Source: Macrostomum lignano (Eukaryota). Taken from it: a stretch of 64,000 nt of DNA. The position numbers and the translations under genes are program-made. The DNA lies in the NCBI GenBank assembly GCA_002269645.1, contig NIVC01000387.1, positions 372,001 through 436,000 of the forward strand. Direction: 5' to 3'. Under the pieces are notes generated by a model, which worked only from the letters and a program-made list of their open reading frames with translations, made no database searches and was not told where the DNA came from. Numbering within the stretch: the stretch's first letter is position 1; every line of letters starts with the position of its first letter. Positions 1 through 64,000 of the stretch are shown in pieces.

Positions 1-307
1 CCGAGGCGCTCATTGTGTGCGCTTCGAATGCGACCAGACGGCCTTCCAACTAAAACTGTTATTTCACCGCTGCAGAGCGTCCCCGTGCTGGAGAGAGGTC
101 AACTCGACGATCGCAGCCGTTACAAGGAAATTGTGAAAGAAGGCAAGATCGAAAGCAAGCAAGCTGCAGAGGATCGAACTGAGAGTAGCAGGAGCTGGCT
201 CGACAACGCTGACAAGAGAAGACCAACTTAGAGCAAAAGTACATGTAATGCATGCAAAGGCTTGCCGCAAATTCTGATCAAAATTATTTTTAAAAATATT
301 CAGAGCA

Positions 308-3300
308 ATGCAGCTGCTACAGTCAGAGCTATTGGCAGTCCTGATTGTGCTGCTAATACCAGGTGAGTACGAACTCAAATCCTGCTTGTTGATGTCTCTC
401 AGAGCTCAGAGCTTAAGCGAGATCCCCACTGTTCAAGACAAGTCAGGACAAAAAATTTCCTGTGAGAAGTTTCTTGAAAGCTGACCTTTCAGATAGTCTG
501 CAAGCTTCTATAGCTGTCCGGGATGGCAGCAAGTTCAAGATTTTCTCAAGTCAAGATTGCAAAGAATTTTGTTAGAAATCGGTCACTCTGGCAGGCAGAC
601 GGATCGCAACAGTCTGGAATCGCTCCGAAACTGAACCATTTCAAATACTTTGCTTCCCAACAGAGCCGGGCGCGAGCTCTGTACGCATTTGGGACTGCCA
701 ATTCCAATTATGCCAGCCGTAGACTGGCAGCGGGGGTCCAAGGGGCTCCGACTAATTTGCTTTACGAGCCCTGCGGGTGCCATGCGGCCGTGCCGCGCTG
801 CCGGCGGTCAATGGGCTGATGAATGACAGGGCGGCCCAGAACTGGGATTGCTGCAGCCCTGCCCTCCTCCTGCAGCATTCGATCCCGATCGTTAGAAGCT
901 CCACGCAGCTGCTGTAAGAGAAAAGGCGATGAAGAGATTGGGTGTTTAGGTTTGAAACACTGGCGATCTGCGGCAGCAGTACAGAATGCACTATTTCCGG
1001 TACACTGGGTTTCTCCTATTGCGGCTGTATGCAACTCCGCTGTACAGTGTCAACAGATCCAAACAGAACTCCTTTAGCGCGAACAGATGAATGTTATAAG
1101 TCTTCCATAGGTTTGATTCAATACAACAGCATGCTAATGACCTTCCTTGAACCCCGGGCTGAAGTGTCCCAGACGGGCTACCACGAGCGGCGCCTGCTCT
1201 ACTACCTGTTCCACCCGAACAACCGCAGCAGCGCCCTGCAGGTGCACAACCCGGTTGAGCGCCCGGTGAGAAACGACTCAGGCGTCCTCTATGTCTGGTT
1301 CAAGGTCTCGCTACAGCAAATTATCGACGTGGTGAGCTGTGAAAATTGTTGACGGTAAGGTAAACTATCATCAAATTATTAATCCAATTTCCATAAAATT
1401 TTAGGATGAGAAAAATCAGATCCTATTTGCCAACATTTGGCTTGATCTGGTAAGTCGGAGACGTCGCTTTTTGCAACCAACCATTGTTACTTTATGCCTG
1501 TGTCCAGCTGCAAAATTTCAATTTTGACTGCAAACTAAAAGACGGAATACATATACACGCTAATGCATTTCAATGCGAAATTCTCACCGCCTACACAAAC
1601 TACACGATTCGCCAGTGTTGCGTCCTTCTTAACATAAGTTTTTACTGGTCCTTACTTAAGCAACGCAAGAAGGGCCACTGAGAACACTCGGGTAGCAATG
1701 TAAACCTTCCTGAATTCAAAATTTTCAGGAAGCATGTGGGCTGTGTGCAGCTTATAGTCGACCAATAATACACTCGTAGCCAGCGGGGAGGCTCTTAGAC
1801 TCACCCTGAGCACTCACTAGGATACGTACGAGTACAGAGGCACACTCGGTGATTGACAACTGTAATTATTGTCATCATGGCAGTCTGTGCTGTGAGTTGT
1901 CTTTATAATGAGTGGAAAGCGCACGAGTCCCGGACTGCTACCTATCCAGTTAGCCAGTTTGGGCACAAGTTTTGCTATCAAAATCAAAGAGACCTTGACC
2001 TCACCTCCGCTGGTTGCACTTGCAGACTTGGAACGACTATCATTTCGTGTGGGACCCGAAGGACTTTGGTGACATCACAAAAATCAACATCGACCCTCGC
2101 AAAGTGTGGCGGCCGGATATCCTGCTGTACAACAGGTCAGTGGATTTGCGAGGGAGGCGTTTCAATGCAAACTGGAGTTTTTCGGTTCATTCCAGGTTCA
2201 AGGAGGTCATGAATAAAACTACCAAAAACCGCATAGAAAGCACTAAGGAACCAAATCAATGATCAACCTTGTATATGCAAATTTTTGCGACACCGTATAA
2301 AGGCCGATTCACATTGCCACTAATAGCTGGCTCGGCGGGTCAGATTGCTCAAATCGAGTACAGTTTGTTCGCACCCGTTTAAAAATTGATTTGAGCCATC
2401 TTTGGCCAAATCAAAAGCCAAAAGGGATTGTTGCCTAGTGGTTAGAGCGTCGGACTCACGACTTGAAGTTCGGGGGTTCGATTCTCGATCCTACTGGAAC
2501 GATTCGTGTCCAAGGACCACTAGAATTTACCATGCCAGTGTTGCGTCCTGATACAACGGTAACTTCTAGTGGTCCTTGTTCGTGTCCTTGAGCAAGACAC
2601 TTAACTCTGCATTGCTTCAGTTCACCCAGCTGTAAAATTGGTGCCAGCATTAGCTGGGGTAATTAAGGGTGTGTGGCGAACCCCCCCCCCCCAGTCCTTG
2701 GACTGAACAGCCGTACGCAGCCTGTATTCAGCGTACTCAGCCTGTCGGTTGCACATCTGGCCCTAATTGGGGCGCGTGTAATCAATTATATTATTATCAT
2801 TAAGAGCATCGTGCGCATCGAACGGGTAACGCAACGTAAATAACTGGCACAACATAATGCCACCCTGGTCCTCACAACTGACTCATCACGCTAGCGATTA
2901 ATCAATAAAGGTTTCGAGCTGCGTCAGGAACTCTCGAAAACTTCACCCAAAAACTGCCCGCGCCCCTCGCCCCACAGCGCGGACGAAAAATTCGATGGCA
3001 CCTACCCGACAAACGTGGTGATTGAGCACACAGGCAACATGAACTTCATCCCGCCGGGCATGTTTCGCTCCACCTGCAAGATCGACACCACCTGGTTCCC
3101 GTTCGACACTCAGATCTGCAAGCTGAAGTTCGGCTCCTGGTCCTACGACGGCGGCACGCTGGACCTGCGGCTCAAGTGCTCCAACGAATCGCTGGACACC
3201 ACGGAGAAGCGGCTCAGCGACCCCCAGCGCTGCTCGGAGGTCGGCCAGGCTGATCTGGAGACCTACATCACCAGCGGCGAGTGGAGCCTGGAAGGCAAGA

Positions 3301-6300
3301 GAACGAAATTTTCTTTAGATAAATCAGACTTTATACGCAGTTTCTCTACTTCCAGTAGCAACTTGGCGCAGTAGACTCGTGCTTTGCTTGGCGACTTGAC
3401 GTTGCTCCTTTACACTCCTTGTATAATTGATTTGTCCTGTTAACTATCCCACTGGCTCACAGTGAATAAATATAAAATTTACAACGCCAAGAGACTGACT
3501 ATTTTGTCTTTGCTAACACCATTACAGCACCATTGTAAATAACAGCACTGCTAGTCTAAACATATCAATAGTGATATAGTAATGATATAATAGTGCATTA
3601 TATCGATCGCAGCATCTTGTCCCGAGTGCCAGAGCCAATTATTCCCACCGGGTCTCATTTGCTTCAACCCCCCCCCCTTAACTCTCCGCTCCGCCAGGCG
3701 TCCCCGGCGTGCGCACGGCCGCCAAATACGACTGCTGTCCCTACCCGTTCATCGACCTGAGCTACTTCATCCGGATCCGCAGGCGGACTCTGTACTACGG
3801 CATCAACCTCATCATCCCCTGCGTGCTCATCTCAACTATGTCGCTGCTCACCTTCCTGCTGCCGCCGGATGCTGGCGAGAAGATCTCTTTGGGTGCGTGT
3901 CCTGGGTAGCCGGCCGAACCGGCTCCGGTGTCCGGTACCCGGTAACCAAAAAATAGCGCCGGGAACCGGAAACTGGTTATCCCCAGAGACCTAGTCTTAG
4001 TCGAAATACCAGTCCAGCAAATGCAGGCATGATGATCATGCTGTCACACACAACACAGTTCCACTTGCAGGCGTGATGATCATGCTGTCACACACAACAC
4101 TTCCAATTGCAGGCGTGATGATCATGCTGTCACACAACACAGTTCCAATTGCAGGCGTGATGATCATGCTGTCACACACAGTTCCAATTGCAGGCGTGAT
4201 GATCATGCTGTCACACACAGTTCCAATTGCAGGCGTGATGATCATGCTGTCACACACTGTTCCAATTGCAGGCGTGATGATCATGCTGTCACACACAGTT
4301 CCAATTGCAGGCGTGATGATCATGCTGTCACACAACACAGTTCCACTTGCAGGCGTGATGATCATGCTATCACACACAACACAGTTCCACTTGCAGGCGT
4401 GATGATCATGATGTCACACACAACACAGTTCCACTTGCAGGCGTGATGATCATGCTGTCACACAACACTGTTCCACTTGCAGGCGTGATGATCATGATGT
4501 CACACACAACACAGTTCCACTTGCAGGCGTGATGATCATGCTGTCACACAACACAGTTCCACTTGCAGGCGTGATGATCATGCTGTCACACAACACTGTT
4601 CCAATTACAGGCGTGATGATCATGCTGTCACACAACACTGTTCCAATTGCAGACGTGATGATCATGCTGTCACACAACACAGTTCCACTTGCAGGCGTGA
4701 TGATCATGATGTCACACACAACACAGTTCCACTTGCAGGCGTGATGATCATGCTGTCACACACAACACAGTTCCACTTGCAGGCGTGATGATCATGCTGT
4801 CACACAACACTGTTCCAATTGCAGACGTGATGATCATGCTGTCACACACTGTTCCAATTACAGGCGTGATGATCATGCTGTCACACAACACTGTTCCAAT
4901 TGCAGGCGTGATGATCATGCTGTCACACAACACAGTTCCACTTGCAGGCGTGATGATCATGATGTCACACACAACACAGTTCCACTTGCAGGCGTGATGA
5001 TCATGCTGTCACACAACACTGTTCCAATTGCAGGCGTGATGATCATGCTGTCACACAACACAGTTCCACTTGCAGGCGTGATGATCATGCTGTCACACAC
5101 AACACTGTTCCAATTGCAGGCGTGATGATCATGCTGTCACACACAACACTGTTCCAATTGCAGGCGTGATGATCATGCTGTCACACACAACACTGTTCCA
5201 ATTGCAGGCGTGATGATCATGCTGTCACACACTGTTCCAATTACAGGCGTGATGATCATGCTGTCACACAACACTGTTCCAATTGCAGGCGTGATGATCA
5301 TGCTGTCACACAACACAGTTCCACTTGCAGGCGTGATGATCATGCTGTCACACACAACACTGTTCCAATTGCAGGCGTGATGATCATGCTGTCACACACA
5401 ACACTGTTCCAATTGCAGGCGTGATGATCATGCTGTCACACACTGTTCCAATTACAGGCGTGATGATCATGCTGTCACACAACACTGTTCCAATTGCAGG
5501 CGTGATGATCATGCTGTCGCTGTCCATGTTTCAACTGCTGGTGGCCGACTCCATGCCCAAGACGTCCGAGGCGGTGCCCCTGATCGGTGAGGCTCGTTCT
5601 GTGGGAGCAGCAGTGGACAGAGTTTATACATTTCGTAGTTCTAGAAGAGCATCTATATCTGCACTTGCTTCAAGGTGGTCAGGTGTGCAGCCAACAGCAC
5701 AGCCGCTGCAAAAAGCTCGCACATTGCTTTGATTGCGTGAGGGTCGCAGCTGACACCCTGTAAATGTTACATGCATTTCTACCCAATCACAGCAGCGTGA
5801 GCTGGAGCTCAGCTTAATTTTTTATTCGCACACGGTGGCTGGCGTAACTTAACAGATGACTCAACCAGCTTATTAAGCTGCGTACTAACCGGGACCATCT
5901 TTTCTTAACTTTGCCAATTTGCTGACCCACTGGGCTAGGCGGCTCTCAAATTTCAGGTCATAATTATTGAATGGTAACAATTTTAATATAGTAACGTATA
6001 TGTCAGGAGTTAATTTATGCATTGCAGTGATGTACTTCACCTGCACGATGGTCATGTGCAGCCTGTCCGTGGTGTTCACCGTCATCGTGCTCAACTATCA
6101 TCACCGGGACGCTGAGTCGCATCCTGTGCCGCGATGGGTGAGGCTAGCTGTCTTGATAATTCAATATTCAATTCTGAGTTTGCTGGTGTCAGCTTCCAGG
6201 TGTCAGCTTCCAGGTGTCAGCTTCCAGGTGTCAGCTTCCAGGTGTCAGCTTCCAGGTGTCAGCTTCCAGGTGTCAGCTTCCAGGTGTCAGCTTCCAGGTG

Positions 6301-7167
6301 TCAGCTTCCAGGTGTCAACTTCCAGGTGTCAGCTTCCAGGTGTCAGCTTCCAGGTGTCAGCTTCCAGGTGTCAGCTTCCAGGTGTCAGCTTCCAGGTGTC
6401 AGCTTCCATCTGGACCTTGGTTTCAGCTCCCAGGCATTCCATCTGGACCCTGGTTTTAGCTCTCTGGTATCCCATCTGGACCTTGTTTTCAGCTCTCTGG
6501 TATCGAACCTAGACTTTTGGTGTCAGCTCACAGGTGTTCCGTTCTCCGTGCATTCACTGACTCAGAGCTCGTGTTCCATCAGCGGAAGTGATGCAGTGCA
6601 ATGCAATTTCTACACAAAAATTCACCATCTAAAATCCTCCAGGTGAAGAAGTTCATCTGCACTTACCTGGCAAACATCCTGTGCATGAAGAACCACCGCC
6701 AGGAAGAGGCCGAACAGGAGTTCATCCGGCTGAGGCGCCCGAAGAACTTTGCCGCCGCCGCGGCCGCCGCGTCAGCCGCCGCCTCGCACCGTGGCGCGTC
6801 GTTCCGCGATACCGCCGGAGCGGCGGGGCTGCCGCAGCGACCCTCCAAGTCCCTGCTGGCCAACGTGCTCGATTTGGAAAATGGCGTCCAGACGGTCAGC
6901 GGCGGTGTCGATGGCGGTTGCGGCGTAGGTGGAGGCGGAGGCGGCGGTGGTGGCGGCGGCAACCCCAACGGTCTGTCGGTGGTGCTGGACGAGCTGCGCA
7001 TCGTCACGCGGAAGATCGCCGACGACACGACGGCGTCGGATATCAGCAGCGACTGGAAATTCGCGGCTCGCGTGGTGGACCGGCTCTGCCTGATTGTCTT
7101 CTCCTGCTTCACCGTCATCTCCACCTGCTCCATCCTGTTCTCAGCGCCCGACGTCTACAAAGGCTGA
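308..7167 (+). CDS. Nicotinic acetylcholine receptor alpha subunit, alpha7-like (Cys-loop ligand-gated ion channel), 9 exons, about 536 aa
   Basis: Hand-spliced join(308..362,1165..1331,1405..1449,2026..2135,2978..3294,3698..3892,5500..5586,6028..6137,6643..7167) = 1611 nt, open, all phases consistent. It contains a signal-peptide-like exon 1 ([18 protein letters not shown]), [16 protein letters not shown], Cys-loop [15 protein letters not shown], loop B WSY, loop C vicinal cysteines YDCC (alpha type), M1 [14 protein letters not shown]...GEKISLG, M2 exon [28 protein letters not shown]3 and M4 ([14 protein letters not shown]). All introns are GT-AG except 3295..3697 (GC-AG). Confidence 0.95.
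1603..1660 (+). mobile_element. Degenerate fragment related to the SINE at 2424-2802
   Basis: ACGATTC-GCCAGTGTTGCGTCCT...TGGTCCTT is colinear with 2499-2577. It shares an exact 16-mer (1611-1626 vs 2534-2549) but lacks the left hairpin arm. Confidence 0.45.
2424..2802 (+). mobile_element. tRNA-derived SINE with CORE-like domain, in nAChR intron 4
   Basis: A-box-like TAGTGGTTAGAGCG and B-box GGTTCGATTC. Downstream CCTTGAGCAAGACACTTAAC...CAGTT...CTGTAAAATTGG resembles the MIR/CORE-SINE core (CCTTGGGCAAGTCACTTAAC...CAGTTT...CTGTAAAATGGG, from memory). Ends in an (ATT)n-like tail near 2785-2802. Confidence 0.75.
4023..5518 (+). repeat. 39/42/44-bp minisatellite (about 35 copies) whose unit contains the splice acceptor and first 19 nt of the nAChR M2 exon
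   Basis: Unit (ACAC[AC][AAC]AC(A/T)GTTCCA(A/C)TTGCAG|GCGTGATGATCATGCTGTC). The last copy runs directly into the unique M2 exon at 5500. Confidence 0.97.
6185..6408 (+). repeat. 14-bp minisatellite (CTTCCAGGTGTCAG) x16 in nAChR intron 8
   Basis: Near-perfect tandem array starting about 48 nt after the donor at 6138. Confidence 0.95.
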
Positions 7168-7240
7168 GGAATTTCATGGGGGGGGGGGGAATCCCGGCCG
7201 GAGGCCGAATCTCAGACGGGAACATTGAAATTAGATGGGA

Positions 7241-7700
7241 GGGAAATCCCAAGGGGAATCCTAAGGAGGGAAATACCAAGGGAAATCTAAGAAGGGAAAT
7301 CTAAGAAGGGAAAGGGAAAGGGAAACTAAGGGAAACTAAGAAGGGAAATCCCAAGGGGGAATCCTAAGGAGGGAAATCCCAAGGGGGAATACTAAGAAGG
7401 GAAATCCCAAGGGGGAATCCTAAGGAGGGAAATCCCAAGGGGGGAATACTAAGAAGGGAAATCCCAAGGGGGAATCCTAAGGAGGGAAATCCCAAGGGGG
7501 AATACTAAGAAGGGAAATCCCAAGGGGGAATCCGAAGGAGGGAAATTCCAAGGGGGAATACTAAGAAGGGAAATCCCAAGGGAGAATCCTAAGGAGGGAA
7601 ATCCCAAGGGGGAAACCTAAGGAGGGAAATCAAAAGGGGAATCCTAAGGAGGGAAATCCCAAGGAGGGAAATCCTAAGGGGAAATCCTAAGGAGGGAAGT
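7241..7700 (+). repeat. 28-bp purine-rich minisatellite just 3' of the nAChR stop (probable 3' UTR)
   Basis: AGGGAAATCCCAAGGGGGAATCCTAAGG units, alternating with ATACTAAGA variants. Confidence 0.9.
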
Positions 7701-8486
7701 CTCAATGATAGAAATCTCATACAGAATGATTCTTGGGTAGAATTTTTCTGCGGCAGATGGCTGCCCGAATGAAAAGTTATCTTCTATTTTCTATCACGAG
7801 CTTGCTCTTGCAGCTTTTTCCAACCATCAAACAACAACGGTTGGATTCTTTACGCCACTTTTTGTCCGAAAAAGTAAACACAATTTTGAATGTCAGCTCG
7901 TGTTATTAAAACAAATAAATCCGTTGTACAAAAGCTCGTAACCATGGCAACAATAAAATGCTTTAAAGCAGCTCGTTACTGAATTTTACTGAATTCCTCG
8001 CCTGCGTGTTTCTGTCGGCAAGCCGCTCCTGAGTGTGGCTGCAGCTCTCCTGAATATTTGATGCCGGCCAGGGGGATTCTGGGGCTGTCCATCTAGAGGG
8101 GCACCGAGCCTTCGATTATTTGAGCCAACCGAATCCGGCCTTAATCCCCAAAGCTGCGGTGCTCAAACTGCGATAGTGAGCTCTGAGACTATGCGGATAA
8201 CTGGGCTGCGGGATTTCAACTCAAACAATGGCTTAGTAAGTCCCACTCCGGGAAATATCCCCTTAAAATATGAATATAAAGTAGGAGTTATCCTCCCGAC
8301 TCCATCTCTCACTCCGGGATCTCATTTCTTTTTATCCTTTCCCGCTCTACTCAGCGATTCTCTTCATCTTTCAAAAACATTTCTGCAGTTCTCAGCGCCC
8401 GCAACTGCAGAGCGCTGAGCCTACTTTGAGGTGCCGCCCTGAGTGCTGAGTCCATACGAATAATTTCCATTATTATTCATTTGGAA

Positions 8487-8997
8487 TGCACCCTGCTCTA
8501 ACTGCACCCTACTCTAACTGCACCCTACTCTAACTGCCCCCTACTCTAACTGCACCCTACTCTAACTGCACCCTACTCTAACTGCACCCTACTCTAACTG
8601 CACCCTACTCTAACTGCATCCTACTCTAACTGCACCCTACTCTAACTACACCCTACTCTAACTACACCCTACTCTAACTGCACCCTACTCTAACTGCACC
8701 CTACTCTAACTGCACCCTACCCTAACTGCACCCTGCTCTAACTGCACCCTGCTCTAACTGCACCCTGCTCTAACTGCACCCTGCTCTAACTGCACCCTAC
8801 TCTAACTGCACCCTGCTCTAACTGCACCCTACTCTAACTGCACCCTGCTCTAACTGCACCCTACTCTAACTGCACCCTGCTCTAACTGCACCCTACTCTA
8901 ACTGCACCCTGCTCTAACTGCACCCTACTCTAACTGCACCCTGCTCTAACTGCACCCTACTCTAACTGCACCCTGCTCTAACTGCACCCTGCTCTAA
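8487..8997 (+). repeat. 16-bp minisatellite (TGCACCCT(A/G)CTCTAAC), about 32 copies
   Basis: Direct inspection. Confidence 0.95.
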
Positions 8998-9377
8998 TTG
9001 CGGTATTCTCATTACCACATATCCCATAGCACTGCATCAGAAGCAAGCAGGAACCCAGATTCTGGCCTCCATCGTAAGGCCGGATTTCTCACCCACTCAG
9101 CTGTCGCTCCGGTTTCATTTAGAGGCAGCTCAAATTGATTTTGCCACAGCGGAAAGTGGAATTACCTGGCACTTCAGCAACTGCTGATTTTCCTACAAAA
9201 AATCAAGCCCGAATGTCAGTCCCATTTGGCTGCGTAGTTGAGACCAAGAGCACCTGAAGGCTTTTAAGTTCCTTCCGAGCTTCTTCTTTTGAGTTACCGT
9301 CAGCTTTGCATCGTCAATTTAGATATAAAAGACGGCTGCGCTGAAATGGACTGAAATGCTGATAGATTATTATTGAA

Positions 9378-9994
<617 letters not shown>

Positions 9995-10763
9995 CTGTCC
10001 AGAATTCCAGCTGCTTCAATAAGCACTGTTTTATGACTGCAAGATGGAATCTGAACCAGCTGCTTAGCGCTTCATCATATTTCATAATTTCATCAGTCCG
10101 TTTCCGAGGTCGCAGCGACTCCACTCCGGTCCTGAGGAGCGTCAGAGACCACTCGCCCCTCTGGCTAGCCTGAGCCGCCCTGAGTCCCCGCCGTTTCCCG
10201 GGAAGGAAGCCGGCCTGCCGGATGCAATAAACAACTTTTGTCCCGATATCCCGCTGAGCAACAAAAATTACAGCCTATAAAGCCCACTTCCTCCCCTGAA
10301 AGCGAAGGCAAAGGCAAATTCTCGTGCAGTTCAAATCCCCCCGGCTCTGCGCTGGGTTGAGTCGCGTGCCGCGCAAGCCTTGAGATTTAGACCAGATATG
10401 GGAATTAGATCAGAGCGCCGGCTCACATGCATAGTTTGTTTGGAAGATACAGGATAATTGGCGCTGGCCATGAAGCTTTCAGCATTGCATGACGGTGCGA
10501 CAATAAGGTAGAATGAATTCGGCATTGAATGCGACAAGAAATTGCCAGGTTAAGCCTGCGATACGCAACTTGCCTGCGACTCTCTGCGCTCTGTGCTTGT
10601 GTGAGCTCACTTGACCTGAGCGGAGTCAGAGTGCGAATCACCGCATCGTGAGAGTTCAAGTCAGATTCACAACATGAGAACTGCAGCCTGATAGTCCCAG
10701 CAACAGAGAGTCACAGTGTGAGAACCACAGGCCAGGGGTATAGGCCCAGCAGCAGAGAGCTAG

Positions 10764-11916
10764 TATGAGAGTTAGTGGGAGAGTCAGTGTGAAAGTCAGC
10801 ATGAAAATCAGCATAAGAGTCAGTGGGAGAGTCAGTGCGAGAGTCAGTGTGAGAGTCAGTGTGAGAGTCAGTGTGAGAGTCAGTGCGAGAGTCAGTATGA
10901 GAGTCAGTGCGAGAGTCAGTGTGAGAGTCAGTGTGAGAGTCAGTGTGAGAGTCAGTGCGAGAGTCAGTGTGAGAGTCAGTGCGAGAGTCAGTATGACAGT
11001 CAGCATGAGAGTCAGTGTGAGAGTCAGTGTGAGAGTCAGTGCGAGAGTCAGTGCGAGAGTCAGTGTGAGAGTCAGTGCGAGAGTCAGTATGACAGTCAGC
11101 ATGAGAGTCAGTGCGAGAGTCAGTGTGAGAGTCAGTGCGAGAGTCAGTGTGAGAGTCAGTGTGAGAGTCAGTGTGAGAGTCAGTGCGAGAGTCAGTGTGA
11201 GAGTCAGTGCGAGAGTCAGTGAGAGAGTCAGTATGACAGTCAGCATGAGAGTCAGTGTGAGAGTCAGTGTGAGAGTAAGTGTGAGAGTCAGTGCGAGAGT
11301 CAGCATGACAGTCAGCATGAGAGTCGGTGGGAGAGTCAGTGAGAGAGTCAGTATGACAGTCAGCATGAGAGTCAGTGTGAGAGTCAGTGTGAGAGTCAGT
11401 GCGAGAGTCAGCATGACAGTCAGCATGAGAGTCGGTGGGAGAGTCAGTGTGAGAGTCAGTGTGAGAGTCAGTGCGAGAGTCAGCATGACAGTCAGCATGA
11501 GAGTCAGTGTGAGAGTCAGTGTGAGAGTCAGTGTGAGAGTCAGTGCGAGAGTCAGCATGACAGTCAGCATGAGAGTCGGTGGGAGAGTCAGTGAGAGAGT
11601 CAGTATGACAGTCAGCATGAGAGTCAGTGTGAGAGTCAGTGTGAGAGTCAGCATGACAGTCAGCATGAGAGTCGGTGGGAGAGTCAGTGTGAGAGTCAGT
11701 GTGAGAGTCAGTGCGAGAGTCAGCATGACAGTCAGCATGAGAGTCGGTGGGAGAGTCAGTGTGAGAGTCAGTGTGAGAGTCAGTGCGAGAGTCAGCATGA
11801 CAGTCAGCATGAGAGTCAGTGTGAGAGTAAGTGTGAGAGTCAGTGTGAGAGTCAGCATGAGAGTCGGTGGGAGAGTCAGTGTGAGAGTCAGTGTGAGAGT
11901 CAGTGGGAGAGTCAGC
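10764..11916 (+). repeat. 12-bp minisatellite (GAGAGTCAGTGT and variants)
   Basis: Direct inspection. It produces the spurious 385/400-aa RVSV/LTLT ORFs. Confidence 0.95.
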
Positions 11917-12457
11917 GCGTGAGTGAATACTGTCTTTCGTGGCTCGGAGACTGGGATATTTTTATTAACTCATCCCCTGCCTTCAGATCGTAGGGCGAGC
12001 GGACGGGAGCGTGTGAGAGGTGCAAAAAATATTGGGAAAATTTCCCCAGTTATCACGTTTTCTTTTTCCACTTTGCTTGGCTCTCGCGTTGCTGCATTCT
12101 TTCTTACTCGTAGCTTTTTGCTTAGTGACAAACGAATTGTTGCCATGGGCTGCCAGGCCGCTCTGCCCCCCCCCCCCCCTGGATGAGGACGGAACTGCAG
12201 CTATTAGTGAATTTTCATGAAATTTCTGGGGATCAATAGAAGCAGATAGCAATGTGCCAATGCTAATTTCAAGGTCACGACAAAATGCAGCTGTTTTTAG
12301 GTTCGTCAGGGCTTTTGCAGCAGCGTCCCTGCATCACGTGATCTGGCAGCTCGGTACCGCGAACTCGCCTGATCCTGGCTGTCTCGGCTGTACCCTCTTA
12401 ATCCTGTTTGATCCACCTCCGCATTCTGATCGCGCCGTCCGGTCTCCTCTCTCCCTC

Positions 12458-12665
12458 ATTCCAATCTCACTTCTACATTCTGATCTCATCTCTACATTCT
12501 GATCTCACCTCTCTCTCATTCTAATCTCATCTCTACGTTCTGATTTCACCTCTCTCTCATTCCAATCTCATCTCTACATTCTGATTTCACCTCTCTCTCA
12601 TTCCAATCTCATCTCTACATTCTGATTTCACCTCTCTCTCATTCCAATCTCATCTCTACATTCTG
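12458..12665 (+). repeat. 41-bp pyrimidine-rich minisatellite, about 5 copies
   Basis: TCTCTCTCATTCCAATCTCATCTCTACATTCTGATTTCACC, period 41. Confidence 0.85.
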
Positions 12666-12761
12666 ATCTTACATCTAATTTCTGATCTTCCCTCTTCCTC
12701 ATCTTAATCTCATCAATCCCTTATTATGCTCTCTTCTCCCTTTGATCTCATATCATCTCTT

Positions 12762-14975
12762 TGCTGATCACATTGCTTCCATACTGATCACATTGCTTCC
12801 ATGCTGATCACATTGCTTCTTATACTGATCACATTGCTTCCATGCTGATCAAATTGCTTCCATGCTGATCACATTGCTTCCATACTGATCACATTGCTTC
12901 CATGCTGATCACATTGCTTCCATGTTGATCACATTGCTTCCATGCTGATCACATTGCTTCTCATACTGATCACATTGCTTCTCATACTGATCACATTGCT
13001 TCCATGCTGATCACATTGCTTCCATGCTGATCAAATTGCTTCTATGCTGATCACATTGCTTCCATGCTGATCACATTGCTTCTCATACTGATCACATTGC
13101 TTCCATGCTGATCCCATTGCTTCTTTGCTGATCACATTGCTTCTCATACTGATCACATTGCTTCCATGCTGATCACATTGCTTCTCATACTGATCGCATT
13201 GCTTCCATTCTGATCCCATTGCTTCCTTGCTGATCACATTGCTTCTCATACTGATCGCATTGCTTCTCATACTGATCGCATTGCTTCCATGCTGATCACA
13301 TTGCTTCCATTCTGATCCCATTGCTTCCTTGCTGATCACATTGCTTCCATGCTGATCACATTGCTTCCATGTTGATCACATTGCTTCCATGCTGATCACA
13401 TTGCTTCTCATACTGATCACATTGCTTCTCATACTGATCACATTGCTTCCATGCTGATCACATTGCTTCTCATACTGATCACATTGCTTCCATGCTGATC
13501 CCATTGCTTCTTTGCTGATCACATTGCTTCTCATACTGATCACATTGCTTCCATGCTGATCACATTGCTTCTCATACTGATCGCATTGCTTCCATTCTGA
13601 TCCCATTGCTTCCTTGCTGATCACATTGCTTCTCATACTGATCGCATTGCTTCTCATACTGATCGCATTGCTTCCATGCTGATCACATTGCTTCCATTCT
13701 GATCCCATTGCTTCCTTGCTGATCACATTGCTTCTCATACTGATCGCATTGCTTCCATGCTGATCACATTGCTTCCATGCTGATCACATTGCTTCAATGC
13801 TGATCACATTGCTTCCATTCTGATCCCATTGCTTCCATGCTGATCACATTGCTTCTCATACTGATCACATTGCTTCCATGCTGATCACATTGCTTCTATG
13901 CTGATCACATTGCTTCCATGCTGATCACATTGCTTCCATGCTGATCACATTGCTTCCATGCTGATCACATTTCTTCTCATACTGATCACATTGCTTCTCA
14001 TACTGATCACATTGCTTCCATGCTGATCACATTGCTTCCATGCTGATCACATTGCTTCTCATACTGATCACATTGCTTCCATGCTGATCACATTGCTTCC
14101 ATGCTGATCACATTGCTTCCATTCTGATCCCATTGCTTCCATGCTGATCACATTGCTTCTCATACTGATCGCATTGCTTCCATGCTGATCACATTGCTTC
14201 CATGCTGATCACATTGCTTCCATGCTGATCACATTGCTTCTATGCTGATCACATTGCTTCCATGCTAATCACATTGCTTCTCATACTGATCACAATGCTT
14301 CCATGCTGATCACATTGCTTCCATGCTGATCAAATTGCTTCTATGCTGATCACATTGCTTCCATGCTGATCACATTGCTTCCATGCTGATCACATTGCTT
14401 CCATGCTGATCACATTGCTTCCATGCTGATCACATTGCTTCCATGCTGATCACATTGCTTCCATGCTGATCACATTGCTTCCATGCTGATCACATTGCTT
14501 CTCATACTGATCACATTGCTTCCATGCTGATCACATTGCTTCCATGCTGATCACATTGCTTCCATGCTGATCACATTGCTTCCATGCTGATCAAATTGCT
14601 TCCATGCTGATCACATTGCTTCCATGCTGATCAAATTGCTTCCATGTTGATCACATTGCTTCCATGCTGATCACATTGCTTCCATGCTGATCACATTACT
14701 TCATGCTGATCACATTGCTTCCATGCTGATCACATTGCTTCCTTACTGATCACATTGCTTCCATGCTGATCAAATTGCTTCCATGTTGATCACATTGCTT
14801 CCATGCTGATCAAATTGCTTCCATGTTGATCACATTGCTTCCATGCTGATCACATTGCTTCCATGCTGATCACATTACTTCATGCTGATCACATTGCTTC
14901 CATGCTGATCACATTACTTCATGCTGATCACATTGCTTCCATGCTGATCACATTGCTTCCTTACTGATCACATTG
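12762..14975 (+). repeat. 20/22-bp minisatellite (TGCTGATCACATTGCTTCCA / TACTGATCACATTGCTTCTCA), about 100 copies
   Basis: Direct inspection. Confidence 0.97.
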
Positions 14976-15636
14976 TTTCTCATGCGTATACACTGCAGTG
15001 TTTCCCCCAACTATCTAAGGCTGTCCGCCCCTCTGCATCGGTCCCGCTGCTTCCGCCACTGCAATTCCCAAACCATGGCCGCTGCATCTGCCCAGCTCTC
15101 ATGGAGTCATGCATCGGCAATGAGTGCGGTGAGTGTCAGCGAGAACCCTCCGAGCCTTGACTCCGATAAAAATGGCGGGCAACTTGGGTAGCCACAGCGG
15201 GACTCAAGCCGCATTCTTCATCCATTTGTGGCCCACTTTTCCTCTTCTCCAGAAAATGCTGGCCTGGCGACGGGAGCAGCTGCTGGGGCAAAACAATTGC
15301 ATGGGGAGGCTGGGGATGAAGAATGCATATCATGGCAGGGACCTGGGCGAGAGTCTCCCAGCCAATGGCAGCAGCGGGGCTTGCCTGAGATCGATGGGTT
15401 TGGGTGCCCGGCTCTCGCTCTCATTCTCAACCCCCCCCACCTCCTCCTTCGCCTTTCGGTCTCGTCCAGCTGAAAAGCTGCGCCAAGCAGCGCTGGCTGC
15501 CTGAAAGCAACATCTATCATTGCTTTGCGGCTAAGTAGCCACATAGAAATCCTCCCCGAGGCGAGCAGGCGCGAGGCTGGCTGGACTTTAGTCTCAGGCA
15601 AAGAGCCAGGCTGAGAACGGAGGCGCCCAGCGGTCT

Positions 15637-15818
15637 ATGTTCCACCAGAGCCGGAACCTGCACGACCACAGCAGGCAGCAGCGGCAGCACCAGGTCAGGC
15701 GGTCCCGGCTCGCCAGGTCATCCAGGTCGCGGTCTCGCTCCGGCTCGCCGTCCCGTCCGAGGTCTTGCAGCCAATCGCCGGATAGAAGCTATGCGTTTGT
15801 AGAGGCCGAACCCAGACG
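15637..15818 (+). CDS. Candidate Arg/Ser-rich exon (possible upstream coding exon of the innexin)
   Basis: Open frame MFHQSRNLHDHSRQQRQHQVRRSRLARSSRSRSRSGSPSRPRSCSQSPDRSYAFVEAEPR ends at donor CG|GTGAGG (15819), which is followed by G-rich repeats. No homology evidence. Confidence 0.3.
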
Positions 15819-15824
15819 GTGAGG

Positions 15825-16130
15825 GCTGAGGCTGGGGCTGGGGCTGGGGCTGGGACTTGGACTGGGGCTGGGACTGTTGTTGGGGTTGGGGCTGGAGCTG
15901 GGACTGAGGCTGGAGCTGGGGCTGGGGCTGTGGCTGGGGCTGGGACTAGGGCTGGGGCTGGGGCTGGGGCTGGGGCTGGGGCTGGAGCTGGGGCTGGGGC
16001 TGTGGCTGGGGCTGGGACTGGGGCTGGGGCTGGGGCTAGGTTTGTGCTGGGGCTGGGGCTGGGGCTGGGGCTGGGGCTGGGGCTGGTGCTGGTGCTGGGG
16101 CTGGGGCTGGGACTGTGGCTAGGGCAGGGC
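15825..16130 (+). repeat. (GGGGCT)n hexamer repeat, G-quadruplex-capable
   Basis: About 50 units with GGAGCT/GGGACT/TGTGGCT variants. Confidence 0.95.
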
Positions 16131-16593
16131 TGATGGAGCTCCCTGGGGGTTGAACAATTTGATAGGGCGAGAGATTTTAACGGCCATACGGCACGGGCGC
16201 TCTTGAGTTCGTTGAAAAGATGATAATGCTCAGATTAAACAGGATGAGATGAGATTGAAATCCTTAATTTCAACATCCATCAACTAATCTTATTTCCCAA
16301 AGAATATTATTTCTAATGCATCTCAGGCGCGCCACGTAGATGGCACATCCTGATACGATGGATAATTGTATTGTCGGATACCCGACTAACTTTTTTGAGG
16401 CGTGACCGCTTAGTCAGATCGGAATAATTGTGGTGAAGCTAATTAAATTCAGATCAGTGTTGACAGCTCGTGCTTGGATGCCAAGCTTAGGTTTGAGTTT
16501 CTTCCACCCAGAGAATTTATTCAAGGACCACTGATTGCTTTTGAAAGGGATGAAACAGATCTCACATCACAAATCTCCCTGCTAATTCTTATA

Positions 16594-17880
16594 ATAGATA
16601 TCGGGAAATTCTCCCTGATGGTACTTGTATTAGATATTGGGGAATTCTCCCTGATGATGCTTGCATTAGATATTGGGGAATTCTCCCTGATGATGCTTGC
16701 ATTAGATATTGGGGAATTCTCCCTGATAAATGCTTGTATTAGATATTGGGGAATTCTCCTTGATAATGCTTGCATTGGATATTGGGGAATTCTCTCTGAT
16801 AAATGCTTGCATTGGATATTGGGGAATTCTCTCTGAAAAATGCTTGCATTAGATATTGGGGAATTCTCTCTGATAAATGCTTGTATTAGATATTGGGGAA
16901 TTCTCCTTGATAATGCTTGCATTGGATATTGGGGAATTCTCCTTGATAATGCTTGCATTAGATATTGGGGAATTCTCTCTGATAAATGCTTGCATTGGAT
17001 ATTGGGGAATTCTCTCTGATAAATGCTTGCATTAGATATCGGGGAATTCTCCCTGATGATGCTTGCATTAGATACTGGGGAATTCTCTCTGATAAATGCT
17101 TGCATTAGATATTGGGTAATTCTCTCTGATAAATGCTTGCATTAGATACTGGGGAATTCTCTCTGATAAATGCTTGCATTAGATATTGGGGAATTCTCTC
17201 TGATAAATGCTTGCATTAGATATCGGGGAATTCTCCCTGATGATGCTTGCATTAGATATTGGGGAATTCTCTCTGATAAATGCTTGCATTAGATATTGGG
17301 TAATTCTCTCTGATAAATGCTTGCATTAGATACTGGGGAATTCTCTCTGATAAATGCTTGCATTAGATATTGGGTAATTCTCTCTGATAAATGCTTGCAT
17401 TAGATACTGGGGAATTCTCCCTGATAAATGCTTGCATTAGATACTGGGGAATTCTCCCTGATAAATGCTTGCATTGGATATTTTGGAATTCTCCTTGATA
17501 ATGCTTGCATTAGATATTGGGGAATTCTCTCTGATAAATGATTTCATTAGATATTGGGGAATTCTCTCTGATAAATGATTTCATTAGATATTGGGGAATT
17601 CTCTCTGATAAATGCTTGCATTAGATATTGGGTAATTCTCTCTGATAAATGCTTGCATTAGATACTGGGGAATTCTCCCTGATAAATGCTTGCATTGGAT
17701 ATTTTGGAATTCTCCTTGATAATGCTTGCATTAGATATTGGGGAATTCTCTCTGATAAATGCTTGCATTAGATATTGGGGAATTCTCTCTGATAAATGTT
17801 TGCATTAGATATTGGGGAATTCTCCCTGATGATTCTTGCATTAGATACTGGGGAATTCTCCCTGATGGTGCTTGTATTAG
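16594..17880 (+). repeat. 36/37-bp minisatellite (GCATTAGATATTGGGGAATTCTCTCTGATAAATGCTT), about 35 copies
   Basis: Direct inspection. Most units carry GAATTC. Confidence 0.97.
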
Positions 17881-18415
17881 CCTCTCTAATGCTTCCTGTT
17901 GAAAGAGCAGACGGTCCATCATGCAGCTGACGCCAGTATTTGATATCAAGATTTCAATTGCTGCACAACTCAGACTGTCTATTAGCCAGGACTGCGCCAG
18001 TTCAAGATCAGCTGTCATATCGTGGCATTCGGGGTCACGAGCGCCCCCCCCCCGCCACCCGCGGTGTCCGGGCGGCCGCGGCCAAATGAGCCACGAAGCG
18101 CTCCGAGGCAAGCTTAGAGAGAGTGCGCCATTGATTGGGGCGGCTCGGGGCTGAGGGCAAATTAATTGCATTGAGGATAATAACTGAGGGCGCCCGTCTC
18201 CCTCGCCTGTTGCATTCATTTGGGCACAAAAAGCGCTCAAAGTGCTTCTGCCAGCACGCGAGCCGAATTGTCAAATCCAAAGAAATCAAGGGGAAAACAC
18301 AATTCCCAATCCACCTGAAATTATTGCATTGCCTCTTGAGTCTCCTGGTTTCATCACTGATATTTCCCATGTAGTCTCTGCTCATCCTACGTCTCACCTC
18401 TCCCGAACCCTCTAT

Positions 18416-18987
18416 CCATCCCACCTGTGTCCCATCCCACCTGTGTCCCATCCCACCTGTGTCCCATCCCACCTGTGTCCCATCCCACCTGTGTCCCATC
18501 CCACCTGTGTCCCATCTCACCTGTGTCACATCCCACCTGTGTCACATCCCACCTGTGTCCCATCCCACCTGTGTCTCATCTCACCTGTGTCCCATCCCAC
18601 CTGTGTCCCATCCCACCTGTGTCCCATCTCACCTGTGTCCCATCTCACCTGTGTCTCATCCCAACTGTGTCCCATCCCACCTGTGTCCCATCCCACCTGT
18701 GTCCCATCCCACCTGTGTCCCATCCCACCTGTGTCCAATCCCACCTGTGTCCCATCCCACCTGTGTCCCATCCCACCTGTGTCCCATCCCACCTGTGTCC
18801 CATCCCACCTGTGTCCCATCCCACCTGTGTCCCATCCCACCTGTGTCCCATCCCACCTGTGTCCCATCCCACCTGTGTCCCATCCCACCTGTGTCCCATC
18901 CCACCTGTGTCCCATCCCACCTGTGTCCCATCCCACCTGTGTCCCATCCCACCTGTGTCCCATCCCACCTGTGTCCCATCCCACCTG
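18416..18987 (+). repeat. 16-bp minisatellite (CCCATCCCACCTGTGT), about 35 copies
   Basis: Direct inspection. Confidence 0.97.
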
Positions 18988-19523
18988 CTGCTGACTCGAT
19001 GCGGCTCACAGAAGCGCTGGACTAATCCCCCCCACCTCATCCCTCCGTCCTTCCAGCATTTCCTGGCCTAGCCTGAATCTGAGACGCTGAGGCCCTCTGT
19101 TTACCGAGTTAACTTCCTGGGAGGTCCCAGTGAGGAGCGGGGAGTCGGGGAGAAGAGAAATTCTAGACGGAAGCGAGTAGTTTCCGTCAGCGAGGCGGCC
19201 GGGTGTTAAAGGAGCTGGACAGAGCTGCGGGCGGGGGGGGGGGCGATGCCTACAGGTGAGTCCGGCTGCTCACTTAGTGCTCAGGCTGAGAGCAGCTGAT
19301 TATCAAAATCTGATTAAATTGGATTTCTGCTCGCATCAAAGACTGGAGGGGGGCTGAATTCGATTGCAAAGATGGGGAATTAAATGGGATTTGGTAAGCC
19401 GCTGCAGGATGGCTGAGTGAAGAATGCGAAACAGCCTTAATTGGGACTGTCAGGCTGTTCTGCGCTCAAGGGGTTGAGCAGCAAAGGGAGAAATTCCCAA
19501 GAGATGGATTTAAATGGGCGATT

Positions 19524-19975
19524 TTGATCATGGGTGATTATCATCAAAGGTGATTATCATCAGGGGTAATTATCATCAGGGGTAATCATCATCATGGGTG
19601 ATTATCATCAAAGGTGATTATCATCAGGGGTAATTATCATCAGGGGTGATTATCATCAAGGGTGATTATCATCAGGGTGATTATCATCAAGGGTGATTAT
19701 TTATCATCAGGGGTGATTTTAATTAGTTGTGATTAATCATCATGGGTGATTATCATCATGGGTGATTATCATCAAGGGTGATTATCATCAAGGGTGATTA
19801 TCATCAAGGGTGATTATCATCAGGGTGATTATCATCAAGGGTGATTATTTATCATCAGGGGTGATTTTAATTAGTTGTGATTAATCATCATGGGTGATTA
19901 TCATCATGGGTGATTATCATCATGGGTGATTATCATCAGGGGTGATTATCATTAAGGGTGATTATCATCAGGGAC
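19524..19975 (+). repeat. About 16-bp minisatellite (GGGTGATTATCATCA(A/T/G))
   Basis: Direct inspection. Includes a duplicated higher-order block with TTTTAATTAGTTG. Confidence 0.9.
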
Positions 19976-21614
19976 GATTATCGTCAAGTAAGATTTTCAG
20001 AAGTGATTTATCCCAAACAGTACTATAAAGGTTGGTTCTTCGGCATCAACTCTAAACCTAAGTAGTGATTCTTAGGTGGGGCGATTCTCAGTGGGGCGAT
20101 TCTCAAAGGGGCGATTCTCAGGGGGGGGGGGCGATTCCTGAAAGGTGCATCACTCTGCCCCGCAGTTGGCCAGTGCAATCGCATTGCAAGGCCAGCGGGG
20201 GTCAGCCACCTTCGCGTGGGTGGCTTCTTGCTGACATACTTTTTTTAGTTTCTCACTTTTCCTCTCCTGCGCTGCTGCATCCGCCCTGCAGCTGCCGTCC
20301 TGCCTCGGGCGACCGTCAACTCAGTGATTTCGTGACACTGCCGGCCCGAGCGTGCGCCAGGGGGATTAGGCAAACAGTGGGGCAGGTTAGAAATGGGGAG
20401 CAGGATTATGAAGGCTGCTCCCTGCTCAGGCCGTGCCCTCCTTGGCAGGTGACTCCCAACGGATGCTGCTGGCCCCCTGGGGGAGGCCCGAAGCAGCGGA
20501 TAATAATCTTGAGGCGTTTCCCTCCCGGCCTCGCCTTCTACCGTCTCTCTCCCCCTATCTGCTCCGGGCCTCTCTTTGTTTCCTATTGAGGAGGAAAATT
20601 ATTCAAACCCGGCTATCCGGCCGCCTCGCGCAGCCAGCGCTGAGCAACTCAAATTTTATAAAATCTTGCGCGCTGCTTCCCCTCTTCTCCGTCTCTCCAT
20701 TGCCACCCCTACTTTCTCCCTTCCCTGATGCCCCCAGCTTCCTTCTCGCTCCTCATCAGTCCGGGGACTAGCGGGAGTCCCTCCTCTATCTGCAACTCCC
20801 CAGCAGCAGCTCCCTCCAACAATGTTGCTTTCCGCTCCCAACAGGTGGGAATCACCCGCTGCCAGAAAGACAGTTCGCTTTGTCTCCGGGCCTGGCCTGG
20901 GCGAGGCTCTGCCTGTCCCAGCCTCCCTGCTCCATCCAGCCTCCGCTTTCACGCCTTCCGACCCCCTCCCCGGCTAGTTAATCCCCAATTTGCATTGTGC
21001 TGCGGCCCTGAGTTCTGCCCCCCTCCCCTCGGCAGCAAGTTGGCGGCCTTGGTTTTCAATTGACAATCACTACTGACTCGAGTAGTAGCGCGACTCGACC
21101 TGACTATTTTAGCTGTGTGGCTTTTCCCCCAGAGGCATACTGAGTGCAGAGTTTGTGAGCGAAGCCCTCCTGTTTGCGATAGAAGCCCGCTGATGGGATG
21201 TCAGCGCTGTCAAATCATCCTCCATACAGTTGGTAGTTGTCATGGCAACAATAATGGAAATGCAGCAGCAAAAGCAGTTGCAGGTCACGGAGCCTCGGGA
21301 ATTTCACTCAGCCGTGTCCCCAGCTGCATCTCGGCGCCGCGACGTAGCGGAGAAGCTGGGGCGCTGGGCTGCCAGCTTTTTGCATTGTCTGGTTGGGGCG
21401 CCTGCAGTGGCATCTGGGGTGGCCTCTCTGGCACCTCAAGTGGCTTCCCAGCTCGCATTTCTTCCCCAACACGCAAGCAGCGGCCTCCTTCTCTGCCAGC
21501 GACCCCTTTCCGTTCTCCAGTCTCGGCTATCGATTCGCAACTCTCCCCATTTCGGCCGTGAGTAGTGAATTGCAGACAGCACCTGCGAAATATAGCCAGC
21601 CATCAAACTGCTAT

Positions 21615-21923
21615 TCTCAATAAGTCACCAATCATTCTCAATGAGTCACCAATCATTCTCAATGAGTCACCAATCACTCTCAATGAGTCACCAATCATTC
21701 TCAATGAGTCACCAATCATTCTCAATGAGTCACCAATCATTCTCAATGAGTCACCAATCATTCTCAATGAGTCACCAATCATTCTCAATGAGTCACCAAT
21801 CACTCTCAATGAGTCACCAATCATTCTCAATGAGTCACCAATCATTCTCAATGAGTCACCAATCACTCTCAATAAGTCACCAATCACTCTCAACGAGTCA
21901 CCAATCATTCTCAATGAGTCACC
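21615..21923 (+). repeat. 21-bp minisatellite (TCTCAATGAGTCACCAATCA(T/C)), about 15 copies
   Basis: Direct inspection. Confidence 0.95.
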
Positions 21924-21928
21924 CTAGA

Positions 21929-22095
21929 GAACCCTGGAGTCACGTCAGAGTCACATCAGTCACGTCAGAGTCACATCAGTCACGTCAGAGTCACATCAGT
22001 CACGTCAGAGTCACATCAGTCACGTCAGAGTCACATCAGTCACGTCAGAGTCACATCAGTCACCTCAGAGTCACATCAGTCACGTCAGAGTCACA
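21929..22095 (+). repeat. 20-bp minisatellite (CAGTCACGTCAGAGTCACAT), about 8 copies
   Basis: Direct inspection. Confidence 0.95.
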
Positions 22096-25000
22096 CCAGA
22101 TCTCTCACCCTTAGCTGAGCAGCAAACTCTCCAGTGTTAAGCGCACGAAGCTGCTCAGCCCTCCTTTTTCAGGAAGACTCCTTCTTCATTTCGCATTCAG
22201 GTCTCGTCCTCGTCTTCGCCCAGTTTCCAGCCACTCCCTCATCAACGGTGCAGCAGTTCGCGGCTTCCTGCCCGGCTCAGTTGGGCCGCCCGGCCGCCTC
22301 AGGCAGCCCCAGGCAAGGGGCAGGCGAGTTTGCTCACAAACAGAGCAATAGCAGAGCAAATACAAGAAAGAAAACTTGCCGCTAAAAATAGACGAAAAAC
22401 TAAAAGAATAACCGCTGAAACTTGTCAGCAAAAGCAGAGCCGGCTGCAACAAAATCCTTCGAGAGTACGGCATCGATTGCTGCTTGCTCTCGAAGCGGCG
22501 GACCTGCCGCGCCCCGGGTCAGCGGGAGAAGTCCGCCTGCCGGAAGCTCGGCTGGGGGGAGCGCTGGTTCAGGGATGACGGATCGGAGGCAGCTGGACCG
22601 TTCAGAGGCGATAAATATTAATGCTTCCACTGCCCCTCAGCCTCCAGGCTTGCCCGGCAGGCAGGACTGCTCCGGTTTGTTGCGCCCTGGTTCAGCAGCG
22701 CTTTCCTCTTTCAGTGCAGTCCAGATCAATCTCATGTCTTCTCGATCCCCTGCTTCCTCCAGACTCCTTTTCCCTCTCAACCTCCTCTTTGCCCTCTCTT
22801 TTCTCCCCTCTCTTTTCTCCCCTCTCTTTTCTCCCCTCTCCTTTCTTCCCTCTCCCCTCTCCTCTCCCCTCTCTCTTCTCTCCTCTCTAATCTCCCCCTC
22901 TAATCTCTCGCCTCTCCTCTCTCCACTCTCTTCTTTTTCTATCCTCTCTCCCCTCTCCTCCCTCTCCTCTCTCCTATCCAATCTCATATTTCTTTTCTTT
23001 TAAAAACATTCAAATCTTTTACTCCTCTAAAACCAGAGCTCCTCACCGCTCCCTTTCCAAATCCTCGATTCTATTTTTGATCAAGCCGAAGTCCTTTGTT
23101 TTCCTCCCTCCTGCTGGCAGAGGCTCGGCTTGCTTTCGGCACCTTTTTTAGCCAGCAGCCTTCGTTCGTTCTTTCTTTCTTCGACTCTCTTCGCCTCAGC
23201 TTCTGCCGTTTAGCGGGGGCTCGTCAGGCAGCCTTCCTCCCCCGCCCCCGCTCCGCGCCGCTGACGCACCGGCAGCTTGGCAGCAGTCCAGGCCGGCCCG
23301 ATCCGCAGCCCCAGATAAGAGCAGCCCAGCGGCAGGAGCACCAGCTCTCCCTGGCCAGCGCTAAAGTACCTCAGTGCCTCGGCTCACAACTGTCCCATTT
23401 TCGCATTTTAATTCACGCATCCAGGCTATTGGGCCGGCAGTTCTTCCGAGTGGCCGCTGATTAAACATTTCATCGGCAAAGGAGAATGAGATAAGAAACG
23501 CCCACTAAAAGCCCCGCATGCCCATTGTGGAATTATTGTCAGAGTGGGACGGGCGCTCAGTGAGTGCTGAGGAGAAACGGTGCGGCTGAAGGAGGCAGCC
23601 AGTGGGAGCTCCTCCCTGCCTGTGCAAAGAAAAATAGAGAAGGAGAGGGTAGAGACAGAGAGGGGGAGAGGCAGCCTCTCCACTTCAGCGGCTCCGACCT
23701 GCTGAGTGGCCGCTGGCTTGGGCGACGGAAAGTGGAGGCCGCCTCCTCCCTGCCCTCGCGGCTACGGACCATCGACCAGCCCGGCTGCGGCCCACCCCAG
23801 GCCGGCGCCAACCCCGCCTGCCGCGTACGCTGGAGGACTTCCCCAAGCCTGCACCTCTCCTCTCCCTTCCCCTGTCTCTCCCACTCCCCCTTTGCTCCCC
23901 GCAGCCCCAAGCCATTTATCTGCAGTAGGCAGCCCCCCCCCCTCTGTGCTTTGGCGATGCCAAATTTGCATCTCTTGAGCCGGCGATTCCTCATGCCAGC
24001 CGAGTTTTGACAATTGCCGCAGCACAATAGCCCTGCTAGCCCCGCGGCGGAGCACTTTGAGGCGATGCTTCCGTCTGAGCAGCCGCTCTGCCGCGCCCGC
24101 CTGGCATAGCCGCCACCGGCCACTCGAGTTCAGCGAGAAAGTCGCGCTGGGTGGCGCCCGGAGCCAAGTTGAGAAACAGTCGGCGCTGGCTGGTCTTCCA
24201 AGTGAGTGCGCCGGAGCCGCGGCTGAAGTGCCGGCCCGGCTTCCGCTGGGGAGTGCCGCTTGGGCTAAGATCCCTGAGCATCCTGGTGTGAGTTGCCGCT
24301 CTGGACTGACCACAGCGGCTGAGTGGGTGCCATTGCGTGAGGCCGGTGAGATCAGCATTCAATCCCACTGCTGAGTCTTGATTAGCTTCGCGTTCCTCAG
24401 CTCCCAGGGAATACATTATTCCTTTCTCGCCTCCGCAACCGGCATCCCATTTCTGTCGGAAATTGCTGGGATCAGTCATGAAATATGAATGCAGTTATTA
24501 GGAATTAGTAGGCTGACGCTCCGGCTGACGAGAGTTCCTATAAGAAATGACCCATTTTCATCCTAATTGCCATCATAGCCCGGTTTGGCCCATAGACAAT
24601 GAAGCGTCGATCAGCTGATTTGCGCGTGTCAAGTTTGAATTGAAAAAAAAACATTAAAATCCATGTTGCTTTTAACGCTAATCCACAGGGGATTAGTGTA
24701 CGGATTAGTGTAAGGGCAGCACTCAGCTGTGGAATGTCCAGCCCGGCCCCACCAGTCAGGTCAATCGCAGCGGAGCGCGGGCGCAGAATTCAGCACACTG
24801 CCAGTTCCAACAGGCTAACTGCTTTTGAGCTGGGCGGTTAGCGTTTTTATAGGCATTTGTTGGATAAGCTGCCCAAGGCAAGCGCCGCATCCCATACTGT
24901 CCGAGTCCCGAGCCGGCCCGCGGGGCTCAGACTCTCTTCCCCATCGGATGGAAAAAGGGTGGAGAAGCTGGAAAGGCCCGACTGTGTGTTGTTTTAATGG

Positions 25001-25169
25001 AACAGCTTTTGGGCGCGCGTGACAAAGGCGGGAAAGTGAAACCGGGCCTGGGCGGGCAGCAGCGCCTGCGTCTTGCGTGGGATACCCAGCTCGGTCTTCT
25101 TCCCCTCTGGAGTTAAACCAATTGGATTTGGGACGTAAAGACTTCGGTAGAACAAGTTATCGATGGAGT

Positions 25170-25520
<351 letters not shown>

Positions 25521-25571
25521 TGCACATAAACAAATACTTAACCAAAAAGTAAACAAACTTCTCATTTCAGA

Positions 25572-30201
<4,630 letters not shown>

Positions 30202-31138
30202 CGGCTTGGCCAGCCTGTCAACAGCATAGCAACCGCAAGTTTCCCTTTGGATACGGAACTGTTTCAAAGTGTGCCGAGATTCATTTGGAAAAAAACTGTT
30301 GCTAAGACTCTGATGGCCGCCTCATCCTCGGACCCACCGCTGCGCTTCTCGCTTTCACTGACTGACAAAAATGCTCTGTAGTTGCTGTGCAGATTATCTG
30401 ATATGTTTGTTGCATTCAAGTTTTGTTCCTCTGTTTGGCATTCGTTCCAGTTCTAACCAGCAGCCTTGAGCCCCGGCCCGGCTGGCAGTATTCCGCCTAT
30501 GCTTGCTGGCATTGTAGATTGGCAGCCATACATGTCTCCCTCACCGAACTCACAGAGCTCCTGCAGTTTGCGTCCGCGGTCATAGCTGTCCATGACAACT
30601 TATTCTGCACTGTGCGCTCGCCTTGGCCTCCCGCAGCCCGGACCCGCCTTCTCCGCTTTGCGAATTTCGCCCGCCGCCACTCACTACTGTTAGTAGCAAG
30701 ATAGCGGCAGCTTAGAATTAATTTGATAATAGGAACTGAATTTCGTAGCAAATTCTACACGATAGCAACAATTTTTGCTTTGCCCGCTGTCCCCTCTGCG
30801 AACCTTAACTTTCTCATACCTCTGTCTAAGTCGCTACTTTAATTGCTTCTAGCCATGAAAGACTCGATGTTTCTCTGTTTTGCTATTCTTTGCGCCTTTC
30901 CAACTGCGATTTGTGTACAGTAGCCGGTTGTCCAGGAAATGCTTTGCGCTTTAAATAGTGAAACATCAGCTGACTCGACTCAGTGTCAGCTGAAATCCAC
31001 CGCGCCTCCGAACTGCATTCGGCTGCAAATTTATTCGCTAAATTAGAAACTCAGGCTTTACTGTCTTTCGTCTTCTGAGGGCCGATTTCAGCATGGATCG
31101 GAAGAACGAAGCTGAGAAACTGCGGACGATCCGAGCTT

Positions 31139-31935
31139 ACAGTGTCACAGACAGTGTCACAGACAGTGTCACAGACAGTGTCACAGACAGTGTCACAGAC
31201 AGTGTCACAGACAGTGTCACAGACAGTGTCACAGACAGTGTCACAGACAGTGTCACAGACAGTGTCACAGACAGTGTCACAGACAGTGTCACAGACAGTG
31301 TCACAGACAGTGTCACAGACAGTGTCACAGACAGTGTCACAGACAGTGTCACAGACAGTGTCACAGACAGTGTCACAGACAGTGTCACAGACAGTGTCAC
31401 AGACAGTGTCACAGACAGTGTCACAGACAGTGTCACAGACAGTGTCACAGACAGTGTCACAGACAGTGTCACAGACAGTGTCACAGACAGTGTCACAGAC
31501 AGTGTCACAGACAGTGTCACAGTGTCACAGACAGTGTCACAGACAGTGTCACAGACAGTGTCACAGACAGTGTCACAGACAGTGTCACAGACAGTGTCAC
31601 AGACAGTGTCACAGACAGTGTCACAGACAGTGTCACAGACAGTGTCATAGACAGTGTCACAGACAGTGTCACAGACAGTGTCACAGACAGTGTCACAGAC
31701 AGTGTCACAGACAGTGTCACAGTGTCACAGACAGTGTCACACAGTGTAACAGACAATGCCACAGACACAATACCACAGACACAATGCCATAGACACAATG
31801 CCACAGACCCAATGCCACAGACCCAATGCCACAGACCCAATGCCACAGACCCAATGCCACAGACCCAATGCCACAGACCCAATGCCACAGACCCAATGCC
31901 ACAGACCCAATGCCACAGACCCAATGCCACAGACA
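31139..31935 (+). repeat. 12-bp (ACAGTGTCACAG)n array grading into related 14-bp (ACCCAATGCCACAG)n array
   Basis: 12-mer 31139-31742 (about 50 copies), 14-mer about 31750-31935. Confidence 0.95.
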
Positions 31936-32317
31936 CAAACCCAAAGCCCAAAACATTCTGAGCTCAGTAGTGCAACAGAACAATGCTAGTGCGGGCAAAG
32001 TGCAGTGAAGCATTAGGCAAAGCGAAAGCAGCGCTGGTGCCTTTTGAAGGCCCGCCTCCGCCCAGCCACTCCCCTGCCTAATTACCCGGCCACAGCAGAG
32101 CTGCTTTAATTAGTCAGACTGCCTCTCTAATGGCAGCCTTGGAGACCTCAGCCTTTGCGATACCCGAAGCATTACTAGAGAGGCTGAACTCAGGCAGTCT
32201 CTGCTAGTTCAACCGTAAAACGTGAACGTGCACTTCAAGCCTGCTTGATTCATAATTACTGTCTGAAACACGACTAAATTGGCAGTGTCACACCCAGTGT
32301 CACAGTTCACGTCTCCT

Positions 32318-32920
32318 GTCTGTGACACTGGGTCTGTGGCATTGGGTGTATGGCATTGTGTCTATGGCATTGGGTCTGTGGCATTGTGTCTGTCTGTGGC
32401 ATTGGGTCTGTGGCATTGTGTCTGTGGCATTGTGTCTGTGGCATTGTGTCTGTGGCATTGGGCCTGTGGCATTGTGTCTGTGGCATTGGGTCTGTGGCAT
32501 TGGGTCTGTGGCATTGTGTCTGTGGCATTGGGTCTGTGGCATTGTGTCTGTGGCATTGGGTCTGTGGCATTGTGTCTGTGGCATTGTGTCTGTGGCATTG
32601 TGTCTGTGGCATTGGGTCTGTGGCATTGTGTCTGTGGCATTGGGTCTGTGGCATTGGCCTGTGCCATTGAGTCTGTGTCTATGACATTGGGTCTGTACCT
32701 GTGCCATTAGGTCTGTGTCTATGACATTGGGTCTGTACCTGTGCCATTAGGTCTGTGCCTATGACATTGGTTCTGTACCTGTGCCATTGGGTCTGTGCCT
32801 ATGACATTGGTTCTGTACCTGTGCCATTGGGGCTGTGTCTATGACATTGGTTCTGTACCTGTGCCATTGGGTCTGTGTCTATGACATTGGTTCTGTACCT
32901 GTGCCATTGGGTCTGTGCCT
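32318..32920 (-). repeat. Inverted copy of the 14-bp array (CTGTGGCATTG(G/T)GT)n followed by a derived 40-bp array
   Basis: 32325-32660 is the reverse complement of the 31750-31935 unit. 32660-32920 has period 40. Confidence 0.93.
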
Positions 32921-33675
32921 TCTACATCACTCAAGCTGTCCATTAGCATGCCAAAAAAATCGACAACACAAAAAACTCGGAATTTTCCGCTCATAAGTTT
33001 GAGTTCGCGTGTACTTTAACACTTCACAGGTAAGTCTGGATTAGGATACAAAAAACTGCTGATATTTCACAGAAATCAGCTATAGTTAGTTTATAACTAC
33101 CCGAAATCGTGCTGTTGCAGCCACAGGTTCAAGCCACTGCTATACAGCAGCAACCTGGCCCTGTTTAGAGATTTAGCAACAACTGTTTACCCATTCTCGT
33201 CTCCCGGTGCAATGAACCGGCAATTCGCCAAACAGCTGCAGGGTGGTCCGTAGACACAGCGGGGAGGCGCGGGTGTCACTGACGATTCGACACAGTAGCC
33301 TGCAACTGGGTCGAATCACTTTTGAACAGCGCAGCTGCACTGCCACGTCAGCGAGTTACTTGGGGGGGGGGAGCAAATACGAGTAACAGTCAGTTCAGTG
33401 AAAAATAGAAATCTAGCAGTTCGATGTGTTTCACAGAGCTCTGACTCTCAGTATTAATTAGACCTGTGGTCGGAGTTGCCGTATAAAATAATGTTCGGTG
33501 CGATGCGCGCGGAGAGCAGTGAGCAGAGAATAATTAACAAACGGCTCCGTGTTGCCGAGTTAAAAAGCGGGCTAATTAGTGCTAGCAGGCATTGGCTTGG
33601 GGAATGTTGCGAAAGTGGACTGCCGGACTTGGGCAGCTGCCGTGTCATCAGCCGCGCAGCATAGCAACCAGTGGG

Positions 33676-34130
33676 AGAGTGCCAAGCAGGGAGTGCCAAA
33701 CAGGTTGAGTGCCAAGCAGGGAGTACCAAGCAGGGAGTTCCAAGCAGGGAGTGACAAGCAGGGAGTGCCAAACAGGTTGAGTGCCAAGCAGGGAGAGTGC
33801 TAAGCAGGGTGAGTGCTAAGCAGGGTGAGTGCTAAGCAGGGTGAGTGCTAAGCAGGGTGAGTGCTAAGCAGGGTGAGTGCTAAGCAGGGTGAGTGCTAAG
33901 CAGGGTGAGTGCTAAGCAGGGTGAGTGCTAAGCAGGGTGAGTGCTAAGCAGGGTGAGTGCTAAGCAGGGTGAGTGCTAAGCAGGGTGAGTGCTAAGCAGG
34001 GTGAGTGCTAAGCAGGGTGAGTGCTAAGCAGGGAGAGTGCTAATGAGGGAGAGTGCCGATGAGGGAGAGTGCCAATGAGGGAGAGTGCCAATGAGGGAGA
34101 GTGCCAATGAGGGAGAGTGCCAATGAGGAA
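33676..34130 (+). repeat. 16-bp minisatellites (GAGTGCTAAGCAGGGT then GAGTGCCAATGAGGGA) just 3' of the GPCR stop
   Basis: Direct inspection. Confidence 0.93.
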
Positions 34131-34247
34131 GAGTGCTGCCTACGAATTACCATTTTTAGTCCTACTGCTTGTAAAATTTCTGATAGGTTCCAGTCAAAGT
34201 CAACACGGTCAATGTCAAAAAGGTCACAGAGGTCACAGAGGTCAAGG

Positions 34248-37200
34248 TCAGACCGCGCTATCTTCGAGCAGCGGCTCCAGCACGTGGCCACCAGTTTCGG
34301 CCTCCGCAGCCACGTCTGCGGCCGCAACCGCCTTTGAAGTTGCCGAATTGGCGTCCGCCGCTTCAGCCGCAGCTCCGCCGTTGCGGGCCCCGCGCAGGGA
34401 GGCGGAGGCGGAGGCCGAGCTGTGGAGGGTTGACCTCAGCGACGACCCGATCGAATCCATCTGCCGCGACCGCCAGCGCCGCTTCCTCCATTCTCCCACG
34501 CCGCTGCCGCCACCCACGCCACCATTGCCGCCGCCGCAGCCGCCACCGCCTCCTCCAGCACCGCCGCCCCTGACGCCGACGCCACCGCCGCCACCGCCAC
34601 CGCCGCCGTGGAAGCAAGCGAGTCGCAGCAGGCGGTCGAAGGCGGTGCGGAACTGCTTGGACATGCCGTAGTAGAAGATGAAGTTGATGCTGTGGTTGAA
34701 CAGCGTCATGAGGTCGAACAGATCTCCCAGGGGGTCGTAGAACTGGCTGGTGAAGCAGTTCTTCGCCTGCTGGGACGACAGCGAGCCGAGCACCAGGAAA
34801 ATGACGCCCTGGGGAGCGCAAAGCCAGACGAAGGGAAACTGCCGAGCTGTTGGCCAGTTTTTGATGAAGCAGGAAGCTGGATGAGAATTTTATGACCCGT
34901 TCTGTCTGGAAATGCTGATGACCCGCATAATCTTGGCAAAAATACTTCCAGCGCCCCGGGCCAAAATCCCAGTCCTGATAAAAGTGCATGGCAGTTTTCG
35001 CTCCTCAGCTCTTCTTTGGCTCTCAAATGGATGAAAAATAGACAAGAGAGGACGTTGCTAAAAGAGCGCAGGGCTTCCCGCGACTGCACTCGGGAGAAGT
35101 AAACAAGGCTCACATTATTGAAAACAAATGACGCAAACAAGCAGTGCTGAGAGCTCGAATTGCTGATTGAAAGGCTGAAAATGTGCCATCCGTTGCGAGC
35201 TGAGGCAAGTCGGCCCGATGCATTTTTGTGGGAGCAGAGGGAAGTAACCAGATGGGTAAGATCAGGGAAGTCTTGAAGCTCAAGATTGAGCTTGAGCCGC
35301 CGTGGCTTCAGGTTGCGCGAGAGGGTTAGGGTGAGGAAGAGGGTGAGGGTGAAGGAGAGGGTGATTATGAGGGAGAGAGTGAGGGAGAGGATGAGGGAGA
35401 GGGTGAGAGAGAGAGGGTGAGGGAGAGGGTGAGGGAGAGGGTGAGGGAGAGGGTGAGGGAGAGGGTGAGGGAGAGGGTGAGGGAGAGGGTGAGGGAGAGG
35501 GTGAAGGAGAGGGTGAGGGAGAGGGTGAGGGAGAGGGTGAGGGAGAGGATGAGGGAGAGGGTGAGGGAGAGGGTGAGGGAGAGGGTGAGGGAGAGGGTGA
35601 GGGAGAGGGTGAGGGAGAGGGTGAGGGAGAGGGTGAGGGAGAGGGTGAAGGAGAGGGTGAGGGAGAGGGTGAGGGAGAGGGTGAGGGAGAGGGTGAATGA
35701 GAGGGTGAGGATGAGACGAAATTACGGAGACGGAGAAGAAGCAGGAAGAGAAGCTGTGGAAGCAAAAATGGGATAAATAATAAGAGTGAGTTGATGAAAC
35801 ACGGAAGCAATAAAGGTCCTAGATATTTATGAGTAGAATAATGTGAGCAGTAGAAGGCAGAGCAGTGCTCGGCCGGTGCTCAGCCAAGCGGTCAAATCGC
35901 TGAGCAGAACTCTGCAGGAGCCGATCTGCTCAGCCTCTGCTCGGCGGCAGGAAGCCGGGGGCACGGAAAGAAAATCGAACTGCTGGGGGACGGGCAGATG
36001 AGTTGCCGCCCTAATCAGTGAGCCTCGTTATCGACAGTTTATTCCTAGGAACGAGTCGCCGGCTTTGCAGCCGAGCTGGCCAAGTGAAAGCTGCGGCTCT
36101 CAGATGTCCGCCCGTGAGCGCTCATCTGCTTTAGCGGCCAGACAGCTGTTGTTTGGCGACGCGGAATATGCGAGTCGGAGGGGGGGGGGGCAGGGCGCAG
36201 ACGCCTGCGAAAGCGAATATCCTTGCGCCACAGGACACGCCAGGCTTGTCTTGCCTCCGAGTTGCGGGCGCTGCGGCCAAATACTCGTAAGAGCCTCAAT
36301 ATCAGCGGCTTTGTCACTGGAGGGGGAGGGGAGGGGCTCTCATTACCAGTCAGACTCGACAATTCAGAGGAAGCCCGGCTCGATGTGAACTCTGTGTACT
36401 TTTCCGCTGCAAGTTCACTGAGGGTTGATTGATCGCTCGGAGTTCCTGAACCGCTAATGAGAGCATCAGTCAGGCGCGCAAGAACTTACCTGGGGCAGAA
36501 TGCTGAGCACGCTGACCAGGATGATCGTCATGAGAAGCTTGGTGGTCCGGTTCGACTGAGCGTCGTCCCCGCCGCCGCCGCCGCCGCCGCCACCGCCACC
36601 GCCACCGCCAGCCGTCGTGGATGACGAAGCCAGAGCCTGGCGGGCAGCCACTGCGGCGGCGGCGGCGGCAGCGGCAGCAGGAGTTGGCGCGGCCACCTGG
36701 ACTGCTCGCCTGCTGCTGGCCCGCAAGGTGCGCCGCCTCCGCACCGTCCGACGAAGCGACCGGATGAGGAGGACGCTGAGAATGGTAAGCAGCAGCACCG
36801 GGAGGCACTTGATGAAGATGCCGATGACCCAGAAGTTCACGCTGTTGATGGTATCGTTGTCTCTCATGCGGAACTCGTAAAAGGTGGAGTTGGCGGCCAG
36901 CCGGAGGCGGCAGGAGTTCAGCTTCTGCTCCACGAGGGGAGACTCCACGGGGCTGATTTTGTGACCGAAGATGTTGGGCACCAGCATGCAGACGGAGGCC
37001 AGCAGGGACAGGCCGATGGCCAGGCAGGATGTGCGCACCGTGCAGAGCTGCTTGCTGCGCACCGGCAGCTTGATGTAGATGAGGCGGAACACCGCCAGCG
37101 CCACCGTCACCCAGGAGCTGAGCGCGTGCGCCAGGATGACGATGCACACCTGGATCCACAGGAACAGCAGCCAGGCGTACGGCTCCGGACAGCCGAGCTT

Positions 37201-37569
37201 CAGCCGGCCGCCCATGGTGAAGTAGAGGCAGAACGGCAGGTACACCGCCGACATGACGCAGTCGGAGACGGCCAGGGCAGTCAGCAAGGTGTTGGTTGGG
37301 TTTCGCATTGAGCGCTGGCAGAGTACAGCAATGTTGAGTAGGTTGGTTGCTGCACCAAAACTGCACAGAGCCACAGCCAGGTACTTGTGCGCCTCCGCGT
37401 AGGCCTCCGAGAACGCCTGCAGCGCCTGCGGTGGCCGACAAGCGGCTTCTTGGGCGAGGCTGTCGTTTGCGCTAGCGTTACCCAGAAAGTCTCTGTCCAG
37501 AGTCGGTGGCAGCAGCGAGAGCAGCGTTGTCGGATCCACCGGGACCAAGATGGCCGCGCTGCCGTCCAT
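34248..37569 (-). CDS. Rhodopsin-like peptide GPCR, myosuppressin/FMRFamide (DmsR/Srw-type) receptor-like, 2 coding exons, about 546 aa
   Basis: complement(join(34248..34808,36490..37569)), phase-0 intron CCCCAG|GTAAGT...CCCCAG|GGC. Seven hydrophobic segments with DMS-R-like motifs: NLLNIAVL...[51 protein letters not shown]...[33 protein letters not shown]. Poly-Ala/Gly tracts in ICL3 and the tail. The start Met is uncertain (see findings). Confidence 0.9.
35325..35710 (+). repeat. 12-bp purine-rich minisatellite (GAGGGAGAGGGT) in GPCR intron
   Basis: Direct inspection. Confidence 0.95.
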
Positions 37570-38599
37570 GTCCGAGCTGGTCTGGTAGCTTACCGCAGCC
37601 GGCCTGTCTGAGCTGGTCTGTTAGTTACCGCAGCCGGCCTGTCCGAGCTGGTCTGGTAGCTTACCGCAGCCGGCCTGTCCGAGCTGGTCTGTTAGTTGCC
37701 GCAGCCGGCCTGTCCGAGCTAGTCTAGTAGCTTACCGCAGCCGGCCTGTCCGAGCTGGTCTATTGGTTGCCGCAGCCGGCCTGTCCGAGCTAGTCTAGTA
37801 GCTTACCGCAGCCGGCCTGTCCGAGCTGGTCTGTTAGTTGCCGCAGCCGGCCTGTCCGAGCTAGTCTAGTAGCTTACCGCAGCCGGCCTGTCCGAGCTAG
37901 TCTAGTAGCTTACCGCAGCCGGCCTGTCCGAGCTGGTCTATTGGTTGCCGCAGCCGGCCTGTCCGAGCTAGTCTAGTAGCTTGCCACAGCCGGCCTGTCC
38001 GAGCTGGTCTGTTAGTTGCCGCAGCCGGCCTGTCCGAGCTAGTCTAGTAGCTTGCCACAGCCGGCCTGTCCGAGCTGGTCTGTTAGTTGCCGCAGCCGGC
38101 CTGTCCGAGCTAGTCTAGTAGCTTGCCACAGCCGGCCTGTCCGAGCTGGTCTGTTAGTTGCCGCAGCCGGCCTGTCCGAGCTGGTCTGTTAGTTGCCGCA
38201 GCCGGCCTGTCCGAGCTGGTCTGTTAGTTGCCGCAGCCGGCCTGTCCGAGCTAGTCTAGTAGCTTACCGCAGCCGGCCTGTCCGAGCTAGTCTAGTAGCT
38301 TACCGCAGCCGGCCTGTCCGAGCTGGTCTATTGGTTGCCGCAGCCGGCCTGTCCGAGCTAGTCTAGTAGCTTGCCACAGCCGGCCTGTCCGAGCTGGTCT
38401 GTTAGTTGCCGCAGCCGGCCTGTCCGAGCTAGTCTAGTAGCTTACCGCAGCCGGCCTGTCCGAGCTAGTCTAGTAGCTTACCACAGCCGGCCTGTCCGAG
38501 CTGGTCTGTTAGTTGCCGCAGCCGGCCTGTCCGAGCTAGTCTAGTAGCTTACCGCAGCCGGCCTGTCCGAGCTGGTCTGGTAGCTTGCCGCAGCCGGCC
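37570..38599 (-). repeat. 35/36-bp minisatellite (about 29 copies) between a splice acceptor and the GPCR ATG
   Basis: Sense unit AGGCCGGCTGCGG(T/C)AAGCTACCAGACCAGCTCGGAC. It starts right after CTTTTTGCAG (38600-38601) and ends at the ATG. Confidence 0.95.
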
Positions 38600-39661
38600 C
38601 TGCAAAAAGGGCAAGTTCCCGCCTGTGTTGTCACTGCTGGTTGGTTGGTGCAAGCAGGCAGCCCTTTGCAATGACAATGGATGGAATTAATGCATGGCTG
38701 CATAGCGGGAAGTGCAGGGCTGCAGATGCGGCAACAATCGATCGCCCAACGGCCCCCACCCCAAATTCCAAGCAAAGCCTTGGCCGCCCACAGCCAAGTC
38801 GTTAATCGCTCAGCTTCAACACTTTTAACTCACTTTGGCGTCTTCTTTTAGCAGCAGCAGCAGCAGCAGAAGCAGAAATTGTTTCTCGCGCCATCGCGGT
38901 CCCGTCTGCCGCAATAATTGCATTAGCGGCCACCCGCCCTCCCGCCCCGACACACCTGATCGATGGGGATAAACTCGCTCCAGATGGCGGCTCCAGCATC
39001 CCCGGCCCACCTCAGGCAGCTGAAACTAAGAGGGCGACGTGTGAGGTGGCACCGCAGCTTTCAACACGCAGTGGCGAAGGAGAGAATGGGGAGCTGCTGC
39101 TGCTGCTGCTGCTGGCTAAGGCTGCGGCGGCTGAGGACGGGGGGGGGGGCAGGCAGAGGAGCTGCTGTAAGAGGCTGGCAATTACCGCATCGCCTTGCCA
39201 AACTGCTCCCGGGGGAGAGAGTTATCAAGTAAGAGGGGATCCTCAGCTCAGGGATTGGGATTTTCCCCAACACCCCGGAGCAGCTGGGGGAACAGGCCAG
39301 CTCGATGCGCATCTGGGTGATCAATTTTTTCCACGCCAGACTGAGGTGTCTGCCCGGTACAAATCCCAAGCCTCTTGGAGTCTGACTGTCTGCTGGTCCT
39401 GCCCCGGGTCCCATCTGTCCCATTGTCTGGCCTTCACTACAGATTGACTGGCTTTCCGCTAACACGATAATTGTGAGGCCAGAGCGCCATTGTTCGCGCG
39501 ACTCGCTGCTGTCCCCGTGACAGACAATGAGGCGCTCGGGCGGAACTGCCATCGTGTTATCCAGTTCAGGGGCAGCTTATTACGGGAGCTGCCGCTTCCT
39601 GTCGCTTGTTGGTATTCAGATCGGACTGATCCTGCCGCTTCTCAGGACATTGCAGAGGGGT

Positions 39662-41499
39662 TCTGATGCTGTTTCAGTGTCATTCTGATGCTGTTTCAGT
39701 GTCATTCTGATTCTGTTTCAGTGTGACTCTGATGCTGTTTCAGTGTCATTCTGATGCTGTTTCAGTGTCATTCTGATGCTGCTTCAGTGCGGTTCTGATG
39801 CTGTTTCAGTGTCATTCTGATGCTGTTTCAGTGTCATTCTGATGCTGTTTCAGTGTCATTCTGATGCTGCTTCAGTGCGGTTCTGATGCTGTTTCAGTGT
39901 CATTCTGATGCTGTTTCAGTGTCATTCTGATGCTGCTTCAGTGCGGTTCTGATGCTGTTTCAGTGTCATTCTGATGCTGTTTCAGTGTCATTCTGATGCT
40001 GTTTCAGTGTCATTCTGATGCTGCTTCAGTGCGGTTCTGATGCTGTTTCAGTGTCATTCTGATGCTGTTTCAGTGCGGTTCTGATGCTGTTTCAGTGCGG
40101 TTCTGATGCTGCTTCAGTGTCATTCTGATGCTGTTTCAGTGTCATTCTGATGCTGTTTCAGTGTCATTCTGATGCTGTTTCAGTGTCATTCTGATGCTGT
40201 TTCAGTGTCATTCTGATGCTGCTTCAGTGCGGTTCTGATGCTGTTTCAGTGTCATTCTGATGCTGTTTCAGTGTCATTCTGATGCTGTTTCAGTGTCATT
40301 CTGATGCTGTTTCAGTGTCATTCTGATGCTGTTTCAGTGTCATTCTGATGCTGTTTCAGTGTCATTCTGATGCTGTTTCAGTGTCATTCTGATGCTGTTT
40401 CAGTGTGACTCTGATGCTGCTTCAGTGCGGTTCTGATGCTGTTTCAGTGTCATTCTGATGCTGCTTCAGTGCGGTTCTGATGCTGTTTCAGTGTCATTCT
40501 GATGCTGTTTCAGTGTCATTCTGATGCTGTTTCAGTGTCATTCTGATGCTGTTTCAGTGTCATTCTGATGCTGCTTCAGTGCGGTTCTGATGCTGTTTCA
40601 GTGTCATTCTGATGCTGCTTCAGTGTCATTCTGATGCTGTTTCAGTGTCATTCTGATGCTGTTTCAGTGTCATTCTGATGCTGCTTTAGTGCGGTTCTGA
40701 TGCTGTTTCAGTGTCATTCTGATGCTGTTTCAGTGTCATTCTGATGCTGTTTCAGTGTCATTCTGATGCTGTTTCAGTGTGACTCTGATGCTGCTTCAGT
40801 GCGGTTCTGATGCTGTTTCAGTGTCATTCTGATGCTGTTTCAGTGTCATTCTGATGCTGTTTCAGTGTCATTCTGATGCTGTTTCAGTGTCATTCTGATG
40901 CTGTTTCAGTGTCATTCTGATGCTGTTTCAGTGTCATTCTGATGCTGTTTCAGTGTCATTCTGATGCTGTTTCAGTGTCATTCTGATGCTGTTTCAGTGT
41001 CATTCTGATGCTGTTTCAGTGTCATTCTGATGCTGTTTCAGTGTCATTCTGATGCTGTTTCAGTGTCATTCTGATGCTGTTTCAGTGTCATTCTGATGCT
41101 GTTTCAGTGTCATTCTGATGCTGCTTCAGTGCGGTTCTGATGCTGCTTCAGTGTCATTCGGATGCTGTTTCAGTGTCATTCTGATGCTGTTTTAGTGTCA
41201 TTCTGATGCTGTTTCAGTGTCATTCTGATGCTGCTTCAGTGCGGTTCTGATGCTGTTTCAGTGTCATTCTGATGCTGTTTCAGTGCGGTTCTGATGCTGT
41301 TTCAGTGTCATTCTGATGCTGCTTCAGTGCGGTTCTGATGCTGTTTCAGTGTCATTCTGATGCTGTTTCAGTGTCATTCTGATGCTGCTTCAGTGCGGTT
41401 CTGATGCTGCTTCAGTGCGGTTCTGATGCTGTTTCAGTGTCATTCTGATGCTGTTTCAGTGCGGTTCTGATGCTGTTTCAGTGTCATTCTGATGCTGTT
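39662..41499 (+). repeat. 22-bp minisatellite (CTGATGCTGTTTCAGTGTCATT / CTGATGCTGCTTCAGTGCGGTT), about 83 copies
   Basis: Direct inspection. Confidence 0.98.
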
Positions 41500-43614
41500 T
41501 TGATAATAAAACTCCCCGCCCACCTGTTTTGATCCCGCACTGAGCGGGAAGAAAGTGAATGAGTCCCTCACAACCGGATTCCCTGATTCGGGCCGGACAT
41601 TCACCGCATTCGAGCTGCAGGCAATATTTTCAGCCCGGTCAGCCCATTACCAGCCTGGCCTGATGGAGAGCCGGGCCCAAGGGCAGCGGGAGGCTGGGCG
41701 AAATCCGAGACGCGCCCTTCATCGCCCTGTCTGGCCCTTGTCGGCTCCCCTCTCATTCCCATTGAGAGCCCTGGCATCACCGAGATTGAAGCTCCCCCCG
41801 CGCACCCGAGGCGGAAAACCCCTGGCCTGGGCTTGAAGGGCCACCAGGGGGAGGGCGAATCGGAACCTGCTGGGGACGCTGCGAGGCGAAGTTCAGCGCC
41901 GAAACCTGCGCCGCCAGCACTCGCATTTGAGTGCTTGCCCGAGCGGCTCACACTCTATATAAATATGCGGCTGACCCGGAGGGAACGACGAAGTCAGAGT
42001 TCTCCCCAGCTGAGCTTACAGGGGGCGGCTCAAGCTTTACTTTGTCCCGCACTCGTCCCGCCTGCAGCCCACTCGGAGGCCTCTCACACTCGCTGCGCCC
42101 GTTTGTCCCGGGCTGTTCTCAATAATGAGACAGTGCCCGACTAGAACGGGACGACTGCTGAGATGGGGAGCATGAGGCTGGACCAAGTGATGAGGCATAC
42201 AGAAGCCAGGCACACACACACGCTGGTCCTCGCCAGCAGCTGCAGTAGCTACTCAGTGCTTGCTCTGCCAGCCGCCCATCAGCTCAGCAATACACAGACA
42301 ATCTGTCTGGCTCCGTATTCATACCGATCATTACCGAGCCAATAGCAGATGGATAGGCAGAGGGGCTGAATTGATCGCTTAGGGTAGGAGATAGCGGGGG
42401 CCGCTGCTGGTGGTCACAGAGTGCCAAATTGAAATTGCACTGGATAAAGGAGCATATTGACTGAATTGAATGCGCATCATAAACATGATTGGCCAGCTGG
42501 GTTCTGAATCTTATGCACAGATTCAATTGCTATGCTAATGTACACAGACACCCACCCCACCTCCGCGATGCAATTGGCTGAAATATTTCGACAGAAAACA
42601 AATAAACTCATCATTGAAGTTCGGGATTTCAGTTGACTAATTGAATAAAAATTAGGGATCCGAGGCAAAACCAGACACTAAGCTGTACTTTTGCTCAGAT
42701 GATCTCTTTTGACATTAGAAGGACGCAGTTAAGCTCATTGCTACTTTGGCTTGAGCTGCTCACAGCTTGACAAAGGGGGAATTCTTATAAACCACTCAAC
42801 CTCATCCCCTCCCTCCCTGCTATCTCCAGCTCTCTCTGAGTTTCTCCTCTCCTGATGCAGGAAAGAAAGTGAGGAGAAGAGATGCTCCGTGGGAGGTGAG
42901 CTAACCCCCAGGAGCGTGGGATTTCTCCAAAGGTGGCTCTCTGAGCGCATCCCAGGTGCTGCAGCAGCAGCAGCAGGCACTCCTGCTGCTGGAGTTGTTG
43001 TCATTGACAACGGAGAATTCGATCCGAGGCTCAGGGCGGGGTGGCTCAGCGTACACGTGTTACACTTACACTTGAACGTCGCGTCGCGTCGCGTGCGTCC
43101 CGCCGGGCCGTGAGCCAAGTAGCGCTCACCTGTTGTCTCAGGTGCGGAAGCGGAGCGATGGAAACTGGCCTCGCTTGATGGCGCTTCCCTGTCCCCTGTC
43201 TTTCTCTCTCTGTCGCTCAGCTCGTTCAATCACCTGTATCTCCTGAGGCTGCTTTACAGCTCAGAGGGCGTTGGAGATGAAGTTTTTATAACATCCTGAC
43301 AGACTGTTGGCAGAATGCTGCACCCAGTCCGCTCCTCACTGCGGACCCTCTTCTCCGCCCGGTGGTTCTTGCCAGCAGCCGTCTCCCGGCCCAGACCTGC
43401 CATTGGCTCCCGGCCAGCCAGCGAGTCCGAACTGCCGGGGAGCCTCCGCCCCCGACCGCTTGTGGGCGAGGCCGGCTGGGCCAATGGGTCCGGCTGTCAT
43501 CAGTTGTCAGCTCCGGCCTGCTCTCGTCCGAGGCACTCGCGTCTGCTTGAGGATGGGGAGCTGAAATCTCCTCTTCAAGTTTCACTTCTTCCTTCACTCT
43601 GAACACTAATCCCT

Positions 43615-43992
43615 CTGAGTATCAACCCTCTCAGAACCAACCTCTCAGAACCAACCCTCTCAGAACCAACCCTCTCAGAACCAACCCTCTCAGAACCAAC
43701 CCTCTCAGAACCAACCTCTCAGAACCAACCCTCTCAGAACCAACCCTCTCAGAACCAACCCTCTCAGAACCAACCCTCTCAGAACCAACCCTCTCAGAAC
43801 CAACCCTCTCAGAACCAACCCTCTCAGAACCAACCCTCTCAGAACCAACCCTCTCAGAACCAACCCTCTCAGAACCAACCCTCTCAGAACCAACCTCTCA
43901 GAACCAACCCTCTCAGAACCAACCCTCTCAGAACCAACCCTCTCAGAACCAACCCTCTCAGAACCAACCCTCTCAGAACCAACCCTCTCAGA
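43615..43992 (+). repeat. 15-bp minisatellite (AGAACCAACCCTCTC), about 25 copies
   Basis: Direct inspection. Confidence 0.96.
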
Positions 43993-45748
43993 ATTATTTG
44001 CATGAGTTTCATCCCCCAATTCAAACATTAAACTTCCTCAATGGCCAATCCTGTTTTCCGTGGGAAATTTGTCTACGTGACGGAGCTGCGGCGCCCGACA
44101 TGAATTTGCATCGCAGAATTCACAGAGCATTGATTGCATCAACGCAGAAAAGCGACTGTCACGAATTTGTCTACTATTTGCTTTGTCTTACAAATTGCTG
44201 ATGGCAGACGGGGTAGCCACTTGCGTCCCAGCTTATCCCATCGCCTTCAATTTCTTCCCCTTGGGTTTGCCTCGCCTCCCCAGATCTTGTGCTTCTTGTC
44301 CTCAGAGCAGCTTTTCCTGTATCAGTTCTCAATTCTGGCCAATTCCACACCAGACTTATCCCCCGTCTTCTCCTCTCCCCACCTCCCCCTCTCATTCCTC
44401 CTGCCTGCTTCTTTCAGGTAGAGGAGCGCAGGGCGATGTTGACTCAGAGGCTTTTTGTGCTTCTAGAAGAAGATTTGGCGAGCAGAAGAGGATAGGGGGC
44501 TGTGCGCGCGCGCGTGTGTGTGTGCAGCTTAATAGCTGGTTGCGGCCGAGACTCAGGTGAGCAGGGCGGGCACTCGCTTCCTGTATGCCAACCCACCCCT
44601 CTAAAATGCGGGCCGGGGCATCCCGGAGCAGACCAGCCCTTCAGCGACTCTCTCGCCCCGGCTCCTTCAAGCAAGAGCCAGGCGGATCTGTCAGGGCCGC
44701 CTACAGCTGAGGCAACACCACCCGCAGTGACAACTTGAGCTGGTACCGGCCCACAAAAAGCCTTTTATTGAAATCAGAGAGCAAGAGCAAACATTTGTTT
44801 AAATGATGAGTAGCCAATGGCATCTTGGTCGTGGAACAATAAAAGTGCATTCTCTTATTTTTGCCAGCAGTATCACCGACTTGAACTCTAGCTGCTGGCC
44901 GAGGGCATCATTGATAAGAATTTTTGAACCATGAAACTCTGACTTTGAAGTGCTTTGCAGCTCAGTATGCTGAAAACAAAATAATTTCTATGGTAACCAG
45001 AACTGGCCAAAAACTGCGAGCTTAAAAATGCTGCTTAGCTTGGAAATACGAAGCAGCAACCCCTTCTGTTCTCTTCAAGCCTTTGAGTCTCAAGTCTGCC
45101 CCCAGCGCTCTCCGTCCTCGTTTCAGGCCCCGCAGCTGCATCGATCTCAGCGCACTGGAGACTCTTCAAAAGATGAACAAAATTTGATGCCGTAGAGCCT
45201 TCACGCAGCCTCTTTGCCTCATCGCACACCGCAGATATGCAATATCCAGCTCGCGTCGTCGCGAGGTGCGCAGCTCCGGGTCGATGCCAAACACCCCCTT
45301 CGCCGCGATGAGCCCAGCAGGCTGTGCTGTGGGAGAATCCGCTAGCATTGGGAAGACTTTGATCCGTTGGGCCGAGACAGGTGGGCGATGGCAGGCGTCT
45401 CAGTTTCTCTGCTCGGATGCCCGCTGCTGCTTGACTCGGTCAATCTGGATATCCGGATAGCGACTCTCTCTGCCTGCGGGACCCGCTAATGAGCAAACAG
45501 CAATTAGGGGCGACTTTTCTGAGCTGTCTAGAAGCTGCTTCCAACATTTTTCGAGACTTTGCAAGACTTGAGCAGCAGACAAAAGTAAGCCAGCTTTGCG
45601 CCTGTCTGCCTGAATTCTCATGGTATCGTTTAGTCCAACTCAACTGCGGTTGGTGACAAGTTGAAGCTGCATGGTCTCACCATGCGAACGAAATGCAAAT
45701 CAGTGGTTGGACCAGACTCGGCAAGACTGCAATGATCCGCGCTTGCAC

Positions 45749-45875
45749 CTGGCAGCCTGGGAAAGGTTGGCTCTCCTGTATCTGATGGCTCTGGTGGAGC
45801 CGAATCGAGCGTGCGTCTGCAGGTCCTCAAATAGCTGCCCCTGCTTAGCGAGCTCTTCAACAGTACTAGCTGAGG
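45749..45875 (-). CDS. Candidate internal exon of an unidentified gene
   Basis: Bounded by CCCCATCTTCAG| and AG|GTGCAA. Open frame SASTVEELAKQGQLFEDLQTHARFGSTRAIRYRRANLSQAA looks protein-like. No recognised family. Confidence 0.3.
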
Positions 45876-46393
45876 CTGAAGATGGGGAGAGTTGAGCTTG
45901 CTTTCATTCATTAAACCTCATCGACGGGGGGCGTAGCCCAGTGTACAGCGCGGCGCTCTGATGTGCCGGCGGCCCATGCTCGATTCCAAGTGCAGTCACA
46001 TTAATCTCGGCTTGGGTCTGATCGTGCAATTAACGCCCTTGAGGGCCAACCGCCAAGGCACAGTGAAGTTAGGACCGCTGTACACTCCTGTGTGAGTGTG
46101 TGCTTGTGCGTATGACTGCGTACGTATCCACGCGCTTGTGTGCCTGCTCAGGGTTTGTTGTGGCCGCTGGCCAAATGAATAAGTCACTTCACTTGAGACG
46201 AAGGAGAGGAGAGGTAGCTCTCAGCTATAGTGTTAGCCAATATATATTATGATGATACGAGCGCGTAGATGTACATCGGTGCGCGTACGTTGCACAGGCA
46301 ATGCCTCTTGCCGGTTGTGTGACACAATGACGCTTAAAGTGCTGGGCTAGGGTGCACACAGCCCTCCTGCCTCTAACCAAACCTCATCGACAG

Positions 46394-46883
46394 GCTCGGG
46401 GTCTGCAACATCCCACCTAATGTGACCATACAAAGTCTCAAACTTTCTGGCAAGTCGAGACTCGTGCTGTTCGCGGTCAAGTCCGGTAGCCAAGTCAACG
46501 TCCTGGACTCGTTCCTCACGCCCGTCAACTGCAACCGGTCTCTCCTCGTGTCGCCGATCGTCGGACCGCCTCCGCTCGGCTTCTGGCGCTCGTGTTGGCT
46601 CGACCGACTTCCGGATCTCGTGAGACTCGTGTCCGGCAGTACGATCTCAGTCGAGCTGCTCAAGAACGGCGTCACGGCGCTGAAGATCTCGTTTGATGCC
46701 AGTTTCACGGAACTGAATGCGACGAACTGGTTCAGCAAGGACAGGCATGGAATTGCAATGTTGAAAACTTGAATGCATTTCTTGAACAAGAACTACGCCA
46801 AATGCGCAGCTGATGATGGAACCCTGGTTGAGCTTCTGCAAGCCCGTGAAGCCTGGTGGAACTCAGCGGCACTGCTCTTCTAA
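46394..46883 (+). pseudogene. Coding-like segment resembling an unnamed invertebrate extracellular domain, interrupted by an in-frame TGA
   Basis: Strong C/G third-position bias. Frame reads ...RLVLFAVKSGSQVNVLDSFL...FWRSCWLD...VELLKNGVTALKISFDAS...NWFSKDRHGIAMLKT*MHFLNKNYAKCAADDGTLVE...LLF*. The motif spacing recalls uncharacterised mollusc/deuterostome proteins from memory; not verified by search. Confidence 0.45.
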
Positions 46884-49800
46884 GGAATCTTAATTGGGAC
46901 AATCTATAGTAGCAAAGTTTAACAAGGGAGTCAAGCAAGATCTAGATCAAACGAAGCGCTTCGATTTCGAAAAGCACTTCTTTCCCTGGCTGCCGATGGG
47001 AGAACCATAACTGCCACGCCCAAAAATTGAGCAGAACATTTGAGACCAAACTGTGAAAGTGAGAGTTGGGAAAAAACGCTCGCAACCAAGAACTGAGTTC
47101 GTGAATAGACTTGAATATTTCATGAGTTAATCATTTCTATCCTACAATTTTTTTGAGTACTCAACAATAATGGTCGACCAGTCGCTTGGCTGACTCGCCA
47201 CGGCTTTTGGGATCGACAGCCCGCATTTGAGCTGAGCTGGAAACCTGGCAGTCCGACTGCCACTCAGCTTGCAGTAAAAGTGCGGTGCTCTTGGCAGGCC
47301 AAGGACTCCTAGATGAATGGACAGACAGCCAGCTGAGCCACAGACACAATGACGGATGCCTTTTTAAAAACTTTTGTGAATCAGATCGGGAAAAACGGTT
47401 CTCCGTTCATTCGGAATTTGACATCATTTCAAAGGGCCACGCGCCAAAGACGGAGGATTACTCAGAGTCTCCACCGCTGAAAGGAGCATGGGGAGACAAA
47501 TGGGAGGGGCTCCAGCCCGCCTCGCTCTCACAAAGCGAAGCAGAGTTAGAAATTCTATAAGCATTCAATCTCTTTCGTTCGTCCCTACACGCTTGCTCAG
47601 ACCTCGAATCTATCAAAACCATTCGTTTTTTGACTCGTCTTTGGCAGAACTGAAGGGGCAAAATAGATTTTTACTACCTTTAAGCATTCGCTTCAAGCCT
47701 TCAGTGATCAAATTTAGTGTAGCGATGTAGACAAAAAGTGAAAAAGATTTTAAAAGGTGGAAAGGGCAAAATATAGGCCGGAGGCTGATAGATGCGGCTT
47801 TATGAGCGAAAGTTGTGGCATTTAGATGCTTATCAGGTGCGCCGGCCCTCTGCCCCGGCCATAAACGAAATGTCAAGCGAGCGACAGCCTCTTATGGAGG
47901 AGGGCCAAAATTCTGAATGCCTGCCCTCATCCTAAGGGTATAGTCTGTGACAAGTCGTTGGTCGTTGGACGATGGAGCTTTTAGAAAATTGAATTCAGGA
48001 AGCTCTGTGATACAAGAATGCAAAACCACCACAGGCGTTGGCATCGGGATCACTAAGCATCGGAGGATGGAGACTATCTCCATCTCATCTGGCATTTATT
48101 TTCATTTTTTTATTACATTATTCATTATCAATCTGTATTATTTGTGTAACCTATAAACAATTTATAACCATTAGTTCCTATATACCTTTTACATACCTTT
48201 TGTTATGTTTTCAGGTTAGTTCAATATGCTTAAGGCGTTAATTATTAGTGCTGATATCCTAGCAGACTTTTACGCTGCTCCAGGGTTCTTAATTCTTCAC
48301 AGTTCTCACAGCGGGCTTTTAACCCAAGCCTGTTTTGGCAGCTTCATTTAGTCCATAGATAAAACAAAACGCGTCAAACTGCATATGCAATAATAAATAA
48401 TATCTATATTATAGTCACGTCATATCACCTTTTATATCAAAAGTATCGTAGAAGCTCCTTCACATAAATATTTTGACAAAGTTATTCTCGGGATTTTTTT
48501 ATATTAAATTTCATAAGCTTCGTAAAATTGCACCCTTTTACCACTGTTCCTGAACGCAACTTCAATATCGAATTTTATTAAGATGAATTGATTTATGCCT
48601 CATTTTTATGATGAGTTAATGTAGGCAATTTCTCCATACATTTTGTTGCAGTTTAGGATCAAATACATGTACTATTCAAAACAAATGTCCAATGCCCCTA
48701 AGGTCTCATAAATGTATTTGTATATGTACATACCGCTATAAGTAGATACAGAAGTTTGAAGCCTTAGACAAGATTGTCAACTGATTGTTTTAATCCTAAT
48801 CAAGGGTGACTCAAGTTGATGAGATGACTATCGCTATTTTTGTGTTGGAGAAGTAGAGTATTTCGTTTGGATTGCCACCGCTCTCCCAGCACAAAGACGA
48901 CTTTATAAGATATCCTCGTCTCAGCAGTCGCCAGTCTCCCCAAAAAATCGATGAACCACAGTAACTGAATTAATAATTTCCAGCCGCGTTACCATCTGAA
49001 CTATACTACCTGCTGGGGGGGGGGGGGGGGCAAGGGGCCATAGGGGGCCGGCGTGGCCAAAAAATAGTCTATAATTTTTTGCCTGTAACTATGCAAGGTA
49101 TTCTGTTTACTAAAGCTGGGTCGCAGTTGCTGGGTATAGTTTGACCCCACCCCCTAAAAAATTTTGGGTCCGCCCGGACAATAGCCTGGCTGCAGCTGAT
49201 GAAAGCAACGCGCGGGAGCCATGCCTCGCTAGTAGCGCAGGTCAAAGAGTCGACGGCCGCAGTGAACGCTAATCATCTCGGAGCACTGAGGAAGGCCTGA
49301 GGACCTCATCGAAACATCGCCTGAGTGATTTAACTTACCAGACAAGGACCACTTGGAATAAGAGGTCTATCTTACGGCGGAGAACTACAATATTAAGGAC
49401 TTACTGAGTCTCCTCAAATAATAAGTCTTAGAAATTGTCGGAATTGTGATAAAACCTGTAATTATTATTTAAAAGTATTACAGTAACACGCACTCTCATT
49501 AGAAAATATAGTATCGTTGTTTTACTGCGCAGCTATTTTTCATAGAAATGCACCGTGAACCCCTGGCAGAACCAAAAGGCGGCCTGCAGTCTGCAGATCA
49601 TCGGTCGAAGGTTAGTAGGGAAAATTTATATAGACAGTTACGAATAGAGTGTGTCAAATCATGATGTCTTGCCAATTTATTGGCAAAAGTTGCAATTTCT
49701 CAACTGATTCCAAAAGAATCGTATAATAAAAGGCAAGAACCTTTTAAATAGGGACCTACATAGGGCCTTGATTTTTTGTCACTGTTCTTTATGTAGCCAT

Positions 49801-50174
49801 CTTGGTCATGCGCCAACATAGGGCATAAACAAAATTGGGGTGAAGCGTATGAAAAGATCTAGGAAAATTAATTTAGACTACTAATACTGTGGGTCCATCA
49901 CCTCTATGCATGCCATAAATATGCCTTGGTTTAAAAGTATAGCCTAGTGAACAAGGCCTATGTTAAAATTCTAAAAATTGTTGAAATATTATTGATAATG
50001 AATGCTTTTTATAATTTAGTGATTGACTGATTAGCAGTGCATTACCATTACATTAGCATTCAAAGTTCAATAGCTTTATACAAATAGGCTTTTATAACTC
50101 AATATAATAGCCTAATTGTTAATAAATTGATCTACTCTTTAGCTAAGCCTTACATAGCCTCTAATAAAATTATA

Positions 50175-50487
50175 GGAAGTGCTTATCCCCATGGTCCCAT
50201 GCCAATAATTCAAATTTTATCCAAACAAATCCATGTCAATAATTTTCAGCTTATTCCCATGGCTAAGATTGTGCAGTTGTTTGTGTTTTGTTTTGTGTAC
50301 TGATGTTAAATTGATATTATCATTATTATTATTATATTTATTATTATTATTATTATCATTATTATCTTTTGAATTTTGAATTTTGCAAGTCTCATTTGTA
50401 AAACCGTGAAAACAAATAGACAGTTTTTTAACATATTCATTTTAAGGTTCTCTATTCCAATAAGCTGCCATAGGGATAAGCACTTCC
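50175..50487. mobile_element. MITE-like element with 20-bp terminal inverted repeats
   Basis: GGAAGTGCTTATCCCCATGG (50175-50194) and CCATAGGGATAAGCACTTCC (50468-50487) are reverse complements at 19/20. The interior is AT-rich and non-coding. TSD not clear. Confidence 0.6.
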
Positions 50488-51435
50488 AAAATTGTATTGC
50501 CTAGGCTTACTTATTGAAAACAAAACTAAATGACCCTAGTCTAGCCAAGGCAATATTTTAATAGGCCTAAGAGTATATTATATATTATAATAGCCTTAAC
50601 CTTAAGCTTAGTAGTCTAATCTGATAAAGGCTAAAATAGTAAAATATATTTAGACTGCTTTTAGACTCAACTCTGAAATTGGTTGTTATTGTTCATAGGC
50701 CTATAATAATATAATATATAAATAATATATAATCATTTAATCATCCAGATTCTAGACTAAAGTAGTGTATATTTTTTAAATATATATTTTTTAATACTAA
50801 TAGCTATGAATACTAATAGGCTTCCTTGATAGATTAATTTAAACAAATGATCTTTAATTATAGTATAAACAGGCTTAGTTATTTATAATTTATTTGTTTA
50901 AAAAAGAATATTTAGAGTTAGAGATCTAGTAAAAAAATTCCTATATCTATATCTATTAACAATATCTCAAAAATTTTCCCATAAGTCTATCTGTGTCTTT
51001 TTCTATACCGTACCTATAGCAAAAAAGTTTCTATGATTTCTCAACTTTCTTACTTTCTTACTATATTTGCAATGTGCCATTAGCCATATTTGGTGAGAAT
51101 GTCATAAATTGGGATTATAAGCATTGGGACTTGTTGCTAATGTCAGCTATTATAGTTGTGGAAATGAAGCTCTGAATAAAGTTTTTTAGACAGTGCTCAA
51201 TTTATTTGTGGCATTTTATTAATTTGTTGTTTTTTATTGTTTTCTTTTTTCTCCATTAGTTTTTTCTCTCCTCTCTTCTTTTCCTCTCCCATTTCTTCTC
51301 TTCCCTCTCCTCTCTCATCTCTTCTCCTTTCCTCTTCTCTCTCCCTTCTCTCCACTATCCCCTTTCTTCTCTTCCCCCTCTGCTCTCTCCTCTCCCCTCT
51401 CTTCTCTCCTCCCCTCTCTTCTCTCATATGTCTTC

Positions 51436-52053
51436 TCACAATGTTTAGTAACTAAACAATGCCAAACCTGCAGTTCCAATCACAATGTTTAGTAACTAAA
51501 CAATGCCAAACCTGCAGTTCCAATCACAATGTTTAAGTAACTAAACAATGCCAAACCTGCAGTTCCAATCACAATGTTTAAGTAACTAAACAATGCCAAA
51601 CCTGCAGTTCCAATCACAATGTTTAGTAACTAAACAATGCCAAACCTGCAGTTCCAATCACAATGTTTAGTAACTAAACAATGCCAAACCTGCAGTTCCA
51701 ATCACAATGTTTAGTAACTAAACAATACCAAACCTGCAGTTCCAATCACAATGTTTAGTAACTAAACAATGCCAAACCTGCAGTTCCAATCACAATGTTT
51801 ATTAACTCAACAATGCCAAACCTGCAGTTCCAATCAGAATGTTTAGTAACTAAACAATGCCAAACCTGCAGTTCCAATCACAATGTTTAGTAACTAAACA
51901 ATGCCAAACCTGCAGTTCGAATCACAATGTTTAGTAACTAAACAATGCCAAACCTGCAGTTCCAATCACAATGTTTATTAACTCAACAATGCCAAACCTG
52001 CAGTTCCAATCAGAATGTTTAGTAACTAAACAATGCCAAACCTGCAGTTCCAA
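51436..52053 (+). repeat. 44-bp minisatellite (about 14 copies) with internal palindrome, directly upstream of SF3B5
   Basis: TCACAATGTTTAGTAACTAAACAATGCCAAACCTGCAGTTCCAA. Confidence 0.96.
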
Positions 52054-52126
52054 TTCCAAGTTCCTACAAGAAACAGTTCAGACACAAAAGCCTGCATCCC
52101 ACTGAAACTTCAGCGCAATCTCAGTC

Positions 52127-52384
52127 ATGGGCGAGAGGTTCAACGTGCACACCCAGTTAGAGCACCTCCAGGCCAAGTATGTTGGCACTGGCCACGCCGA
52201 CACAAACAAGTGGGAGTGGCTCACCAACCAGCACCGGGACACCTGCGCCTCTGTGCAGGGCCACCCGGACTTGCTCAACATGATTGCCATCGCTGAGAAT
52301 GAGAGCCGGGCCCGAGTCAGGTTCAACCTGATGGAGAAGATGCTGCAGCCGTGCGGACCGCCGCCAGAGAAAACTGAAGTCTAA
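52127..52384 (+). CDS. SF3B5: Splicing factor 3B subunit 5 (SF3b10), intronless, 85 aa
   Basis: QLEHLQAKYVGTGHADTNKWEWLTNQHRD...AIAENESRARVRFNLMEKMLQPCGPPP is the characteristic SF3B5 sequence and length. Confidence 0.97.
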   Translation: MGERFNVHTQLEHLQAKYVGTGHADTNKWEWLTNQHRDTCASVQGHPDLLNMIAIAENESRARVRFNLMEKMLQPCGPPPEKTEV

Positions 52385-52599
52385 TTTAAAAACTTTACTG
52401 TTCAAATTTATGCATAAATTTCATGTGTACATTTTTTATGCTCGTAAATATACCAGTACTTAAATGTCAGTGCAAAGTAGAAGCTTCTTGTGTGTCGCTG
52501 CTTAATAATTATACAACAATATTTAATTCTTCAGATTTATCCCTAAAACTTATGAATCTTCATCGACACTGTGATCCCCATTTCTTGAGTCCCCACCGA

Positions 52600-53048
52600 T
52601 CCCCAATCCCAGATCCCCAAATTAGATTCCCAATCCCAGATCCCGAATCCTAGATCCCCAAATTAGATTCCCAATCCCAGATCCCGAATCCTAGATCCCC
52701 AAATTCGATCCCCAATTCCAGATCCCCAAATTAGATCCCCAATCCTAGATCCCCAAATTAGATCCTCAAATTAGATCCCCAATCCTAGCTCCCCAAATTA
52801 GATCCCCAATCCCAGATCCCCAAATTAGATCCCCAATCCCAGATCCCCAAACCCAGATCCCCAAATTAGATCCCCAATCCCAGATCCCCAAACCCAGATC
52901 CCCAAACCAAGATCCCCAAATTAAATCCCCAATCTTAGATCCCCAATCCCAGATCCCCAAATTAAATCCCCAATCCTAGATCCCCAAATTAGATCCCCAA
53001 TCCTAGATCCCCAAATCCAGATCCCCAAACCCAGATCCCCAATCCCCA
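52600..53048 (+). repeat. 13/14-bp degenerate minisatellite (AGATCCCCAAATT / AGATCCCCAATCCC)
   Basis: Direct inspection. Lies between SF3B5 and the arrestin-domain gene. Confidence 0.9.
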
Positions 53049-53187
53049 GTCTCAGTTTTTATGTCCGCACTGATTTCCAAACCCCCATATTAACCTCCAA
53101 CGGTCACAATTTCCAGTGCGCAGAGTCCCCCAGACTCGTAGAGCTGACAGCAGCCGGAACAGGCCCACAAGCCAAGCAGAAGCAGCC

Positions 53188-55036
53188 ATGAACGAAGCGG
53201 CCCTGTGCCTCAACCAGAGCAGCTACCATGCCGGCGAGATTGTCTACGGCGCCGCCTACATCTGCATCTGCCGGCCAACGCAGATTCGCTCGCTGCAGAT
53301 TCGCATCCAGGGCACCGAGACTGGTTAGTTCTGCTCTGTCATCTGTAGTCTCTGTAGCAGCTATGAGCAATAGAGCACTTCAAGCTGCGACTTACATAGA
53401 ATCGAGTTTGGGACCTCTGGAATGGTTGGCGCTCGCTGGGCGCGGGTCCTGACCGAAGCCTATTGCCCTGGTCCGCTGCTGGGGCTGGGGTTGAAAGGGG
53501 CGAACCCAGCCAGCCAAGAGAAGTCCACTCTCGAACTGCAATCTCCATTTCCAGTCACGTGGAGCCGGCGCAAGGGCCAGAGCAGCTCAGCCTGCCTCAT
53601 CGACCAGTCCTACGAGCTGCTCAGCTTGCCCCAGCCAATCCCGTTCGGCAGCTACCTGATCCCCTTCAAGCTGCCGCTGCCCAATCTGCTGCCCGCCAGC
53701 TTCTACTTTGCCGAGTTCGACGAGCTCTGCTGCGAGGCCAGCGACCTGCCCGAGGCCTGCCGGGTGGCCTACAGCATCAGCCTGGCGTCGCCGCAGAGTC
53801 AGCGCTTCGGCGCCCGCCTCGACCTGCTGGTGGACGAGGAAGTGCCGGGCTCCGAGGAGGCGCTCTCGGTGAATGACTCGCTGAACCTGTCCGTCATCCC
53901 GGCCATGCGCAAGACGCTGCGACTCGGCCTCAGCCTGGACCGGCAGGCTGTCCGCTTCGGCGAGTTTCTCACCGTCACCCTGCGGCTGGTCAATGAGACC
54001 CGGCGGACCATCGAGAACGTCGCCATCAAGCTGCTGCGCCGCATCTCCGTGACCTGCGTTGACAACGGCGAGCAGCTGCAGCAGTTGCAGCCGCACGATC
54101 CGACCAAGTGTCCGCACTGCGTCAGCGTCTGCTCTACATGGTGGTCCATGCTCATGCCCGGCAGCGATCCTGAGGTCAGGCTGCGGGATCTGTCAGTCGC
54201 GTGGGATCTGTTAGTGCAGGCCGTGGGATCTGCCAGTGCAGGCTGTGGGATCTGCCAATGCAGGCTGTGGGATCTGTTAGTGCAGGCCGTGGGATCTGCC
54301 AGTGCAGGCTGTGGGATCTGCCAGTGCAGGCCGTGGGATCTGCCAGTGCAGGCTGTGGGATCTGCCAGTGCAGGCTGTGGGATCTGCCAGTGCAGGCTGT
54401 GGGATCTGCCAGTCGCGTGGGATCTGTTAGTGTAGGCTGTGGGATCTGCCAATGCAGGCTGTGGGATCTGTTAGTGCAGGCCGTGGGATCTGTTAGTGCA
54501 GGCCGTGGGATCTGTTAGTGCAGGCCGTGGGATCTGTTAGTGCAGGCTGTGGGATCTGCCAATGCAGGCTGTGGGATCTGCCAATGCAGGCTGTGGGATC
54601 TGCCAGTGCAGGCTGTGGGATCTGCCAGTAGATCTATGTAAAGCTTGGTTCCACATCCCCGCAGGTGATCGAGTGCGGCTTCGACGATCTGAAGATCCCG
54701 ATCCCGTCGCCAACGCCGTGCGACTTCGCACAGACGGTGAACTCGCACCGGCTCACCTGCCAGCACTTCCTGCAGTTGCTGGTGTCGCTGGACGGCGGCC
54801 GTCGCCTCCAGACGGAGGTCCGCCTGCCGCTGGTGCGCGCCCACGCCGGTGCGCAGTCGGCCACCTGGCAGCAGCTCGAGCAGCCGCTGCCTCATTGGCT
54901 GGCCGGCTGCTCGGCTTTGCTCAGCCAGTCGGCCAGCTTGCCGCTGCGGCCCGACGAAGTGCTGGGCACCAACTTTGCCGGCATGCCGGTGCTGCGCTCG
55001 CTGCCCGCCAGCGCTTTGGTCACCGACTTTGCCTGA
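53188..55036 (+). CDS. Arrestin-fold (alpha-arrestin/ARRDC-like) protein, 3 exons, about 375 aa
   Basis: join(53188..53323,53555..54174,54665..55036) = 1128 nt, phases consistent. Arrestin_N-like YHAGEIVYG...IRSLQIRIQGTETVTW...GSYLIPFKLPLPNLLPASF...VAYSI. Arrestin_C-like LSLDRQAVRFGEFLTVTLRLVNETRRTIENVAIKLLR. Confidence 0.85.
54181..54628 (+). repeat. 22-bp minisatellite (GTGGGATCTGCCAGTGCAGGCT), about 20 copies, filling arrestin intron 2
   Basis: Begins 7 nt after the donor and ends about 35 nt before the acceptor. Confidence 0.95.
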
Positions 55037-55189
55037 GACTCCCCTGCTTACTGTGGCTTGCTGTCCTGTTCCTATCGGTGATCTCATGCGATCTCGTGTG
55101 TGCAATTTGTATCGATTTAACCCCGTATAGAATAAAATTCCCACTTGCACCCCCTTCTGTTCCAAGATGGGCTTCTGATTTGGGGCTTG

Positions 55190-55295
55190 TGCTCACAAGA
55201 CACAGAGGGTGTACATGCCCTGACGATTAGAAAGTCAGGGTCGCTGTACACCCCCTGTATGAGTGTCTGTGTACTTGTGAGCGTGCTCAAGAGGC
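55190..55295 (+). mobile_element. Partial copy of SINE family 2 (hairpin-containing 3' part)
   Basis: GGTGTACATGCCCTGACGATTAGAAAGTCAGGGTCGCTGTACACCCC aligns with 62403-62450. More degenerate copies lie at about 58320-58385 and 46070-46150. Confidence 0.65.
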
Positions 55296-56663
55296 AGGGA
55301 ATGGACATGACTGCTTGTCACACTATCGAATACATGCTGTTATACGCAAATTGTAGTATTTCTCAATAGTTCTTACTAGCTACTCTAGATGTTGTCTAGC
55401 AGATTTTATAAACTTTGCGCCATATATTACTGCTTACTATTCGTTATAAGTAGTCTGTGTTTTGTGTCTTTCAGTTACTTTATTCTGTATATTTCTCATT
55501 TTAGTCAGCTTTATTATTTGTATGCCTGCGATTTGCTCGTTTCTTGGCGAATCAAAATATTGCCTCAACTATAGTCTGTTGTACCTATTCTGGCCTATAA
55601 TCGCTGTCGTATTCATTTTATAACTTCTGTTTGCCTGGGTTTATTAATAAAAAGTACATTTGCAAAATGTATACAAATGTGTCATGATAAAAACTTTCTC
55701 GCAATCACGCGTTCGCTGTTAGAAATTTGCCTTGTTCTGGATTGCATGGTCTATGTATCCCACGGGCCACTTGAGTGTGTTTCGGAAAGACACTCTCCGA
55801 GACCTTCCGGACCTTCGCCTTGTCACCGATACCGCCTTGTTCAGCGTGCACTCTTGTTGCCATGCGCAGCCTGCTGCTGAGTTAAGCTATACTATTGAGG
55901 CGGGGGAGGGGCGTTGATTAATTTCCATGCCACGTGGATACGGCAGCTCAGGCATCAACTGTACTGGTGCCAGGATTCCAGATTGTAATGCAGATTGTAA
56001 AGATGTAAGACAGCGCAGCCACCCCAGTCCAAGTGCCCATGGTGATCTGGGCAGGCCGGTTGTTACGGTTGGGGGGGGGGAGGAAGCGGCAGAAGTCAGC
56101 AAGCCGGCTGCTGAAATCAATTGGCTCTGGCTGGATGGCACAGTCAAGCTTGCTGCCAGATATGCACTGCGGTCTCCCCTCTAGAGTCGACAGCTCAGTC
56201 ACCCGCTTTCGCACGCACAAGAGCACAATGGGGCTGGTGAGGGCGGGCCGGCAGCTGTACGGGCTTGCACAGTTGCCCGGGCGAGAGCATCCAGCCCGCA
56301 CACACACGCGCAACGCACTGCAGCTCCGCTCCTTGCCTAATTCCTACCTTCCACCGGCAGCCACCCAACCTCCGCGTGTTGTCATGGCTTCCACGGCAGA
56401 GGCGCGCGTTTTCAGTCTGCGCTGGTTGCGCAAATTTCTAGCTGTCTTTCCTTCATTCGTTTTCTTCTCTCTTCTCGCCTAGGTCTCTTAGTGGCGTCTC
56501 CACACCCAGTCGAGTAAAACAAACCGGCAACAGTCTGACAAAAGGCGGAGAAACAAGCCGTTAGTTTTTTTGCACTTACGATCGGCCCTACTCCAATAGC
56601 GAGACGGCCGCCGCTTAAGCTAAACCGAGCAGTCAGCAGGTCATGCTGTAGCCTGAGAGTTCC

Positions 56664-59600
56664 ATGGCTACGGATCCGAAATCTACAGAGCTGCAGCCGC
56701 CGGCGCAAAACGGCGAGGCGCCAGCCGGCGGCGGTGAAGGTCCTCCACAGGCCTCGCAGTCGTCGGCCTCGGCTACAGCCAAGTGCGTGTACATTTTCCG
56801 CAACGGCGACGTGTTCGCGCCCTCCAAGAAGTTTGTGCTGAACCGGCGCCAGCTACGCGATTGGGACGTCTTCCTGGAACAGGTGACCATGTCGGTGAAC
56901 CCACTGCGCGGCGCGGTGCGCAACATCGTGACGCCGAAGCGAGGACGGAGGCGCATCCATGATTTGGACAGCTTCGAGGACAAGGGACACTATGTGGCGC
57001 TGGCCAGGGGCGAGCGGTTTAAGCCAATGACGTGAGCATTGGTTGAAGTTGTAGGGTCAAAACAATTCCATAATTCTCAGGAAAAAATTTATCCATGGAT
57101 TTCTTATATAGCCATGGGCGCATGCAGGGGTTTCAGCTGTAGATATTCCGAGAGTTGAGTCAGCGTAATTCCCTGTGGTTTGTAGGGCTCATTGTCTTTC
57201 CCGAAGTGACGGAACCTAATAAAACCTCGCAAACTCTGGCCCGCAAAGCCTCTCTATCCGGCCCTCAGGTCCTTTGAATAGCAACCCGGCCCGCTCGAGG
57301 TTTGCGTCTTCTCAGCTGTCTTGTCTCACCTCTCTTCTCATCTCCCGTCCTCTCATCTCCTCTCCTCTTATCTTCTCTCCTCTCCTCTTCTTTTTCATCT
57401 CCCCCTCCTCTCTCCTCTCCTATTTGATCTCTCCTCTCGTCTCCTCTCTTCTCCTTTATTCTTTCGCCTCTCCTTTCTCCTATTTCTCTTCTCTATTCCC
57501 TCTCCTATCCCCTCCTCTGGCCCGCAGTTATGCGCTGGGTTCTCTGTCTGGCCCTTGAGGTAAAAATTTTGCCCCGACCTCTGCCCTAATGAGACAGCAC
57601 CATCCCAAAGATGGGAGCCTAGCTATACATGCGTTTGAGCTTGGCAAAATCGATGGAATTAGCTGACGGATTCGCTGATATGAGCGTATTAAATATTCAG
57701 AAATCTTTTGCTTGCCATTTTTCTATAAAATTTTCAAATTAGAAAAAGCAGCAATTGCTCGTTTATTACTTGAGCTGGCTCAAGTCCTCTACATTGATTT
57801 CCCATGCTGCTGCAGCTACGTCCCGGAGGCGGAGGTCGGCGCCAACGGGAGCCACGCGGAGACGAAGGGCTCCGGCGCATCGCCCACGGCCTCACCGAGG
57901 AAGCCGATGGGCAGCAACCGGGTCCTGCTGGAGCCGGTGAGTTCTGATTGACTCAACTATTCGCTGCTGTCTTCTGTCTTTGATCCCTCGGTTCTCCCCT
58001 TGTCATCACGAACGCCCCTCCCTCCTCTGCAGATCCTGCCAGTTGTGCACAACAAGAAGCTGATGTCCGTGCAGCCTCGGTTTGGCGCCAAGATGGATGT
58101 GATCAGCTCGCAGTCGAAGGCGATCAGGTGAGCGGGACAGAACAGTTGGAGGGGGGAAATTCGCGGTACAAAACAAGAACAAGAATTTATTAGAATTCAC
58201 TACCGTAGCACCCACCACCCCGCGCTCTCCTGATCACGAAATTGAATGCACTAACTGTAGGCGGGAGGCGTCGCGGACGAAATAGAATTCACTTTTGCTG
58301 AAATCGAACGAGAAAGCCAATAGCGCACATGAGGATTAGAAAGTCAAACGGCCGCTGTACCCCTGTGTGAGCGCGTGCCTACGTACAGTATTGGCGCGCT
58401 AAGGAGTCGGCGAAATGGACAAAATTGCTTCACCACTGGTTGCGGGACGATGTCGCTAAGAAGGTTTTGCTCCAGGGTGCCCGCAGCCCTCCTGCAAAAA
58501 TTATTATTATTACTATCTTGTGTCTGCTTCCCCTATTAACTGTACTCCGGAACCACGAGTGGGATCAATTTTCTGACTGAGACAACCCCGCGCTCCCCCT
58601 TCCCCAGGGTGTACCGCAACGGTGACGAGTTCACGCCGGCCATCATCGTCATGCTTCGGCCATCCGAGCAGGTCAGCATGGAGGTGGTGCTGCGGGCAGT
58701 GGAGGAGCGAGTGGTCCTGCCTAACAACATGGCCATCAGAAAGTGAGCGCTTGACATCATTATCGACTGACTGCTGCCGTACCTGCTGTTGTGTTTGGAT
58801 GTTCGCTGCGAATTCCACTGGTTCCCCCCTCCCCACCGCAGGCTGTTCGACATCAGCGGCCGGCGCATCCGGGAGCCGCAGGAGCTGCAGCACGAGAAGC
58901 ACTACGTAGCTGGCGGCCACGAGCCCTTCCTGTCCCGGCCGTACGGCCAGAAGCTGCCCCTCATCGTTCTTGGCAAGGCTGAGAGAAAGTGAGCGATTCG
59001 TTTTCTAAATAAATTTGTTGATCTTTGACGCTTCTGCCAGGTATTGTGGCATTGTTACGCAATATCTGTCATCTGTCCATGCAATCTTGGCCTTTTTCAG
59101 CGACAGCACTGCGTGGTGAGGCCGAGACAGTTATTTTTTAATAGAAAATTTCCTGATAGAATCTGTTTTTCATTACAACCTTTTTTATGTTTTCCAACAA
59201 GCAGTTTTTGCAGCTCACAGTTCGATTTCCTCAGAGTTTTGCATTGCGTAGTGTGGCTTCACAGGAACAATTGCATTCATACCTGTACTAGCTGCATTTA
59301 TTAGCCTTTTTTATCCTTGACCAAGATTTCTGGAAAACCTTTAGACCGAACAATCGCCCCCTGCTCACCTGTTCAGGTCGACCATCAAGTACTTGTCGCA
59401 GCCCATCACGCCAGAGAAGCACTCGTCCAGAAAGTGAGTATCAAAGACCTTCTTGCTGCATGGATTCTGAGCCCAACCTCCGATGCACCGGCACTCACCT
59501 CTTCCGTCTCTCTTTGCAGAAGCAAGCAGGACTCGCAGCGAGACCAAGCTCAACAGAATCCAAGAGCCACCAATAGTGAAGGAGGCGGAGCTACCAAGGT

Positions 59601-61801
59601 AAGCAAAGGTGGCCACGCACCTTGGATATGCTAATTAGTTGTCTCTGTTCCGCCTCCAGTCGACCCATAAAGCATTTTAACCAACTATGGCGAAAAAAAC
59701 TTTCCAAAGCGAGCTGACGCGGGCGAGGCTTTCGAGACCGAGCCCGGCGAGTTCAGCAGCCCCGGCGGGCAGCGGCGGCGCAACAGCGACGGAGTCTCCA
59801 TCGAGGAGGTTGGCGCGTGAATTGGAACTCATGGGAGCTGTTGGGAAGCTGTGGTTTGTTGTGTGTGTGATGAAGTGTGTAGGATCCATGGGGTGAGTGA
59901 GGTGATGAGCCGCAAGCCAGTGTACAGGATCTACATTGAGTGGCGTGCGTGGCGCAGTGAGTGTACAGGATCTACATTGAGTGGGGTGCGTGGCGCAGTG
60001 AGTGTGCAGGATCTGCATTGAGTGGGGTGAGTGGCGCAGTGAGTGTACAGGATCTGCATTGAGTGGGGTGCGTGGCGCAGTGAGTGTACAGGATCTGCAT
60101 TGAGTGGGGTGCATGGCGCAGTGAGTGTACAGGATCTGCATTGAGTGGGGTGCATGGCGCAGTGAGTGTACAGGATCTGCATTGAGTGGGGTGCATGGCG
60201 CAGTGAGTGTACAGGATCTGCATTGAGTGGGGTGCGTGGCGCAGTGAGTGTACAGGATCTACATTGAGTGGGGTGAGTGGCGCAGTGAGTGTACAGGATC
60301 TACATTGAGTGGGGTGCATGGCGCAGTGAGTGTACAGGATCTACCTACATTGAGTGGGGTGTGTGGTTCAGTGAGTGTACAGGATCTACATTGAGTGGGG
60401 TGCATGGCGCAGTGAGTATAGAGGATCTACATTGAGTGGGGTGTGTGGCGCAGTGAGTGTACAGGATCTACATTGAGTGGGGTGCATGGCGCAGTGAGTG
60501 TAGAGGATCTAAATTGAGTGGGGTGCATTGCGCAGTGAGTGTGCAGGATCTGCATTGAGTGGGGTGCATGGCGCAGTGAGTGTACAGGATCTGCATTGAG
60601 TGGGGTGCATGGCGCAGTGAGTGTACAGGATCTGCATTGAGTGGAGTGCATGGCGCAGTGAATGTACAGGATCTGCATTGAGGGGTGAGTGGCGCAGTGA
60701 GTGTACAGGATCTGCATTGAGGGGTGAGTGGCGCAGTGAGTGTACAGGATCTGCATTGAGGGGTGAGTGGCGCAGTGAGTGTACAGGATCTGCATTGAGG
60801 GGTGAGTGGCGCAGTGAGTGTACAGGATCTGCATTGAGGGGTGAGTGGCGCAGTGAGTGTACAGGATCTGCATTGAGGGGTGAGTGGCGCAGTCTTCAGT
60901 GCTGGTCATTGAGATTGAGAGTTGAAATTTGTGAGTATGAAATGTGAAAACTCGGCTGGCTTGCCGCATGCTTGAAGCTGTGCAGTAAGTGTTGTACATG
61001 GCACTGCAGGTCACAGCGCACACGGCACTTTACCGCAAACCCATGGCTTTTTAGAGGTGGCTCAAAGGGCTGCTTTGCCGGCTCCTTTTTGTAGAACTTA
61101 AATATTTATGCTTGGTAGATTGACTTTATGCCACTCGCTTGGTTTTTTCCTCATTTAGGACCGAATTGCCAAACTGTTGCTTCTATTACTGGCAGTTGCA
61201 CGTTTTGTCACCGCTGTTCAATATATGTACATGTATAGTAACCTTTCCTAGACGGCCCCACCTCCCCAAACAGCTCAACCCAAACATTCCCCACTCGGAG
61301 ACTCAGCCAGACTCACCTCCCAAGCCCAATTCGACCTCCGCCCGCCCGAAGGCCGAGAAGGCAAAGGCGGCCGGACAGATCCAGGCCAGCATCCGCGGGT
61401 TCGAGACCCGCAAAGTGGCCGCAGAGAAGCGGACGGGCGGCCCGGTGACGATCCGGCCCAAGCCGGCCAACTCCAAGGCCAACGCGAAGCCCAAGGCTGC
61501 GAAGGCGAGCCCGGAGGAGAAGGCGCAGGCCGCGGGCACCATCCAGTCGAGCGTCAAGGGCTTTGAAGCCAGAAAACAGGCAGCCTCCAAGGTGGCCCAG
61601 CGGCCCATTGAGCTGAAGAACGACGCGGCCAACTCCAAGAAGCAAAAGCAGCAGCAGCAGCCGCAGAAGCAGCAGAAGCCAATGTCGGAGGAGGAGAAGG
61701 CGGCCGCTAAGTCTATCCAGGCATCGGTGAACAGCTACAAGACCCGCAAGCAGGTGGCCAGGCAGGAGGCCGGCAAGGCTGCGGGCAGCGGTGGCGCCTG
61801 A
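56664..61801 (+). CDS. Tandem doublecortin-domain (DCDC2-like) protein, probably with C-terminal IQ motifs
   Basis: join(56664..57031,57816..57936,58033..58127,58608..58742,58842..58988,59101..59115,59377..59433,59520..59598,59710..59808,~61301..61801), open and phase-consistent. DCX1: VYIFRNGDVF...WDVFLEQVT...GAVRNIVTP...YVA...ERFK. DCX2: IRVYRNGDEF...AIRKLFDISGRRI...HYVAGGHEPF. The first five exons are confident. The link to the IQ exon and its exact acceptor (61274/61301/61307/61325 are all phase 0) are inferred. Confidence 0.8.
57230..57583. mobile_element. Possible remnant of a non-autonomous hAT-type element in DCX intron 1
   Basis: Repeated GGCCC(G/T) motifs ending in TAAAAATTTTGCCCCGACCTCTG, similar to Charlie-like termini from memory. 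No matching left TIR identified. Confidence 0.3.
59905..60893 (+). repeat. 39-41-bp minisatellite (GTGAGTGTACAGGATCTGCATTGAGTGGGGTGCATGGCGCA), about 24 copies
   Basis: Direct inspection. Each unit contains GCA|GTGAGT. Confidence 0.96.
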
Positions 61802-62255
61802 GGCGGATGCTCCTCGGCCGCTTCCGCCCGCCTCATCCCAAGCGCGCCATGTTCCAAAACGCTCCCCGCACCGCAGAACCCCTTTATCGCCAACCTGTCT
61901 CTCTCATCCCCCCATCCGGTAGGTGTTTGACTCCAGCGCATCTCACACAGCGCATGTGTCTGAAACAGCGCTTGCTTTTCGGCTTAACATTGCCATATTA
62001 GAATGCATTGGCAGCCAGGATGAGGAGCTAATCGGATGATCTACTCACACTTGCTAACGTCACTAGCGGCGCAGCCAGCGCCAATGTTGCATAGCAACTA
62101 ACGGCTTGCATTTTTATCTCATTCGTGCCCAGGCGCTGTCTAACAGCAACAGTCCCGTAACCAGCCATGCCGGGCCGGGCCAGCAGCAGCATAACCACGC
62201 CACAACCTACAGAGCTGAGCAGTATGATGGATACGAGGTATTTTAACCCTAACCC

Positions 62256-62480
62256 AGCCTCAGCGGTAGACGCGCCTGACTCTGCGCCGCGACCCGGGGT
62301 TCGATTCCGTGCTCACCCATATTCATTTAGGCTTGAGCATGAAATTGGCCGAGGGGTTACCGTGTGATTCGCGCCCAGGAGGGCCAGCCCCCAAGGCACA
62401 GATGGTGTACATGCCTGACGAATAGAAATTCAGGGCCTGTACACCCCGTGTGAGCGTGTCTATGAGTGTGTACCTGTACT
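62256..62480 (+). mobile_element. tRNA-derived SINE (family 2), apparently full length, flanked by about 17-bp TSD-like repeats
   Basis: A-box-like GCCTCAGCGGTAGA and B-box GGTTCGATTCC. The body carries the GGTGTACA...TGTACACC hairpin. Flanks are TATTTTAACCCTAACCC (62239-62255) and TATTTATAACCATAACCC (62480-62497). Confidence 0.75.
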
Positions 62481-62560
62481 ATTTATAACCATAACCCCAA
62501 CACACACAGCTAGACCTAAAAGTCAACCAGGAATCGCTAAGTCACCCCCGCCACTTCCAG

Positions 62561-62652
62561 GACCCGATGTACCACCAGGCGGCCACGAAGATCCAGGCCA
62601 CGTACCGGGGCTACAGAAGCCGCAAGCAGCAGCGACTGCCAGCAAGCAGTTG
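62561..62652 (+). CDS. IQ-motif exon, probable alternative/downstream exon of the DCX-IQ gene
   Basis: CCACTTCCAG|GAC CCG...: DPMYHQAATKIQATYRGYRSRKQQRLPASS is a canonical IQxxxRGxxxR motif. It is phase-compatible with a donor at 61753/61754 (CAG|GTGGCC). It ends at TG|GTGAGC or reads to TGA at 62654. Confidence 0.6.
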
Positions 62653-63685
62653 GTGAGCTCGCAGTCTTGTGTGACACCTGCTTTTTAATTGCTTGGCTGC
62701 TTGATGTCAAAGCTTGTGCAACCACTGACTTCCAGACTGCCGCCTGATGATGCCGGAAGCCGACTCATCTCAGCCCAGCAAATTTAATATTGCTTATTAT
62801 CTTGCAAACTGACGTCTTAGCGTATCCCACCCCCTCCAAATTGATTTCGAAGTTTTGCGAATTTCTCCGCGTCGCGCTGTAGATTTCTGTTGCTATGCTT
62901 TGCCGTCCTTCCTTGTCTGAGCTGTCCCAAACCTTTACCTTTTCTCAAAGAACTCAAAACTCAGCTCACTCAGCTGAATGCAAAAGCGAATGCCGCAGAT
63001 TTTATTTTTCTCCGTTATTCCGATCTCGAAACCGCACTGCAACCCGCAGCTAATCAAAAGTTCTCAGTCTCTTTTACTTGCCTTAGCCGCTCTCTGAATT
63101 TTCTGCTTATAAATAAAAGTTGATAAAAAATTATAAGCACAACCAACTTTTCATCTGACAGCTGAGGGACAGCCGCCAATAATTCCATGGCCTCCGGATT
63201 ATTTGCCTGACATTAATATGCACACCAGCATTTTCACAGGTAACACAAGAACACGATCAGCTGGTGTCAGAGGGCAAGAAGCTCAAATAGAAGAAAGCTG
63301 AGATGATCGGCAGGTGGCAGATGGACGAGACCGAAAGTGAGACCTTGGACCTTTGATAGCCGAGAGAGAGGAGCGTCTGACGGTGCGACTGCATAAGTAA
63401 AGCAATGCTGATAGCGGTAAAAGCAGATTTTTGACAAAAATAAGCAAATAAAGCAACGCGGCAGCAGGGTGTCTGCAACAACAGGACTGGTAGCAAAACA
63501 GCAAAAGCAGGAAAAGTGTGGCGCATTGAATTACATTGAAACGAAAATATCAGCTCAAGTAGCTCTCCTAATGCCTGCTTTTGATCCTCAGATGCAGAGG
63601 AAGTGTCAATCCCGAACTGCACCGCTTCGACAAGAAAATTTGCCTTTTCCAGCTGCTTTCAGTAGAGTGATGCGAGCAGGGCCAT

Positions 63686-64000
63686 CTAAATCCTCCAGGG
63701 CCGACCACGCGTGGAGACATTGTCGCCTCTGCCGCCACCTCTGCCGCTGCCGCGACCTCCGCCTCCAACGGCGCCTCGGGGTTCCATCGAAGGTCCAGGC
63801 GTCGAGAAATCCATCTGGTCTTCATCGATGATTGACAGCTGCCTGCCGACGTTCAAGTCGGTGCCGATGACGCCGACGGAGGCGGAGCGCTCCTGTTGAT
63901 GATCAACCGGGGAGTCAGAGTCCGGGCTGAGGTCGACCTCGCGAACGTCGCTAGAAGATCGCGGTCGGAGGTCGATGGCAAGACTCAGGTGCTGCTTGCT
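63686..64000 (-). CDS. Partial terminal exon of an unidentified minus-strand gene running off the window
   Basis: Open from the window end: SKQHLSLAIDLRPRSSSDVREVDLSPDSDSPVDHQQERSASVGVIGTDLNVGRQLSIIDEDQMDFSTPGPSMEPRGAVGGGGRGSGRGGGRGDNVSTRGRPWRI*. Codon bias matches the other genes. It is absent from the ORF track because it has no start codon in the window. Confidence 0.65.
   Translation of the reverse strand, partial: SKQHLSLAIDLRPRSSSDVREVDLSPDSDSPVDHQQERSASVGVIGTDLNVGRQLSIIDEDQMDFSTPGPSMEPRGAVGGGGRGSGRGGGRGDNVSTRGRPWRI

Follow-up and report, generated by a model that had tools for sequence, protein, structure and literature searches.

The intron that precedes the M2 (pore) exon of an nAChR gene of the flatworm Macrostomum lignano contains a minisatellite, in which the 3' splice site is reiterated as 35 decoys upstream of the real one. 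This array is a genuine minisatellite of a functional gene, with a length that varies between gene copies, and we consider it probable that it persists as a tolerated passenger, near-neutral or slightly costly, and not as a device. The host gene, BOX15_Mlig015854g1 (PAA84143.1), is identified by its sequence as an alpha7-like nAChR subunit. The window, i.e. the whole stretch of 64,000 nt that was analysed, agrees with contig NIVC01000387.1 without a mismatch over the 17,167 nt compared, and the spliced model of nine coding exons (Table 1) is identical to the deposited protein (P0121; 536 aa). Both Neur_chan_LBD (E = 2.1e-59) and Neur_chan_memb (E = 8.6e-50) are recognised in this protein by Pfam, its Macrostomum homologues carry the name alpha-7, and its other matches, at 44-52% identity, are alpha7-like subunits of nemerteans, brachiopods, molluscs and arthropods. 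The translation includes a Cys-loop (C-x13-C) and the vicinal Cys pair of loop C (YDCC), the defining motifs of an alpha-type nAChR subunit. An earlier sequence-only reading of this DNA had proposed an alpha7-type receptor, which the Pfam domains and the named homologues support, and had placed the donors after 3892 and 5586 and the acceptor at 5499/5500, exactly where the present model has them. Elsewhere in the gene, ARAGORN found no tRNA in a tRNA-like stretch of an intron (~2425-2700), and a promoter and terminator scan of the window was set aside, as its consensus is bacterial and irrelevant to this host.

Table 1. Features of the host gene and its array, in positions of the window (a slash marks an exon-intron boundary).
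Feature	Position	Strand	Remarks
nAChR host gene, whole coding region	308..7167	+	spliced translation, Pfam and splice sites
nAChR coding exons (n=9)	308-362, 1165-1331, 1405-1449, 2026-2135, 2978-3294, 3698-3892, 5500-5586, 6028-6137, 6643-7167	+	
M1 exon, 195 nt	3698..3892	+	ends with GEKISLG and one base of a Gly codon, then donor TTGG/gtgcgt
Unique 5' part of the intron, 125 nt	3893..4017	+	57.5% GC over 3893-4026
Minisatellite	4018..5518	+	35 full units (39/42/44 nt) and a 19-nt terminal partial unit
First decoy AG	4025..4026	+	upstream context gcaaatgcag differs; no preceding unit; next copy reads GCATGATG
Last two units, 39 and 42 nt	5419..5499	+	decoy acceptors with insertions from 5419 and 5458
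Authentic acceptor AG	5498..5499	+	exon-proximal, last of 36; ttgcag/GCGTGA; acceptor of the deposited model
M2 (pore) exon, 87 nt	5500..5586	+	5500-5518 is repeat; unique, 63% GC from 5519; donor ATCG/gtgagg

TRF reports a single array (period 42, 35.7 copies, 92% matches, score 2310), and parsing with the core GATGATCATG returned 36 copies in the whole window, every one of them within 4027-5518. The full units are 42 nt (n=16), 44 nt (n=12) or 39 nt (n=7) long, and the terminal partial copy is the start of the M2 exon itself. Each unit joins an intron end of 20-25 nt to the first 19 nt of the M2 exon, and can be written as GCGTGATGATCATGCTGTC (exon start) followed by CACA(CA)(AC)AC(A/T)GTTCCA(A/C)TT(G/A)CAG (intron end); in the protein, the 19 nt of exon correspond to M2 positions 4' to 10'. 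An AG stands directly 5' of the core in 36/36 copies, every one of the 35 upstream units presents AG next to GCGTGATGATCATGCTGTC or to a variant differing by one base, and nine acceptors, the real one among them, are identical over -23..+19. Both the roughly 35-fold amplification of the acceptor and the composition of the units, as first claimed from the letters alone, are therefore confirmed by TRF and by the core parse. Without the array the intron would measure ~150 nt. The array is a minisatellite: its head-to-tail units of 39-44 nt fall in the 10-100 nt range of this class, they are numerous, and their number differs between gene copies. It is not isolated, as tandem repeats make up 31.6% of the window (39 arrays), and simple and tandem repeats 15% of the M. 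lignano genome (PMC5730564). Arrays in other introns of the window carry AG or CAG/GT in each unit.

The gene is present in three copies. The copy in the window (L003) has 35 units, whereas L001 and L004, whose flanks are ~97% identical to the window, have 12, with nine AG decoys, CACGCA variants and two truncated units. In a more distant paralogue (L002/L005) the array is absent, but a single GATCATGCTG 10-mer occupies -31..-22 of the homologous acceptor; the 10-mer occurs once in 18.8 kb and once in 28.6 kb of the two paralogue loci, and the intron end as a whole aligns weakly with the unit (score 2, matched by 8/582 windows). The position of this exact 10-mer is the one sign that the paralogue may keep a one-copy relic of the array. 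The 35-copy figure comes from one PacBio-based assembly, and minisatellite lengths are error-prone in assemblies, so that all or most of the array might have been mis-assembled from noisy long reads. We regard such an artefact as very improbable, in agreement with the sequence-only reading, because the array stands at the same place in three separate contigs with different lengths and private variants, its 16 unit types follow one another in recurring blocks (...ABCCCFABCCFA), a candidate relic is found in the paralogue, and the 14-nt array two introns further on is likewise of unequal length among the copies (16 vs 19.3 units).

We infer that the array originated in a tandem duplication of ~42 nt across the acceptor, from -23 to +19 (perhaps +21). 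The two-copy state seems to be older than the split from the nearest paralogue, and later expansion by unequal exchange or replication slippage would have brought two gene copies to 12 units and that of the window to 35; arrays of such kind appear to arise everywhere in the M. lignano genome.

The 35-unit gene copy has an intact ORF with every splice site in place. It differs from L001 by 14 synonymous and three non-synonymous changes (omega 0.069) and from L004 by 18 and five (omega 0.089), and an omega of 0.5 is rejected for the array-bearing copies (P<=3e-4). These copies are thus under purifying selection (dN/dS 0.07-0.09), and the dead copy that had earlier been envisaged is countered by this constraint and by the intact ORF. 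The gene does have three copies, which junction reads are unable to distinguish, and the 35-unit copy could be a redundant, poorly spliced duplicate, retained only through the extra chromosome copies of the DV1 line while the 12-unit copies supply the receptor. However, its intact coding and splice-site sequence speaks against this, and the low omega between the 35- and 12-unit copies, over a dS of ~0.04, argues against neutral drift in either lineage, which leaves a redundant duplicate quite unlikely. Exon SNPs at codons 11 (V/A), 429 (P/H) and 452 (D/E) tell the 35-unit copy from the 12-unit copies.

The deposited gene model, from an annotation built from RNA-seq with StringTie/TACO (PMC5730564), and two other annotations take the last, exon-proximal acceptor. 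The first of two alternatives offered by the sequence-only reading, selection of the last AG, agrees with this RNA-seq-guided model, which our splice model reproduces exactly. As the three gene copies have an identical exon-exon junction, the annotated junction leaves correct splicing of the 35-unit copy unproven. No insertion or frameshift isoform occurs in the 90% protein cluster, whose only members are the three copies of 536 aa and a fused model of 1895 aa; each of them has the canonical junction. A 144-aa query across the junction, aimed at transcript-derived fragments, retrieved only foreign nAChR fragments of <250 aa and none from the host gene, and ORFs translated from the array had no match in other assemblies or runs. 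Use of the decoys would have clear consequences for the protein. The acceptors at 5458 and 5419 would add 14 aa and 27 aa in frame, and that at 5375 would shift the frame to a TGA, as had been calculated before; this TGA comes after 16 codons. A Met-for-Val variant in the first array copy was likewise correctly recognised. Only three of the 36 acceptors (the real one, 5458 and 5419) would let translation continue to the normal stop, and the remaining 33, i.e. 33/35 decoys, run into a TGA within the array.

On the passenger reading, productive mRNA would arise from the last AG. Each decoy has in common with the real site 42 nt or more on its 5' side and 19 nt on its 3' side, and the discriminating information should therefore lie outside -42..+19. 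The signal is most likely situated 3' of +19, where 68 nt of GC-rich exon and a strong donor 87 nt away would permit exon definition, whereas the decoys continue at +20 into CA-rich intron sequence and then into the next decoy. Beyond +19 the exon reads GCTGTCCATG... and the array ACACACAAC..., with a GC content of 63% in the M2 exon vs 43.5% in the decoys; the pyrimidine content of the acceptor (0.61) is ordinary within the host gene. RNA structure hiding the decoys was rejected, as the fold of 5290-5600 is no better than that of shuffles (z = +1.2) and ATGATCAT, a palindrome of 8 nt present in every unit, lacks the strength to contribute. Leaky decoy use would mostly be cleared by NMD, because 33/35 decoys lead to a premature stop, and in-frame insertions at the start of M2 would come only from the two nearest decoys. 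Some considerations weigh against the passenger reading. Exon definition alone fails to separate the last ~5 acceptors, which would give exons of acceptable size (129-298 nt), and kinetic or intron-definition models would favour the upstream decoys, which are transcribed earlier and would shorten the intron.

Minisatellites that reiterate a splice junction are known from human genes. For instance, F7, IFI6, CBS, LMNB2 and PDGF contain minisatellites that reiterate the splice donor (PMC1557585). The 37-bp VNTR in intron 7 of F7 resembles the flatworm array in its terminal monomer lying over the boundary, its identical pseudo-sites and its polymorphic copy number (Borensztajn et al. 2006, PMC1557585). 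In F7 the exon-proximal site alone is used physiologically, and the pseudo-sites function once the authentic site is destroyed (PMC1557585). The two differ in that F7 repeats a donor in 5-9 units with 4 nt of exon per unit, whereas the flatworm repeats an acceptor in 12-35 units with 19 nt of exon, and 5'-to-3' scanning, the model put forward for F7, would choose the first, wrong site in the flatworm array. In IFI6 (6-16) and in the 31-bp CBS, 100-bp LMNB2 and 81-bp PDGF minisatellites the junction is repeated 10-26 times in the intron with the authentic site dominant, and in IFI6 and CBS the one or two pseudo-sites nearest to it are also in use (PMC1557585); all of these are mammalian and donor-side, unlike the flatworm array. 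By analogy with this group, minor use of the acceptors at 5458 and 5419 would be expected. The 25-bp VNTR in intron 18 of ABCA7 starts at and includes the splice site, and retention of one unit leads to a PTC (De Roeck et al. 2018, PMC5954066); its length changes isoform ratios, as measured in people (PMC5954066). It is donor-side with 12-427 units, whereas the flatworm array is acceptor-side and known here from sequence. The array shares with the class a terminal monomer that crosses the exon-intron boundary and a splice site repeated inside the intron, but the reiterated site is an acceptor, and in all described members that we found it is a donor; within the open-access subset of the literature that was searched, an acceptor-side precedent was not found. 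The array is therefore an acceptor-side variant of this class and not a plain member. It is probably near-neutral. As in NAGNAG and other tandem acceptors, several AGs compete for one donor; NAGNAG sites, however, are 3 nt apart and have a common branch point and pyrimidine tract, whereas each AG of the array lies in a separate module of 39-44 nt, which contains candidate branch adenosines for that AG.

The array might alternatively act as a splicing rheostat, in which the decoys capture pre-mRNA, a longer array gives more loss by frameshift and NMD or more half-M2 insertions, and copy number tunes channel dosage. The AG is kept in all 35 decoys, of which eight match the real site over -23..+19, premature stops follow from 33 of them, and the gene copies differ nearly three-fold in their number of units. 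The ABCA7 VNTR, whose length alters splicing (PMC5954066), the near pseudo-sites in use in IFI6 and CBS (PMC1557585) and the widespread splicing-associated tandem repeats of humans (PMC10078293) lend the idea plausibility. We nevertheless consider a rheostat rather unlikely, since the protein collection holds none of the predicted isoforms, the last AG is the acceptor of the annotated transcript, and similar arrays occupy a third of the window, so that a special purpose is unneeded. Nor is the conservation of the AG better than chance: 7/~39 positions of the unit vary, and two given positions would stay constant with P ~0.67, for which reason selection on the decoy AGs was rejected. Even a measurable effect of length would not alone demonstrate adaptation. 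The VNTR-encoded rheostat of the sequence-only reading was overstated, as splice-site minisatellites and effects of VNTR length have already been described for donors (PMC1557585, PMC5954066), and the repeat-rich context of genome and window points the same way.

Two further roles can be imagined for the array. Spliced-leader trans-splicing into it would yield 5'-truncated transcripts with the leader joined to GCGTGATGATC, and 38.8% of M. lignano genes are trans-spliced, with unpaired acceptors as the substrate (PMC5730564); yet the annotation pipeline splits genes at trans-splice peaks and has left the host gene whole. Unit-by-unit recursive removal of the intron conflicts with the GCGTGA that follows every AG, which is not a 5' splice site (GTRAGT). 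Splicing at the nearest GT, which lies 3 nt further on, would leave 2 extra nt at each step and so disrupt the frame. Decoys serving other RNA processing are accordingly extremely improbable, and both recursive splicing and NAGNAG use were ruled out on sequence. The array may instead do two things, its length setting the productive fraction and its 35 half-M2 copies donating, by gene conversion or unequal exchange, to the opening six codons of the pore helix (4'-10'), a combination that we consider highly unlikely. Hints for the conversion part are the Met at 6', present in the host gene and in all units where the paralogue and most homologues have Thr, and unit variants that would put D for G at 4', M for V at 5' and M for L at 9'. 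If this were true, pore-lining residues would evolve in concert with an intronic repeat.

Lying in a gene that needs correct splicing for a working pore, the array offers a natural experiment on 3' splice site choice, with 36 acceptors, nine of them identical over -23..+19, set against one donor. The case mirrors that of human F7, the model from which 5'-to-3' scanning of donors was argued. Here the wrong site is expected from scanning, from first-come-first-served kinetics and from intron definition, whereas exon definition predicts the right one, and as transgenesis and RNAi by soaking are available in M. lignano, the question is testable in vivo. The array shows the load of decoys that is tolerated by the spliceosome in so repeat-rich a genome, and if the decoys are measurably used, channel dosage would be modified by the number of its units, a trait that is heritable and highly mutable.

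Nine open segments joined at canonical sites yield a 536-aa protein carrying the Neur_chan_LBD (2e-59) and Neur_chan_memb (9e-50) domains, and all residues of this spliced model are identical to the deposited PAA84143.1 (BOX15_Mlig015854g1, Macrostomum lignano), which confirms the nAChR gene named in the sequence-only reading as the host of the array. The window shows 0 mismatches to NIVC01000387.1 (GCA_002269645.1) over 17,167 nt. The Cys-loop and the YDCC pair, marks of alpha-type subunits, are both present in the protein, and exon sizes of 45, 110, 195, 87 and 110 nt agree with those of vertebrate CHRNA7. The junction of interest splits the codon of Gly 4' in M2 (EKISLG/...); in human alpha7 numbering, the 19 exon nt in the repeat thus span 4' to 10', among them 6' and 9', which line the pore. 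The 6' codon, ATG (window 5505-5507), lies inside these 19 nt and gives Met in the host gene and in all units; the position is Thr in the nearest paralogue and Thr or Ser in 42/70 distinct M2 segments of the retrieved homologues. Elsewhere in the gene, a GC donor (AAG/gcaaga, 3294/3295) follows exon 2978-3294, where the older ab initio models P0002, P0003 and P0123 mis-splice, either leaving out part of the M1 exon or running on into the intron. One intron holds a tRNA-like stretch (...GGTTAGAGCGTCGGACTCACGACTTGAAGTTCGGGGGTTCGATTCTCGATCC...) followed by a SINE-like body, both also present in L004, one of two further copies of the gene; ARAGORN called no tRNA on this stretch. A 28-nt array, GGAGGGAAATCCCAAGGGGGAATCCTAA, begins about 70 nt past the stop codon, probably within the 3' UTR, with about 17 units in the window and fewer (6.6) in the other copy, L001.

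Coordinates of the features described
Feature	Locus	Position	Strand	Remark
Coding exons, spliced model	window	308-362, 1165-1331, 1405-1449, 2026-2135, 2978-3294, 3698-3892, 5500-5586, 6028-6137, 6643-7167	+
Acceptor array	window	4018-5518
tRNA-like stretch and SINE-like body	window	~2425-2700		intron 2136-2977
14-nt minisatellite GGTGTCAGCTTCCA	window	6185-6408		intron 6138-6642 (M3 exon to last exon)
14-nt minisatellite GGTGTCAGCTTCCA	L001	14872-15141
28-nt array GGAGGGAAATCCCAAGGGGGAATCCTAA	window	7238-7698
Innexin gene fragment	window	28627-30201	+	Pfam Innexin 3.8e-64
21-nt array	window	28791-29117
Srw/rhodopsin-like GPCR ORF	window	36466-37569	-	7TM_GPCR_Srw 1.3e-24
ORF, weak Arrestin_C match	window	53422-54435	+	1e-5, just under Pfam cut-off
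Gene copy	L001 (NIVC01004712.1)			flanks about 97% identical to window
Gene copy	L004 (NIVC01003901.1)			flanks about 97% identical to window
GATCATGCTG, single copy	L002	5771-5780		-31 to -22 of homologous M2-exon acceptor
GATCATGCTG, single copy	L005	24888-24897		-31 to -22 of homologous M2-exon acceptor
Alternative M1 exons	L002	4093-4285, 4940-5134		L005 alike
Alternative M2 exons	L002	5802-5888, 6417-6503		L005 alike

Tandem Repeats Finder reports one array at the M2 exon acceptor (period 42, 35.7 copies, 92% matches, score 2310), and parsing of the whole 64 kb gives 36 copies of the invariant core GATGATCATG, all in 4027-5518 and none in the rest of the window; the claim of an acceptor array of about 35 units before 5500 thus holds. 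The 35 full units measure 42 nt (16 units), 44 nt (12) or 39 nt (7) and end in a terminal 19-nt partial copy. The unit reads GCGTGATGATCATGCTGTC, then a CA-rich stretch, then GTTCCA(A/C)TT(G/A)CAG; AG stands directly 5' of 36/36 core copies, and the 19-nt part of the unit matches, base for base, the start of the exon at 5500. Sixteen unit types follow each other as GHIEEJEBKDLDBMANDOAPABDABCCCFABCCFA, an order with repeated blocks such as growth by unequal exchange would be expected to give.

The assembly contains three copies of the gene. In L001 and L004 (98.3% identical to each other) the array stands at the same place but has 12 units, with a CACGCA variant absent from the window; two truncated units of 24 nt lack AG, and copies at the 5' end are degenerate, so that 9 AG decoys are left. 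The last unit is 39 nt, against 42 nt in the window. Presence on three contigs, at differing lengths and with private variants, rules out a simple assembly artefact, as the sequence-only reading had argued, the exact count of 35 being that of a single assembly. The coding sequence of L001 departs from that of the 35-unit copy at 17 bases (codon changes: 14 synonymous, 3 non-synonymous) and that of L004 at 23 (18 and 5); on 390 synonymous sites and 1218 non-synonymous ones, dN/dS comes to 0.069 and 0.089. Neutrality is rejected for both (P<1e-6), as is the 0.5 expected with one lineage drifting freely (P<=3e-4), and the splice sites are intact throughout. Therefore, the gene is alive, and purifying selection has acted on its protein in the presence of 9-35 decoy acceptors at a synonymous divergence of about 0.04.

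The deposited annotation, derived from RNA-seq (STAR, StringTie, TACO) and a de novo transcriptome and not ab initio (PMC5730564), joins 3892 to 5500 in 3/3 gene copies. This suggests, indirectly, that the last acceptor is used, the exon-exon junction being the same in the three copies, so that reads are not assignable to one of them. Older ML2-based models also use 3892-5500, but may merely follow the open frame. No inserted half-M2 was present in the 90% protein cluster, where consensus annotation would miss minor isoforms, and queries spanning the junction or in the frame of the array returned no fragments of transcript origin.

When translation was begun at each of the 36 acceptors and carried through the downstream exons, the normal stop was reached from only three: 5500 (normal), 5458 (+14 aa) and 5419 (+27 aa). 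For the other 33 a TGA within the array ends the frame, mostly one unit beyond the first of 44 nt. The earlier worked examples, in which 5458 and 5419 add residues and 5375 frameshifts to a TGA, were all reproduced, and the Met-for-Val variant described in the first copy is present. Nine acceptors, the real one counted, are identical from -23 to +19, and a full unit stands directly before the real acceptor, which consequently does not differ from the identical decoys at least from -42 to +19. The mark of the real site must lie outside that span, most likely 3' of 5518, because further repeat units stand upstream. Past 5518 the exon runs for 68 nt more (63% GC) to a good donor, ATCG/gtgagg; the decoys instead run on as ACACA(CA)ACAC... 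(43.5% GC) to the next decoy. Pyrimidine content at the M2 acceptor is ordinary (0.61; host-gene acceptors span 0.56-0.78).

With moderate confidence, we read the array as a passenger that the gene tolerates. Exon definition would pick the last AG because it alone has real exon sequence after it and a donor at 87 nt, and stray decoy splicing would mostly be removed as PTC transcripts. The reading has two weak points: exon definition by itself cannot tell apart the last five acceptors, whose exons would measure 129-298 nt, and the upstream decoys are transcribed earlier and yield shorter introns; an additional signal is therefore needed. It could lie in 5519-5586 if it acts positively, or in the CA-rich +20 to +30 of the decoys if it acts negatively. 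Mammalian hnRNP L binds CA-rich elements and can silence nearby sites. RNA structure as a help in site choice received no support (z = +1.2), and recursive splicing is excluded by AG/GCGTGA.

The nearest paralogue (P0007/P0008, loci L002 and L005; 69-86% protein identity) has no acceptor array at either locus. Its intron carries an unrelated 32-nt minisatellite mid-intron and ends ...cccccGATCATGCTGcgcaatcgaactcatcccag/GAGTGACAATTATGCTGTCAC. The 10-mer GATCATGCTG, +7 to +16 of the window's exon, occurs once per paralogue locus (18.8 and 28.6 kb), just before the homologous acceptor, at a chance expectation for a given 10-mer of about 4e-5 per 45-nt span. It looks like a remnant of a duplication that spanned the acceptor and gave two copies before the paralogues split; this reading is no more than suggestive, since one 10-mer carries it and whole-unit alignment to the paralogue is weak. 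One gene would then have kept the two-copy state unchanged, and the other would have expanded it. The paralogue exon, in common with the units, reads GCTGTCAC; the piece first duplicated may therefore have held 21 exon bases instead of 19. The paralogue also has two M1 and two M2 exons in tandem, which look like mutually exclusive alternatives, as known for such exons in insect Dalpha6; the database models P0004 and P0010 wrongly take in both, and the window's gene has a single exon of each.

Simple and tandem repeats make up an unusually high 15% of the M. lignano genome (PMC5730564), and the window holds about twice that share in tandem repeats (39 arrays, 31.6%; 26/39 at least 300 nt). The 14-nt minisatellite GGTGTCAGCTTCCA has CAG/GT in each unit (16 units, 19.3 in L001), and a 21-nt array in the innexin fragment (15.6 units, AG in each) stops about 50 nt 5' of the probable acceptor ...ctccccag/ACTACTACCAGTGG. 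The GPCR and Arrestin_C-like ORFs lie further on. With splice-like motifs in nearby introns of so repeat-rich a background, the M. lignano spliceosome encounters such decoys routinely, and it is unsurprising that an array should arise across a junction.

Minisatellites that reiterate a splice site, their terminal monomer lying across an exon-intron boundary, are a described class: F7 (37 bp, 5-9 units), IFI6/6-16 (25 pseudo-sites), CBS (31 bp), LMNB2 (100 bp) and PDGF (81 bp), in all of which the exon-proximal site is dominant, one or two next sites being used as well in IFI6 and CBS (PMC1557585). In ABCA7, the donor of exon 18 lies within a 25-bp VNTR whose length changes splicing (PMC5954066), and tandem-repeat length effects on splicing have been catalogued across the human genome (PMC10078293). 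The proposed rheostat, in which array length would set productive versus non-productive splicing, is not new as a concept; such regulation by length may exist but is not needed to explain the data. The earlier interpretation is supported in part, being correct on the gene, the frames and the reality of the array. F7, IFI6, CBS, LMNB2, PDGF and ABCA7 are all donor-side, whereas the flatworm array is acceptor-side, and since no acceptor-side case was found in the open-access literature searched, we count it as a new variant of the class. Probably a passenger, it presents a clean natural competition of identical 3' splice sites in an animal amenable to transgenesis.
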